A program made the position numbers and the translations under genes. Shown piece after piece: positions 1 through 64,000 of a stretch of DNA of 64,000 nucleotides. Where the stretch lies: assembly GCF_006345805.1 (NCBI RefSeq), contig NC_043003.1, forward strand, positions 64,976,001 to 65,040,000, in the 5' to 3' direction. The notes beneath the pieces were generated by a model. It saw only the letters and a list, made by a program, of their open reading frames with translations. It did not search any database and was not told the DNA's origin. Numbering within the stretch: the first letter of the stretch is position 1; every line of letters begins with the position of its first letter. The DNA is from Octopus sinensis. Its lineage: Eukaryota.

Positions 1-112
1 AAGGATGAAAAGCAAAGTCGACCTCGGCGGAATTTGAACATAGAACGTAGCGGCAGACGAAATACCGGTAAACATTTCGCCCGGCGTGCTATCGTTTCCG
101 CCGCTCGTCGCG
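1..112 (-). mobile_element. tRNA-derived SINE family A, 5' part
   Basis: Reverse complement matches the recurrent head ggcggcgagctggcagaaacgttagcacgccgggcgaaatg...gagttcaaattcc...gcctttcatcctt seen throughout the window. Confidence 0.85.
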
Positions 113-1483
113 TTATAAGAAATGATAATAATAAGCAAATAAACAAATGAATGTTGTTTATCCAGTATTTTGCATGAAGTGTTTAGGTGCTTACTTCAAA
201 AAGTGCCAGTTAGTAGACAGCAACAGTAGCACATCGTGTGTCATCTTCTTTAAATCTCCATTATAATCCATACTGTCATGGAAATACCACTCAAACACAA
301 CCTTTTTTTTTTTTGCTCTCACAATGATATTGTTAGTTTATTTGTTTGTTTTGCTACTAGCTACTAATACGAAGCCCAGTTTGTCCCCCCCCCCACTTTT
401 CTTTTACCTTCTTTTCTTCCGTACACTTTTCTCTAGGGTTTCCTTTAAGGCTGGATGGACATTGTTTGAGATCATATATTGTAGCTTGTCACCGTTTTTG
501 TCATTCAATTTGAAATCTGTCATTTTATACACCCTGCTTGCTGTTCCTAGGAGAAAAGTAGGCTGCTCCATTTTTTTATATATTTATTTTTTTATAACCC
601 TACCTTTTTTTTTTGCCTATATTTTTTTGTTATTCATTACAGTTCTCATTACTTTATAATATTTCAAGATCCACCGATGATTCATGTATATAGCGATATC
701 ATTAATCATCTAATAATTCAATCAATAAGTATGGTTAGAGAATAGATGTTAGTTTTACTGTTTACAACTAACTACGAAAATTTAATCCGTGGAGCAGCTG
801 GTCTTAATACTCCGCGTGTTCAATTTCCAAAAGCCTGCGGTAAGCCTGTCCTTTAGAGGATAAAATTAGATAAAAACACGGGAATAAAAGAATATCTTCT
901 ACTGTCAATGTAACAAAAATTCGGTTACCATAGAAACCGCACTAATTTATTTTTCATTTAATTCTCGTTAGCTGACCGGTAACTCAGAGGTAAGCTCGCA
1001 GCCAACCGAGTTGCTTTCGTTAATGATTTATGCTGGTTCATATTTAGCTCTATCACTAAAGACAAACGGAAATCGTGAATACTACAGTATCTAGCTTTTA
1101 CTTTCTTAGGAAATGTAATATTTTGCGCTTATCTATATCTTGTATTTTATTAACGATATCAAGAAAATTTTGAAGATCGCATTAAACCATTTCTGCTTTT
1201 CTCAAAAATACCACTGTTTTATACACATGGCGTGCCCTGGTGGATAGTTATATTAAGGGAGATAATAATTTATAGATAAATCTTGGCGGGATTAGAAGCT
1301 TGGATACGTGGTGTTTTATGATTTTGTAATAAATCGATATTTCACTGAATACCGTTGTTCTCAAATCGATAGAATATTTCTATCTGGAATCAATGCAATA
1401 TGCTGTAATAGCCAATACCAAGAGTAGGAATGTGATATTTTATTGAAATTTACTCTCACATTTCTTGATAAGGTGTTTGTGTG

Positions 1484-1520
<37 letters not shown>

Positions 1521-3329
1521 TCACACACATACACACATATACACATATATACAAAGGCATATGCAAAGACATGCATGCCTATACACACATGTATGCATAT
1601 ATATATATATACATCAACATACACGTTAATGTATGTGTGTGTAAGTGCGCGCATGTGTGACTGTGTGTGCGCGCGGGTGTGATTGTGCGTGTGCGCGCGT
1701 GTGTTGCATGTGTGGATATGTTAGCGGTATATCAGATAACAATTTTTATAAGGTATACGTGTTTTGATAAGTGTGCAAGCAAAGCAAATATGCAGAAAAC
1801 TGAATGTTAAGCCTATAAAGATAACACATTTCATTATTAATTACGAGAGCTTGTTACCTCAACAGCTTTATTTAGTTGATATCCATATTTAAATTTATGT
1901 ATATTAAGTGACAAAACCGATAGGCGTAATGCTTTTACATTATTTAGCTTCTTGCCTGTAGAATTGTGGATTAAATTCTGATTCGGATGAAAACAATGAC
2001 AAGCGTTGTTTTCCTCAAATTTTAGCATGAACTATCGAAGAGGGAAGCGCTACGTAAGCGAGAAAAATTGTTAGAAGCAACAGTCAAATCTCCCTTAAAT
2101 CACGCTCTAGTTTCTAAATGAGCGACCCTGGGGGATTTCTACCTGTTTACCCGTTCCACAGCATGCAGCAGCTAAAATATCTCTCAAAGCATACTTTATT
2201 GCTTGAAGCCAATGAGAAACTGTCTACGTGATCGTTTCCTCTACTAGAAAGAACGGCTAAATATCCTTCAAATTATACTCTTTCGTCTTAAAAAGAAAGA
2301 TATATACAAATTAGATAATGTAGAAATTATTGCGCCGAAAATGTGATTGTCACGGCTGGATGATATTGATAATAGATCTTCACTTTGAGAGTTGAAGTTG
2401 GTACTAACATGCAACAGTTAATAAATAATGCAAAAGTGGAAACACGTTTCTTTGGGAGTGTCCTGACTAGTTTCATCCCTATTCGGAGAGTCAACAGTCA
2501 ACAAATTACCCTTATTTTTTATCTACAGATAAAGCATTCATCTCCACGTTACCTAAGTTTATCGAAGAGTAAGCCTCTTGTTGGTACACACCGGCACTAA
2601 TGTAATCGTTGTTGTTGCTGTCAAAAGACAAAGAATCGGAACATATACCACGAGGATACTTCTCAGACTTTCTGACATTTCCGCTAATTAAGACCCCGCT
2701 CTGGATTGGTATTTTTTTTAACGACTCTCGATACGATGAAAAGCGAAGTTGACCTCGATAGAATTCTGATTCAGAGCGCAGCTACCCAGAGTATATAGCG
2801 CATTCTGTATGATTTTAAGGAATCGGCATGCATTACAAATTTGGTATCGCTACAAAATGAAATCATGTGAATCCAAATGCAATCAATTCGTCAAAGAATT
2901 GTCTTGACTGTGCAAAGGCATGTCTATGCTTAAGAGAATGTATTTTGTTTCATTTGCCTGTTTGAAGGAAGGAGACCCAACAAGAAAACACTATACCCAC
3001 CCATGACCAGCAGTCATGTAAAACGCAGAAATTGTTTCAGTCTCTTGGTTTCATTACCATAAAAAATCTCAACTGGCAAAAGTACACGTTTAGTAAAGCA
3101 AGGCTCGCATCTCTCAAATTAGTCTTACTTTTCGGACCGAAAAGAACTTCATTCCCCAATAATTACTGACACACTATAAAGTTCAGTGGAGGAACACAGT
3201 GGAAAGCACTCTCACGCCACGGACGGTGCTGCTACTGCTGCTGCTGCTGCTGTATACACAGACATCCTAAACCGCATTTAGAAAAGGGCAATCAGACTGA
3301 CTGGTATGTAGTCACTTACAGATATGATC

Positions 3330-3600
3330 CGCTTCTAGAATGACTGCTCTTCCTTGGAGTTGGTTTAGTTCATGCCACCTCCTCTAAGGCATCTCCCCGT
3401 TCCGATCGTCTCTCTCTATCATCGTATGTTCCCTCACCCCCCATTCTCAAACACTGCACTAATCACTCCACACAGTCCATCCTTCTCGGAATAGCAGCTG
3501 ACTAGAATTCCCTCCCTCCTCATGACTTACAGTCTCACCCATCTAGGAGAGCCCGCAGAAGCCATGGAAACTGCTTCTTCATCGAAACCCAGTATTTGAA
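3330..3600 (-). mobile_element. Highly decayed RTE-like LINE 3' coding fragment
   Basis: Minus frames give VLRMGGEG and RNGEMP*RRWHEL, resembling the HVxRM...RGRPxxRW tail of RTE ORFs; multiple stops. Confidence 0.3.
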
Positions 3601-3764
3601 GCAAAATGTCAGCACGATGTTTTAATTGTGCTGGAAAGAATAGATTTTCTGTGGTCCGTTTCTGTTTACTGATTATGGAGTATTTTAAGAAAGGCATGAA
3701 TTTCGTAAATCCTACTTTTACTTCTCTTTTAAAAACGAGGTTCGGTTTCTTTGAGAAAATATTG

Positions 3765-3950
3765 GTTTCAAATTTTGGCACAAGGACAGCAATTTCGGAA
3801 AAGGGAGAAATCGATTACATCAAATCCAGTGCTCAACTGGTATTTATGATATCGACCCCGAAAGAATACAAGGAATTTGAAATCAGAACGCGAAGACGAA
3901 CGAAATGCCGCTAAATATTTTGCTCGGCGTGCTAACGATTCTGACAGTTC
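3765..3950 (-). mobile_element. SINE family A, diverged copy
   Basis: caactggtatttatgatatcgacccc...aatttgaaatcagaacg...gcgtgctaacgattctg is the reverse complement of the family A consensus. Confidence 0.7.
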
Positions 3951-4829
3951 TGTGGGAAAATATTAAATTCTGAGGGAAAATATTAAATTATCATGTATAT
4001 TGGAGTTTCAAATCAATTAAAATTACGTTGGGAAAAGTAGGCCGTCTTTTATAATGCCAGAAAAAAGAAACAGAACAGACAAACAAAAAACAAAACTAAG
4101 ATAATCATAGTAGGAACACCTTTGATCATAGATGATCTGGGGGCTTAAACGGCAATAACAACAATGACGATAGCAACAGCAACAGCAGCAACAACGTCAA
4201 CATCAACGGCATTAGCAGCTGTAATACCAAGGACAAAAATGATCGACATGGGGATACTGGAGAAGATTAAATTAACTTTAGTATTAGCCTGGATATTCGT
4301 AGTCAAATACTGATGCAATATCAGAAATCAATACGGCGCAGACGGACAATAACAAAAGATATTTAAAATACAAGTCGGCTTTGATCAAGCGAAACTATAA
4401 TTAAAACATCACAGCCAGGACCATAACATCTTATTTGCAGACAACCTATCCAAGATTACATAATCCCGTCCTCATTTAGGATTAAGATGGTGATCTGAGG
4501 TTTGAGTGCACATTCACTGTTACTATTGAAGTTTTCTATTATCACCGACGTGCAGTCTGAGGGGACTTTGGTTGTTGTTCTTTGTCCCGAGCAACATAGT
4601 GCTTCGTTTTTTGGTTTTTATTTTCATTTTGCATACATACGGTTTTAAAACTTAAATGATATTAATTATTGTTGGACGTGAAAAAAATGCCCTCAACAGC
4701 GCGCGGGTATGGGTGTGTGATAAAAAACGAAAAACTGTCGCTTCGCTAGTATATGGGCCCAAGATCTCTCGCGCAAAGTAAGCAATATCTGGCATGTCTT
4801 TGGATTGGCCAATACATTGTCGTGTTAAA

Positions 4830-5325
4830 GGCGGCGAGCTGGCAGAAACATTAACACGCCGGGCGAAATGCTTAGCGGCATTTCGTCTGCCGTTACGTTC
4901 TGAGTTCAAATTCCGCCGAGGTCGACTTTGCCTTTCATCCTTTCGGAGTCGATAAACTAAGTACCACTTGAGTACTGGAGTCGATCTAATCGAGAGGACC
5001 CCTCCCCACAATTTCGAGCCTTGTGCCTAGAGTAGAAAAGAATATTTCTAAGGTGGCGAGATGGCAGAAACATTAACACGCCTGGCGAAATGCTCAGCGG
5101 TATTTCGTCTGCTGTTACGTTCTGAATTCAAATTCCGCCGAGGTCGATTTGCCTTTCATCCTTTCGGGGTCGATTAAATAAGTACCAGTTACGCACTGGA
5201 GTCGATATAATCGACTTAATCCGTTTGTCTGTCCTTGTTTGTCCCCCCTGTGTTTAGCCCCTTGTGGGTAGTAAAGAAATAGGTATTTCGTCTGTCGTTA
5301 CGTTCTGAGTTGAAATTCCGCCGTT
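4830..5325 (+). mobile_element. Tandem SINE family A copies (Nin/Deu-like domain)
   Basis: Heads at ~4830 and ~5052 with B-box GAGTTCAAATTCC, followed by gcctttcatcctttcggggtcgataaa...agtacc, which resembles the Nin/Deu SINE domain. Confidence 0.85.
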
Positions 5326-5670
5326 AAACTTTCCAAGCGTTAAACTTTCTCATTCTCCAAGCGTTAAACTAATACATATGTTTAGTGTTTGCACACCCGT
5401 CTTCGTCTTCTTTTTTTTTTGTAAATTCTCACTACATACATACATACATACATACATACATACATACATACATACATACAAACATACATACATACATACC
5501 CTGTTGTTGATGTTGAAATTCCAATGAAAGAGCCTTGAATCTAGGTTAGAAACCGGCTTTTTCTCTAAATAAAACTGAATGATGACATACATAACAACAA
5601 ATATGAGCATGCCTATATATGCGACTATATGCATGAAAAGACACACAAAACAAAACATACAAATGTGCAC

Positions 5671-5709
<39 letters not shown>

Positions 5710-5718
<9 letters not shown>

Positions 5719-6063
5719 AGAAATATCCTATTGTTAATGTTGAAATTCCAATGAAGGAACCTTGCATCTAGGTTAGAAACCGGCTACCTGCACATATACA
5801 TTCATACATACGTACATACGTAAGAGTGTGTGTGCATGTTTATGTGTGTGAGCGTGGGCTTAACATTTCCACAACTTCATGACGTTTGTTGGTGTCTTTA
5901 CGTCTCCGTAAATTAACGGTTTGGCAAAAGAGACCGATAGAATAAGTACCAGAGTTAAAAAATAGTAATTCGGTCGATTTGTTCGACTAAAATAAGTATG
6001 CATACATACATACATACATACATACATACATACATACATACGTACATGAATATATACATATAT

Positions 6064-6115
<52 letters not shown>

Positions 6116-6479
6116 TATATATATTATATATATATATATACACACATACAGAATATCCTATTGTTAATGTTGAAATTCCAATGAAGGAACCTTGCATCTA
6201 GGTTAAAAACCGGCTACCTGCACATATACATTCATACATACGTACATACGTAAGAGTGTGTGTGCATGTTTATGTGTGTGAGCGTGGGCTTAACATTTCC
6301 ACAACTTCATGACGTTTGTTGGTGTCTTTACGTCTCCGTAAATTAACGATAGAATAAGTACCAGAGTTAAAAAATAGTAATTCGGTCGATTTGTTCGACT
6401 AAAATAAGTATGCATACATACATACATACATACATACATACATACATACGTACATGAATATATATATATATACACACAC

Positions 6480-6480
<1 letters not shown>
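5710..6480 (+). repeat. Direct tandem duplication, ~430-bp unit
   Basis: 5710-~6060 is repeated at 6141-~6480 almost identically; copy 2 lacks 18 bp. Confidence 0.9.
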
Positions 6481-6528
<48 letters not shown>

Positions 6529-6689
6529 GCACTAAGTAAAGCAGTTATTCGCCACACACCCAAACTCTACGCATACACACACGAACACACACACATACAT
6601 ACACACACACACACACATACATACACACACACACACACACGATACATATACATACACGCACACACACACATACTTCAAAGTAGCAGTAC

Positions 6690-7172
6690 TGACCTGTGGT
6701 AGGGACAAAAGGCACCACTCCTTCTTCTACTAGCCCTACAAACACGCTTTGTTTACATCCACAACCACACACATATACACACACACACGCACACACACAC
6801 ACACACACACGTCTCATCATTGCACACATACACACACACACCTCTGCGCACGCACATATCCACACTTACACACACATTCCTCCTCTACCAGTCTCCTGTC
6901 TTTGACAATACTACTCTCCTCTGTTTGAAAATATCTTTCTTCACCCTTTTCCTTCCGGTCTTTCAAAATGTGACCTCGTGTGTACCATTGGCGATTTTTT
7001 TCCCTCTGTCTTCCCTTCTCTGGATCCTTCCTTCTCCTATGTTTCCGACGAAGAGCTCCGCTCGAAACGCTAAACCCTCCTTCTTTCCTTCTTTCCTGAG
7101 CGTCCAGTAATACTATATTTGTTCCACGTCCTCGCGTTGTTGTGTCTTTTTGTACTTTCTAGTTTGAATTAA
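6690..7172 (+). mobile_element. Penelope-like non-autonomous element with hammerhead-like motif
   Basis: Pyrimidine-rich body ending gtttccgacgaagagctccgctcgaaacgctaaac...ctgagcg..taatac then (TA)n; same layout at 39300-39500. Confidence 0.55.
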
Positions 7173-7214
7173 CTATATATACATATATATATATACACAC
7201 ACCACACACACACA

Positions 7215-7254
<40 letters not shown>

Positions 7255-7404
7255 TTGATTTGAAAACCCCACTGGAATGGGAGAAAGCGCTAATAATCCA
7301 AATGATATGATCTGAATGATATGATATATATATGTAAAAAATGTAATATATAAATAAATATCTATAAATATGAACCATCCGATCTGATTACCTCATTTCT
7401 TCTA

Positions 7405-7437
<33 letters not shown>

Positions 7438-7562
7438 ACAAAGTGGAGTTGTAAGGAACCGCACGAGTGGAATTATATATGAAAGAAGGTTTGAAAATGC
7501 AATTTTAAAATATGTTTATTTACTTAAATAAACATATTTTAAAATTGCATTTTCAAACCTTC

Positions 7563-7615
<53 letters not shown>

Positions 7616-7619
7616 CATA

Positions 7620-7868
7620 CAGGGTGTGATGGGTAAATTGTCGACATTTTATATTTTTGATTTCGCGCAAGCGAATTGTTTGTTTGTTTTTATCTTGTCC
7701 ACTACATAGTATGGTAGGGTCAGTTGGACACCATCTGTAAAAAAAACAGCACGCTAACGTAATTCAGTCTGCCAGAAATTTGGAAGCGACATGTTGTACT
7801 GCTTGGCATTCGCACAGGAAGCTCCAATAGGAACATTTCAGAGTGTTTGGCTGTGAATTTGAGGACAT
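7620..7868 (+). mobile_element. Tc1/mariner-like DNA transposon 5' end with transposase N-terminal remnant
   Basis: TA|CAGGGTG terminus; downstream frame EIWKRHVVLLGIRTGSSNRNISECLAVNLRT resembles a transposase HTH start. Confidence 0.55.
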
Positions 7869-8189
7869 GGACCGAGAGTGATAAAAATCAAACATTTTGC
7901 TAATTATTTCTTAAGAGCATATGTAATTGCGAGCAGACATAGACACTGTCGGCCCCTCTATTCATTAGCCCCCTGGTACCTCAAAAATCTAATATTTGGG
8001 CAGAGATATACAAACAGTTAGATAGATAAAAAGATAGGAAGAGAAAGAAAATGAGAGGGAACGAAAGAGAAGGAGGAGAGAGGGGAAGAGTAATTGACAG
8101 TCTAATTGTAGCATTAGACTGGTACTAATATTTCACAGGTACGCGGTCCAGTGATTGGGCACATGATCATAAAGCTGTAGGCTCAAGTC

Positions 8190-8941
8190 CTTGAGCAAAC
8201 GGTGATTTGCGTTCATGAGGAGGGCTCTACAAACAAATGAAGGTACATCAGCAACTAAGTGCCCCCAACCAAACAACACCACCACCAGCGCCAACAAGAA
8301 CAGAAACAACACCATCGTCACCACCACTACCACCACCACCAACAACAACTTCAAAGAAGGAAGAGAAAATGAGAAAGACTCATACCCCACCTCCAAAAAC
8401 CAATAACCTCACCCCAAATTTCACCAACCAGCATCAACACCAACAAAGTCAACGCACTCAAAAATAGACCCCCAATACACTTTCCCTCCCACCTTTTGAT
8501 TCCTCTGACATGTCAGATGAAGATGACACAGAAGATTGGCAAATGGCCACAGGGGGAAGAAGAAAAGGGGGAAAAAGAATAGTGGAGCAGACAAATAAAG
8601 TAGGGAGGTTTACCACTCCCGAAACCAAAACACCCGCAGAAAACAAAAGCATCAACACAAACACATTAACACCAAACCCCACCAACAACCCAGACCTAAT
8701 GGAATACGTTTGGTCAAACACCAAAATAATAGAAAATGATACCAAAACAAAGAATCACTCACGCACAACACCACCACAAAACATTAAAATCATACACATA
8801 AAACAGAACACACACAGAACCCTGAAATCTCTATACCCTGATGCAATTGGGCGATTTCAAAAATACCTGTCTAAAAAACTATACAAAAACCCTTCTGGGA
8901 AAGACTGTGAGGTGAAGAACAAAGAACTTTCGGACAGTAAG

Positions 8942-8944
<3 letters not shown>
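8190..8944 (+). pseudogene. Possible LINE ORF1 (gag-like) remnant
   Basis: A/C-rich low-complexity frames (ORF 8510-8944) and a decayed knuckle-like ...EGTSATKCP directly upstream of the ORF2 remnant, same strand. Confidence 0.35.
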
Positions 8945-8991
<47 letters not shown>

Positions 8992-9050
8992 TCTCTCTCT
9001 CTCTTTCTCTCTCTCTCTTTCTCTTTCGTCTTCCTTTCGTTTGTAAAACA

Positions 9051-11672
9051 TACACAAAATAGGCAGTATAAATGAACGTGTCTTGGATCGCCTTGGAAAC
9101 AAGGCTACCTGCTAAACGGCATCAAGTCACAAAATCTGCATATCATAGCCATCGGTGAGACCAAACTCCACAGCGCGCGGGCACTCCTGCACATGTTCGG
9201 CGGACATTTCGACATTTATTTTTCTCCGTGTCTGCCGAGAATGGGCGGAGGTGGCACCGCGGTGCTTCTTCGGAAGAGTCTGGACCTCAAAGTAAGAGCA
9301 GCCCGGTGGGTAGGTTGGTCGTCTTGGATGTCAATGGCAGTAATAGGTGTGCTTTTCGATTAATAACAGTTTATGCACCGTCCTTAACAGACCGGCCAGC
9401 TTTCTTTCGACGTCTAGAGAGTTTCCTGGGAACGTCACGACCTTTACTTTTAGTGGGGGTTTGGAAAGCTACGCTGGACACGCATCTAGACTACGTGGGC
9501 AGAGATAGTAATAGGAAGGGATGCAAATGCCTCAAAGATCTGCTCAGACGTTTCCAACTGTCTGACAGGTACCGACTGGACCACCCAAATGTACCAATGT
9601 GGACATGGAGCAACCGCATCGGGTCGTCCTGACAGAACATAGATAGAGTATTCTGAAGGGCAGTGGATAAGGATAGTGCAGGTTGTCCACAATTCCATAT
9701 GGTCAGCTACACAGACCATAAATTTGTGACTTGTACACTTGACTTAAATAAGACATATAGGCAGAGTCCTGGTTACTGGAAGCTGAACGCATCGTTCACA
9801 GCACGCCAGGCTTACAGGGACCGGATTAGCACATTAGTTGAGAGAGCATTGACGGGTACCATCATCAAAAACAGATGGTGGTATACCCTAAAGAAAGCAA
9901 TTAAAGCAGAATCTGTTAGGTACAGTAAGGCCCTAGCATTAGACCGAAATAGAATACAGGGAGACCTAGTTAAGAAATTAGAAGAGACACTTAGAACTGG
10001 CATCACGTCCAACGTACTGGCAGCGAGGTTGGCCCTCGACCAACACTTCAACGCCAAACACAAAGGATGCGTTGTCAGAGCTAGGATGCGTGCTCTGAGG
10101 AACGAAGGAGTTGAAGCCGCCCGAGAGGCCCGAGTGGCGGAGGCGCAACGAGGCAACAGAGCCACCATTAGGTCACTTACAGATGAACAGGGGCGCGAAT
10201 TACTCGAGCCTGAAAGGATGTGTAAGGCCTTTCAACAACACTTTGCCCGACTGTTCGGGACAACTGGTAGGTCAGAACACAGAGTTGACTTTAGTGCCTA
10301 CCTGCATGGCCTGCCACGTTTCTCAGGAAGAGAAGCGGAGTGTTGTGAAAGACCCATCACAGCCACAAACGTACGGGATGCGATGGCAGGCTGCGCAGGA
10401 GAAAGTCACCGGACTTGGATTGTCTGCCCTACGAACTTTATTGTCATATACCAAACTTGTTTGGAGGCGTCTTGGCAGCTGTCTACTGTAACTGGCAGCA
10501 AAACGGGAGTATCCCCGTCTTTGTAAAGCGAGGATCGGTGGCACTGCTAAAGAAAGACCCAAACAAGGGGACCGTCATAGATAACTTCAGGCCCACCACT
10601 CTGCTCAACACAGGTTTGAAAATTTTGGCGAAGGTGTTAGCCGAGAGGTTGGCGCTTGTCATCGAGAAATTAGTCGACAAGGCGCAAACGTGCACCGTGC
10701 CGGGTAGGAGTATCTATGACAACCTCCATCTGATGCGTTACAATCATAAACAGGGTAGTTAAGGAACCTGGTATGGGTAGGGCGCTGATCAATTTGGATC
10801 AGTCAAAAGCTTTCGATAGGGTACACCATCACTACTTGGAGGCTGTCCTTAAAGCGGCTGGTTTCGGTCCCATCTTCCGCTGTTCGATCGCTGCCTTATA
10901 CAGTGGCATCCGCTCGGTAGTTCGCGTAAATGGTCATCTATCCAGATCATTTAACATCATGCGTTCGATTCGGCAAGGATGCCTCCTCTCATCGTTTCCG
11001 TATGTATTGACACTGCGGAAGCTGGCGACGCTGAGGGGCATCCCACGAGAGCTGGGATGCGGGAGGAACGTGTCTGTGTATGCGGACGATGTCACCGTCA
11101 TAGTGTCGAGCCACAAACACATTGACCTGGTTGGCTAGACAATAAAATAATAGGAAGCGGTAACGGGAGCAAAAATTAACCGGGAAAAGTCAGTGGGCTT
11201 GCGGCTCGGCACCTGGAGAAGTAAGCCCATTCCGTCCAACAGCGTCTCTACTGTGGGACGCTGGACTGACGGACCGATTAAATTGCTCGGAGTTTGGCCC
11301 GGTCCGAATCTCCAAATGGAGAAGAACTGGGGCGAAATAACGACTAGGCTGGCCACTCTCACCCAGCAATGGGCCGAAAGGAAGCTATACCTAAAAGGTC
11401 AAGCGGAGGTGGAGAACGCGTACATTGCACCCGTCATCAATTACCGTCTGCATACTCTTCCGCTTCTTGTGCAAGGGAAGCGTTCCGATGGTTAGGCGAT
11501 CCGTTTGCTGTCAACACCCGCTCAATGGAGGGCTAGGCATACCGTGGTTGATGATGCGCAGACATGCGCTGAGACAGTGAACAGGTGTATTCGCCGTTTG
11601 TGAGGCGCGCAGCTCGTCTCCATGACCGAACTGCAACCTTGGATCAAAAAGAGGCCGAGGCTAGGCGAATGA
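9051..11672 (+). mobile_element. Decayed L1/Tx1-like non-LTR retrotransposon ORF2 (APE endonuclease + reverse transcriptase)
   Basis: APE motifs (IAIGETK, LITVYAP, TDHK), PGYWKLN linker, RT motifs NFRPTTLLN, LDQSKAFDRV, IRQGCLLS and YADD at 11079-11090; many frameshifts and stops. Confidence 0.92.
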
Positions 11673-11821
11673 TTGGCTTTTTTTTTCCCCACGATCCCTT
11701 TTGATCGAAATTCGACCCACTTTATTTCTCTTCTTCTTCCCAAAAAGAAAAGCTCTACTTTGTATTTTGTCCCCTTTGTGTTCAGCTCTGCGTGGCCAAT
11801 AAAGAGGCATATCTCTCTACC

Positions 11822-12295
<474 letters not shown>

Positions 12296-13612
12296 TATCG
12301 ATCAAGTAAAATATTTTATTTTTATATTTGCTTGTCTCCATTACTAATCATACAAAGTTAATTGGAAAACAGTGCCACGGAACATATTTCAAACTTTCTC
12401 TCTATACGTATGCTAGCTATACTTCCAAAGTTTCGGGGCTGCTCCTACATTTTGATTACAGTTAAAACTATAACAAGCTGGTGTTCAGAATTATCAAGAA
12501 ATATACTGCATTAGTTTATTTCTTATTTCTTTATTCCCTTTCTGTTTTTGGTTTTCGCTAGTTAAGCATCATTAAATTATATCAACTTGAACAATGTTCA
12601 CTTCAGTAAAATGATATATATTTTTTCTTTCTTACTAGTTAAATTATCCCTCCATGATGCTTGCTATACATCAACTGCATAAAAGAAGTAAATTGCTTTT
12701 AATGTAGTTTTGGAAGTCTTTGATGTTTTACCGAAATCTGCTGATTGCTATTAACAGTCCTTGACATAAAGTGAAGGCAATATATGTAGAAAAGGTAGTC
12801 GTAATACTGGTGAGGAAAAAAAGTCTCATATGTGTAACAAAAATCCGGGTCACCAAAAGCCAATTACGAATTTTGGTTAACGATCATATTCCTAAAATGC
12901 TCGTTTGCCATCTCGTGGTGAATTATCTGAAGAATTTATAAAATCAGGCACCTACGTTAAATTCATCCTGGTGAAAGTCTGACGGTAATAAAGAAATATA
13001 ATTAAAAAAAGGCAAAACCAGGAACTGAAAAGTGGTCCCCATGAACGTTTCCATTGATTTCCAGACAGGTGAGTGGAAGGGAGAGTGTTATCCTAAAACC
13101 TGAAACCCGACGCAAATGCTTACAACAGCGTGGAGTTCTTTCCAAAAAGGCACCTATAAGCCAAAACCTGGAGCTAAACAGGCGACGAATTAAGTTTTCT
13201 ATTTGTTGTTAACTACAGGTCAGTCTTGATTGAGAAGATGTGTATTAAGATATCGTCGATATTTTAGACATTATATATGTAAGACTACATTTATGTAATG
13301 TGGACGCCTTTTTTAAAACAATAGTTTACAATTCGATGTTTTTTGACAGCTGTTTCTAAGAGCTATTTCTAACCATACATAGGTTCCGTTGCTGGGTGAA
13401 GAATACTTGTGACTCCGTTTGCTTATTGTTGGTTAGATACAGATAAGTTCTGATTTATCTGACTTATGGTCAAAACAGGTTCAGTTGTGACTATTTAGCC
13501 GTTCCACATACATACATATATAAATACATACATATATACATACATACATACATACATACATACATACATACATACATACATACATACATACATACATACA
13601 TACAAACATACA

Positions 13613-14185
13613 TGTGCACTCTGCTACACTGGTGTGGAAGATATCACACACATCAGCAGTAGCTGCTCCAATGCATCTATGATATATTATATGCCTCTGA
13701 GGCTTGATATGGTTGTAAAAATAATCGCGGGAAGGATTGCCCTGACGTATACATCGAATGTATGTCAGAACTAGCAGGCATTCACACCTTCAAAAGCAAG
13801 GAATATCGGTAGAATAAGCCAATAAAAACAGCTATTTGGTGCAAACGTAACAGACCTGATAATGTTTTGTGGAACAGGGGACAAAATCACACTCTGTTTT
13901 AGAAACCAGCTGCCCAGCGGATGTGAATGTACAATTAAAAGTTCAGCAAAAAGAGAACATTTATTGTTAATCAATGCAGAAATTACAGCTCTTATTCCCT
14001 GACTATAAATTCTCGTCTGTACCTAGAATTTGTACAATAGGTTGTGCGCCTACAAATTTACACAACAACCTAGAAATATTCGGTTTTTCGGAGAAAGAGC
14101 AAGAAACTGACGTGGCTTCTCCAAAAACAATCTATTAGCGGCAGAGTGAATATCTGTGAGACATTCCAAAGATTATCCATTTGAG
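13613..14185 (+). mobile_element. R4/Dong-like RLE non-LTR retrotransposon 3' fragment
   Basis: CCHC knuckle CALCYTGVEDITHISSSC, then NRPD, ETSCPADVNVQLKVQQKENIY and LQLLFPDYKF across frameshifts. Confidence 0.75.
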
Positions 14186-14782
14186 AGTCTTTAGTCGAAT
14201 AGATGCATTAGTTATGCATGTGCATCGACATTTCAACCGACGCACCAGTTCAGACATATATTTACAAAAAGCGGGAAAACTTGTGAACTCAAAAAGTCTT
14301 GTCGCTTTGTGAGCGAACGGGTAAAGAACATACACGAGTGCGAGCATGCGTTGGTATTTGTGTTTGTGTGTGTGCGTGAGCGCGTCTCTTTAAAAATACT
14401 TATAGCCTTTCATATATTGTATAACATCCTTAACCCTCTATTCGTAATTTATAAATGTGTTTTTTTTTTCTTCTTTAGATTTTACGTTATCATTTCTTTC
14501 TTGCTAAACTCTCGGGCAGATTGCATTTTGTTTTTATTTTTATCATTTTGGTCCCTTGTGGAAATTAAGGAAAGATTATTGTTATATTTTGTTATTATAA
14601 CTAGATAAAGAAATCATCATGATCGCCGTCATCTTTCTCATGTTCATCATCATTACTTTCGTGGTTGCTTTATCTTTTACGAGGTGTTCCGAGACTTAGT
14701 CATTTTACTGTGAGTGTACTCGTATTTTTTTTAATGATTAGCAATGATATATTGCAGGGAAGGGAGAGGCAAGTCTGACAAC

Positions 14783-14793
14783 TGCTGCTGCTC

Positions 14794-14892
<99 letters not shown>
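14783..14892. repeat. (GCT)n-(ACT)n microsatellite
   Basis: Direct reading. Confidence 0.95.
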
Positions 14893-14894
14893 TC

Positions 14895-15173
14895 GAAATT
14901 TTTGGTGAGGAGGCCTGCCGATTAGATCGACTCCAGTACGCAACTGGCACTTAATTTATCGACCCTGAAAGGATGAAAGCAAAGTCGACCTCGGCGGAAT
15001 TTGAATTCAGAACGTACAGACAGACGAAATACTGCTAAGCATTTCACCCCGCGTTAGCGGTATTTCGTCTGCCGTTACGTTCTGAGTTCAAATTTCGCCG
15101 AGGTCGACTTTGCCTTTCATCCTTTCAGGTTCGAATAAATTAAGTACCAGTTGCGTACTGGAGTCGATCTAAT
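14895..15173. mobile_element. Inverted (head-to-head) SINE family A pair
   Basis: 14921-15038 is the reverse complement of 15054-15173, with a 15-nt loop. Confidence 0.85.
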
Positions 15174-15198
15174 TTCTGTCATTGTACCTGAAGTAAAG

Positions 15199-15242
<44 letters not shown>

Positions 15243-15300
15243 GCAGCATCAACAGTGATGGTGGTGGTAGTGGTGGTGGTGGTGGTGGTAGTAGTAGTAA

Positions 15301-15341
<41 letters not shown>

Positions 15342-16477
15342 TTTTGAACTCAGATTAGCCGCGACTGCAAGGATCTATGATGAAAGGTATTGAAACCGCG
15401 ACCAAACCGTCTATTTCATTAATGCTGTGCATTAGGGCCTCTAAAACGTCGTTTGAATAATTAATTATTTACTTAAGACTGGGCCGACCAAAGCCTTGTG
15501 AGTGGATTTGGTAGACGGAAACTGAAAGAAGCCTGGAACCATGTGGTTGTGAAGCAAAATTCTTACTACTCAGTCACTCTTGCGCCTATGTTTTATATAT
15601 TATTTTTTTATATTGTTTATAATTGTTTTATATATTATTCACGTTATTGTACTTCGTTGTGCCCGTGAAAACTTTGTTGTTCGTGGAAAAATTCTCCGGG
15701 GCGCAGAAATTGTTGGGAACAGTTGTGTTTGAGCTTTTAAAACTGCAGTATTCAATATGCCCGTCCTTTCCTTTAAAAGAGTAGCGTATGATTTAAGTGG
15801 ATTTGAATGTTATTTGCAGCAGGTCGAGCAGCACATAGAATTTCCGTTGGTTTTCATTATCCCTTCTTTTAGTATGTAGTTCCTTTCTTCTACACAGTTT
15901 GCACTTTAACGAGGAGAGAGAGAGGTTTACTTGTTATTTAGTTATCACGTTGAGTGAGGTCCAATGGCAATATACGTGTGTCAAGAGTGGATCAAGAAGT
16001 CTCTACTTTAAACACAGTTATGCAGCGTGTTAAAAAGGATTTGGGTGTTGCGTTGAGTAAGGTCAACTGATTACATGGCGCTCGCTCATTGGTTTCAATA
16101 TGGGCTCACTCACACTTACAAATCTCACTAAGTCACTCACCCATATCATTACACATTCTCTCAATCATTGTTTCACACTTTGCCAATCTCTCTCTCCCTC
16201 TCTCTCCCTCTCTGTGTGTCTGTCTCTCTCTCTGTCTCACATACACATACACATACATATACGTATGTATACTTAGATATTTACATACGTGTGTGTATGT
16301 ATTAAAAAGATGTTAACTTTATATGTTATATGTATATATACACATGTATAATACACGTATACATATATATGTATATGACTATATATGTGTGTGTATGAAT
16401 GTATGAATGATATATATGATTGTATACAGACATATGTATGTATGTATGTATATATATATCTGTCTGTCTATCTATAT

Positions 16478-16529
<52 letters not shown>

Positions 16530-16531
16530 TT

Positions 16532-16570
<39 letters not shown>

Positions 16571-16911
16571 GTGTGTGTGTGTGTGTTAAATGTATCAACG
16601 TGCATTTGTTAGTTGTACCTTTGCTAGAAGCTCTACAATAATCGACAGTCAAAGCAGTCAAGCAGGTTTTGCAGCTATCAATCTTGATATGATAACTAAC
16701 TTACCATCTCCAGCTGGCAGCAGTTCCAACGGATACCGGAACTATTGACCTTTACTCGACAACAACTGACTAAGACTATTAGTCATGAAGCGTTAATTAA
16801 ATCAGCGATGTTAGTCTGATCCCTGCCGTATAAACCTACTACTGTGAGTTTGAGAGAGAGAGAAAGAGGGAGAATGCAAGAGACAAAGAGCGAGAGAGGG
16901 AGAGAGAATAT

Positions 16912-16945
<34 letters not shown>

Positions 16946-17234
16946 GGGAAGAAGGATAGAAAATAATATTCAGTTCAGTGATGTTAGCCGCCATAATGCT
17001 TACTGCCATTATATGAAATGTGATAAATATAAAAGTGTCATACATACTAAGAGTCCCTGCTGGTCGTTTGGTTAAGCTAACGGAAAACTACAAGACAAAG
17101 GCTCGATAATTCGCAAGTTTGTCGCCGGTGTTTTATTATGTCAAGTCACATGATCAAAGAGTGCTCCAGCATGACCACAGTCCAATAACTGAGACAAGAA
17201 AAGGATGAAAGAAAACTGATTATGTAAGTTAAAA

Positions 17235-17452
17235 TAATCCTTTCTGCTTTAGGCAGAAGGCCTGAAATTTATGGCGAGGGGAATAGTCGATTACATTGAC
17301 CCCAGTGTTTCACTGGTACTTAATTTATCGATTCACGAAAGGGCGAAAGGCAAAGTCGACCTCGTCGGAATTTGAACCCAGAATGTAGCGACGGGCGAAA
17401 TAACACTAAGCCTTTCGTCCAGCGTGTTAATGATTCGGCAAGCTTGTCGCCT
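17235..17452 (-). mobile_element. SINE family A copy
   Basis: ctggtacttaatttatcga...ggcaaagtcgacctcgtcggaatttgaac. Confidence 0.75.
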
Positions 17453-17607
17453 TTTCTGTCAGCTCACCACATTGGAAAATACCCCAGTGGTACTATCTGC
17501 ATGGACAACATATAGTTAAGTTCAGGCTCCAATGACTTAAAATCAGTGGTTAATCTCTTTTTACTCTTTTACTTGTTTCAGTCATTTGACTGCGGCCAAT
17601 AAATATA

Positions 17608-18150
17608 GGCGCGGGAGCAGCTGTGTGATAAGAAGCTTGCTTCTCAAGCACATGGTTCTGGGTTCATTTCAACTGTGTAATACCTTGTGCATATGTCTTT
17701 TAATATAGCTTCGAGCCGACCAAAGCCTTGGAACTGGATTTGGTAGGCGGAAACTGAAAGAAGCTCGTTTTATGTATGTCTGTTTTTGTCCCCCCACCAA
17801 CCCACCGTCGCTTGACAAACGATGTTGGTGTGTTTAAGTCCCTGCATCTTAGCGGTTCGGCAAGAGACCGATAGAATAAGTACTAGGTTTACAAAGAATA
17901 AGTCTTAGGGTCATATATCTATATATACGTGTGTATCTCTTTGTGTGTGCGTGTTTGTCTCCACCACCATCGCTAGACAACCGATGCTGGTGTGTTTACG
18001 TCCCCGTATATTAGCGACTCGGTAAAAGCGACCGATAGAATAAGTACTAGGCCTAGAAAGAATAAGTTCTAGGATCGATTTGCCCGACTAAAAGCGGTGC
18101 TCAAGTATGGCCGCAGTCAAATGACTGAAGCAAGTAACGGTATAAAAGAA
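17608..18150 (+). mobile_element. tRNA-derived SINE family B (CORE-like) with duplicated 3' half
   Basis: tRNA-like head, gccgaccaaagccttg...gatttggtag and tail ggccgcagtcaaatgactgaa; the 3' half occurs twice. Confidence 0.8.
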
Positions 18151-18347
18151 TAAAACAAATGTATGTATATATACATATAAGCATATATGTATGCATATAT
18201 GTGTATATATATGTATGTATGTAATTATGGCGGGTTTATCTCAGGGTCGGGCCCACGAAACCACCCACAAGTCATTTTGTTTGTCCGGAGGCTATTGATA
18301 GAAGGCATATGAATGTATATATACGTACATACATACATAATTGTATA

Positions 18348-18390
<43 letters not shown>

Positions 18391-18794
18391 ACATATATAT
18401 ATATGCTCATACATATATGTATGTACATATGTATATGTGCGTATGTATGCAAACATAGAAATACATCCATACCCATATACACGCTGTATGTATGTTTTTA
18501 GTATACAGTAAAAGAACGGAATTTCAGCAGCTGAGAAAATTTCATTAGTTTACTGTATAAATACACAATAATTAATTTTAAAGACTCTCACGAGCAGAGT
18601 GCTTTTACTTAGTGAGTTATCGACAAATTAACAAACATCTGTGTATATGTGTATAGATTTGTACATGTGTGTATATGTATGTGTATATAAATATATGTAT
18701 TCAATATATATATATATATATATATCTATATATCAATATATATATATATGTATGTATGTATGTATAGAATCATATATAAATAAACATTTATAAA

Positions 18795-18846
<52 letters not shown>

Positions 18847-18966
18847 ATGATTTTATATGGAGTCCATTAATGGAATTTTGACTGTTACTAAAATCTCATT
18901 AATTGAATACTTTACTTTTCCTGTCTGAATTTTCCTTAAAACAATAGTTTACATACTTACCTAGAT

Positions 18967-19012
<46 letters not shown>

Positions 19013-19544
19013 GATATATATATATATATAATATGTCTCACTTCTTTCTCTATACCTTTTTTATGCATATGCACACACACACAAACATATAACATATATA
19101 CATACATATATATTGTATAATATGTATATTAAATTCATATTACATATAGATGATCCAATTTAAAACCGAAAATTACAACACTACACTTAGTCTTGAAAAT
19201 CTGTAACCAAATCTTAATGAAGAGCCTGAATCTGGTTTACTAACTTGGCCATAACTACCTTGTTTTGTTTCTTTTGTAAGTGTCAAATTGACTCATTCTG
19301 GTGGCGATGATGTAGGTAGTTGCTGTGCTGATGACGTTTATGGTGGGGGAAACACAAGCGCTGTTTGCTTTCCAGCTCTTTTTGTCAATGGCACGTCCCT
19401 TGTGAAGAATTTCTGATTCTGGAGATCCTCCTTGCAAGCACATGACATATAATTTCTAGAACCGAGTATAATGTCAATATATTATGAATTCATACTGTAT
19501 TCAATATGCGTGTATACACATACATACATAAGTACATATATCTA

Positions 19545-19643
<99 letters not shown>

Positions 19644-19685
19644 ATATATATATATATATATACACACACATATATATACACTCAC

Positions 19686-19717
<32 letters not shown>

Positions 19718-19756
19718 GTGTGTGTGTGTGTATGTGTATATATACATATATATATA

Positions 19757-19925
19757 TAGGGAGAATTTACGAAAAAAGCAAAAGACGAAGACAGATGGTG
19801 TACGAAACAAACAGATGTATTAGTATAACGCTTAGGAATAGAAAAACTCTGTTACGTTTCGAGCCTACGCTCTTCTACAGAAAGGGACACGGAAAAAAAA
19901 CAAGGAGAGTAAAAATTGTGTGGAG
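19757..19925 (-). mobile_element. Penelope-like short element with hammerhead-like motif
   Basis: Reverse complement of the 40860-41037 element; motif ctgtagaagagcgtaggctcgaaacgta at 19850-19884. Confidence 0.65.
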
Positions 19926-20167
19926 TGGCTAGAGAGAGAGAGAGAGAGAAAGTGATATATACAAACACATAACATAAGGACAGGCTTATTTTTGCCTCCC
20001 AAACTACTACTGCGTTTAAAATCAGATACAGTGGACGACAAGGGAATAAATAATTTGAACACCTAGAACATATGAGACCAAATCAAACCATACCCTAATG
20101 GTTGCAAGGTATGCTACCTACAGAACATGGATAAGTATTTTTTTTTAAATATTAGAACCTCAAATAA

Positions 20168-20560
20168 GGCGTTGTGCTGGCAGAATCGTTAGCACGCCGG
20201 ACGAAATGCTTAGCGGTATTTCGTCTGCCGTTACGTTCTGAGTTCAAATTCCGCCGAGGTCGACTTTGCCATTCGTCCTTTCGGGGTCGATTAAATAAGT
20301 ACCAGATACGCACTGTGGTCGATGTAATCGATTTAATCCGTATGTCTGTCCTTGTTTATCCCCTCTGTGTTTAGCCCTTTGTGGGTAGTAAAGAAATAGG
20401 TATTTCGTCTGTCTTTACGTTTGAGTTGAAATTCCACCGAGGTCGGTTTTGCCTTTCATCCATTCGGGGTCAATAAATTAGGTACCGTTTGCGTACTGGG
20501 ATCGACCAAATCGATTTGTCCCTCCCGCAAACTTGTTGGTCGTGTGTTAAAATTTGAAGC
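20168..20560 (+). mobile_element. SINE family A copy with internal repeat
   Basis: Matches the family A consensus; the body restarts at ~20398. Confidence 0.85.
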
Positions 20561-20934
20561 CTGTACTATGACCTTAAATGCTTCAGTGAATAAGATGTTT
20601 GTCATTTTCACAAAACGGAACACGCATCATCGAAGTTTTAACTAATTTCACAGGTACGATAAAGCACAATTAAGTGCGTTAAATACTACAGGGCTTTTAC
20701 CTGTTAACATTAAGCTCGCAGCATACCACTTCCATATTTCTTATATTTTTGTAACATATCTTGCCATCCACATGATTCCAACCATGCTGAAATTAATATG
20801 AAGCGCAGCATATACCGTGAATGAAACGCGAGGTTGAAAAATCCTAGCATGCTATTGATAACTTTCAATGTACGTGCCCAAACGAAAATTAGAAACTGGC
20901 TTACACAAGAAAAGATGATTGAAATAGGGTACAC

Positions 20935-21560
20935 GTATGTATGTATGTATGTATGTATGTATGTATGTATGTATGTATGTATGTATGTATGTATGCATGT
21001 ATGTATGAATGTATGTATGAATGTATGTATGAATGTATGCATGTATGTATGCATGTATGTATGTATGTATGTATGTATGTATGCATGTATGTATGCATGT
21101 ATGTATGTATGTATGTATGCATGTATGTATGAATATATGAATGTATGTATGTATGTATGCATGTATGTATGTATGATTGTATGTATGAATGTATGTATGA
21201 ATGTATGTATGTATGTATGCATGTATGTATGTATGTATGTATGAATGTATGCATGTATGTATGCATGTATGTATGTATGTATGCATGTATGTATGAATGT
21301 ATGTATGTATGTATGCATGTATGCATGTATGTATGTATGTATGTATGTATGAATGTATGTATGTATGTATGCATGTATGTATGTATGTATGTATGTATGA
21401 ATGTATGTATGTATGTATGTATGTATGTATGTATGAATGTATGTATGTATGTATGCATGTATGTATGTATGTATGAATGAATGTATGTATGTATGTATGC
21501 ATGTATGTATGTATGTATGTATGTATGTATGTATGTATGTATGTATGCATGAATGTATGT
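20935..21560. repeat. Long (ATGT)n microsatellite with ATGC/ATGA variants
   Basis: Direct reading. Confidence 0.97.
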
Positions 21561-21917
21561 AATAGATATTTCTTAATATATGAATGCCTGATTTTCCCAA
21601 CTTAAAATTTACTGGACATATGCATGCATGCATTCATACATACATATACACATGCATATACACACGTACACATACACACACATGTATAGATAAAGAGAGA
21701 GAGAGAGAGAGAGAGGCGCGTGGTTGTGTGGATAGAAGTCTGCTCCCTAACCATATGATTCCAGGTTCATTCCTACTGCGTGACGCTTGGTGAGATGTTT
21801 TCTACAAAAGCCTCGGGCCAGCCAAAGACCTATGAGTAGTTTTGGCACGCAGAAACTCAAAGAAGCACATTCTGTCTGTCTGTCTGTCTATATGTCTATC
21901 CATCTGTCTATCCATCC

Positions 21918-21953
<36 letters not shown>

Positions 21954-22051
21954 CTATCTATCTATCTATATATCTATCTATCTATTATCTATCTATATTA
22001 TCTATCTATCTATCTACACATGTATATATATATATATATGATATATATATA

Positions 22052-22135
<84 letters not shown>

Positions 22136-22307
22136 CGAACGTTGTAATTAACCTTTTCCTCAGTGACAAGGTTAATCATGAGAACCAAATGCTGTGTAAA
22201 GATTATTCTTTGACTGGATTTTCCTTAGACAATACAAGCTGAGCTGTCTTTGCTTCTTTTGTTTACAAATGCCAATAATATATATGTACATACACACAAT
22301 ATGTATT

Positions 22308-22351
<44 letters not shown>

Positions 22352-22624
22352 ATATATATATACATATTGGAAACAAAGGTGTATTGATCTGAATAGGTGA
22401 TTGTCGTTACTGATCCAAAGGATTACTGTCAACGATAATCTGGTGCTTATTATTATTGTTGTATCCGTGTAGTTGAATCGTGTCCAAATGTTATGCTCTG
22501 TCAAAAAAAAAAAAAGAAAAAATTCTGATCGACATTTTAATATATTGATATCAAATGTCAATGTCGTGTGTAATAGAAACTAGTTGCTATGCCTATAACC
22601 CGTAAACAGTGACAGAAATAAGCA

Positions 22625-22674
<50 letters not shown>

Positions 22675-22679
22675 TATAT

Positions 22680-22730
<51 letters not shown>

Positions 22731-22791
22731 TAGATATTATGTATATATATATTATATATATGTATATGTATATATATATGTATATGTATAT

Positions 22792-22859
<68 letters not shown>

Positions 22860-22898
22860 GTGTGCGTGTGTCTGCATGCATATGTGTGTGTATGCGTT

Positions 22899-22943
<45 letters not shown>

Positions 22944-23378
22944 ATGCGTGTGTTGACTGACCGTTATTGAAATCGTGGCCTTTTGGGTTATACACGAATC
23001 GTTATTTCTCTGCATGCATTGCTATGTATTTTCTGAAACTTATAGACGTGTTGCTATTATTGTTTTTGTTGTTGTTGTTGTTTTTGTATCGCCCCTGGCT
23101 GGCTCGAATCGACTAGATGTTTAAGTGAAGGCCATGCGGCCGTGTGTTTATTTTTTCCATTCATAGTTGTTTAGTGTATGCTTCTTTCTTATATAAGTAT
23201 AGCTTAAAAAAAATAATTTTAAAATAACCCAGAAGATCCTTAATCCCATGAGACTTCGTTGCTATATTCTTAGAAGGAATTTAGTCTTTACTTGTGAAAA
23301 ATGAAAGAATTTTTTGTTTAACAAAATTAATTTCTTTCAGTTCTATATTTAAGAGATGAGGAATTATGTACATTATTT

Positions 23379-23801
23379 ACATTATTTACATTTGACAGAT
23401 ATGTGTCCTCATCTTGTTTGTTTTTAACACAACGTTTCAGCTGATATACCCTCTAGCCTTTATCAGGTGTATTGGGGAAATGTCTAACCTGGGTTCTCAT
23501 TCCTAAGGTATTTTTCAATGTTATCAATGATATTAATACGCTAACTTTTTGTTTTTGTACGAACCTCCTCTCTCTCTCACTTTGCCGTTTGTTTGAAGTG
23601 TGACACTCACCACAGGTACGTACAAAAACAAAAAGCTAGCGTATTAATATTATTGATAACATCGAAAAATACCTTAGGAATGAGAACCCAGGTTCGAAAT
23701 TTCCCCAAGACACCTGATGAAGGCTGGAGGATATATCAGCCGAAACGTTGTGCTAACAACAAACAAGATGATGACAAATATCCATCAAATGTAAATAATG
23801 T
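23379..23801. repeat. 188-bp inverted repeat of a PLE-like hammerhead-bearing element
   Basis: 23379-23566 is the approximate reverse complement of 23614-23801; 47-nt spacer. Confidence 0.9.
23708..23753 (+). ncRNA. Minimal type I hammerhead ribozyme-like motif
   Basis: acac-CTGATGA-a-ggctg/cagcc stem II-GAAA-cgtt-gtg; palindromic ACGT stem III. Confidence 0.65.
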
Positions 23802-23827
23802 TAATTCTTTCATTGTTTATGTAAAGT

Positions 23828-23862
<35 letters not shown>

Positions 23863-24220
23863 AAAACAACTTAACATAAAAATGACTCAATAATTTTAGC
23901 AAAGTATATGTCTATTAAACTTTCACAAGGAAAATGGTGACTGTAACTTCGAAGTTTCTGTTTGCTTGCCTTCGTCTGATTCTATGTCTGTTGATTGTTG
24001 TTGCTTATTATTCCTTTGTTTCGAAGATGAAACGAAAATTCACCGGTTCTTACATCTGTATTTGTTCTCATGTTGTGTCAATTCCTTTCAGAATAATTAC
24101 CCATTATTCATATGTATGTCCAGTAAAAGGAGAATTGTGTTGTATGATAGCACATGGTAGCTGATTCCCGTGGAGAAACTTTAAGGTTATTACTCAGATA
24201 ATATCATATTAATATATATA

Positions 24221-24269
<49 letters not shown>

Positions 24270-25179
24270 TATATATATATATAATATATGTATATATGCA
24301 TACATGTGTGCATGTATGTATATGGTGTGTATGTGTGTGCGTAGGTAGGTGTGTTCACAGACAATATAATTTGTAATGTGGCTTAGAAAAGGCAAAGCTT
24401 TTGGAATACGGAACAAATATTTCAATCATGCAAATCAAGTCTGTTAAAACCACAGACTTATTTGCAACTTTTATTCCCTGACACAATTTATCGCGAACTT
24501 CAACTTCTAGAAGTCATGCAGGCGAGGGAGTCCCATAATTTTTCTTCCGTATTTTGAAAGCAACCCAATAGAATTTGAGCAATTTTGACATGAAGCTATA
24601 TTTCTTTTTAACTAATTAACGCCCTGTATCATTTAAACATATGTAAAGAGCAGAGTTGAGCGGTGAATATATTTACAGGCTAATATCTCGGTGGCCATTA
24701 AGAATATTTATGGCTGGGTTTAAACAGAGTTACGTTAATATAGTTAACGAAACCATTTATACTGAAATTTTAATTACTATAAATTAAATTGTTAAAGCAC
24801 TTTACTCAAAACGTATTTTGAATTGAGGGAACCAGAATGTGCTAATGATTTCACTTGTAATTTTGTTCTTCTTGCAGTTCCTTTTTCTCTTTTGATCTCT
24901 AAGGAAATATCAAATATATTCTCACCTCGACTACCCTGTGTATTATTCTGACGTAGTGTATTAGTTGAACTATATGGTGTGATATTCTTTTCTTTTCTAA
25001 CTACACAGTGTGAGATTCATTCTGTGTGTGAGGGTGATCTATCTGTTATTTTCTGCTAATTGATTGATCGAACATTGGTTTGTTTATCGGCCCGTCACTG
25101 ATTTGATGAGAGTTATTACGCAGCAGAGCTAAATGCGTTTAAAATTACCACAATAACAAGTTGCATTAATGTAATACAT

Positions 25180-25390
25180 TAGCTTTTACTTATTTCAGTC
25201 ATTGGACTGCGGGCAATATCAGGGACCACGTTGAAGGGTTTTAGTAAAATAAAATCGGCCCCGGTCATTTCCTTTAAAGCCCAGTGCTTATACAACCGGA
25301 TTTCTTTTGCCGAGTAGCTAAGTTGCAAGTTAACAGACCAGCACCAACTGTCAAGAAGCAGAGGGTGGGTAAACAAAGACACACACACAT
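25180..25390 (-). mobile_element. SINE family B 3' part, diverged
   Basis: ttttacttatttcagtcattggactgcgg...cttttgccga matches the reverse complement of the family B tail. Confidence 0.65.
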
Positions 25391-26421
25391 ACACACACAC
25401 AGAGGCCGCAAAGCGAGTATCTTAACCACACACTTATGTCTGTGCCTCTCAACGAGAATTACGATAAAAATTTTGCAACAACAATAGATTTGGTAGCAAA
25501 TAAAACTTGACTAAGTTTAATTAAGCATAAAATTGTCAACAGAATAAAATTACCAATCAACGCCAAAATAAGAAAAAGAAAAAAAGATTAAAATATATTA
25601 AAAACAAGAAAATAACCAGGATTTATTTTCTTGCCTCTTTCTTCTACATGTTCATCCGGTAGACACTGAAATATATATATTATTGTGTGTGTAAAGCTAA
25701 TAATATTTGTCAGGCACTAGAGACTGCACTATCGTACCAACTAATCGGTAAAATGGTGAGAGTGAGTGGTGTGTGGATTCTATAAGCGAATGAGGAGCAA
25801 TGTTTGTAAAAGAAAGCTATTAAGATTGATTTTGTCTTCATCATGCTCAACAGAACCAATGACAAACAGCACCAACTACACTTGATTACAAAATGGAATA
25901 TATATATATATATATGTATGTATGTATGAATGTATATATGCGTGTGTAGGTGTGTGAGTGTGTGTGAGTGTGTGTACGTGTGTAATTTTGTTTGGCAGTC
26001 CCTAAGGATGTATCTAAGTCATTGGTTGTAACTCCGTTGACAAGAAGAAAAATATAGGGTATACAAAATATACAAAACAAATGAAAGTAACTACGTAAAA
26101 GGGACAAATAAAACAAACACAATAACCTGGTATTTATTTATTATTTATTTTAAAACGTGAATCAAAACGTTACTAGAAAGCGGGTAGCTACGACCAGTTT
26201 AGAGGTCTTTGTCGTTGCTGAATAAATCTTGCTGTGCAAATATAATCCTTTCACATTATTCATTTCAAGAGAAGAATTTTATCAGGGTGATTCTGGAAGG
26301 TCAGTTACCAATGTACAGAATATCAACAAAAGCAATACCTCTTAATTTATTTTGATTCTATTCTTCTATCGCTTTCTCTGTTTGATATTTCTTCTTCCTC
26401 TTCTTCCGTTTGTTAAAAAAG

Positions 26422-26540
<119 letters not shown>

Positions 26541-27474
26541 TTATTTGTCTGTCTGTCTAGTTATGTACTCGTGATTTGTTCAGATTTCAACTCCATGCCT
26601 GAATATAATTTTCTCCAGAAAAACTCTTCGCTATATTTATCATTCGTCTATCTAGCATACATTTCATATATGCTCTCCCAACATAGAATACGCATGCGTA
26701 TTCTAATAGATGTTTGTTGTTCAAATTCATCTCACTAAACGAATGCGCTCCTAGGTACTTACACGCATGCAAAGTCTGTTCGGATTCACTAATAAAATTT
26801 CCGCTCGTTATGAGAGTTTAGTTTTCTTTCAGAAACCATTCGTTATTTAATTTCTTCGTTAAGAGAAGAGTTCATATATGGACACTCCTCTCTATATGCG
26901 TTACATGAAACTTATCACTTACATTTTACACAGAAAATTGCAAGGTAAGTTATAATATAAATTTCATAAACGAGAAAAGTGCTAGCTTAGTAAATTTCCA
27001 TATTAGAAAATGAAGTAAATAAGGAAATATTAGTTTTCTCCTTTGAGAATGCAACACAAATTGGCATAATAAGCTTAAATAGTTAAAACTACTTTTACGC
27101 ATATTAGAATTTGTTTTTACACATAAAGAGAACATAGCGATTTATGCTCTATAAAATTTTATATCATTATTAGATACATTTAATTTGTGTTAATGCTGTC
27201 GGCGTCTTGTCAATGATTACGTTTAGAATGAACAGGTGCAATTCTGTTTAATACCGTCTGGCTGTTGGACTTAATCATTCATTCAGCAATGTTTGCAATG
27301 GACTTAATCAAACATTTCACAATGTTTACACTGACCACTTTATACAAATTTAGGCTTAATCTGTCTTTGAGACAGTCTTACAATGCTTTTTGTGTATAAA
27401 TTCATAAAAAAAATCATACACTAAAAGCTAAAAGGTTTACTAGGATTTTTACGCAATTACTATGATGACACCGC

Positions 27475-27540
<66 letters not shown>

Positions 27541-27573
27541 CATTATTATTATTATTATTATTACTATTATTAT
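27475..27573. repeat. (ATT)n microsatellite
   Basis: Direct reading. Confidence 0.95.
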
Positions 27574-27662
27574 TCAAATTGACCTCCATCTTCTAAAGTT
27601 TAACGGTTGAAGATTCCATTAAAAAAATCCTTACAAATATTGTATCAAATACGAACACTTTA

Positions 27663-27897
27663 ATGGTATTCTTCATCAGCTACTGTATTTGTCTACATCT
27701 TTTAGCCAATATTTATGTATCGTCAGATGCAAACACCTTGTTTGTATATTCAGTATCCTCTCAGACAGGAAGTTTGAATCTGACTACGCATAGTGTTGGT
27801 CAAAACTCTTTGGATACGTTCTCTGGTGCAGTATGTCTCCCAAACAAATCACTGTTATGCACCAGTAATTTTAAAATGTGTGCTGAGGAAGAATTTG
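27663..27897 (+). CDS. Candidate first coding exon with a signal-peptide-like N-terminus
   Basis: ATG-initiated 78-codon non-repetitive frame (MVFFISYCICLHLLANIYVSSDA...) ending at G|GTAATT; no homology recognised and no confirmed downstream exon. Confidence 0.25.
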
Positions 27898-28029
27898 GTA
27901 ATTAGAAATAAAAATAAATGGAAATAAATAAAATATATAAAAATATGTTTCTTTTGCTGTTGTTTTTATTTTTTTGCACATTGGATCTTGAAGCATATAA
28001 AGCTATAAATAATATGTAAATATTGGTTT

Positions 28030-28457
28030 TTAATTTTGGCAGAAGAACCAGCAATTTCGGGAATGGGGATTAGTCGATCAGATCGACCCCAGTACTCGCC
28101 TTATTTTATCGATTCCGAAAGGACTGAAGGCAAAGTTGACCTCAGCGGAATATGTACCCACAGCGTAAAGACGGACAAAATGCCGCTAAGCATTTTGTCC
28201 GGTGTGCTAACGATTCAGCCAAGTCGCAGTCTTGTAGAATGTAAATACTGCTTTCATATTCTGGCAGAAGACCAACAATTTAGAGCGAGGGGATAAGTTG
28301 ATTATATAAATATCAACTGATATTTATTCTATCGACTCCGAAAGGATGAAAGGCGAAGTCGACTTTGGCAGAATTTGAACTCAGAAAGTAAAGACGGACG
28401 AAATGCTGCTGAGCGTTTTTTCCACCGAGCTAAGGAGTCTGCCAGTTAATCGCCTTG
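28030..28457 (-). mobile_element. Two diverged SINE family A copies
   Basis: gaaaggatgaaaggcgaagtcgac...gaatttgaactcag motifs occur twice. Confidence 0.75.
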
Positions 28458-29042
28458 ATTATTGGGATGAAAGACGATTTTGGATAGAAAAATATCTACT
28501 GGGGTTGTGGGTTCGTCTTTTACGATACAAAAGGGTTTATCAACCCAATATTCACATACTGTCATTTATAGCTTTATATGCTTCGAGATTCACTGTTCCA
28601 AAAACAATTATTTCATGTTCTTTCAAAGTTTGTAAATTCTTTTAACGTCAATAAAAAAATACATAAAATATGTAAAAATAAAATAAAATAAAAAATTAAT
28701 GTAGAAATTATAGATTGTGTGAACTACTATTGTATTGCTCTCTCAGTTAAAGTGTGTTTTTAAAAAAGCATAATTTTAAACATATTGTTGAAATATGGTG
28801 GTAAAAAAATATAGTCTAAAAACTTATAAAGAACATTCTAATGAAATAAAAACAAGTGTGAAGTAAAAATACATCTGTTATATAGATGTGTTTAACGCAA
28901 TTAAATGCCAGTTAAAATGAATCGAGACGTGATCTCCATTATACATAACAAGTTAAATTTCATGATAATTTCGAAGACACTAAATGATAAAGAAATCCTT
29001 CTTTCATTAGACTCAACAAGTATTTACGAGTATATCTCCATC

Positions 29043-29098
<56 letters not shown>

Positions 29099-29099
29099 A

Positions 29100-29342
29100 G
29101 TACAAAATGGGACAAGAACGCAAAACATCCAGACAGGGACAACAAAACATCCAGATAGACGATAGAAATGAAACAAGAGGGTCATTCGGAGTTTCCTTTC
29201 CTCAGTCTAGTTCCAGATTATCTTTGCAATTTCGGCTGGTTATACTCGAGATTGCTCCAATCAGGCCAGCCCCAAGGAAAAACTAAGCTAAGCGCATTAG
29301 ATTCCTTGGAATAAAGTAGCGAATGTATACGAAAACAAGGAT
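29100..29342 (-). mobile_element. PLE-like 3' terminal repeat
   Basis: Reverse complement aligns with 38970-39190 (tatacattcg...ttccaagg.atct.atgcgctt.gcttag.ttt.ccttgggg). Confidence 0.55.
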
Positions 29343-29650
29343 ATATGTCTGTGTGTGTGTGTGTATTATGAAGATATATTTTTTTTAATTCTGGAATATA
29401 AAGAGTTTATAAAAACAGAATTTTACAAGTGTTCAATTAAGTGCATCTTTTATCTTTTGCTTGCTTTAGTCATTGGGCTACGGCCATTCCTGGGAACGGC
29501 TTTTGTGTTCGAACAAATTGACCTCAGTACTTATTATCTTAAAGTCATGTACCTATTCTGTTAGTCACTTTTGCCGAAGCGCTACTTTACAGAGACACAA
29601 CCAAACCAACACTAGTTGACAAGCAGTGAAGGAGGGTTGACAAACACACG

Positions 29651-29730
<80 letters not shown>

Positions 29731-29849
29731 AATATTTGCATGTATGTATTTATGTATGTTATTGTACATCTGTATGTATGTATATACATGTTTATTGTAC
29801 ATCTGTATGTATATATATACATGTTTATACACCACATGCTTCCATACTG

Positions 29850-30030
29850 CAGTTGTCCTCCTCCTGCACAACTGCAGCAACACCCCACACGTACCCATCG
29901 ATGTTCGTGTGCAGCAACTGTACCAAGGACTGCCACTCTAGAATTGGACTGTTCAGTCACAGCAGACGCTGCACATCATCAAAGTAGGCCCCACCCTTGG
30001 CGCAACCCATTGTCTATCAAGACAGACGGG
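29850..30030 (+). mobile_element. RTE-clade LINE 3' end
   Basis: Terminal zinc finger FVCSNCTKDCHSRIGLFSHSRRC followed by a short 3' UTR (ccattgtctatcaagacagacgg). Confidence 0.8.
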
Positions 30031-30289
30031 GGGGAAAGAAAAGAAAAAGAAAAAGCTTCCATACAGTTTCCTTTTCGAAATTCATTCCCATGGCACTGGT
30101 ACACAAGGTGATGTGCACGTGGGGGCAAAGCAAGCCTTTTTAACCTCATAGCCATACCTGCGCCAAAAACCAAACGTAAATTTCCTTCTAATTTCTGTTT
30201 TAAAGAAGTACACAGCTCCGTAATTCACATGGAAACGTGAGATTTTCAGTTTTTATGAAATATAATTTTTTTCTTTAAATTCCCTAATA

Positions 30290-30705
30290 GGCGTAGGAGT
30301 GGCTATGTGGTAAGTAGCTTGCTTACCAACCACATGGTTCCGGGTTCTTCGACTATAGCCTCGGGCCGACCAAAGCCTTTTGAGTGGATTTGGTAGACGG
30401 ACACTGAAAGAAGCCCGTCGTATATGTGTGCGTGAGTGTGTGTTGTGTGTGTGTGTGCGTGTGTGTGTGCGTGTGTGTGAGTGTGTGTGTATGTGTCTGT
30501 GTTTGTTCCCCCCCAATATCGCTTGACACACCGATGCTGGTATCTCTACGTCCCCGTAACTTAGTCGTTCGGCAAAAGAGAACGATAGAATAAGTACTAG
30601 GCTTACAAAGAATAAGTCCTGGGGTCGATTTGCTCGACTAAAGGCGGTACTCCGGTATGGCCACAGTCAAAATGAGTGACACGAGTTAAAGTTTAAAGAG
30701 TAAAG
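30290..30705 (+). mobile_element. SINE family B, near full length
   Basis: ggcgtaggagtggctatgtggtaagtagc head, internal (GT)n and tail gtatggccacagtcaaaatga...aaagagtaaag. Confidence 0.85.
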
Positions 30706-30908
30706 TCAGTAATACTGCAAAAATTGGTCAAACTCTTTCTTTCAGTGCATTTGAATATTCTAGAATAAAGTCATGACAATTTTCATTAGTGGTGCTAACA
30801 ATTTCTATAAAAATTTAAAAACTATTGATTTTATTCCTGGTTTCCTTCTGTCAATCAAAACGAGATATTATTACTTTTTGAAATATGTATTGACATCGTT
30901 GAATGTAA

Positions 30909-31217
30909 ACATTATTTACATTATTTACATTTGACGGATATTTGTCCTCATCTTGTTTGTTGTTAACACAACGTTTCAGCTGATATACCCTCCAGCCTTC
31001 ATCAGGTGTCTTAGGGAAATTTCGAACCTGGGTTCTCATTCCTAAGGTATTTTTTGATGCTATCCTTCTTCTTCTTATCATCATCATCATCATCATCATT
31101 ATTATTATTACTATTATTATTATTATTATTATTATTCAGGTCACTGCTGGAATCGAACTCAGAATATTGGGATTAGTAGCCTGTGCTCTTAACCGATACA
31201 CCACATGTCCATGGGCA
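30909..31217 (-). mobile_element. tRNA-headed element with (TAA)n linker and hammerhead-bearing tail
   Basis: Minus strand: A-box-like TGGTGTATCGG, B-box GAGTTCGATTCC, (AAT/GAT)n, then the same tail as 23660-23801. Confidence 0.75.
30965..31010 (-). ncRNA. Minimal type I hammerhead ribozyme-like motif
   Basis: Minus strand: gacac-CTGATGA-a-ggctg/cagct-GAAA-cgtt-gtgtt; 5-bp stem I. Confidence 0.7.
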
Positions 31218-31710
31218 AAATGAGGACAAATATTCGTCAAGTGTAAATAATGTAAATAACGTACATAATTCCTCATCTATTAAATATAGAACTGTATTAA
31301 GTTTTACATCGAATAACCTTGTGTAATTGTTCTTTTATTGTCTTTAAGTACGGTCTGCATGAATATCCAAGTAAATTGTTAATACAATTATAAGATACTT
31401 CTGAAGAAAAGGTGGTAACGACCGGCGACTTGTACGAGTGATTGTACCAACGAACAGAATGTATTGACGTGCTCAAATTATTAAGAGTTGCAGGACTTGA
31501 GATCTTTTCAAACTTTATAATATATTTGTCGTGAATAAAAATAGATATGTCGTGAAGGGGTTAGTAGCGAAAATATATCGAAAACGTTGTCGCAGACATC
31601 CAGGAATTTTCTTAAAATTATTACTATGCGATCTCTTTAAACCAGCAAAATTGATAACCTGCAACGCAAGGCTCTGCAATAAGGGATACCAAAAAATTGG
31701 AATATATATA

Positions 31711-31741
<31 letters not shown>

Positions 31742-31748
31742 AGACAAG

Positions 31749-31799
<51 letters not shown>

Positions 31800-32564
31800 G
31801 ACAAGGAATGAGCAGATCCATGTCTCGTGTGTGTCTTTTCCGTTCGTTTCTTTGTAATGCTTCCGTTTAATTTTTGAAAGATATTATTCAATCAAACGCC
31901 ACACAACGTTCTTTTTGTCCCTCTGAATAGCAGTAATATCATGTGTGACGTTTCTTTCTTTCTATTTTCTGTCCTTCTTTCTCCTTCTTCTCTAAACAAC
32001 TTACCTCTTAGTTGCTTTCTGTCTTTCACCACTGACGTGTAACCATTCTCCTGTCTCTATCCTCTTCCTCCGCTTGATCTTTGACTCGTTCAGTCATGCT
32101 TCTCTTAGGCTCTTCCAACAGATGGTTTGTTTTTTCACCTTTCATTCTATTTTTTTCATCTCTACCTTCTGTTTTCAATCCTTTAGAACATTTTCTTTAT
32201 GCTACTCATACCCACTTCTATTTCTGTTTCAGAGCCGTACGAACTTTATTTTGTTTGCATATTGTGTATTTTATTTCTTTTGTATATTTATATTTGTACC
32301 ACTACTTGTTCTCGTTTCTTTTTATCCTTGTTCTCAACGTTCGCTCTCTATACTCAGCATTTTTTCACTGCTGACGCCACCAAAAAATGAACTATATTAT
32401 AATTAAAAGCGTGAAAAGGTAAGAATTTTTTGGACTATAACTGACGAGGAATGGGCACGTCCATATTTTCTGTGTGTATTTTCCGTTCCTTCTGTTGAAG
32501 TGCCTTGGTTTAAATGTTGAAACTCTTTCTCTCTCTCTCTCTCTCCCATCTCTCTCTCTCTCTC

Positions 32565-32610
<46 letters not shown>

Positions 32611-32755
32611 CTGTCTGGTCCTGTCTGTCTCTCTCTCTCTCCTCTCTCGCTCCTCTCCCTCTCCTCTCTCTCTCTCTATATATATATAATATATATACAT
32701 ACATACACACACACACATATATATGTATATCTATATCTATCTATCTATCTATCTG

Positions 32756-32808
<53 letters not shown>

Positions 32809-33298
32809 ATCTATATATATACATGCACACACACATATATATATGTAAAAAAAAATATATATGTTTATATATGAACGCACATCTATTTTTTACATAGATA
32901 GCTATATCTGGTTATATCTCTAACGGCTCATCTCTCACTCTCTCCCCCTCTCTCTATGTGTAAACGCACACACGCATTTTTTTCTTATCTAGCTATGCAT
33001 TTGTCTATCAGATGCGTTCCCTACAATCAACCAATACTTTGTCAAGGTGTGTGATAAGCTGAAATATTTGGACAGGTTTTTTTTGAAGAACTTCGCAAGC
33101 GCATCACCATTTCTGCCTTGCCTAAAAGTATCCGTCTTTCAAGTGACAGGAGACGAGATCAGACTTCAAAGTGTGAAGAGCTGATAGAAACACTGCAAGG
33201 TATTCCATCTGACTCCCTAGCAATTTTGACACTTCGCCACATAAATTTATATTAGTGTATGATATGCATGCATGTATGTATGTATGTATGTATGTATG

Positions 33299-33329
<31 letters not shown>

Positions 33330-34626
33330 TTATATGTGTATGTATATATTATAGTACATATATGTAATAGTATATATATATTTGCATACATATATATTGT
33401 TGTTGTGTATGTGTATATATATGCCATGATGCATAGGATATATATATATGTGTGTGTGTGTGTGTGTATGCACATTGACATATAGGTAAACATATATGTA
33501 TTTGTGTATGTGTGTGTGTGTGTACAGGCGCATATAGACACGAATATGTGAAAAAGGAAAATAGCTCGTAACATAATTAGTTAGAATTATAAGTATGTAA
33601 TAATGAGCTACCTATACAGCGATTAAATTTAATAAACATTGCTAATTTCATTTCTGCTCCGCATCCTTAAGGAAAAAGGAAGGAATCCTATACTTTGACG
33701 TACGTATGGAGAGCTGACCTTGTGTCATTTTACTCTGGTTGTTCTTAAAAAGAACGTACACGACATCACAGCCCATAAATACACGTATATATTTATCTGT
33801 GTATGGTCGCATGATACCCGTGTATGTTTATCTATGTATAGTCGCTTATCGATAAAATATGCATGTCAATCCGTCTTAATACCAATAAAATTGCGTTAGC
33901 GTACATGGATAATTTGAATATAAACCGGCCAAATCTTCATACATCGATCGAAAGCAAAGTATAATCAAGCCAATATCTTAGCATATTCCGAGGATTGCAT
34001 ATATACATGTATGAATGTGTCATATTGCTGAAGAAAGCATGGAGATAGTAAGACCGACAAATATGAATAAAAAAAGAGTTTAAAAAATACCAGCTATTTT
34101 GTGTGACTATGTTATCATTTAAAATATTCTCTATATATATCGTATGCATGCATGCGGGCACTTGTGTACGTATGTATACATGTATGATTATAGGTACGTA
34201 CATATGTATGCATGTATGTATGTATGTATGTATGTATGTATGTATGTATGTATGTATGTATGTATGTATGTATGTATGCATGTATGTATGTATGTTTGTA
34301 TGTATGTATGTTTGTATGTATGTAATGTATTTGTGTATACATGTATGTATGTGTATAGAACGAATTTTCTCAGATATCATATGCAAAAATGTCGAGTTTT
34401 TTCTTTTTGGATATTCTATTTCTGATCGTCTTCGTTATTTTATATATCATTTACATAGGAATAGCGCTGTCCATAGAATGGGCAAAGATATTAGATATTT
34501 TCTTTCCTGTTTTGGATCAATGAATCGAAACTTAGATTATATATATATTTTTTCTGTATACAAGCACAGGCAAATCCAGTAACATACGCATGTAAATGCA
34601 TAAGCATCAGTGTGTGTGTGTGTGCG

Positions 34627-34668
<42 letters not shown>

Positions 34669-34669
<1 letters not shown>

Positions 34670-35069
34670 TCTCTTTTACTCTTTTACTTGTTTCAGTCAT
34701 TTGACTGCGGCCATGCTGAGCACCGCCTCTAATCGAGCAACTCGACCCGGGACTTATTCTTTTTTGTAAGCCCAGTACTTATTCTGCCGGTCTCTTTTGC
34801 CGACCGCTAATTAACGGGGACATAAACACACCAGCATCGGTTGTCAAGCAATGCTAGGGGGACAAACACCGACACACAAACACACACGCATATATATATA
34901 TACATATATACGACGGGCTTCTTTCAGTTTCGTCTACCAAATCCACTCTCAAGGGTTTGGTCGGGCCGAGGCTATAGTAGAAGACACTTGCCCAAGGTGC
35001 CACGGATGTGGGACTGAACCCAGAACCATGTGGTTGGTAAACAAGCTACTTACCACACAGCCACTCCTG
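34669..35069 (-). mobile_element. SINE family B, full length
   Basis: Reverse complement has a tRNA-like head, CORE-like gcaccttgggcaagtgtctt and a (gtaaaaga)n tail. Confidence 0.88.
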
Positions 35070-35107
35070 TGTATATATATATATACACATTCATACATAT
35101 ATATAAA

Positions 35108-35662
35108 GGTTTAAGGACGGCATAAGGACTACTATGATGTCACTTGGAATGGATTCAGAGGACATAGAAACCCTTGCCTCGGATCGAGCTGGATGGTGAA
35201 CAAAAGTGTGGAGTTAGTGAAAGCGTTTGAAGAGGCCGGGATAAGCCATGCAAGACTCAAAAGAAATTTAAGGAAGAATGTTACGATCAAGAAGGCGAAT
35301 CACAATGACCTTTTTGTATGCCCAATTTGTGACAGACCATGCCTTTCTTTTGCTGGGCTCAAATTTCATTTGCGAACCCATGGAAAGTGAAACCACCACC
35401 AAGTATTCTGCCTATATGTCTGTGCACTTCTTTGAATGCAGTGTATGCCAGAATATCTGGAAATTTAACGGTGGCCTCAAAATGCATTTCAAGATCCACA
35501 AAGATCTGAACTTATCTGCAGCTCTTATTGGTCCAAATCGGATGTGCAATTTATGTGAGTGACTTTTCAGAACGTTGGTTTAAAAAGCCGTATCATATGC
35601 CATGATGGTTGCAAGGTATAGGTACGGGAGGTGGTGAAACTCTGTATAAGGAGTAGACAATC
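35108..35662 (+). mobile_element. RTE-clade LINE 3' fragment with three C2H2-like zinc fingers
   Basis: RFKDGIRTTM..ETLASDRAGW; CPICDRPCLSFAGLKFHLRTH; CSVCQNIWKFNGGLKMHFKIH; CNLCE..LKSRIICH; stops and frameshifts. Confidence 0.75.
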
Positions 35663-35756
35663 TTCTATTTACGGAGATGTACTTGGATAGCAAGTGACTT
35701 GATCTGAGATCGTGTGCTGGAACGAAAACAATTGCAGCGTGGAAGCAGCACGAAGC

Positions 35757-35807
35757 TTTGTCAGTGAACAGGTCGCGGTCTCAAAGCGACGAAAATATTT
35801 TGACAAA
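35757..35807 (+). ncRNA. Minimal type I hammerhead-like motif, G3:C8 core variant
   Basis: tttgtca-GTGAACA-g-gtcgc/gcgac-GAAA-atattt-tgacaaa: perfect 7-bp stem I, 5-bp stem II, palindromic AATATT stem III. Confidence 0.6.
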
Positions 35808-35959
35808 TTAAATTTAAATGTTGAAGTGAATCTAACGGTTTTGTGTGTTTCTTAAATGGCTTATAAACACCTTACACGCTGCAATTGTTATCTTTTATGT
35901 TTCAGTCATTTGACTGCGGTCAGCTGGAACGCCGTCTTTAGTCGAAGAAATCGCATGTG

Positions 35960-36350
35960 TAACCAACCATGAAGAACAAATCAGCAGTTTCAAGAAATAA
36001 AATACTAATACCGTTAACACGGCAACCACATTAACATTTAGAATATCACCAGCCCACTACACTACACTTTGAAAACAGTTTACCAACGGCCCTTCAGCAA
36101 TAACACGTCCTAATAAGCTCAGTGACTACTACTAAATTCAGGACACGACAGAGAGATAGGATGTTCTTGAAGCCGAGGATTTTAAACTTATGGAGATAAT
36201 ATTTACACATCGCCTGAAGAAACACAACTATATTTCATAATGCAGGTAAACAGTTCCATAAACAAGTACCCGTTGCGTGGAAGCAATTGTAGTGATTAAA
36301 AAATAAATGTCTAACCGTACCCCTTGTTGTTGACTCCGATTTTTTCAGTT
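35960..36350 (+). mobile_element. PLE-like 3' remnant ending in a hammerhead-like motif (36209-36296)
   Basis: atcgc-CTGAAGA-...caac/gttg...-GAAG-caattgta-gtgat. Confidence 0.45.
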
Positions 36351-36392
36351 GTCTATTCATACATGACAGATGTCCAAACACAAACCTGAAAG

Positions 36393-36423
<31 letters not shown>

Positions 36424-36454
36424 GTTTTATACTATACTCTAACAGGCTACACCA

Positions 36455-36494
<40 letters not shown>

Positions 36495-38445
36495 TGGTAT
36501 GTATGCATATATTTTTATTTATCTCCTTAGGTCTGACAGCGCCCCGCATCAGGTTCGTTCCGATTCGTCGTTTCGATCCACTTCTTGGTCCCCTTTTTTT
36601 ATATTAATATTATTATATTGAAGATGCGGTACTCTCTCCCTTTGCTTTAACCTCTTCAATCTTTCTCCCTCCCCCTCCTCCTCTCTCTTCGCCGCGTGTC
36701 CCCCCCCTCCTCCCTCTTCCTTGCCTATAAAACAAAATTCCTTTACACGTGGTTACCACTATTGAAAGACTGCCTCCACGCGCTGCTACTACACACTTCG
36801 TCCTTGCCAGCAAAAGGCTCTTCTTCGTTCGTCCCCTTGTGTGGTTAATTTCCTGTATAGTATTCTTGTTATTTTCTCGTTTTGTAACTAATTGTACTTT
36901 TTGTACATGTATTTTTATTTTTGCAGTTTTATTGTTTGTCTATGCCAGAAAAAAGGCTTTTTCGTTCGTCCTCTTGTGTTTGTTTTTGTACATGTATTTT
37001 AATTTGGCAGTCTTATTGTTACGTCTTGTTTGTGTTCGTACTCATTGTGCCCTGCGCTGCTTGAAATTTTATTTTAATTCTCTCGCAGGAAGGCCTATTG
37101 ATTAGTGTTCTGTTAGCCTTCGAAACATGCCTGACTCCTCTAGCGACAGCTGATGACGGGGGTTTTGTCCTTGTGTAACCTGTCCTGTATTTGGTTTTCG
37201 TTTTCCGTTTTCTTGTTTTTTGTTTTTTTGCTTTTCGTTTCTACTTCGTCTTATTGTGATGTCCTGTACTTCCGTATAATTATTTATATATGCATGTATA
37301 TATACATGTAGATGTAGGTACGTACATATATGGTTATGTATGCATATATTTTTATTTATCTCCTATATATATATATATATACATATATATGTATGTATGT
37401 ATGCATGTATGTATGTATGTATATATATGTATATTTGTTATACACTTATATGTAATGCAGGTCTACATTCTTTGCTTGAATCTAATAATGTACTGTAAAA
37501 GTTTTCTCTTCTGACGAAATTGTTAATGCAAAAAGCAGACTGACTGAAAAATAAAATAAAAGAAGTTACCAAAGATTTCTCCTATTCTCTTACTACAGCG
37601 CACATATAAAACTATGTGTGAGTGTAGCAGAATGCATTCTCCTTGGTTAAATTTTAATCCTACAACATAAATTCCTGTAGCTTTAATGGTTTATCAAAAA
37701 TCGGTTACGTATACTTTTAGACATACCCGACAGAGAAGAATTGAAGGCAAGTAGATATACTAGATGAGATAAGCAATTATATAGACTATAATATATGTGC
37801 GTATAGTTAATTAAATTTACATCATTCTATATGAAAAAGGGTATACTGACAAAATAACAAAATAACGTTTTTTTTTATAGAGAGCCGAGATGTTGATGAT
37901 ACGTGAATTTCGTGAACTCTTTCAAGAGATTTTTGCTTACCTTACCTCGGAAATCAAAGAGGAATTGGGGGTTAGAACTAACTCATGAAAAGCCAATTAT
38001 ATTGAATCGATATATTAGTTACATATAGATGAAGGATAATCCATTTATTGATTTAAAATATCAAACTACGTTTTTTACTGATACCTTGGTTTTAAAAAAT
38101 TATTTTACTATTACGTGTAAATAATTTTAAAACTTTTACAGAACACACACCACACAACACACACACACACACACACACACACCACACACACACACAAACA
38201 CACACACACACACACACACAACACACCACACAACACACACACACACCACACACAAGCACACACCACAAACACACACACATATATGTATAAGAATATATTC
38301 TATCTATTTATTATCTATATATAATATATATATATATATAAATATATAAGTTCAGCAAAATTTAGATTCAGATGAATATGGTACTTAAGTTAAAGGCACC
38401 AGAATTTGGTATGTTTTTATCCATATAAATCAAATGCTTATTTTG

Positions 38446-38477
<32 letters not shown>

Positions 38478-38516
38478 CATACATACAAACATACATACAT
38501 TCATATGTATATGTGC

Positions 38517-38564
<48 letters not shown>

Positions 38565-38689
38565 ATGTGCGTGTCTGTGTGTGTTCCCCCCCTCCTACGC
38601 TTCTCTACCTCTCATACCTCCACTCCCCTCGATCTGTCTCTTTCTTCTCCCCTGTTCACCTTCTCTCTCTCATCTGTCCCTTTCTCCTG

Positions 38690-39195
38690 TCTTTTGTCCT
38701 CACGTGACCAGCTAGCCACTGCTGGGCGGCCTTTTCGTATTCAGCAGTCGTTGAAGCAACACGTTTTTGTTTGTCTTCCGCGGCCATAAGGCACAACTCC
38801 ATAAGCCAGCCCCAACTCAACTCGTCCTGTCGAAAGACCCTTGTCCTACGTCCTGGTTTTGTTTTTTATCCTTACCTTTATTGTTTTTACGTTTTTGTAT
38901 TCTTATTCGTGCTTTCCTTATTGTTTTCACGTATTTCTGTATTTTTATTCGTGTACATCGTTCGTTTTCCGTCCTTGTGTTGTATACATTCGAGGCTTTC
39001 TTCCAAGGGATCTGATGCGCTTGGCTTAGATTTCCCTTGGGGGCTGCCCAGGTCGGGGCGGTCTCAAGATTGGTCGGCCGAGGTTGCGAGGATGGTCCGG
39101 TTCTTGACTGGTGGCTGAGGGCTTCGAATGTCCCGTCCTGTGGTTCTTGTGTCGTCTTCTGGGTGTTTCACGTTCTTGTCCCAGTTTGTATATAT
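38690..39195 (+). mobile_element. PLE-like interspersed repeat
   Basis: 3' part is homologous to the reverse complement of 29100-29342; similar layout at 36520-37300. Confidence 0.5.
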
Positions 39196-39225
39196 TTTTT
39201 ACTTTTTACACACACACCACACACA

Positions 39226-39272
<47 letters not shown>

Positions 39273-39299
39273 CTTTTTTCACCATGTGTAACTCGTAAA

Positions 39300-39690
39300 C
39301 ACCAGTCGTTTTTTTTCTCTATCCCTGTTGCCCGCTCTGGATCTTTCTTTCCTCTCTCTTCCTTCTTTATGTTTCCGACGAAGAGCTCCGCTCGAAACGT
39401 CATAATACTCCCTGCTTCCATTTCCTGAGCGCCTATTAATAATAATACTGTAATTGTTCCATTGTTGTTGTTTTTTTGTTTCCCGTTTGGATTAAAATTA
39501 TATATATATATATATATATATGTGTGTATCAGAGCCGTAACCCCACATGGATTGTTGGTGATTGTTTTCCTACTTTTTCTTTCTTTCCCTTTGGATTTTC
39601 CTGTTCTTTCTTGTTTCCGAAGATGATCTATGCTTGAAACGTAAAACAACTACTCTCTCTTTTTCTCTGTTATGCTGATGAGCATAACAC
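39300..39690 (+). mobile_element. Two tandem PLE-like short elements with hammerhead-like motifs (39371-39405, 39611-39649)
   Basis: gttt-CCGACGA-a-gagc/gctc-GAAA-cgtc and ttgttt-CCGAAGA-...-GAAA-cgta-aaacaa. Confidence 0.55.
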
Positions 39691-39854
39691 GTCATCCGGT
39701 TTGGGATCGCCATTTCAATTCCCAGACAGAGTGTGCGTTGTGGCCTTGATGGTCTCTTTACGTGTAGTACACTCTGCACCTGTCCAGGCAACGTTGGTTT
39801 GATGGAGAGAGAGTGAGCTAACGTACGGCACATACATTTTGCTCACTACTAGTA

Positions 39855-40150
39855 AGACTAGTACTTATTCGACCGGTCTGTTTTATCGAACCGCTTAGTT
39901 ATGTGGACGGACACAAACCAATACCGGTTGTCAAGCGATTGTGGGGACAAACACAGATTCACAAATGCACATACACACACACATATATATATTCGGTGGG
40001 ATTCTTACAGTTTCCGTCTACCTAATTCACTCACAAGGGTTTGGTCTACCCGAAGCAATAGTAGAAGACGTTTACCCAAGGTGCCACGCAGTGTGACAGA
40101 ACCCGGAATCATGTGTTTGGTAAGCAAGCTACATACCCATAGCCACTCTT
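39855..40150 (-). mobile_element. SINE family B, diverged
   Basis: cccaaggtgccacgcagtg...ggtaagcaagctac...agccactc. Confidence 0.75.
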
Positions 40151-40216
40151 ATACACACACACACACACATATATATAGACATATAATAATAATAATAATA
40201 ATAATTACATCTATAC

Positions 40217-40248
<32 letters not shown>

Positions 40249-40559
40249 CACACACACAACACACACAACCACACACAACATATATATATATATATATTAT
40301 ACACACACACACACACACACACACACCACATATATATATATATATATATATGCATATGTGGGAACAGGACGACATGAAACGTGTACAACAAAAGAGTACG
40401 AATCACGAGTCCATGGAGCATGAACACGTCTTTCGAACAACGGAAGACACAAATGGAACACAAATCAAACAACATAAAGAACGACTCTTCATCAGTTGCT
40501 GGCTGCTTTTCTAGTCTCGTATTTCAAGTCAAGCATTTAATATATATATATTTTCAATA

Positions 40560-41037
40560 TTTTCTCTCCTTCTTTCTGTGTTTTTCTCTCTCTGTGTATC
40601 TTTCTGTTGAAGAGCGTAGGCTCGAAACGTTAAAGACTTGTTTTATTTATATTTCCTGAGCGCCATACTAATACAATTGTTCGTTTGTTTTCCACTGCCT
40701 TCGTCTTTTGTTTATTTTCATAAAGCTTCCCGTTATATATATATATATATATTATATATATATATATATATATATGCGCGTCTGTGCGTGTGTTTGTGTA
40801 TGTATATATACATATTTATATATATGAATATACATATGTATATATAATCGTTAGCCTTTACACAAATTTTTCTCTCCTTGTTTCTCGCTTTGTTTTTTCT
40901 GTGTCCATTTCTGTAGAAGAGCGTAGGCTCGAAACGTAAAAGACTTTTTCTATTCCTGAGCGTTATATTAATACATCTGTTTGTTTTGTACACCACCTGA
41001 CTTCGTCTTTTGTTTTTTTCCGTAAACTCTCCCCATA
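40560..41037 (+). mobile_element. Two tandem PLE-like short elements with hammerhead-like motifs (40599-40636, 40908-40941)
   Basis: tcttt-CTGTTGA-a-gagc/gctc-GAAA-cgtt-aaaga and ttt-CTGTAGA-a-gagc/gctc-GAAA-cgta-aaa, separated by TA-rich microsatellite. Confidence 0.65.
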
Positions 41038-41512
41038 TATATATAGGTATGTGTATATATATATAGGTATGTATATATATATATATGTGTGTGTATGTAT
41101 GTATGTATATATGTATGCATGTGTGTATTTTTATATATATATATTTATATATACACGCATATTCATATATATGTTTACCGAGTACACATAATGAGTCTAT
41201 ACGCGTATGCGAGCTTGCGTTCTTCCTTTTTTCTTCTTTTTGATATATATGCATCCATTTTCTAACATACACTGTAAACACGGTACGCGTAAGGAGGCGT
41301 GGAGATACTTTATGGTTATTATGAGTTTCTGGTCATCTGGTCGCGTACTTATCTCATTGTTTCATCTGTCGGTGTAAACTATAATATATCGGTGTTGTTG
41401 TAGAGCGTTGAGATAGATGGAATGCAAAACGGAGTCGGTGAATGGAGCGAGAAATATACATATATACATATATGTATCTATGTATATATGTATATATATA
41501 TATATATATATA

Positions 41513-41548
<36 letters not shown>

Positions 41549-41552
<4 letters not shown>

Positions 41553-42800
41553 AATCAAGGAACGGCCATAATAGGCCATTCACCCACTAGAAATAACAGC
41601 CAAAGCTTCACCAACCGCAAAATACATTAATTCCGTAAACCAGGAGAAAATTAAAAAACATTTACCCTGTAATTTCTTATACGATGCACCGTTTCATCTA
41701 ATGGTAAACTAACCTGATTAAATTAAATCAAGCCAATCTTCCATAGGCCCTTAGATTCGTCAGTAAGAAATAGCCAGATCGGAACAGATATTTTCACGAG
41801 GCATTTCTGTCCCTGCCTCGGCAATATCTGACCTATAATTTTCAAATCATCGCACTCGCGCCAAATTTATCGGCAGCAAATAAATATAAGCCGCCGATTC
41901 CATTACGGAATTAACCAGAAAATTCATAATTAATCAATATAGGGTGGCAAAAAATTTTGTAGAATTTTTTTTTTTTGCCACCAGCGGCCTAGTGGGAAAA
42001 AATTAAATAGTCATAGACCATTTTTAAGTTCAACATCACAATCAAGGAACGGCCATAATAGGCCATTCACCCACTAGAAATAACAGCCAAAGCTTCAACC
42101 GCAAAATAACATTAATTCCGTAAACCAGGAGAAAATTATTTTGCGGTTGAAGCTTTGGCTGTTATTTCTAGTGGGTGAATGGCCTATTATGGCCGTTCCT
42201 TGATTGTGATGTTGAACTTAAAAATGGTCTATGACTATTTAATTTCTTCCCACTAGGCCGCTGGTGGCAAAAAAAAAAAAATTCTACAAAATTTTTTGCC
42301 ACCCTATATTGATTAATTATGAATTTTCTGGTTAATTCCGTAATCGAATCGGCGGCTTATATTTATTTGCTGCCGATAAATTTGGCGCGAGTGCGATGAT
42401 TTGAAAATTATAGGTCAGATATTGTCGAGGCAGGGACAGAAATGCCTCGTGAAAATATCTGTTCCGATCTGGCTATTTCTTACTGACGAATCTAAGGGCC
42501 TATGGAAGATTGGCTTGATTTAATTTAATCAGGTTAGTTTACCATTAGATGAAATGGTGCATCGTATAAGAAATTACAGGGTAAATGTTTTTTTAATTTT
42601 CTCCTGGTTTACGGAATTAATGTTATTTTGCGGTTGAAGCTTTGGCTGTTATTTCTAGTGGGTGAATGGCCTATTATGGCCGTTCCTTGATTGTGATGTT
42701 GAACTTAAAAATGGTCTATGACTATTTAATTTTTTCCCACTAGGCCGCTGGTGGCAAAAAAAATTCTACAAAATTTTTTGCCACCCTATATTGATTAATT
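41549..42800. repeat. Fold-back palindrome of a 487-bp tandem monomer
   Basis: Monomer restarts at 42036; arms 41549-42109 and 42136-42696 are near-identical reverse complements; flanked by (TA)n on both sides. Confidence 0.95.
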
Positions 42801-42846
42801 ATATATATATATATATATATATACACAGATACATATATGTATATAT

Positions 42847-42925
<79 letters not shown>

Positions 42926-43439
42926 GTGTGTGTGTGCGCCTGTCTGTGTGTGTGAGAGAGAGGTGACAGATTGGCAGAGAAATATATAACGAGAAAGACA
43001 ATGGCATTTAAGTGTATAAAGAGGAAAAAAATGCGAAAGCCAATGAAATGATGAATAGAAAGCGTATGATTTTGCATAAAGAGTGAGAAAAAGAGAAACA
43101 TATGTATATAGATGTGTGTGTGTGTGTGCGTGTGCGCGTGCTTGTGTGTCTCTGTGTATATGTATTCACATATATGTATGCGTGTTTCTGTATATATATA
43201 TAAATACGTGTGTGTGTGAATGTATGTAATGTGTGTATGTGTAGAAATGGAGGCAGAGAGATAAACAGAAGGGACGGATTAGTTAGTGAAAGGTTCAATT
43301 TAAGTATCCAGGAAAATAAAGAGAGCAATGATAAAAGAGGGTTAGACTGGAATAGCTCGAGGGAGAGAGAGAGAGAGAGAGAGAGAAATAGAGAGAGAGA
43401 GAGAAAGGATGGCTGTATATATGAAAATGAAGGCCTTTG

Positions 43440-43488
<49 letters not shown>

Positions 43489-44383
43489 TGTATGTATGTA
43501 TATGTGTGTGTGTATATATTTGTGTGTGTACATATATATTTGTGTGTTGGTATATATATATGTATATATACATGTATATATTGTATACATACATAGGTAC
43601 ACCACAGACACATATACTTACATATATATCTATGTATGTACATTTGTGGATGTGTGTAGCGAAAGACCGAAAGAGGAAAATGAGAGAGAGAAAGAGAGTG
43701 TGAATGAGATCATGTGTGTGTGTGAGAGTGAGAGAGAGAGAGAGAGAGAGAGTGTGTGTGGAGGAGAGAAAGCTTGTCACTGCGGGATAAAGATAAAGAC
43801 AAAAATGAGGAATGATCAAAGAGCGTGATAAATAGAGAATAGATAATAACTAGATAGGGACGCAGAGATAGTAAGGAGAAAAGGAAAAAAGAAAAGGAGA
43901 GGGCCGATATGTTGGGAATGCAAAACAGAATGTATATACAAATAACAAAAATTTTGCTGAAGATGAGAGGGTTAGTGTAGATGAGGGCTGGGCAGAAAAG
44001 ACAGAGGTTTGTAGTCAGTCGAAGTGGACAATTTGGTATGATAACCCCCAAGAGGATTGAAGTAGGGCAGAGAATACATTAACTTCACATTTCCAAACGA
44101 AGGCAGGTTGAAAAAGAAAAATGGAATAGTATGTCAATCGTGGCAACGAAGAAATCCTTCATGTAAAACGGTTGACGAGAAAAGAAATTAGGTTAACATT
44201 GTGGAAGTGTAGAGGGATTGGCAGAGGTTTCGCTTTGTCATTTGCAAGTAGATAGGAAAATAGGGTTTTGTTTTAAATATAGATAACGCCTATGAAAGCG
44301 CAATAACGCATTGGTTACAGATTTCGTGCATTCGAATTCCTGGTTCACACAATTCTAATTCCTTTACTGTTTTATTTATTTAT

Positions 44384-44790
44384 TTTTGTTTAGCCCCAGG
44401 ATTCATAGGGCTGGTTACCTGGTTTCCATGTACATGACCGAGATCACATTCCTGCTGAACGAGTCGTTGCTGCGTTGCAGACTTTAAGAAGAGCAATGTT
44501 TGAGAGAAAGACATTATTTTTTTTGTTTAGCCCTAAGACTCATAAGTCCAGTTACCTGGTTTCCACATAAATGGTTGAGATCACATTTCTCCTGGACGAG
44601 ACGCCGGTGCATAGTAGAGTTTAAGATCAGCCTTTTTTGAGAGGAGGACATTATTTTTGTTTAGCCCTAGGACTCATTAGGCCGGTTACCTGTTTTCCAT
44701 ATAAATGGTCAAGAGCATATTCCCACCTCAACGAGACGCTGCTCCGTTGCAGAGTTTAAAACCAGCAATTTTTGAGTGGAAGACACTATT
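44384..44790. repeat. Three diverged ~135-bp tandem units
   Basis: ttttgtttagccc..ggttacctggtttcca..gacattattt recurs at ~44384, ~44521 and ~44655. Confidence 0.85.
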
Positions 44791-46719
44791 TGATTGCATC
44801 GGCTCAAGAATTTGACTGAAACTTTATTTAGAAGAAAAAAAGAAAATCCCATTAATCACAAGTCTGCATCGACTTAGGGGTAAATAACAAACATAACTCT
44901 ACATAATGTCGACATTTCTCGCTTTCAATAATGAATATTTTTATGATTTTTACATGAAATGTAAGGGTATTCTACCAAATAGAAGCCTTATCTGTTTATT
45001 TATCTATATATTTTCCTTCCATTGATATGAGCTTACAAATTTCACTGATGAGGCCTGCTGAAGTTTAGTTTATATCTTGCTGATCTGTTACTCATTCTTT
45101 TAGAAACGTTTGATTTTCTATTTGAGGAGCAAACTTCTTGATTGCTTTCGCTGCTAAATGCGGCGTGATACACCACTCCATGTCGTCACAAAGGAAAAGC
45201 CACTGTGAGTTCATTTGATATTTGTTTATTAGATATGGCAGCCAAATCATATCATATAGCATCAGAAAGAAAGGTAAACACATTGAATGCTATCACTAAA
45301 ATATATTAAGTCAGGATACTCAAAACGAAAAATACGGGCAATCAGGGAGTAGTTGAACGGCAAACTAACAATGATACACAGTTACAACTAAACCAGTGAC
45401 AGAATTTATCAGTGGTAATTGATACTGTGAGAAGTAATAGCCAAATCTCCCTCAAACCGTAGCCGACTGTCTTAAATCTGTAACGAAACGTTTTCTTTAC
45501 AAGTACAGTAAAAGAAGAAAGGCTGAAAGCTGGCAGAATCGCTGACATGTCGGAGAAAATGCTCAGAGTTATTTCATCCAGCTCTCTACGTTCTTTTCTG
45601 AGTTCAATTCCCACTGAGACCAATTTTAGCTTTCATTCTTTCGAGGTCGATAAAGTAGAGTACCAGTCAAGTACAGGAGTCGATGTAATCGAATTGCTCT
45701 TTTTCATTAAAAAGTTACTGGCGTTGAAACCTGAAGTAAACCGGCGTCTTACTGATGGAAACTGGTTTGCGATTGATGGAAACCGGATAACTGGCCGGTT
45801 AACGAGTCCCAGGCCTTGAAGAAAAAGGATTATATGAGACAATACAATCCGATGTGTTTCTTCTGTTTTTATGAATATTTCATATGAAATAGATATGCAG
45901 GCGAACCGAACACATAGAGGCTATTACCAGAAATACGATTAAACGTCTTGAGCAGGTTTTGAACTCAGATCAGATTAGAAGACAGTTGAATGAACTTATA
46001 CTTCCGACTGCTTTCCCCCTCTACATCTAATCTAAACAAAATACACATTACGAAATAATTTTGGCTCGTCAAAACAAAAAAAAAAAAAAATCTTGGTTAT
46101 ATAAATGGACGGCATTAAGATTTTCATTGATTCTATTTTACATTTGAATAAATGTAACAAAAACATAAATAAGAAGAAATGCAAAAAAACAAATACAAAA
46201 TCGAAATAAAAACAAAACAAGTTTTCAGTAAATCCTCCATAATATAAATACAAATAAAAATAATAAAAAACTACAGAATTTGCATCTAAGTTTATTTGCA
46301 AGAGATAGTATTTTAGCATCAAAACTAATTTCCCTGGAGAAAAGCTGGGATATTTCATTTGTCAGAACAAACGTAATGGAACAGGAAGAACAGAAACTAG
46401 TAAGGATTTTCCTTGACACTGGGTCGATCAGTATATGTCAGAACTAAGTCGCTGCTGCTTTCTATTTCGAGATGATTACAGTAACCAATATGAGATGTTG
46501 TTTCATTATATTACTGTAGATTATAATAAGAGTAGTAGATTCGCCTCTATTTTTGAACCAAAATTTACAGAAACTCAAGTGCAGTCACATGTAATGCTGC
46601 TTCTTTTCTCTGTTCTGAAGTTCTAGTGATGCATTAAGAGGAAATGTTTTCAATTACTACCATTGTTTACTTGTATTCTTTCTGCTAATATCACTGCCTC
46701 GTATTATTTAGTCGTGTTG

Positions 46720-47585
46720 AGGCGGCGGGCTGGCAGAATCGTTAGCACGCCGGGCGAAATACTTAGCGGTATTTCGTCTGCCGCTATGTTCTGAGTTCAA
46801 ATTCCGCCGAGGTCGACTTTGCCTTTCATCCTTTCGTGGTCGATTAAATAAGTACCAGTTACGTACTGGGGTCGATATAATCGACTTAATCCGCTTGTCT
46901 GTCCTTGTTTGACCTCTCTCTGTGTTTAGCCCCTTATGAGTAGTAAAGAAATAGGTATTTCGTACTGAGTTCAAATTCCGCCTAGGTCGACTTTGCCTTT
47001 CATCCTTTCGGAGAACGATAAATTAAGTACCAGTTGCCTACTGGGTCAATCTAATCGACTGGCCCCTTCCCACAAAATTTCAGGCCTTGTGCCTAGAGTA
47101 GAAAAGAGTCATTAGCACACCGGGCGAAATACTTAGCGGTATTTCGTGTATCTTTACGTTCAGGGTCAATAAATTAAGGACCAGTGAAACATTAGGATCG
47201 ATGCAATCGACTAACCCCCTCCCATAAATTTTCAGGCATTGTGCCTTTAGTGGAAAGGATTATCATTATTGTGGTGGCGAGCCGGCAGAGTTGTTAGCAC
47301 GCCGGTCAAAATTCTTAGCAGCATTTCTTCCGTCTTTACGTTCTGGGTTCGAATTCCGCCGATATTGACTCTGCCTTTCATGTTTTCGGAGTCGATAAAA
47401 TAAGTACCAGTTTTATATATACGGTTTTATTTATATATACAGTTTTATTTCAATATTTCTTGCCAATAGAGAACGAGCAGGTTTCTAATCTAGATCCAAG
47501 GCGGAATTTGAGCTCAGAAATTAAAAACGGGCGAAATACCGCGAGGCATTCTGCCCGGCGAAGTAGCGATTCTGCCAGGTCACCG
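46720..47585 (+). mobile_element. Cluster of SINE family A copies (last fragment inverted)
   Basis: Family A heads or bodies at ~46720, ~46965, ~47110 and ~47273; minus-strand fragment at ~47500-47585. Confidence 0.85.
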
Positions 47586-47646
47586 ATTGAATACTACTAC
47601 TACTACTACTACTACTACTAATAATAATAATAATAATAATAATAAT

Positions 47647-47755
47647 CTTGAGAAGTACATGGAACAAATAAGGGCTGTAATAAGAGTGGAGCACTTGCAG
47701 AAAACAACACTGCTTGGAACCGCTCGAATACTCCGGATGGTGCTCGAAATATAAA
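47647..47755 (+). mobile_element. R4/Dong-like element, extreme 3' ORF fragment
   Basis: LEKYMEQIRAVIRVEHLQKTTLLGTARILRMVLEI* immediately after (TAA)n. Confidence 0.7.
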
Positions 47756-48605
47756 ATCAAAAAACAAAAACGACAAAAATAAAAAATGACATTAGAATTT
47801 CGTTTTCATGTACAGCAGGTCCCTGGAAGTATCCTCCTACCCAAGTCTTTCTGTTGTAGACTATTTGCAATGAACCAATGAAATTATTTGCTTTGAGAGG
47901 GTTCAACGTCTGCGGTTCAAGGTCGAAAATTGCTGTCAACATTTATCATATTTATTGTATGCTGCCTTCATCTGAGATCCTTATTGGGAATGAAAAGTGA
48001 TAAAAGAGGGTATATATCAGCTTTAGGCGCTTCTGATCTATAGGAAAGGCATTTTCTGGGAATTTCAGCATTCGATCTAATCAACTTGCTGAGTCACACA
48101 TACACGGCCGTGCGGATACAAATTTGTGCCTATACATACATGCATACATGCATGATGGCTGACCCCTCGTTGTCAAGTATGGCCATTGCACGAAGCTTAA
48201 CTGTTATTGGTGCTGTGATCGAATGTGAGTTTTATTTGCTTATTAAGGCTACAGCCAGCCATTCAGTTGAGACTCACAGCACCATCAACAATCATGAACA
48301 ATGTTGTTATCGTGCAATGCCTGTGCAAGAAGATTCTTTTTTTAAGTGAGGAAAGGCTGTGCACTGAGTCAATCCCACTCACTAAGCAACAGCAGCCATA
48401 ATCCGAAAAGAAGAACAACTCAACATCATCGGTAACCACTGAGCCACAGGTTTTATGTCGGAGTTATCCAAGTTACCTGAGTTACCTTCTCCTAGAAGGA
48501 TGTCCTAACAAAGGCTAAGAGTCCTACACTCCCAGTGGTTTAACCGCGTAATCGGGTATTCAGTCCGATTATTTCTATGTCCCCGCACATGCACACAAAC
48601 ATACA

Positions 48606-48636
<31 letters not shown>

Positions 48637-49109
48637 GGTGTGTTTGTCCCCGCTGCCGCTTGACTATCGGTGTTCGTTTGTTTACGTCCCTGTAAGCAAG
48701 CAGTTGGCCAAAGAGATCAATTGAATAAGTACCAGGTTTTAAAAAATAGCAGTATGAATGAATCGTATGACCAAAATCCTTCAAGCCGGTGCTACAGCAT
48801 TGCCGTACTCAAATGACTGGTACAAGTAGAAGATAAACGGTACATACATACATACGTACTTACACAGGGTTATACATGTAATTATTGGTGTGCTGGGATA
48901 TGTAACACACTGCCTAAAAATCAGTCTTCAGAAATTAGGCTTTTTAAAGCCTGAAAGGAGAAAGCTAATTCGATGACTACAGATTCTGGAACTGTAAAAA
49001 TCTGTAAAACTTTTCAGAAGTTTATCATTTAAATATACATGAGCATGAGAATATATGCGTACATACATACAAATCTGCACACATACATACATACATACAT
49101 TGTTTATTC

Positions 49110-49385
49110 CTTTTCGAGCCATACCTGGCTCATAGGGCCGGTTTTCCGGTTTCCTTGGCGTATAGGTCTCTTACCTGGATGGGACGCCAATCCATCGCAG
49201 GTGAGCTACTAGATGCAGGAGGAAAGAGTGAGAGAAAGTAGTGGCGAAAGAGTCAGCAGAAGTTCGCCATTACCTTCTGCTGGAGCCGCGTGGAGCTTAG
49301 GTGCTTCGCTCATAAACACACACATCGCCCAGTCTGAGATTAGAATCTGCAATCCTCGACCGCGAGTCCGCTGCTCTAACCACTA
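49110..49385 (-). mobile_element. tRNA-derived SINE family C
   Basis: Reverse complement aligns with 57133-57426. Confidence 0.8.
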
Positions 49386-49565
49386 TGTGCCTCCACACAT
49401 ACATACATCCATAGAAGCAAACAAAAGTATCTTGATGTTGAAATTCCAATGAAGAAGCCTTGGATCTAGGTTAGAAACCGGCTCGTTCTCTATTGGCAAG
49501 AAATATTGAAATAAAACTGAATAGTGAGATACATACATACATATATACATACATATATACATACA

Positions 49566-49596
<31 letters not shown>

Positions 49597-49647
49597 TACA
49601 TACATTCATACATACATACATACACACGCAACCAAAAACAATGTGTG

Positions 49648-49685
<38 letters not shown>

Positions 49686-49807
49686 CACACATATTAATGT
49701 AAATATATACATATATGTGTGCATGTGTATGTAGGATATTTGAAAATTTATTTTCACAAACACATCAACGAAAGCTTGTTTCGTATAAATTTCCTGTTAT
49801 GATTATT

Positions 49808-50616
<809 letters not shown>

Positions 50617-51112
50617 TATTTTTCTATTTCCCAAACAGCAAAATAGTTCTCGCTAGATATTGCTAGTAAAGTAATGCAACAGTAATTCCTAAGCCTGTAT
50701 TGATCAGCACGTAGTGCTGTATAAACCTGTCTGGAAACAGATGGTATATTACGACTATGAAAGTTCAGAAAATATATTTTCGTACTAAATCAAAAAGTTC
50801 ATTTTGAGTTCAATATCTATTAAAAACAGTGCAAGATTATTCTGGGAAAGCAGTGTAAATGAATGAATGAATGAATGAATGAATGAATGAATAAATAAAG
50901 ATATTGAAAAATATCCCCCTGTGGGATGAAGTTTAAAGAAAAGACAGAGAACACCACTGGAAAATACAAAAACTAAAAGAAGCAGCACATATGCTAGGAC
51001 ACCCCCCCCCCCTAAGCAGACCGAGTGGAGATATGAGCAGCATATGGGGACCGGTATTAAGGAAGGACAGAAAAAATATTAGATTTATAAGCCCTAAAAT
51101 TCACTCCATAAT

Positions 51113-51180
51113 TGCCCACGAGTATATGGTGTAGCGGGCTACTAACACCAAGATTCCGAGTTCGATTCCAAGCATTGACC

Positions 51181-51248
<68 letters not shown>

Positions 51249-51411
51249 TTAGAAAAATATCTTAGGAATGAGAACCCAGTTTCGAAATTTCCCAAAGACA
51301 CCTGATGAAAACTGGAGGGCATATCAACCGAAATGTTGTGTTAAAAACAAACAAGATAAGGACAAATATCCGTCGATTGTACATAATTCCTCATCTCTTA
51401 AATATAGAACT
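51113..51411 (+). mobile_element. tRNA-headed element with (TAA)n linker and degenerate hammerhead tail
   Basis: Same order of parts as 30909-31217; B-box GAGTTCGATTCC; gacacCTGATGA...GAAAtgttgtgtt at 51296-51342. Confidence 0.75.
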
Positions 51412-51544
51412 ATATTGAAAAATAATTGAGGAACATTTCATAAAATGTGGATCATAGGTACGCTTTATGAACGAGTCAAGTACATATATGTCCGTGTGTA
51501 TGTGTGCACGAGGAAAAAAACCAATTTATCTGCCGGAATACTTT

Positions 51545-52638
51545 CTAAATATTGGTACAAGGCTAACAACTTTGAGGGGAGGGAAAGTCGACCATATCAA
51601 CTCCAAAGCTGGTACTTATTTTTTCGACCCCGAAACGATGTAAGGAGCAACTGAACTCAGAACGTGAAGGGCCGGAAGAAATGCCGCTAAGCATTATATC
51701 CGGTGCTGTAACGATTCTGTCAGCTAGCTGTCTTTGTATGTGGGAATATTGGGTTAAAATGTTGGCATAAGTTCAGCAATCACGGGGTATGGGTGCTCAA
51801 CTGGTACTTATTTTATCGACCATAAAAGGATGAAGGGCAAAGTCGACCTCAGCAGAATTTGAACTCAGAACGTAAAGACGAATGAAATGCCGTAAAGCGT
51901 TTTGTCCGGCATGAAAACGATTCTCCTTGCTTGTTACCTTGCGTCTGTGGGAATATTGGTTTCAAATCTAAGCACAATGCCAGTAATTTTGAGGGTAGGG
52001 GCCAAGTCGATTAAATCGACCTCAGTGTTCACCTGGTTCTTATTTAATTGAATCTGAAAAGGATAAAAGGCAAGATATACTTCGGCGGAATTTGAACTCA
52101 GAGCGTAAAAAACGGACGAAAAGTTGCTAAGCACTTTGCCTGGCGTGCCAACGATTTTCCTAGCTTGCCGCCTTTGTCTATTGGATCTATTAATATCTTG
52201 ACTGAGAAAATATGTTGGTTAAGGTGTTCGAAATCTTTTGGAATTCTATTAATATCTTTACAGATAGATTAGAAACCATCACTTTTCATCATGTCATTGA
52301 AATTCAAGTAAGCAGCTCGTTCACACACCTATTCAACATCCATAGGACCTTAAGACAATTAGCGGAAGTATTGACCATGTTACCAAATGAAACCCGCTTG
52401 TGAGTGTCGGATACAGGTTTTATATTCTTTTCTGCTCTAGGCACAACGCCCGAATTTTTTGGGGAGGGGCCAGTCGATTAGATCGACTGCAGTACTTAAC
52501 TGGTACTTAATTTATCGACCCCGAACGGATGAAAGGTAAAGTCGACCTGGGCAGAATTTGAACTCAGAACGTAATGACGGACGAAATTCCGCCAAGCATT
52601 TCGCCCGGCGTGCTAACGTTTCTGCCAGCTCGCCGCCT
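51545..52638 (-). mobile_element. Cluster of four SINE family A copies
   Basis: Repeated ctggtactta.tttatcgacc...gaatttgaactcagaacg; the best copy is 52425-52638. Confidence 0.8.
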
Positions 52639-52758
52639 TTAATATTGTTTTATATTATACGCAGCGTTTTATAGTGTACGCAGGTTTTATATTGTCCGTA
52701 GCGCTTAACCAGTGTGTTCCAGATTTTGTCGTCACTGGATGTATAGAAATGGGAGTAT

Positions 52759-53010
52759 GTTAGTTAGTTAGTTAGTTAATTTTTTGGCTCAAAAAGCAAA
52801 AAGCAAGGCCATGTAGGGGGACATGGAGTTATGTACAGGGTGGTGTTCATGTAAAGAGTTCAGGCCACTTGAGGTCAAGGGAGACTTTGAACCGAGCGGT
52901 CGTCGGCATCTTCACCTGGCAGCTTATTCCACGGATCCGCAACCCGGACGGAGAAAGCCCCTTTCCTTCGATTGTTAGTCTCCATTTCAGAAGCTGGAAT
53001 ACTGAGAGCG
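52759..53010 (-). mobile_element. CR1/L2-like LINE 3' end with (TAAC)n tail
   Basis: Minus frame RRKGAFSVRVADPWNKLP matches the FSxRVxxxWNxLP C-terminal motif; tandem tail ttagttagttag on +. Confidence 0.75.
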
Positions 53011-53720
53011 GTGGCGTCATGTTGGTCTGGTAGTCTGAGGAATCCATAGAGATGTTGGTTTCTAAATGAATTAATTTCAAATGTTTTATGCTAACACACA
53101 ACTTTCACCCATGTAGCTATGTGTGTCAGCGAAGAAATATTTCAGAGTTCTCTCCGCCTTTCAGGAATGAGAACGTTGGATCGCCAGTAGTTTATATATC
53201 AAATGTTAATAAGTTTATTTTATCACAGTAGAGGCCACATATAGTGTATATAGCTGTTCCTGAATAGTATCCATGAGTGCATAGACGTGAGGTAAAGAAG
53301 TCTGCAGTCGTAGGGCAACAGGAAGCGAACTGGCAATAACTAACGTACACATTGGATAGGGGTATCTGGATCTGAGACACCCAGGCAGAGCATTTGTTCA
53401 GGAAATAAAAAGATGTTGCTGAACATAAATTTAGTTTCTGCATTCTTTAACTTGTTTCAGTAATTTTACTGCGGCCATACTGGAGCACCGGAACAACTTC
53501 TACATTAAATGTTGAACATATCACCAACAGAACAAGAAAAAGAATACTCCTAAAATTTGTCTGAATTGTATGATTTTCAGGGTTGTTTTCAGGTGACGAT
53601 GAAAATGTTCGACTTAATTATTCGCTGTAGAATGGTAAGATACGGTTCCTGTCCTTTTGTCTTTAGAAAGTTGGAGAGTTCTATAATACACATAGAAGCA
53701 TACATATATACATACATGAC

Positions 53721-53753
<33 letters not shown>

Positions 53754-54346
53754 TGTATGTGTACATGCATGTATATGTATGCATGTATGTATGTATGTAT
53801 TTATCTATCTATACACACACGCACGCACACACACATACGCGCGCGCACACACACAACACACACACACACACTCATATATATATATATCTTTGCATGACCA
53901 AGCGATCAAATATGTATGCTGTATGCTTGTTTCTCAATCTGTGTATCTGCCGAAAGAGAGAGAGAATGAAAGAGCGAGATTGATCGATAGATAGATAGAT
54001 CGATGGAGTGATAGATAGAGAGAGAGAAAGAAAGAGAATGAGTGAAAAGAAGGGAAGGAGAGAATAAAAAGACGAATGGCTGATACTTCGTTTTTGCTCT
54101 GCTGAATCGCACGGCTATGCACATGTTCATCTGTTTGTACATTTATCATCATACTTACAACGCACGTACACACACACACATACACACACGCACACAGGAG
54201 CGTAGATGTATATCTAAATATACACAGCACACACACACACACACACATTTATATTACTTTATCAATTAGCAGATGTTAATGCTAATAAAATATACATAAT
54301 CATGTTTGAAGTGTTTTAATTTTAATATGAATATATACGTATATAC

Positions 54347-54431
<85 letters not shown>

Positions 54432-54756
54432 ATTGTGTGCGTGTGCGTGTCTTTCTGTGTTTGTAGTCCACCACAACTTGGAGGTAAAAGAGATCGACAA
54501 AACAAGTACTAAGCTTTAAAAGAATAAGTTCAAAGCGTTGCTCCAGCATGACCGCAGTCTAATGATTGAAACAAGTAAAAGCTAAAAGCTAAAAGATAAA
54601 GGATATTATTTCTCTTCCCTTAACGGGAGGAGAAAGAGGAGAGTAGTCTCTATCCACTTTACTGCGTGATATAAAGAGAATATCAAGGAAGAGAAAGCGA
54701 AAACCAAACGCTGGCATGGAATCCTTGATTGTTTTTATTGTTTCTAGGTGAACTAA

Positions 54757-55530
54757 GGCAGCGAGCTGGCAGAAACGTTAGCACGCCGAGCGAAATACTT
54801 AGCAGTATTTCAGCCGCTACGTTCTGAGTTCAAATTCCGCCGAGGTCGACTTTGCCTTTCATACGTTCGGGGTCGATTAAATAAGTATCAGTTACGCAGT
54901 GGGGTCGATATAATCGACTTAATCCGTGTGTCTGTCCTTGTTTGTCCTCTCTGTGTTTAGCCCCTTGTGGGTAGTAAAGAAATAGGTATTTCGTCTGCCG
55001 CTACGTTCCGAGTTCAAATTTCGCCGAGCTTGACTTTGCCTTTCATCCTTTCGGGGTTGATTAAATAAGTACCAGTTACTCACTGGGGTCGATGTAATCG
55101 ACTTGATCCGTTTGCCTGTCCTTGTTTATCCTCTCTGTGTTTAGCCCCTTGTGGGTAGTAAAGAAATAGGTATTTCGTCTGCCGTTAAGTTCTGAGTTCA
55201 AATTCCGCCGACTTTGCCTTTCATCCTTTCGGGGTCGATAAATTAAGTAACAGTTACACATTGGAGTCGATGTAATCGACCTAATCCATTTGTCTGTCCT
55301 TGTTTGTCCCCTCTATGTTTAGCCTTTTGTGAGCAATAACGAAATAGGAAACGTTAGGCCGTCGGACAAAATGCTTAGAGGAATTTCGTAGTCATTACGT
55401 TCTGAGGTCAAATTCCGCTGAGGTCAACTTTGCTTTTCATATTTTCGAGATCGATAATATAAGTACCAGTTGATCTCTGGGATCGACTCGATCCATCCCT
55501 CAAAATTGTTGACCTTGAGCCAAAATTTTA
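54757..55530 (+). mobile_element. Tandem array of SINE family A bodies
   Basis: One head followed by repeated ~190-bp bodies, each joined through gtaaagaaataggtatttcgtctgccg. Confidence 0.88.
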
Positions 55531-55729
55531 AACTTTTATATCCAGATCAACCGTGACTTCGCAGACCCAACATTAAATCCTTGCCATAAGTAATCAATAC
55601 TTAATTTTTAAACTCACTTTAGACTAACCACAATGTATTATTTTTCTTTCCTTTTTTTCTTCGAGGGGTAAGGAATGATTTGAAGGGGATTTGGCTATTA
55701 TTTCTCTCAGAGAAGTCTATAGTTTACAG

Positions 55730-55983
55730 CAGTGGTCCTAAACCATTTTTTGCCTATGGATCACTTTGGGTCCTAATTAATTCGGATTGACTCTCATAAA
55801 TATTCGTTGTTTTAAAAAGCCTATTGTACTTTTATAAATATTATTCGGAATTGATTTTTAAAAAAATGTCCTTAAATATTTTGCATATTATAGATGTATA
55901 ATCAATTTATAGCATATAAACTTTAAAAGCAAAATCTTATATGGACCCATATGTACCATATGTGCTCCGGTTAAGACCCACTG
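55730..55983. mobile_element. hAT-like MITE
   Basis: Imperfect TIRs cagtggtcctaaacc / ggttaagacccactg; the 8-bp flanks (gtttacag / atttagaa) match only partly. Confidence 0.55.
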
Positions 55984-56779
55984 ATTTAGAAGTTTTCGTG
56001 TGGGGGTCGGCGTAGAAGCTCCCGTTCTGTATTCAAATATTCCTGCAGAATCTAGGTTTTCTTCCAAATTTGTCATTTTTGCCAGCTGAGTGGACTGGGA
56101 CAACGTGTAATAAAAGGCCTTGGTCAAGGACACAACTGCCACCAGGAATCGAACTCATGATCCTATGATTGTGAGCCGAATACTCTAACCATTATGTCGT
56201 GCGCCTTCACAACTACATCTATTTGCATAAGACATACATACAATTATATATATATATAAGCTTTAAGCTTTAAGATTATATAAAAAAAACGATTATATAT
56301 ATATGCGTGTGTGTGTATAAAGAGAGAGACAGACAGAAAAAGGAAAATGTCCCTTGCATTTGAAAACTACAGAAATATTTTTAAAAAACATTTCTTTTAA
56401 TTTTTCCACAATGTAATTGTTTTTCATGTTTTGCTCTCAGATGAAAAAGTCGCAAAGACTGGAACCGGTACTAAAATGTTCATCATGATGAAATTATTTT
56501 AGCATTTTCTACCTTCTCTTATTTTGTTTATATCATCATCATCATCATCATCACCATTTATTGTCCGTTGTCCAAGCTGGCATGGGTTGTGCGGTTTGAC
56601 CAGGGCTGGTAAGCTGTGGCACGGTTTTCTACGGCTGGTTGCCTTTCCTAATGCCAATCACTTTGAGAGCGTAACGGGTGTTTTTATGTGCAACCGACAA
56701 ACCTACGTATTTGCAGTGTTCAAACTGCAGTGTTCAAACTGAAAAGATGAACATCGCTTCCGTTAAAGAAAAACCTACA

Positions 56780-57000
56780 GAAATCTACCCCCACAAAAGA
56801 AAAACAGAAACACGAAATTCAAAGGAAGTATCGCCAATTAGCAAAACAACAATCAATTTTGCAATGTTTAGGCGAGTCGATATGTTTAAATAATTTAGAA
56901 CTTCCATGACATCAGATAGAGAAAACAACAACGGAATCAAATCGAGGATTGGACAGGCCAAATATGTTTTCGGTGGGATCAAACATTTTACCGAATAAAT
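56780..57000 (+). mobile_element. RTE-like RT C-terminal fragment
   Basis: RVDMFK*FRTSMTSD..GIKSRIGQAKYVF resembles V..FKYLG..ITSD..IK.RI..AK..F. Confidence 0.6.
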
Positions 57001-57132
57001 AACCAGTAATAAAAAGACTTAGGGCTGTGGTCTTCAACCAGGGTCTATAAGAACCTTAGAGGTCTATATACGATTCTGTTGTTGAAGTTTATGAGCAATG
57101 AATTGTTTATACGTCTACAGTATGCAATACGT

Positions 57133-57426
57133 GGAGGCGCAATGGCCCAGTGGTTAGGGCAGCGGACTCGCAGTCGGAGGATCGCGGTTTCGATTCCCAG
57201 ACCGGGCGCTGTGTGTGTTTATTGAGCGAAAACACCTAAAGCTCCACGACTCCGACAGGGTGGGGTGAGCCCTGTTGTACTCTTTCTCCCCAACTTTCTC
57301 TAACTCTTTCTTCCTATTTCTGGAGTAACGCTGCGATGGACTGGCGTCCCGTCCAGCTGGGAGGAACGTATACGCCACAGAAACCAGGAAACCGGGCCCA
57401 TGAACCTGGCTAGACTTGAAAAGGGC
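57133..57426 (+). mobile_element. tRNA-derived SINE family C, full length (Meta/V-like domain)
   Basis: A-box TGGCCCAGTGG, B-box GGTTTCGATTCC, then ctgcgatggactggcgtcccgtccag...acagaaacc. Confidence 0.85.
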
Positions 57427-57479
57427 GTATAGATTATAAAAAAGTATGCAATACGGCGTTAGAGACTGTGAATGGTGGA

Positions 57480-58080
57480 TTAGACAAGTGGATTAAAGGA
57501 GATTTGAATGAAGCCTTCTGTAGAGCTTTTATGCAAGGTTTGCATCTTAGGAACAAGAAAGGGTCTTGAACACTTGATGGCTTATTGAAATCATGTGACC
57601 CAAAAGGAGTATGAAATGAGAAAGTAGCAGTGCGAATGTATCGTGAGTTCTGCAAGAAATATGGGCTAGAATGTTCCAATAATCAGTATGAGCAGCACTT
57701 TTGCCTGCAGTTGAGAATGATTAGGTGAAACTCATATTGAATATGCAAATAAACTCAGGCAAAAATCTGCAACATATCAAGATATTACTCTCCTGCTGAA
57801 GGAGTCTAAGGAATGGATCTTCATCGACATAGCTATGTGCACAGACCAGAAAAGTGCGAAGACAGAGGATGGGAAAGCCGAGGAATACCAAGACCTAGCA
57901 TTGGAAGTAAAGCGAATTCATATAGCTTCAAAAGTTTGTGTGGTACCTATTGTTATCGGTGCATTTGGGTCCATCTCAAAGAAAGCAATATTCTGACATG
58001 AAAAGCTGTAGATATGAAATTTCTTACGAAATGCAAAAAATTGTTTCAACTGGTACGTTACACGTATTGAGAAGAGTCTT
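57480..58080 (+). mobile_element. R4/Dong-like RLE 3' fragment
   Basis: EFCKKYGLE; WIFIDIAMCTDQKSAKTEDGKAEEYQDLALEVKRIH..VVPIVIGAFGSISK. Confidence 0.8.
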
Positions 58081-58375
58081 ATCGTTGTGAATTTTCTTTT
58101 TGTCTTTTCTTTTTCCTTTTCTTTCACTTTATTTTCTTTTTCCTTTTCATTTTATCGATTTTTAAAATGTTTCATTTTTTCCTTTTTCTTTCTTTCTTTC
58201 CTTTTTTCTATCACATAACTTGACTTTGTAAATAAACAATCTGGTGTGTTTATTTTAATGACCTGCCATTGTATACAGTGAGTTTCTTTGCTCTAGGTGT
58301 AGGGAAGACACTCAGCAAGAAGTGGCAAAAAATTGTAATAATGATGATGATGATAATAACAATAATAACAACAAC

Positions 58376-58489
<114 letters not shown>

Positions 58490-58599
58490 GGAAAACATGG
58501 AAAATGGAGAAAGGGTACCGATAAGTGTGGAAGACTGCGTACTTATCGAATTCGAGAGCTTAATGAGATACCTATCCCAAAGTAAGGAAACCTTGCTAG

Positions 58600-59475
58600 T
58601 GTCAGGAATGAGGGAGTATTGAAAGCAGAGAAAAAAGGAAAAGCAAAGGAAGAAATATAAAAAGGACCCGAATAGGCATTACGCAACAAGGAACTACACA
58701 ATTCCATGAATCCACAACAGAGGTTGCTGGAAAACATGAGTTGGCTTGGCTGTAGAAAGGAAGACTGAAAAATGCGATTGAAAGAACTATACTGGTAGCG
58801 CAAGAACAAGCTTTGACCACGAATTGGAGGGTCAACCTTAAGAATGAGCAAGTGGACGAAACCATTGCCCATATCACGAATGAATGCTCAAGACTTGTCC
58901 CAAATCATTACAAGTTGTGGCGACACGATAAGGTAGCGAAAGTGCTTCACTGGAAACTGTGCGAAAAGTGGGGGCTAGAGAGGGGTAAAATGTGGTGTGA
59001 ACACAAACCGCAGAGAATGGTGGAGTCAGAGACTTGCAAAGTCCTTTGGGAGTTCTCAATCTAAAGAGATTAGTTGCTTGAGTACAACAAACCGGACCAT
59101 GTGCTGGTCGACATGATGTACCACATGTACTATATAATTGATGTTGCATGCCCCCTTGACTCACGAATAGTCAAAAAGCAAAGAGAAAAAATAGATAAAT
59201 ACAATCCTCTTAAGTAAGAAGTAGTCCGGTCTTTGAGGACAGTATCAGAAGTTATTAAGGGGAATATCTAAAGGAAATGGGAATAGAGTGCTCAGTAGAA
59301 CTGTCACAAAAGGTTTCCCTCCTTGACACGGCCAGAATAATCAGGAAAGTATTAGATAACTGAAAAGAACAGATAGCATTGTACCGTCGGCTGCAGGCAG
59401 CAAGTCCGCTACCGGTGCAAACCTTGAGGAGTTCCAACAAAACCTGTGATAAAAAGAAATAATAACAAGAATAAC
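58600..59475 (+). mobile_element. R4/Dong-like RLE 3' fragment with 3' UTR
   Basis: ETIAHITNEC..RHDKVAKVLHWKLCEKWG, NKPD..IIDVACPLD..KIDKY, QKVSLLDTARIIRKVL*, short TAA-rich tail. Confidence 0.88.
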
Positions 59476-59936
59476 AGTTGTCTTTCTTCTCAATTAAGAA
59501 AAAAAGGAACGTTTTTGGATCTCAAAAATAGCTTTTCTTTTATTTCATCTACATAATTTCATATTTTCATTGTTTTAGAACATAATTTGATGCAGTTATA
59601 CAAAAGAGTAATGAAATTCAGTAATATTTCTGGTTTATCAATAGCGTTAATCGTATAAATAAACAGGCTTCAACCGGAACCCCAAATCGAGTCTACTCTA
59701 AAATCCTTGTCCTTTCTGCTGGACATAATGATTTGCTTTGGCTAAACCGAAGAGCCCTAAATCCTACAAAAATGGCAATTGATAACATGTGATGATTAAT
59801 CCTTTTTCAAGTGGAAAAACCACAAAAATAAAATGAAATATTTCAATAGAAAATCAAAATCTGTTCACATATTTGACTTAGCCTCCACGTATTTATTAGT
59901 TAAGATGTAATATGAACAATTTAACCTTCAAAACGA

Positions 59937-59937
<1 letters not shown>

Positions 59938-59997
<60 letters not shown>

Positions 59998-60048
59998 TTA
60001 TTATTATTAATATTTTTATTATTGTTGTTGTTGTTGTTATTATTATTA

Positions 60049-60113
<65 letters not shown>
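59938..60113. repeat. (ATT)n/(GTT)n microsatellite
   Basis: Direct reading. Confidence 0.95.
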
Positions 60114-60482
60114 GTCTAACGAAGAAACGAAGGATATATTTCTGATTGAATGACTTCTAAAGAAAATAGGCTCTTATCCCGATATCCCAGCAAACAAAAG
60201 ATCAGTAACAATCGATTGTTCAAACTATCCACTTTGTTCTCATGAACAGGACATTGGAGAAAAACACATCAATAAGCGACACACCTTACTAGCAGATCCG
60301 ATTATTTCCTGTTTACCATGCGACAGCTTAACTTTTGTTATTCAGCTATATCAAGTTTGGACATGCTGCTCGTCTATATGTGATTGTATATACATAGATC
60401 CACACACACACGCGCGTGCACATACATGCATTTAAATACATACATGCATGCATACAAAACTGACATACACACACACATGTGT

Positions 60483-60561
<79 letters not shown>

Positions 60562-60601
60562 GCTATCTATCTATCTATATATCCATCCATCTATCTGTCT
60601 G

Positions 60602-60696
<95 letters not shown>

Positions 60697-61331
60697 ATAT
60701 ATACATATATATATATATATTATATATATATATATATGTATGTATGTATGTATGTATCTATGTTTGTAAGTTTTTATGCATATGTATACAAGATGCAACG
60801 TTGCTATTTGTCTTTTCCATAAATTCTCCGGAAGTGAATCTTGTCCTTTTTTTTCAAAACTTTTCCCTCGACTTCTCAACGTGTATCTGAATCGGCATTT
60901 TATCTTACTTTTACAATTTCTGAACTACATTAAATATTGTCTCATCTTATTTCTTCAATTAAATTTTTCGTCTCTCAGACATTTTCAGGAAAGACTTTCT
61001 ATTTAAATTCTAATCAGATTAACGTATCTTAATCTTAAATATGGATAAAATAATAGGCTTACTTGGAGTTACCATTGTCTATACATACAGCAGTCAGACT
61101 AGTCTTATAATATCTATTTCTGGATGTTTTTGTATTTACCAAAGAGGTTTGAACATAAGATAAATATAAATATGATTCTTTATTCCTCCGGCTATTCAAC
61201 TTATAAAACTCTTTTAGGAACTATTCTATGGAATTATTGTTGCCGACGGAAACCATAACCATATTCCTCGGATTTCGGATTTTATTAGAGATATGAATAT
61301 TCTATATTGAAGCTATATTTTCTCCATGAAT

Positions 61332-61675
61332 GCGCATGGCGCAGTGGTTAGAGCATCGGGCTTGCAATCGTGAGGTTATGAGTTCGATTCCCGAACCAGG
61401 TTGTGTGTTGTGTTCTTGAGCAAGACAACTTTACGTTGCTCCGGTTCACTCAGCTGTAGAAATGAGTTGTGACATCACTGGTGCCAAGTTGTATCAGCAT
61501 TTTCCTTTCCTTTGGACAACATCGTTGGCGTGGAAAGGAGAGGCTGGTATTCATGGACTGGTATACTGACCTTCTATAAATAACCTTGCCTGGACTTGTG
61601 CTTTGGAGGGGAACTTTCTAGGTGCAATCCCATGACCGAAAGAGTCCTTGCATGATCGAAAGGGTCCTTTACCCT
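61332..61675 (+). mobile_element. tRNA-derived SINE family D (related heads at ~61765 + and ~56130-56207 -)
   Basis: A-box TGGCGCAGTGG, B-box GAGTTCGATTCC, ttgtgttcttgagcaagaca. Confidence 0.75.
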
Positions 61676-62519
61676 TATATTTAGCCACAAATTATTTTTG
61701 AAATTTACATTACTGAACCATCCCGCCCAGATCTTTGCTTTCACTAGTATTTACCTTTGTACAAGGTGCATGGCCTAGTAGTTAGCGTGTTGCACTCACG
61801 ATTGCAAGGTTACGGTTTCAGTTACCTGACCAGGCAGTACGTTGTTTTCTTGAGCAAAACACTCCATCTCACGTTGTTCTGTGGTCACTTCGACATCCGA
61901 CCTGCGGCACAACGTGCACCTGTACAGGAAATATCGATTTAATAGAGGGAGTGATCATATGTACAGCACAACCATTTGATCACTGTAAACCAATCATTTG
62001 GCGAGGTTGTTCAGCAGGAAATTGCTAAACCGTCTTTCTCGGACTCGAGAAACTTTAAAAGAAAGCATTTATATGGAATTTTTATGTATTACTCTCCGTG
62101 AAAAAACAGCATGGTAGGGAGATGTGCAGTTTTGTCAAAAGACTCATAGACTAGGGAAAAGGGACACCCACGTGATGGTGAACAGAGTAACTTCTTTATT
62201 ATCAAAGACCGGGAACAAAATCACGAGTGCATTAGTACTAACGTTTGAGATTTAGATACGGTAACCGTGGACTTTATCAGTCTCCGAAAACAATCAATGG
62301 TTTAATCAAAATATTGATTTATATTCCACATGGATAAGCAAGAAGTGCGCTCTGCTGTAGAACGACCAAAGCTTTGCCTTAGAAAGAAATCAGTTACTGA
62401 GCCGAAATTACAATCTCTATTGCTAAAATGCAAACGCACATTCATAATGCGGACTTTCAACATATGAAGTTTAAAAACTATTAACTACTTATATGGATTT
62501 GTGATACTAGAAGCCACTT

Positions 62520-62995
62520 TTGGCAAAGTCGACCACAGTGGAATTTGAACTCAGGACGTAACGGCAGACAAAATGCCGGTAAGCATTTCGCCCGGCGCGC
62601 TAAAGTTTCTGGTAAAAATATATGCGTGCTAACCGAGGGAAAATAAATAATAAAATATATTAAGTAATGTCTTAAATGTTTTTTTAAGGTGGGGTGGGGC
62701 AACAATAATATCAAATGAAAAGAAGCAATTAATGAGGTGGCTGAGTGAAGTATTTTGATGCTGACGTGTGGTGGCAGAAACGTTAGCACGCCGGGCGAAA
62801 TGCTTATCGGCATTTCGTCTGCCGTTACGTTCTGAGTTCAATTTCTGCCGAGGTCGACTTTGCCTTTCACCCTTTTGGGGTCAATAAATTAAGTACCAGT
62901 TACGCACTGGGGTCGATGTAATCGACTTAATTTATTTGTCTGTCCTTGTGTGTCTCCTCTATGTTTAGCCCCTTGTGGGCAATAAAGAAATAAGA
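62520..62995. mobile_element. Divergent SINE family A pair (62520-62610 -, 62770-62995 +)
   Basis: Family A consensus on opposite strands. Confidence 0.8.
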
Positions 62996-63189
62996 AGCCA
63001 TTTTAAATATAAATATCATATCTGATCAAGAATGTCGCTTGTACTACATTAAGCAGCATCAGTCCATTTTGTTCGCTTACGGGGTGTTTTGATGCCAAGC
63101 CAAGCCAAGCCAAGCCCTTTGTTGTAGTGACACCAATACCATAGCGTCGACTGTGGGCTTGTGGCTGTGGACAGTCGCTTCAATACCGC

Positions 63190-63330
63190 CAAGAGCGAGC
63201 TCATGACACTTCTTGGACCCTAAGTAAGGCATGTGTAAAATTTGAACGAAATTGGTTGTGTAGTTCTCAAGTTTTAGGGAAACACGCAGACAGACAGACA
63301 CACATTCTCAGTTTTATATATATATATAGA
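63190..63330 (-). mobile_element. Non-autonomous Helitron-like 5' end
   Basis: Minus strand begins A|TCTATATATATATATAAAACTGAGAATGTGTGTCTGTCTGTCTG, the typical TC + TA-rich + (GTCT)n start. Confidence 0.6.
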
Positions 63331-63898
63331 TAAACTCTTAAGACACCTGACAAAGCCAAAATAAATATGGATTAATCGAATCCACAAATTTCCAACGAAG
63401 AAAACTGCGACTATTGGTCGTACTTTTCAGATTGCGGCCATGCTAGGGCAGTGATCTCAAAGATGTTACTTGATTATAACAAACCTTTTTTGTAAATCAA
63501 TTTTTCATAATCTTTTTATAGAATGCGGAGTCAATCGTAGGCAAAAAGCAATGTTTCCTAATACACATCTATCAGACACTGAAGCTTAAAATATATTCAT
63601 TTTTGTGGTATTTTTTCGTTTTCTTTGTAAACTCAAACGTGCACGAATGTACATAGATACATAGATACATACATACATACATACATACATACATACATAC
63701 ATGCATACGTGCATACATACATGCATACATGCATACATACATACGTGTGTGCGTTTAAACATATATGTGTGTGTGTATGTGTGTGTGTCAAATAAAATGA
63801 GGAGTATATATTTCCCTACGTCTTCCTTATTTGCTTCCTTTTCCATAATAACTCCTCATTGATCTCTAATATTTCCCTCTATTTAACCATCTTACATC

Positions 63899-63946
63899 AT
63901 CTCTGATGAAGAAATATCCCTAATATCGCAGAAATAGCTGTAAGAT
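63899..63946 (+). ncRNA. Degenerate minimal hammerhead-like motif
   Basis: atct-CTGATGA-...-GAAA-tagctgta-agat; stem II weak. Confidence 0.45.
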
Positions 63947-64000
63947 TAACTTTCTCTTTATAAATGTCCTGAAAATTCCACACAGCCTTGGCTTCGTTGT

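What the first reader, a model, noticed from the sequence alone, without database searches (positions are those of the whole stretch)
35757..35807. Minimal hammerhead-like RNA with a reciprocal G3:C8 core swap
Seen: complete type I topology with a perfect stem I (tttgtca/tgacaaa), stem II (gtcgc/gcgac), GAAA and palindromic stem III (AATATT), but the core reads GUGAACA instead of CUGANGA. Established: positions 3 and 8 form a Watson-Crick pair in active hammerheads, so C3G plus G8C is the compensatory change, and minimal hammerheads with palindromic stem III are typical of Penelope-like elements and act as dimers. Inference: a repeat family carries a covariant ribozyme that CUGANGA-based searches would miss. 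The predicted cleavage triplet (UUU) is weak. The motif lies between short inverted repeats (aacaattgcagcgtg ~35727-35741 / cacgctgcaattgtt ~35875-35889).
Basis: partly seen in the sequence, partly recalled or inferred. Interest (0 to 1): 0.8.

Follow-up and report, generated by a model that had tools for sequence, protein, structure and literature searches.

The report
Swapped-core hammerhead in Penelope-like retrotransposon
This 51-base motif is the small hammerhead-type RNA carried at the end of a Penelope-like jumping gene present in thousands of copies in an octopus genome; two paired core letters are swapped throughout the family, and it likely still cuts itself slowly, which would make it a natural variant that standard ribozyme searches miss.

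Summary
The motif is real. It sits in a short insertion (35669-35889) from the end repeat (pLTR) of a Penelope-like retrotransposon. I found the parent: RT plus GIY-YIG ORF with the motif at both ends, 4.36 kb apart. The family has at least 6,441 copies; 93 of the first 100 read G3/C8, and none genome-wide reads C3/G8. Three related families in the same genome carry U3-A8, U3·G8 and C3-G8, with compensatory changes at five stem pairs. So the 3:8 pair covaries, and this is a Penelope-type minimal hammerhead with a natural G3-C8 core. Cleavage is untested. Against strong activity: 91 of 100 sampled copies span the predicted cut, many start at a capped-RNA-like 5' end, and one young sister family lacks A9. 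The 'short inverted repeats' are the overlap of two inverted copies, not element termini. I found no natural G3-C8 in print, but could not read the largest survey (Lünse 2017). Unchecked scan notes report G3-C8 in protist elements and a phage. Verdict: new variant of a known kind; about 60% likely to cut.

The parts
35757..35807 (+). Type I minimal hammerhead motif with G3-C8 core, extra G after A9, palindromic stem III and U17
   Evidence: Sequence; descriptor scan; family tallies
35757..35763 (+). Stem I, 5' arm (2.7-2.1)
   Evidence: pair probability 0.7-0.85 for six of seven pairs in the 35742-35860 fold, 0.4-0.5 in the 35742-35891 fold
35764..35771 (+). Core G3 U4 G5 A6 A7 C8 A9 plus one extra G before G10.1
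   Evidence: G3/C8 in 62 of 67 parsed copies, extra G in 66 of 67
35772..35790 (+). Stem II (5 bp, G10.1-C11.1) with 9-nt loop; the loop differs between subfamilies
35791..35800 (+). G12 A13 A14, six-base palindrome A15.1 to U16.1, and U17; predicted cut between 35800 and 35801
   Evidence: cut site from hammerhead numbering, not tested
35801..35807 (+). Stem I, 3' arm (1.1-1.7)
35745..35889 (+). Tail-less copy of the pLTR end; begins 4 nt downstream of the inferred transcription start and ends at the usual pLTR end
   Evidence: Alignment of 32 copies; 90-91% identity to both pLTRs of full-length L133
35669..35745 (-). Inverted second copy: last 19 bp of the pLTR plus the ~58-bp Penelope 'tail' (ORF codons ~12-30)
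   Evidence: 93.5% identity to L133; in L104, L131 and L133 the tail runs in frame into the ORF
35856..35889 (+). Start of the element's ORF (ATG plus 10 codons), 55 nt downstream of the predicted cut
   Evidence: Same ATG opens frames of 597-608 aa in full-length copies L133 and L134; position
35727..35741 (-).
35875..35889 (+). Right 'inverted repeat': normal pLTR end
35660..35668 (+). Left target-site-duplication-like 9-mer (8 of 9 identical to 35890-35898)
35890..35898 (+). Right target-site-duplication-like 9-mer

Best explanation
The motif is the minimal type I hammerhead in the end repeat (pLTR) of an endonuclease-bearing Penelope-like retrotransposon, with the 3:8 core pair swapped to G-C throughout the family, and it likely cuts slowly after U17 (35800), probably only when two copies pair through the AAUAUU palindrome. 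Shown: family membership, the parent ORF, two motifs 4.36 kb apart in full-length elements, family-wide G3/C8, and covariation across four related families. Inferred: transcription starts at a capped A about 16 nt upstream of stem I. Reverse transcription starts at the pLTR end or in the tail, inside the ORF start, and mostly runs to that cap on uncut RNA. This gives the thousands of ~150-215-bp copies; fold-back of the cDNA gives inverted pairs like this one. Further inferred: in a minority of long transcripts the two hammerheads pair, perhaps helped by the element's protein, and cut out a unit-length RNA that could be circularised and copied more than once round. That would rebuild the upstream promoter region seen in full-length copies.
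For: Parent: L133 has motif (2544-2690), ORF 2657-5868 with one frameshift, ~1 kb 3' UTR, second motif (6905-7050), then (TA)n; GIY-YIG PF01541 above cut-off in two EN pieces. Copy number 6,441 and 10,133 exact motif matches, reversed-pattern controls 0. Covariation: 3:8 is G-C 62 of 67 (F1, this family), U-A 18 of 21 (F2), U·G 17 and C-G 3 of 23 (F3), C-G 14 of 15 (F4). Compensatory swaps occur at 2.2:1.2, 2.3:1.3, 10.3:11.3, 10.4:11.4 and 15.2:16.2. U4, G5, A6, GAA, A15.1-U16.1, the extra G and U17 are kept although F1, F2 and F4 proteins are only 51-60% identical. Between F1 subfamilies, 22-28% of fourfold sites differ, but 0 of 42 core and stem columns change majority letter, against 5 of 9 in loop II; the common variant A1.3G (10 of 27 B copies) keeps a U·G pair. 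Dimer with 6-bp stem III: -25.4 kcal/mol, against -14.0 for two monomers closing stem III. Literature: the C3G/G8C double mutant partly restores cleavage in a Penelope-like hammerhead, which needs the element's protein, and uncut RNA is the main insertion template (PMC11167929). 5' ends: 47 of 100 copies start at -6..+7; G precedes the starting AG in 18 of 34 short copies against 1 of 43 copies with upstream parent sequence (Fisher p 1.9e-7). All 9 ORF-linked 5' repeats with an intact motif region carry 200+ bp upstream of the inferred start.
Against: No cleavage data. 91 of 100 sampled copies extend 5' of the predicted cut; only 2 start exactly at it, and both are explained by fold-back through stem I. 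The 48 nt between the motif and the ATG are also conserved between subfamilies (2 changes), so constraint is not specific to the ribozyme. The young family F4 has C at position 9 in 15 of 15 parsed copies and a mismatch at 2.4:1.4; F3 mostly has a U·G wobble; F2 has only a 3-bp stem I. An extra G is rare in published PLE hammerheads (1 of 56, consensus H), and I recall, without a source read, that G is the worst insertion there. The dimer is no more stable than two monomers with stem III open (-25.4 against -24.8), and the cofold minimum (-30.6) is another, inactive pairing. Only 32 of 76 sampled copies keep a fully intact core and stems. The 9 ORF-linked repeats include probable duplicates, and circular RNA has no direct support.
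Confidence: 0.6

Rival explanations
1. A hammerhead descendant that no longer cuts usefully. The fold is kept as a protein-binding or RT-guiding structure, and the letters partly as an internal promoter (start site plus a downstream element overlapping the core and stem II).
For: Uncut templates dominate. F4 lacks A9 yet is young and abundant (93-99% aa identity among 150 scored of 3,475 candidates). The whole start-to-ATG region is conserved. Catalytic mutants did not affect insertion in vitro (PMC11167929). Naiad elements thrive without canonical hammerheads (PMC8557442).
Against: The 3:8 pair is a tertiary contact of the active fold, and it stays Watson-Crick or wobble in all four families through a double transversion. 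A DNA promoter would not explain compensatory pairs or a freely varying loop II.
Confidence: 0.25
2. It cuts, but for translation control rather than excision. Cutting removes the cap and the first ~60 nt, leaving an RNA that begins 55 nt before the ORF's AUG, which is then translated without a cap or destroyed.
For: Geometry: start site, cut and AUG lie at about +1, +60 and +115. Type I hammerheads in viral 5' UTRs support cap-independent translation (PMC13725137, passages). Such a role would leave no trace in insertions.
Against: No expression or translation data. A short stem III suggests a second copy is needed, which points to long two-motif transcripts.
Confidence: 0.1
3. An independent non-autonomous element (retrozyme or SINE) with its own life cycle through small circular RNA.
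For: Short copies vastly outnumber full-length ones (10,133 motif matches against 57 first-look candidates for a mid-ORF probe).
Against: Short copies are colinear pieces of the parent and end inside its ORF. They are monomers or inverted pairs with fixed ends, not head-to-tail arrays or circular permutations.
Confidence: 0.03
4. A DNA transposon derivative (MITE or Helentron-type) whose terminal or subterminal inverted repeats flank a chance hammerhead look-alike.
For: 15-bp inverted repeats and a small hairpin near one end.
Against: The repeat overlap varies in length from copy to copy and is absent in monomer copies. The sequence is part of an RT-GIY-YIG element. The descriptor gives 0 hits in 20 Mb of null sequence.
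Confidence: 0.02

Closest known systems
Minimal type I hammerheads (min-HHR) in pLTRs of metazoan Penelope-like elements (Cervera and de la Peña 2014, PMC4209133)
   Same: Type I topology in the pLTR, at both ends of full elements; extra nucleotide between 9 and 10.1; G10.1-C11.1; palindromic 15.2-16.2 and loop 3; U17 common; mostly single dispersed motifs from truncated copies; opposite-strand pairs 100-700 bp apart.
   Different: Core pair is G3-C8; none of the 56 representatives in Fig. S3 has G3 (they show C3-G8, two U3-A8, one U3·G8). The extra nucleotide is G (1 of 56 there). Stem I is longer (7 bp).
U3-A8 natural core variant (Perreault et al. 2011, PMC3088659; Schistosoma Cercyon elements, PMC4209133)
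   Same: Compensatory replacement of the C3-G8 tertiary pair in nature; sister family F2 in this genome has exactly this variant (5,385 matches, 89 of first 100 U3-A8).
   Different: U3-A8 needs two transitions; G3-C8 needs two transversions and is described in the papers I read only as an engineered rescue.
Poseidon element of Anolis carolinensis (PAc; Frangieh et al. 2024, PMC11167929)
   Same: Hammerhead near the ORF start; two 3' ends separated by a tail inside the ORF; AT-rich targets; uncut RNA as main template; engineered C3G/G8C partly active.
   Different: PAc is canonical C3-G8 and its ORF starts inside the ribozyme. Here the ORF starts 55 nt after the cut, the tail is ~58 bp rather than 30-40 or less, and the protein has a CX3CxxC linker.
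Nematis and Neptune clades of endonuclease-bearing Penelope-like elements (Craig et al. 2021, PMC8557442)
   Same: RT followed by a CX2-5CxxC linker and C-terminal GIY-YIG; (TA)n target bias; tandem and inverted pLTRs with a tail at one end.
   Different: Linker-to-EN spacing (7 aa) resembles Nematis more than Neptune in their Fig. S2. The RT3-RT4 distance is 131 aa against about 60 in their Neptune rows. No tree with named references was built, so the clade is unresolved.

Membership tests
Penelope-like element (EN+) | Single ORF with RT and C-terminal GIY-YIG endonuclease | tested here: met
   L135 holds a 1,042-codon open frame; GIY-YIG PF01541 passes cut-off in two EN pieces; RT motifs seen; 90 homologues, some with RVT_1. 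Pfam does not hit the RT itself.
Penelope-like element (EN+) | Pseudo-LTRs in partial tandem or inverted arrangement | tested here: met
   L133, L134 tandem; L136, L137 and many short copies inverted.
Penelope-like element (EN+) | Optional tail at one end only, corresponding to the ORF start | tested here: met
   the tail is ~58 bp, longer than the 30-40 bp described.
Penelope-like element (EN+) | Phylogenetic placement among named PLE clades | not tested
   Tree holds only unnamed homologues; clade judged by motifs.
Penelope-like element (EN+) | Spliceosomal intron in the pLTR (present in some PLEs) | tested here: inconclusive
   A conserved branch-point and acceptor-like stretch precedes the start site in F1, but 0 of 70 short-copy junctions match a spliced upstream exon, and F2 lacks the signal.
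Hammerhead ribozyme, minimal type I | Three-way layout with stems I, II and III, G10.1-C11.1 and A15.1-U16.1 | tested here: met
Hammerhead ribozyme, minimal type I | Invariant core U4 G5 A6, A9, G12 A13 A14 and H17 | tested here: met
   All present in the window copy; 69-76 of 76 copies per position.
Hammerhead ribozyme, minimal type I | Consensus letters C3 and G8 | tested here: not met
   G3/C8 in the family; 0 C3/G8 matches genome-wide in this context.
Hammerhead ribozyme, minimal type I | Watson-Crick pair between positions 3 and 8 (the structural requirement behind C3-G8) | tested here: met
   G-C here; U-A, C-G and U·G in related families.
Hammerhead ribozyme, minimal type I | Palindromic short stem III allowing a double hammerhead | tested here: met
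   AAUAUU; computed dimer is feasible but not the energy minimum.
Hammerhead ribozyme, minimal type I | Site-specific self-cleavage after position 17 | not testable with these tools
   Only assembled contigs were available; insertion ends show no peak at the cut.
Non-LTR retrozyme | Non-coding head-to-tail tandem repeats, each with a hammerhead | tested here: not met
   Copies are pieces of a coding element, monomeric or inverted.
MITE / Helentron-type DNA element | Fixed terminal or subterminal inverted repeats shared by all copies | tested here: not met
   Repeat length varies and is absent in monomers.

The most novel reading that the evidence does not exclude
One octopus clade of Penelope-like elements has run a natural mutagenesis of the hammerhead core: G3-C8, U3-A8, U3·G8 and C3-G8 with A9C, each with extra G and U17. 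All are tuned to cut slowly. G3-C8 is a working natural ribozyme in more than 6,000 genomic copies. Cutting is not needed to make ordinary insertions, which come from capped, uncut RNA, but is needed for the rare dimer-cut, circularised RNA that rebuilds a promoter-bearing full-length element.
Probability: 0.3. Interest if true: 0.75.

Novelty: new variant of a known kind. Interest (0 to 1): 0.5.

Why it matters
G3-C8 has been a laboratory rescue mutant. A natural family of thousands, with sister families showing the other pairings, is comparative proof of the 3:8 tertiary pair and shows that CUGANGA- and Rfam-based surveys undercount hammerheads. The role of hammerheads in Penelope-like elements is an open question. 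This family gives a genomic record that insertions come from capped, uncut RNA, matching the one in vitro study, and supplies four matched natural cores whose cleavage rates can be compared directly. It does not point to a new mechanism class or a host function at this locus.

Tried and rejected
Rfam at E up to 10 gave only microsatellite-driven miRNA hits and no hammerhead. Helentron or MITE reading: dropped. Intron-spliced origin of the fixed 5' end: a splice-acceptor-like stretch exists, but no spliced junction in 70 copies apart from microsatellite matches. Peak of 5' ends at the cut: not found. The 7 C3-G8 hits in the F2 lineage are about what two independent transitions from U3-A8 would give, so I do not count them as a family. 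No ORF could be linked to F3 by tblastn within 1.5 kb; it is placed by its homologous ORF start and inverted copies only. Outgroup loci: metagenome scan gave 2 contigs ending before any pLTR; prokaryote and viral collections gave none. Sequencing runs: no RNA holder listed on record; contigs cannot show RNA ends, and none were called. A loose genome-wide G3/C8 pattern was swamped by this family and by overlapping matches. PDB search found nothing. Target-site duplications of 8+ bp were found in only 5 of 23 tail-bearing rows, some duplicates or inverted pairs. Lünse et al. 2017 is not held; file 1 of the PMC4209133 supplement and part 3 of file 2 were not read.

Full report
OBSERVATION. Stem I is 35757-35763 with 35801-35807. 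Stem II is 35772-35776 with 35786-35790; GAA is 35791-35793; the palindrome AATATT is 35794-35799; U17 is 35800. A relaxed descriptor finds this one hit on both strands of the window and none in 20 Mb of Markov sequence. The fold is modest (z -1.74). Rfam does not report a hammerhead.

THE FAMILY. The genome is 2.72 Gb; a database protein named from Octopus vulgaris matches a sister family here at up to 99%, so I call it an octopus genome. A 19-base pattern open at positions 3, 7 and 8 matches 6,441 times with a control of 0; 93 of the 100 listed read G3/C8 and the other 7 are single changes. The C3/G8 form matches 0 times. A downstream motif matches 10,133 times. In contigs of four runs under four coded organism labels, no variant reaches 3% at 35764 or 35769. 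Copies are monomers of ~215 bp ending in a ~58-bp tail, or inverted pairs in which one member has the tail and the other stops at the repeat end, often beside (TA)n. The window insertion (35669-35889) is such a pair, flanked by a 9-mer repeated with one mismatch.

THE PARENT. Walking upstream from longer copies led to a GIY-YIG domain and an RT. Walking back along the ORF led to copies where the tail continues in frame. L133 shows the whole element: upstream repeat with the motif, ORF 2657-5868 with one frameshift, ~1 kb of microsatellite-rich 3' UTR, a second motif 4,361 bp after the first, then (TA)n. The ORF's ATG corresponds to window 35856. This is the arrangement described for endonuclease-bearing Penelope-like elements (PMC8557442, passages). 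The CX3CxxC linker places it with Neptune or Nematis; its spacing is closer to Nematis (supplement part 54). I did not resolve the clade.

IS THE SWAP UNDER SELECTION? Within one young family, shared letters only show descent. Two comparisons go further. First, subfamilies A (41 copies) and B (27) differ at 22-28% of fourfold-degenerate sites (37 of 165, 43 of 161, 31 of 112; within-A control 12 of 315). They differ in majority letter at 0 of 42 core and stem columns, 5 of 9 loop II columns, and 2 of 48 columns between motif and ATG (76 of 98 sampled copies had the core region, 8 unassigned). The motif is constrained, but so is the rest of the leader. Second, three related families carry the same layout. 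Parsed by fixed geometry from 30-locus samples (88 loci for F1), pair 3:8 is G-C in 62 of 67 (F1), U-A in 18 of 21 (F2), U·G in 17 and C-G in 3 of 23 (F3, old and degraded) and C-G in 14 of 15 (F4) (copies that did not parse were left out). Five stem pairs change on both sides between families: 2.2:1.2, 2.3:1.3, 10.3:11.3, 10.4:11.4 and 15.2:16.2. The proteins of F1, F2 and F4 are 51-60% identical and form one clade (100/99), with F1 sister to F2+F4. These are four lineages, not independent samples, and F3 has no linked ORF. Against strict catalytic constraint, F4 has C at position 9 in 15 of 15 copies and F2 has a 3-bp stem I.

WHAT THE INSERTIONS RECORD. Among the first 100 copies picked by a motif downstream of the ribozyme, 13 extend upstream (some calls there are microsatellite artefacts), 47 start at -6..+7, 18 at +10..+15, 13 at +20..+51 and 9 at +56 or later. 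The predicted cut is at +56 or +58. So 91 span it, and the 2 that start on it share the 7-base stem I arm with their inverted partner, which fold-back explains. Members of inverted pairs are not independent. Of 70 junctions without upstream parent sequence, 34 start with AG, and 18 of these have G in front, where the parent has G in 1 of 43. Loose ends in three large contig sets show the same G, and 4 of 8 short F2 copies starting at their own AG do too (my reading). Two or more of the 18 can be read as inverted-copy sequence. I infer a capped transcription start; that reverse transcriptases copy a cap as an extra G is recalled knowledge. A splice-acceptor-like stretch precedes this site in F1, as in Drosophila Penelope (PMC2377424, passages; PMC4209133), but no spliced junction was found.

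MECHANISM. Shown: the anatomy above. Inferred: RNA starts ~16 nt before stem I; RT starts at the repeat end or tail, as shown in vitro for the anole element (PMC11167929, parts 1-2 of 4), and copies uncut RNA to the cap. The motif cannot close stem III well alone. Two copies can form a 6-bp stem III at -25.4 kcal/mol, against -14.0 for two closed monomers and -24.8 for two open ones; the cofold minimum is a different pairing at -30.6. Slow or protein-assisted cutting fits the low rates reported for such motifs (PMC4209133, parts 1-2 of 4). With G3, a C at 17 could trap the core; engineered G3-C8 was reported less active with C17 than with G17 (PMC3884650, passage), so U17 avoids that pairing. 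All 9 ORF-linked 5' repeats with an intact motif region carry 200+ bp upstream of the inferred start (some are probable duplicates), which a start-to-tail RNA cannot encode. Cutting and circularisation is one proposed solution (PMC4209133); read-through transcription is another. I put measurable cleavage at about 60%.

COMPARISON AND NOVELTY. It works like, and by position and layout is, a Penelope-type minimal hammerhead; it fails only the literal C3/G8 consensus. U3-A8 is the reported natural covariation (PMC3088659, section 8; PMC4209133). G3-C8 appears as an engineered rescue (PMC11167929; PMC8495972, passage). None of 56 representatives in PMC4209133 Fig. S3 has G3. Searches listed no paper that names a natural G3-C8 hammerhead or this family; most listed papers I saw only as listings. 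An octopus repeat annotation lists Penelope-like families and does not mention ribozymes (PMC13282606, passages). Lünse et al. 2017 (about 150,000 variants, figure recalled) could not be read and may contain it; I saw only a review's passages on it (PMC6765202). I also read part 1 of 5 of bioRxiv 10.64898/2026.07.22.740005, passages of PMC13725137 and one reference line of PMC2632901. Scan notes, unchecked, report G3-C8 in four protist Penelope-like loci and a phage; none matched this sequence.

VERDICT. Observation confirmed; interpretation supported with corrections. New variant of a known kind. Interest 0.5: the swap itself is predictable from structure, but the copy number, the four-family allelic series and the record of capped, uncut templates make the unsettled role of these ribozymes directly testable.

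Noticed in passing
L339-L368 (family F4), e.g. L342 2548-2595: A young, abundant sister Penelope-like family has canonical C3-G8 but C in place of the conserved A9 in 15 of 15 parsed copies.
   Followed up: partly
P0001 residues 433-564; homologues P0002-P0005, P0013, P0030, P0050, P0082: The RT has about 70 extra residues between motifs 3 and 4 (distance 131-138 aa against about 60 in published Neptune rows), although the endonuclease is C-terminal. PMC8557442 ties such an insertion to N-terminal-EN elements.
   Followed up: partly
L133 2518-2544 and L134; just upstream of the inferred start: A branch-point and acceptor-like stretch is conserved between subfamilies while the rest of the 3' UTR is ~75% identical; a conserved donor-like GT lies several hundred bases upstream. 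No spliced copy was seen.
   Followed up: partly
L277-L306 and L149-L178 (family F2): 5,385 copies of a U3-A8 minimal hammerhead in a sister element, with short copies starting about 12 nt before position 3.
   Followed up: partly
window 34650-35070 and 35891-35953: A very common SINE-like repeat that recurs in most fetched loci; the insertion abuts a fragment of it.
   Followed up: no
window 35100-35620 (+): Broken 3' end of a LINE-like ORF with two zinc-finger-like C..C/H..H motifs, also matching L010.
   Followed up: no
window 40170-40357 (-): 73% match over 191 bp to the 3' UTR region of family F4; may be a fragment or low-complexity sequence.
   Followed up: no
window 5672-6525, 44376-44791, 54813-55348: Tandem repeats with long units (periods 430, 137 and 184).
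   Followed up: no
L099 1-1782, L100 4815-6748, L091 4827-6129 (contig C20): Unrelated Penelope-like ORFs whose RT motif 4 resembles the Hydra-clade rows in PMC8557442 lie next to or inside copies of this family; contig C20 holds several near-duplicate loci.
   Followed up: no
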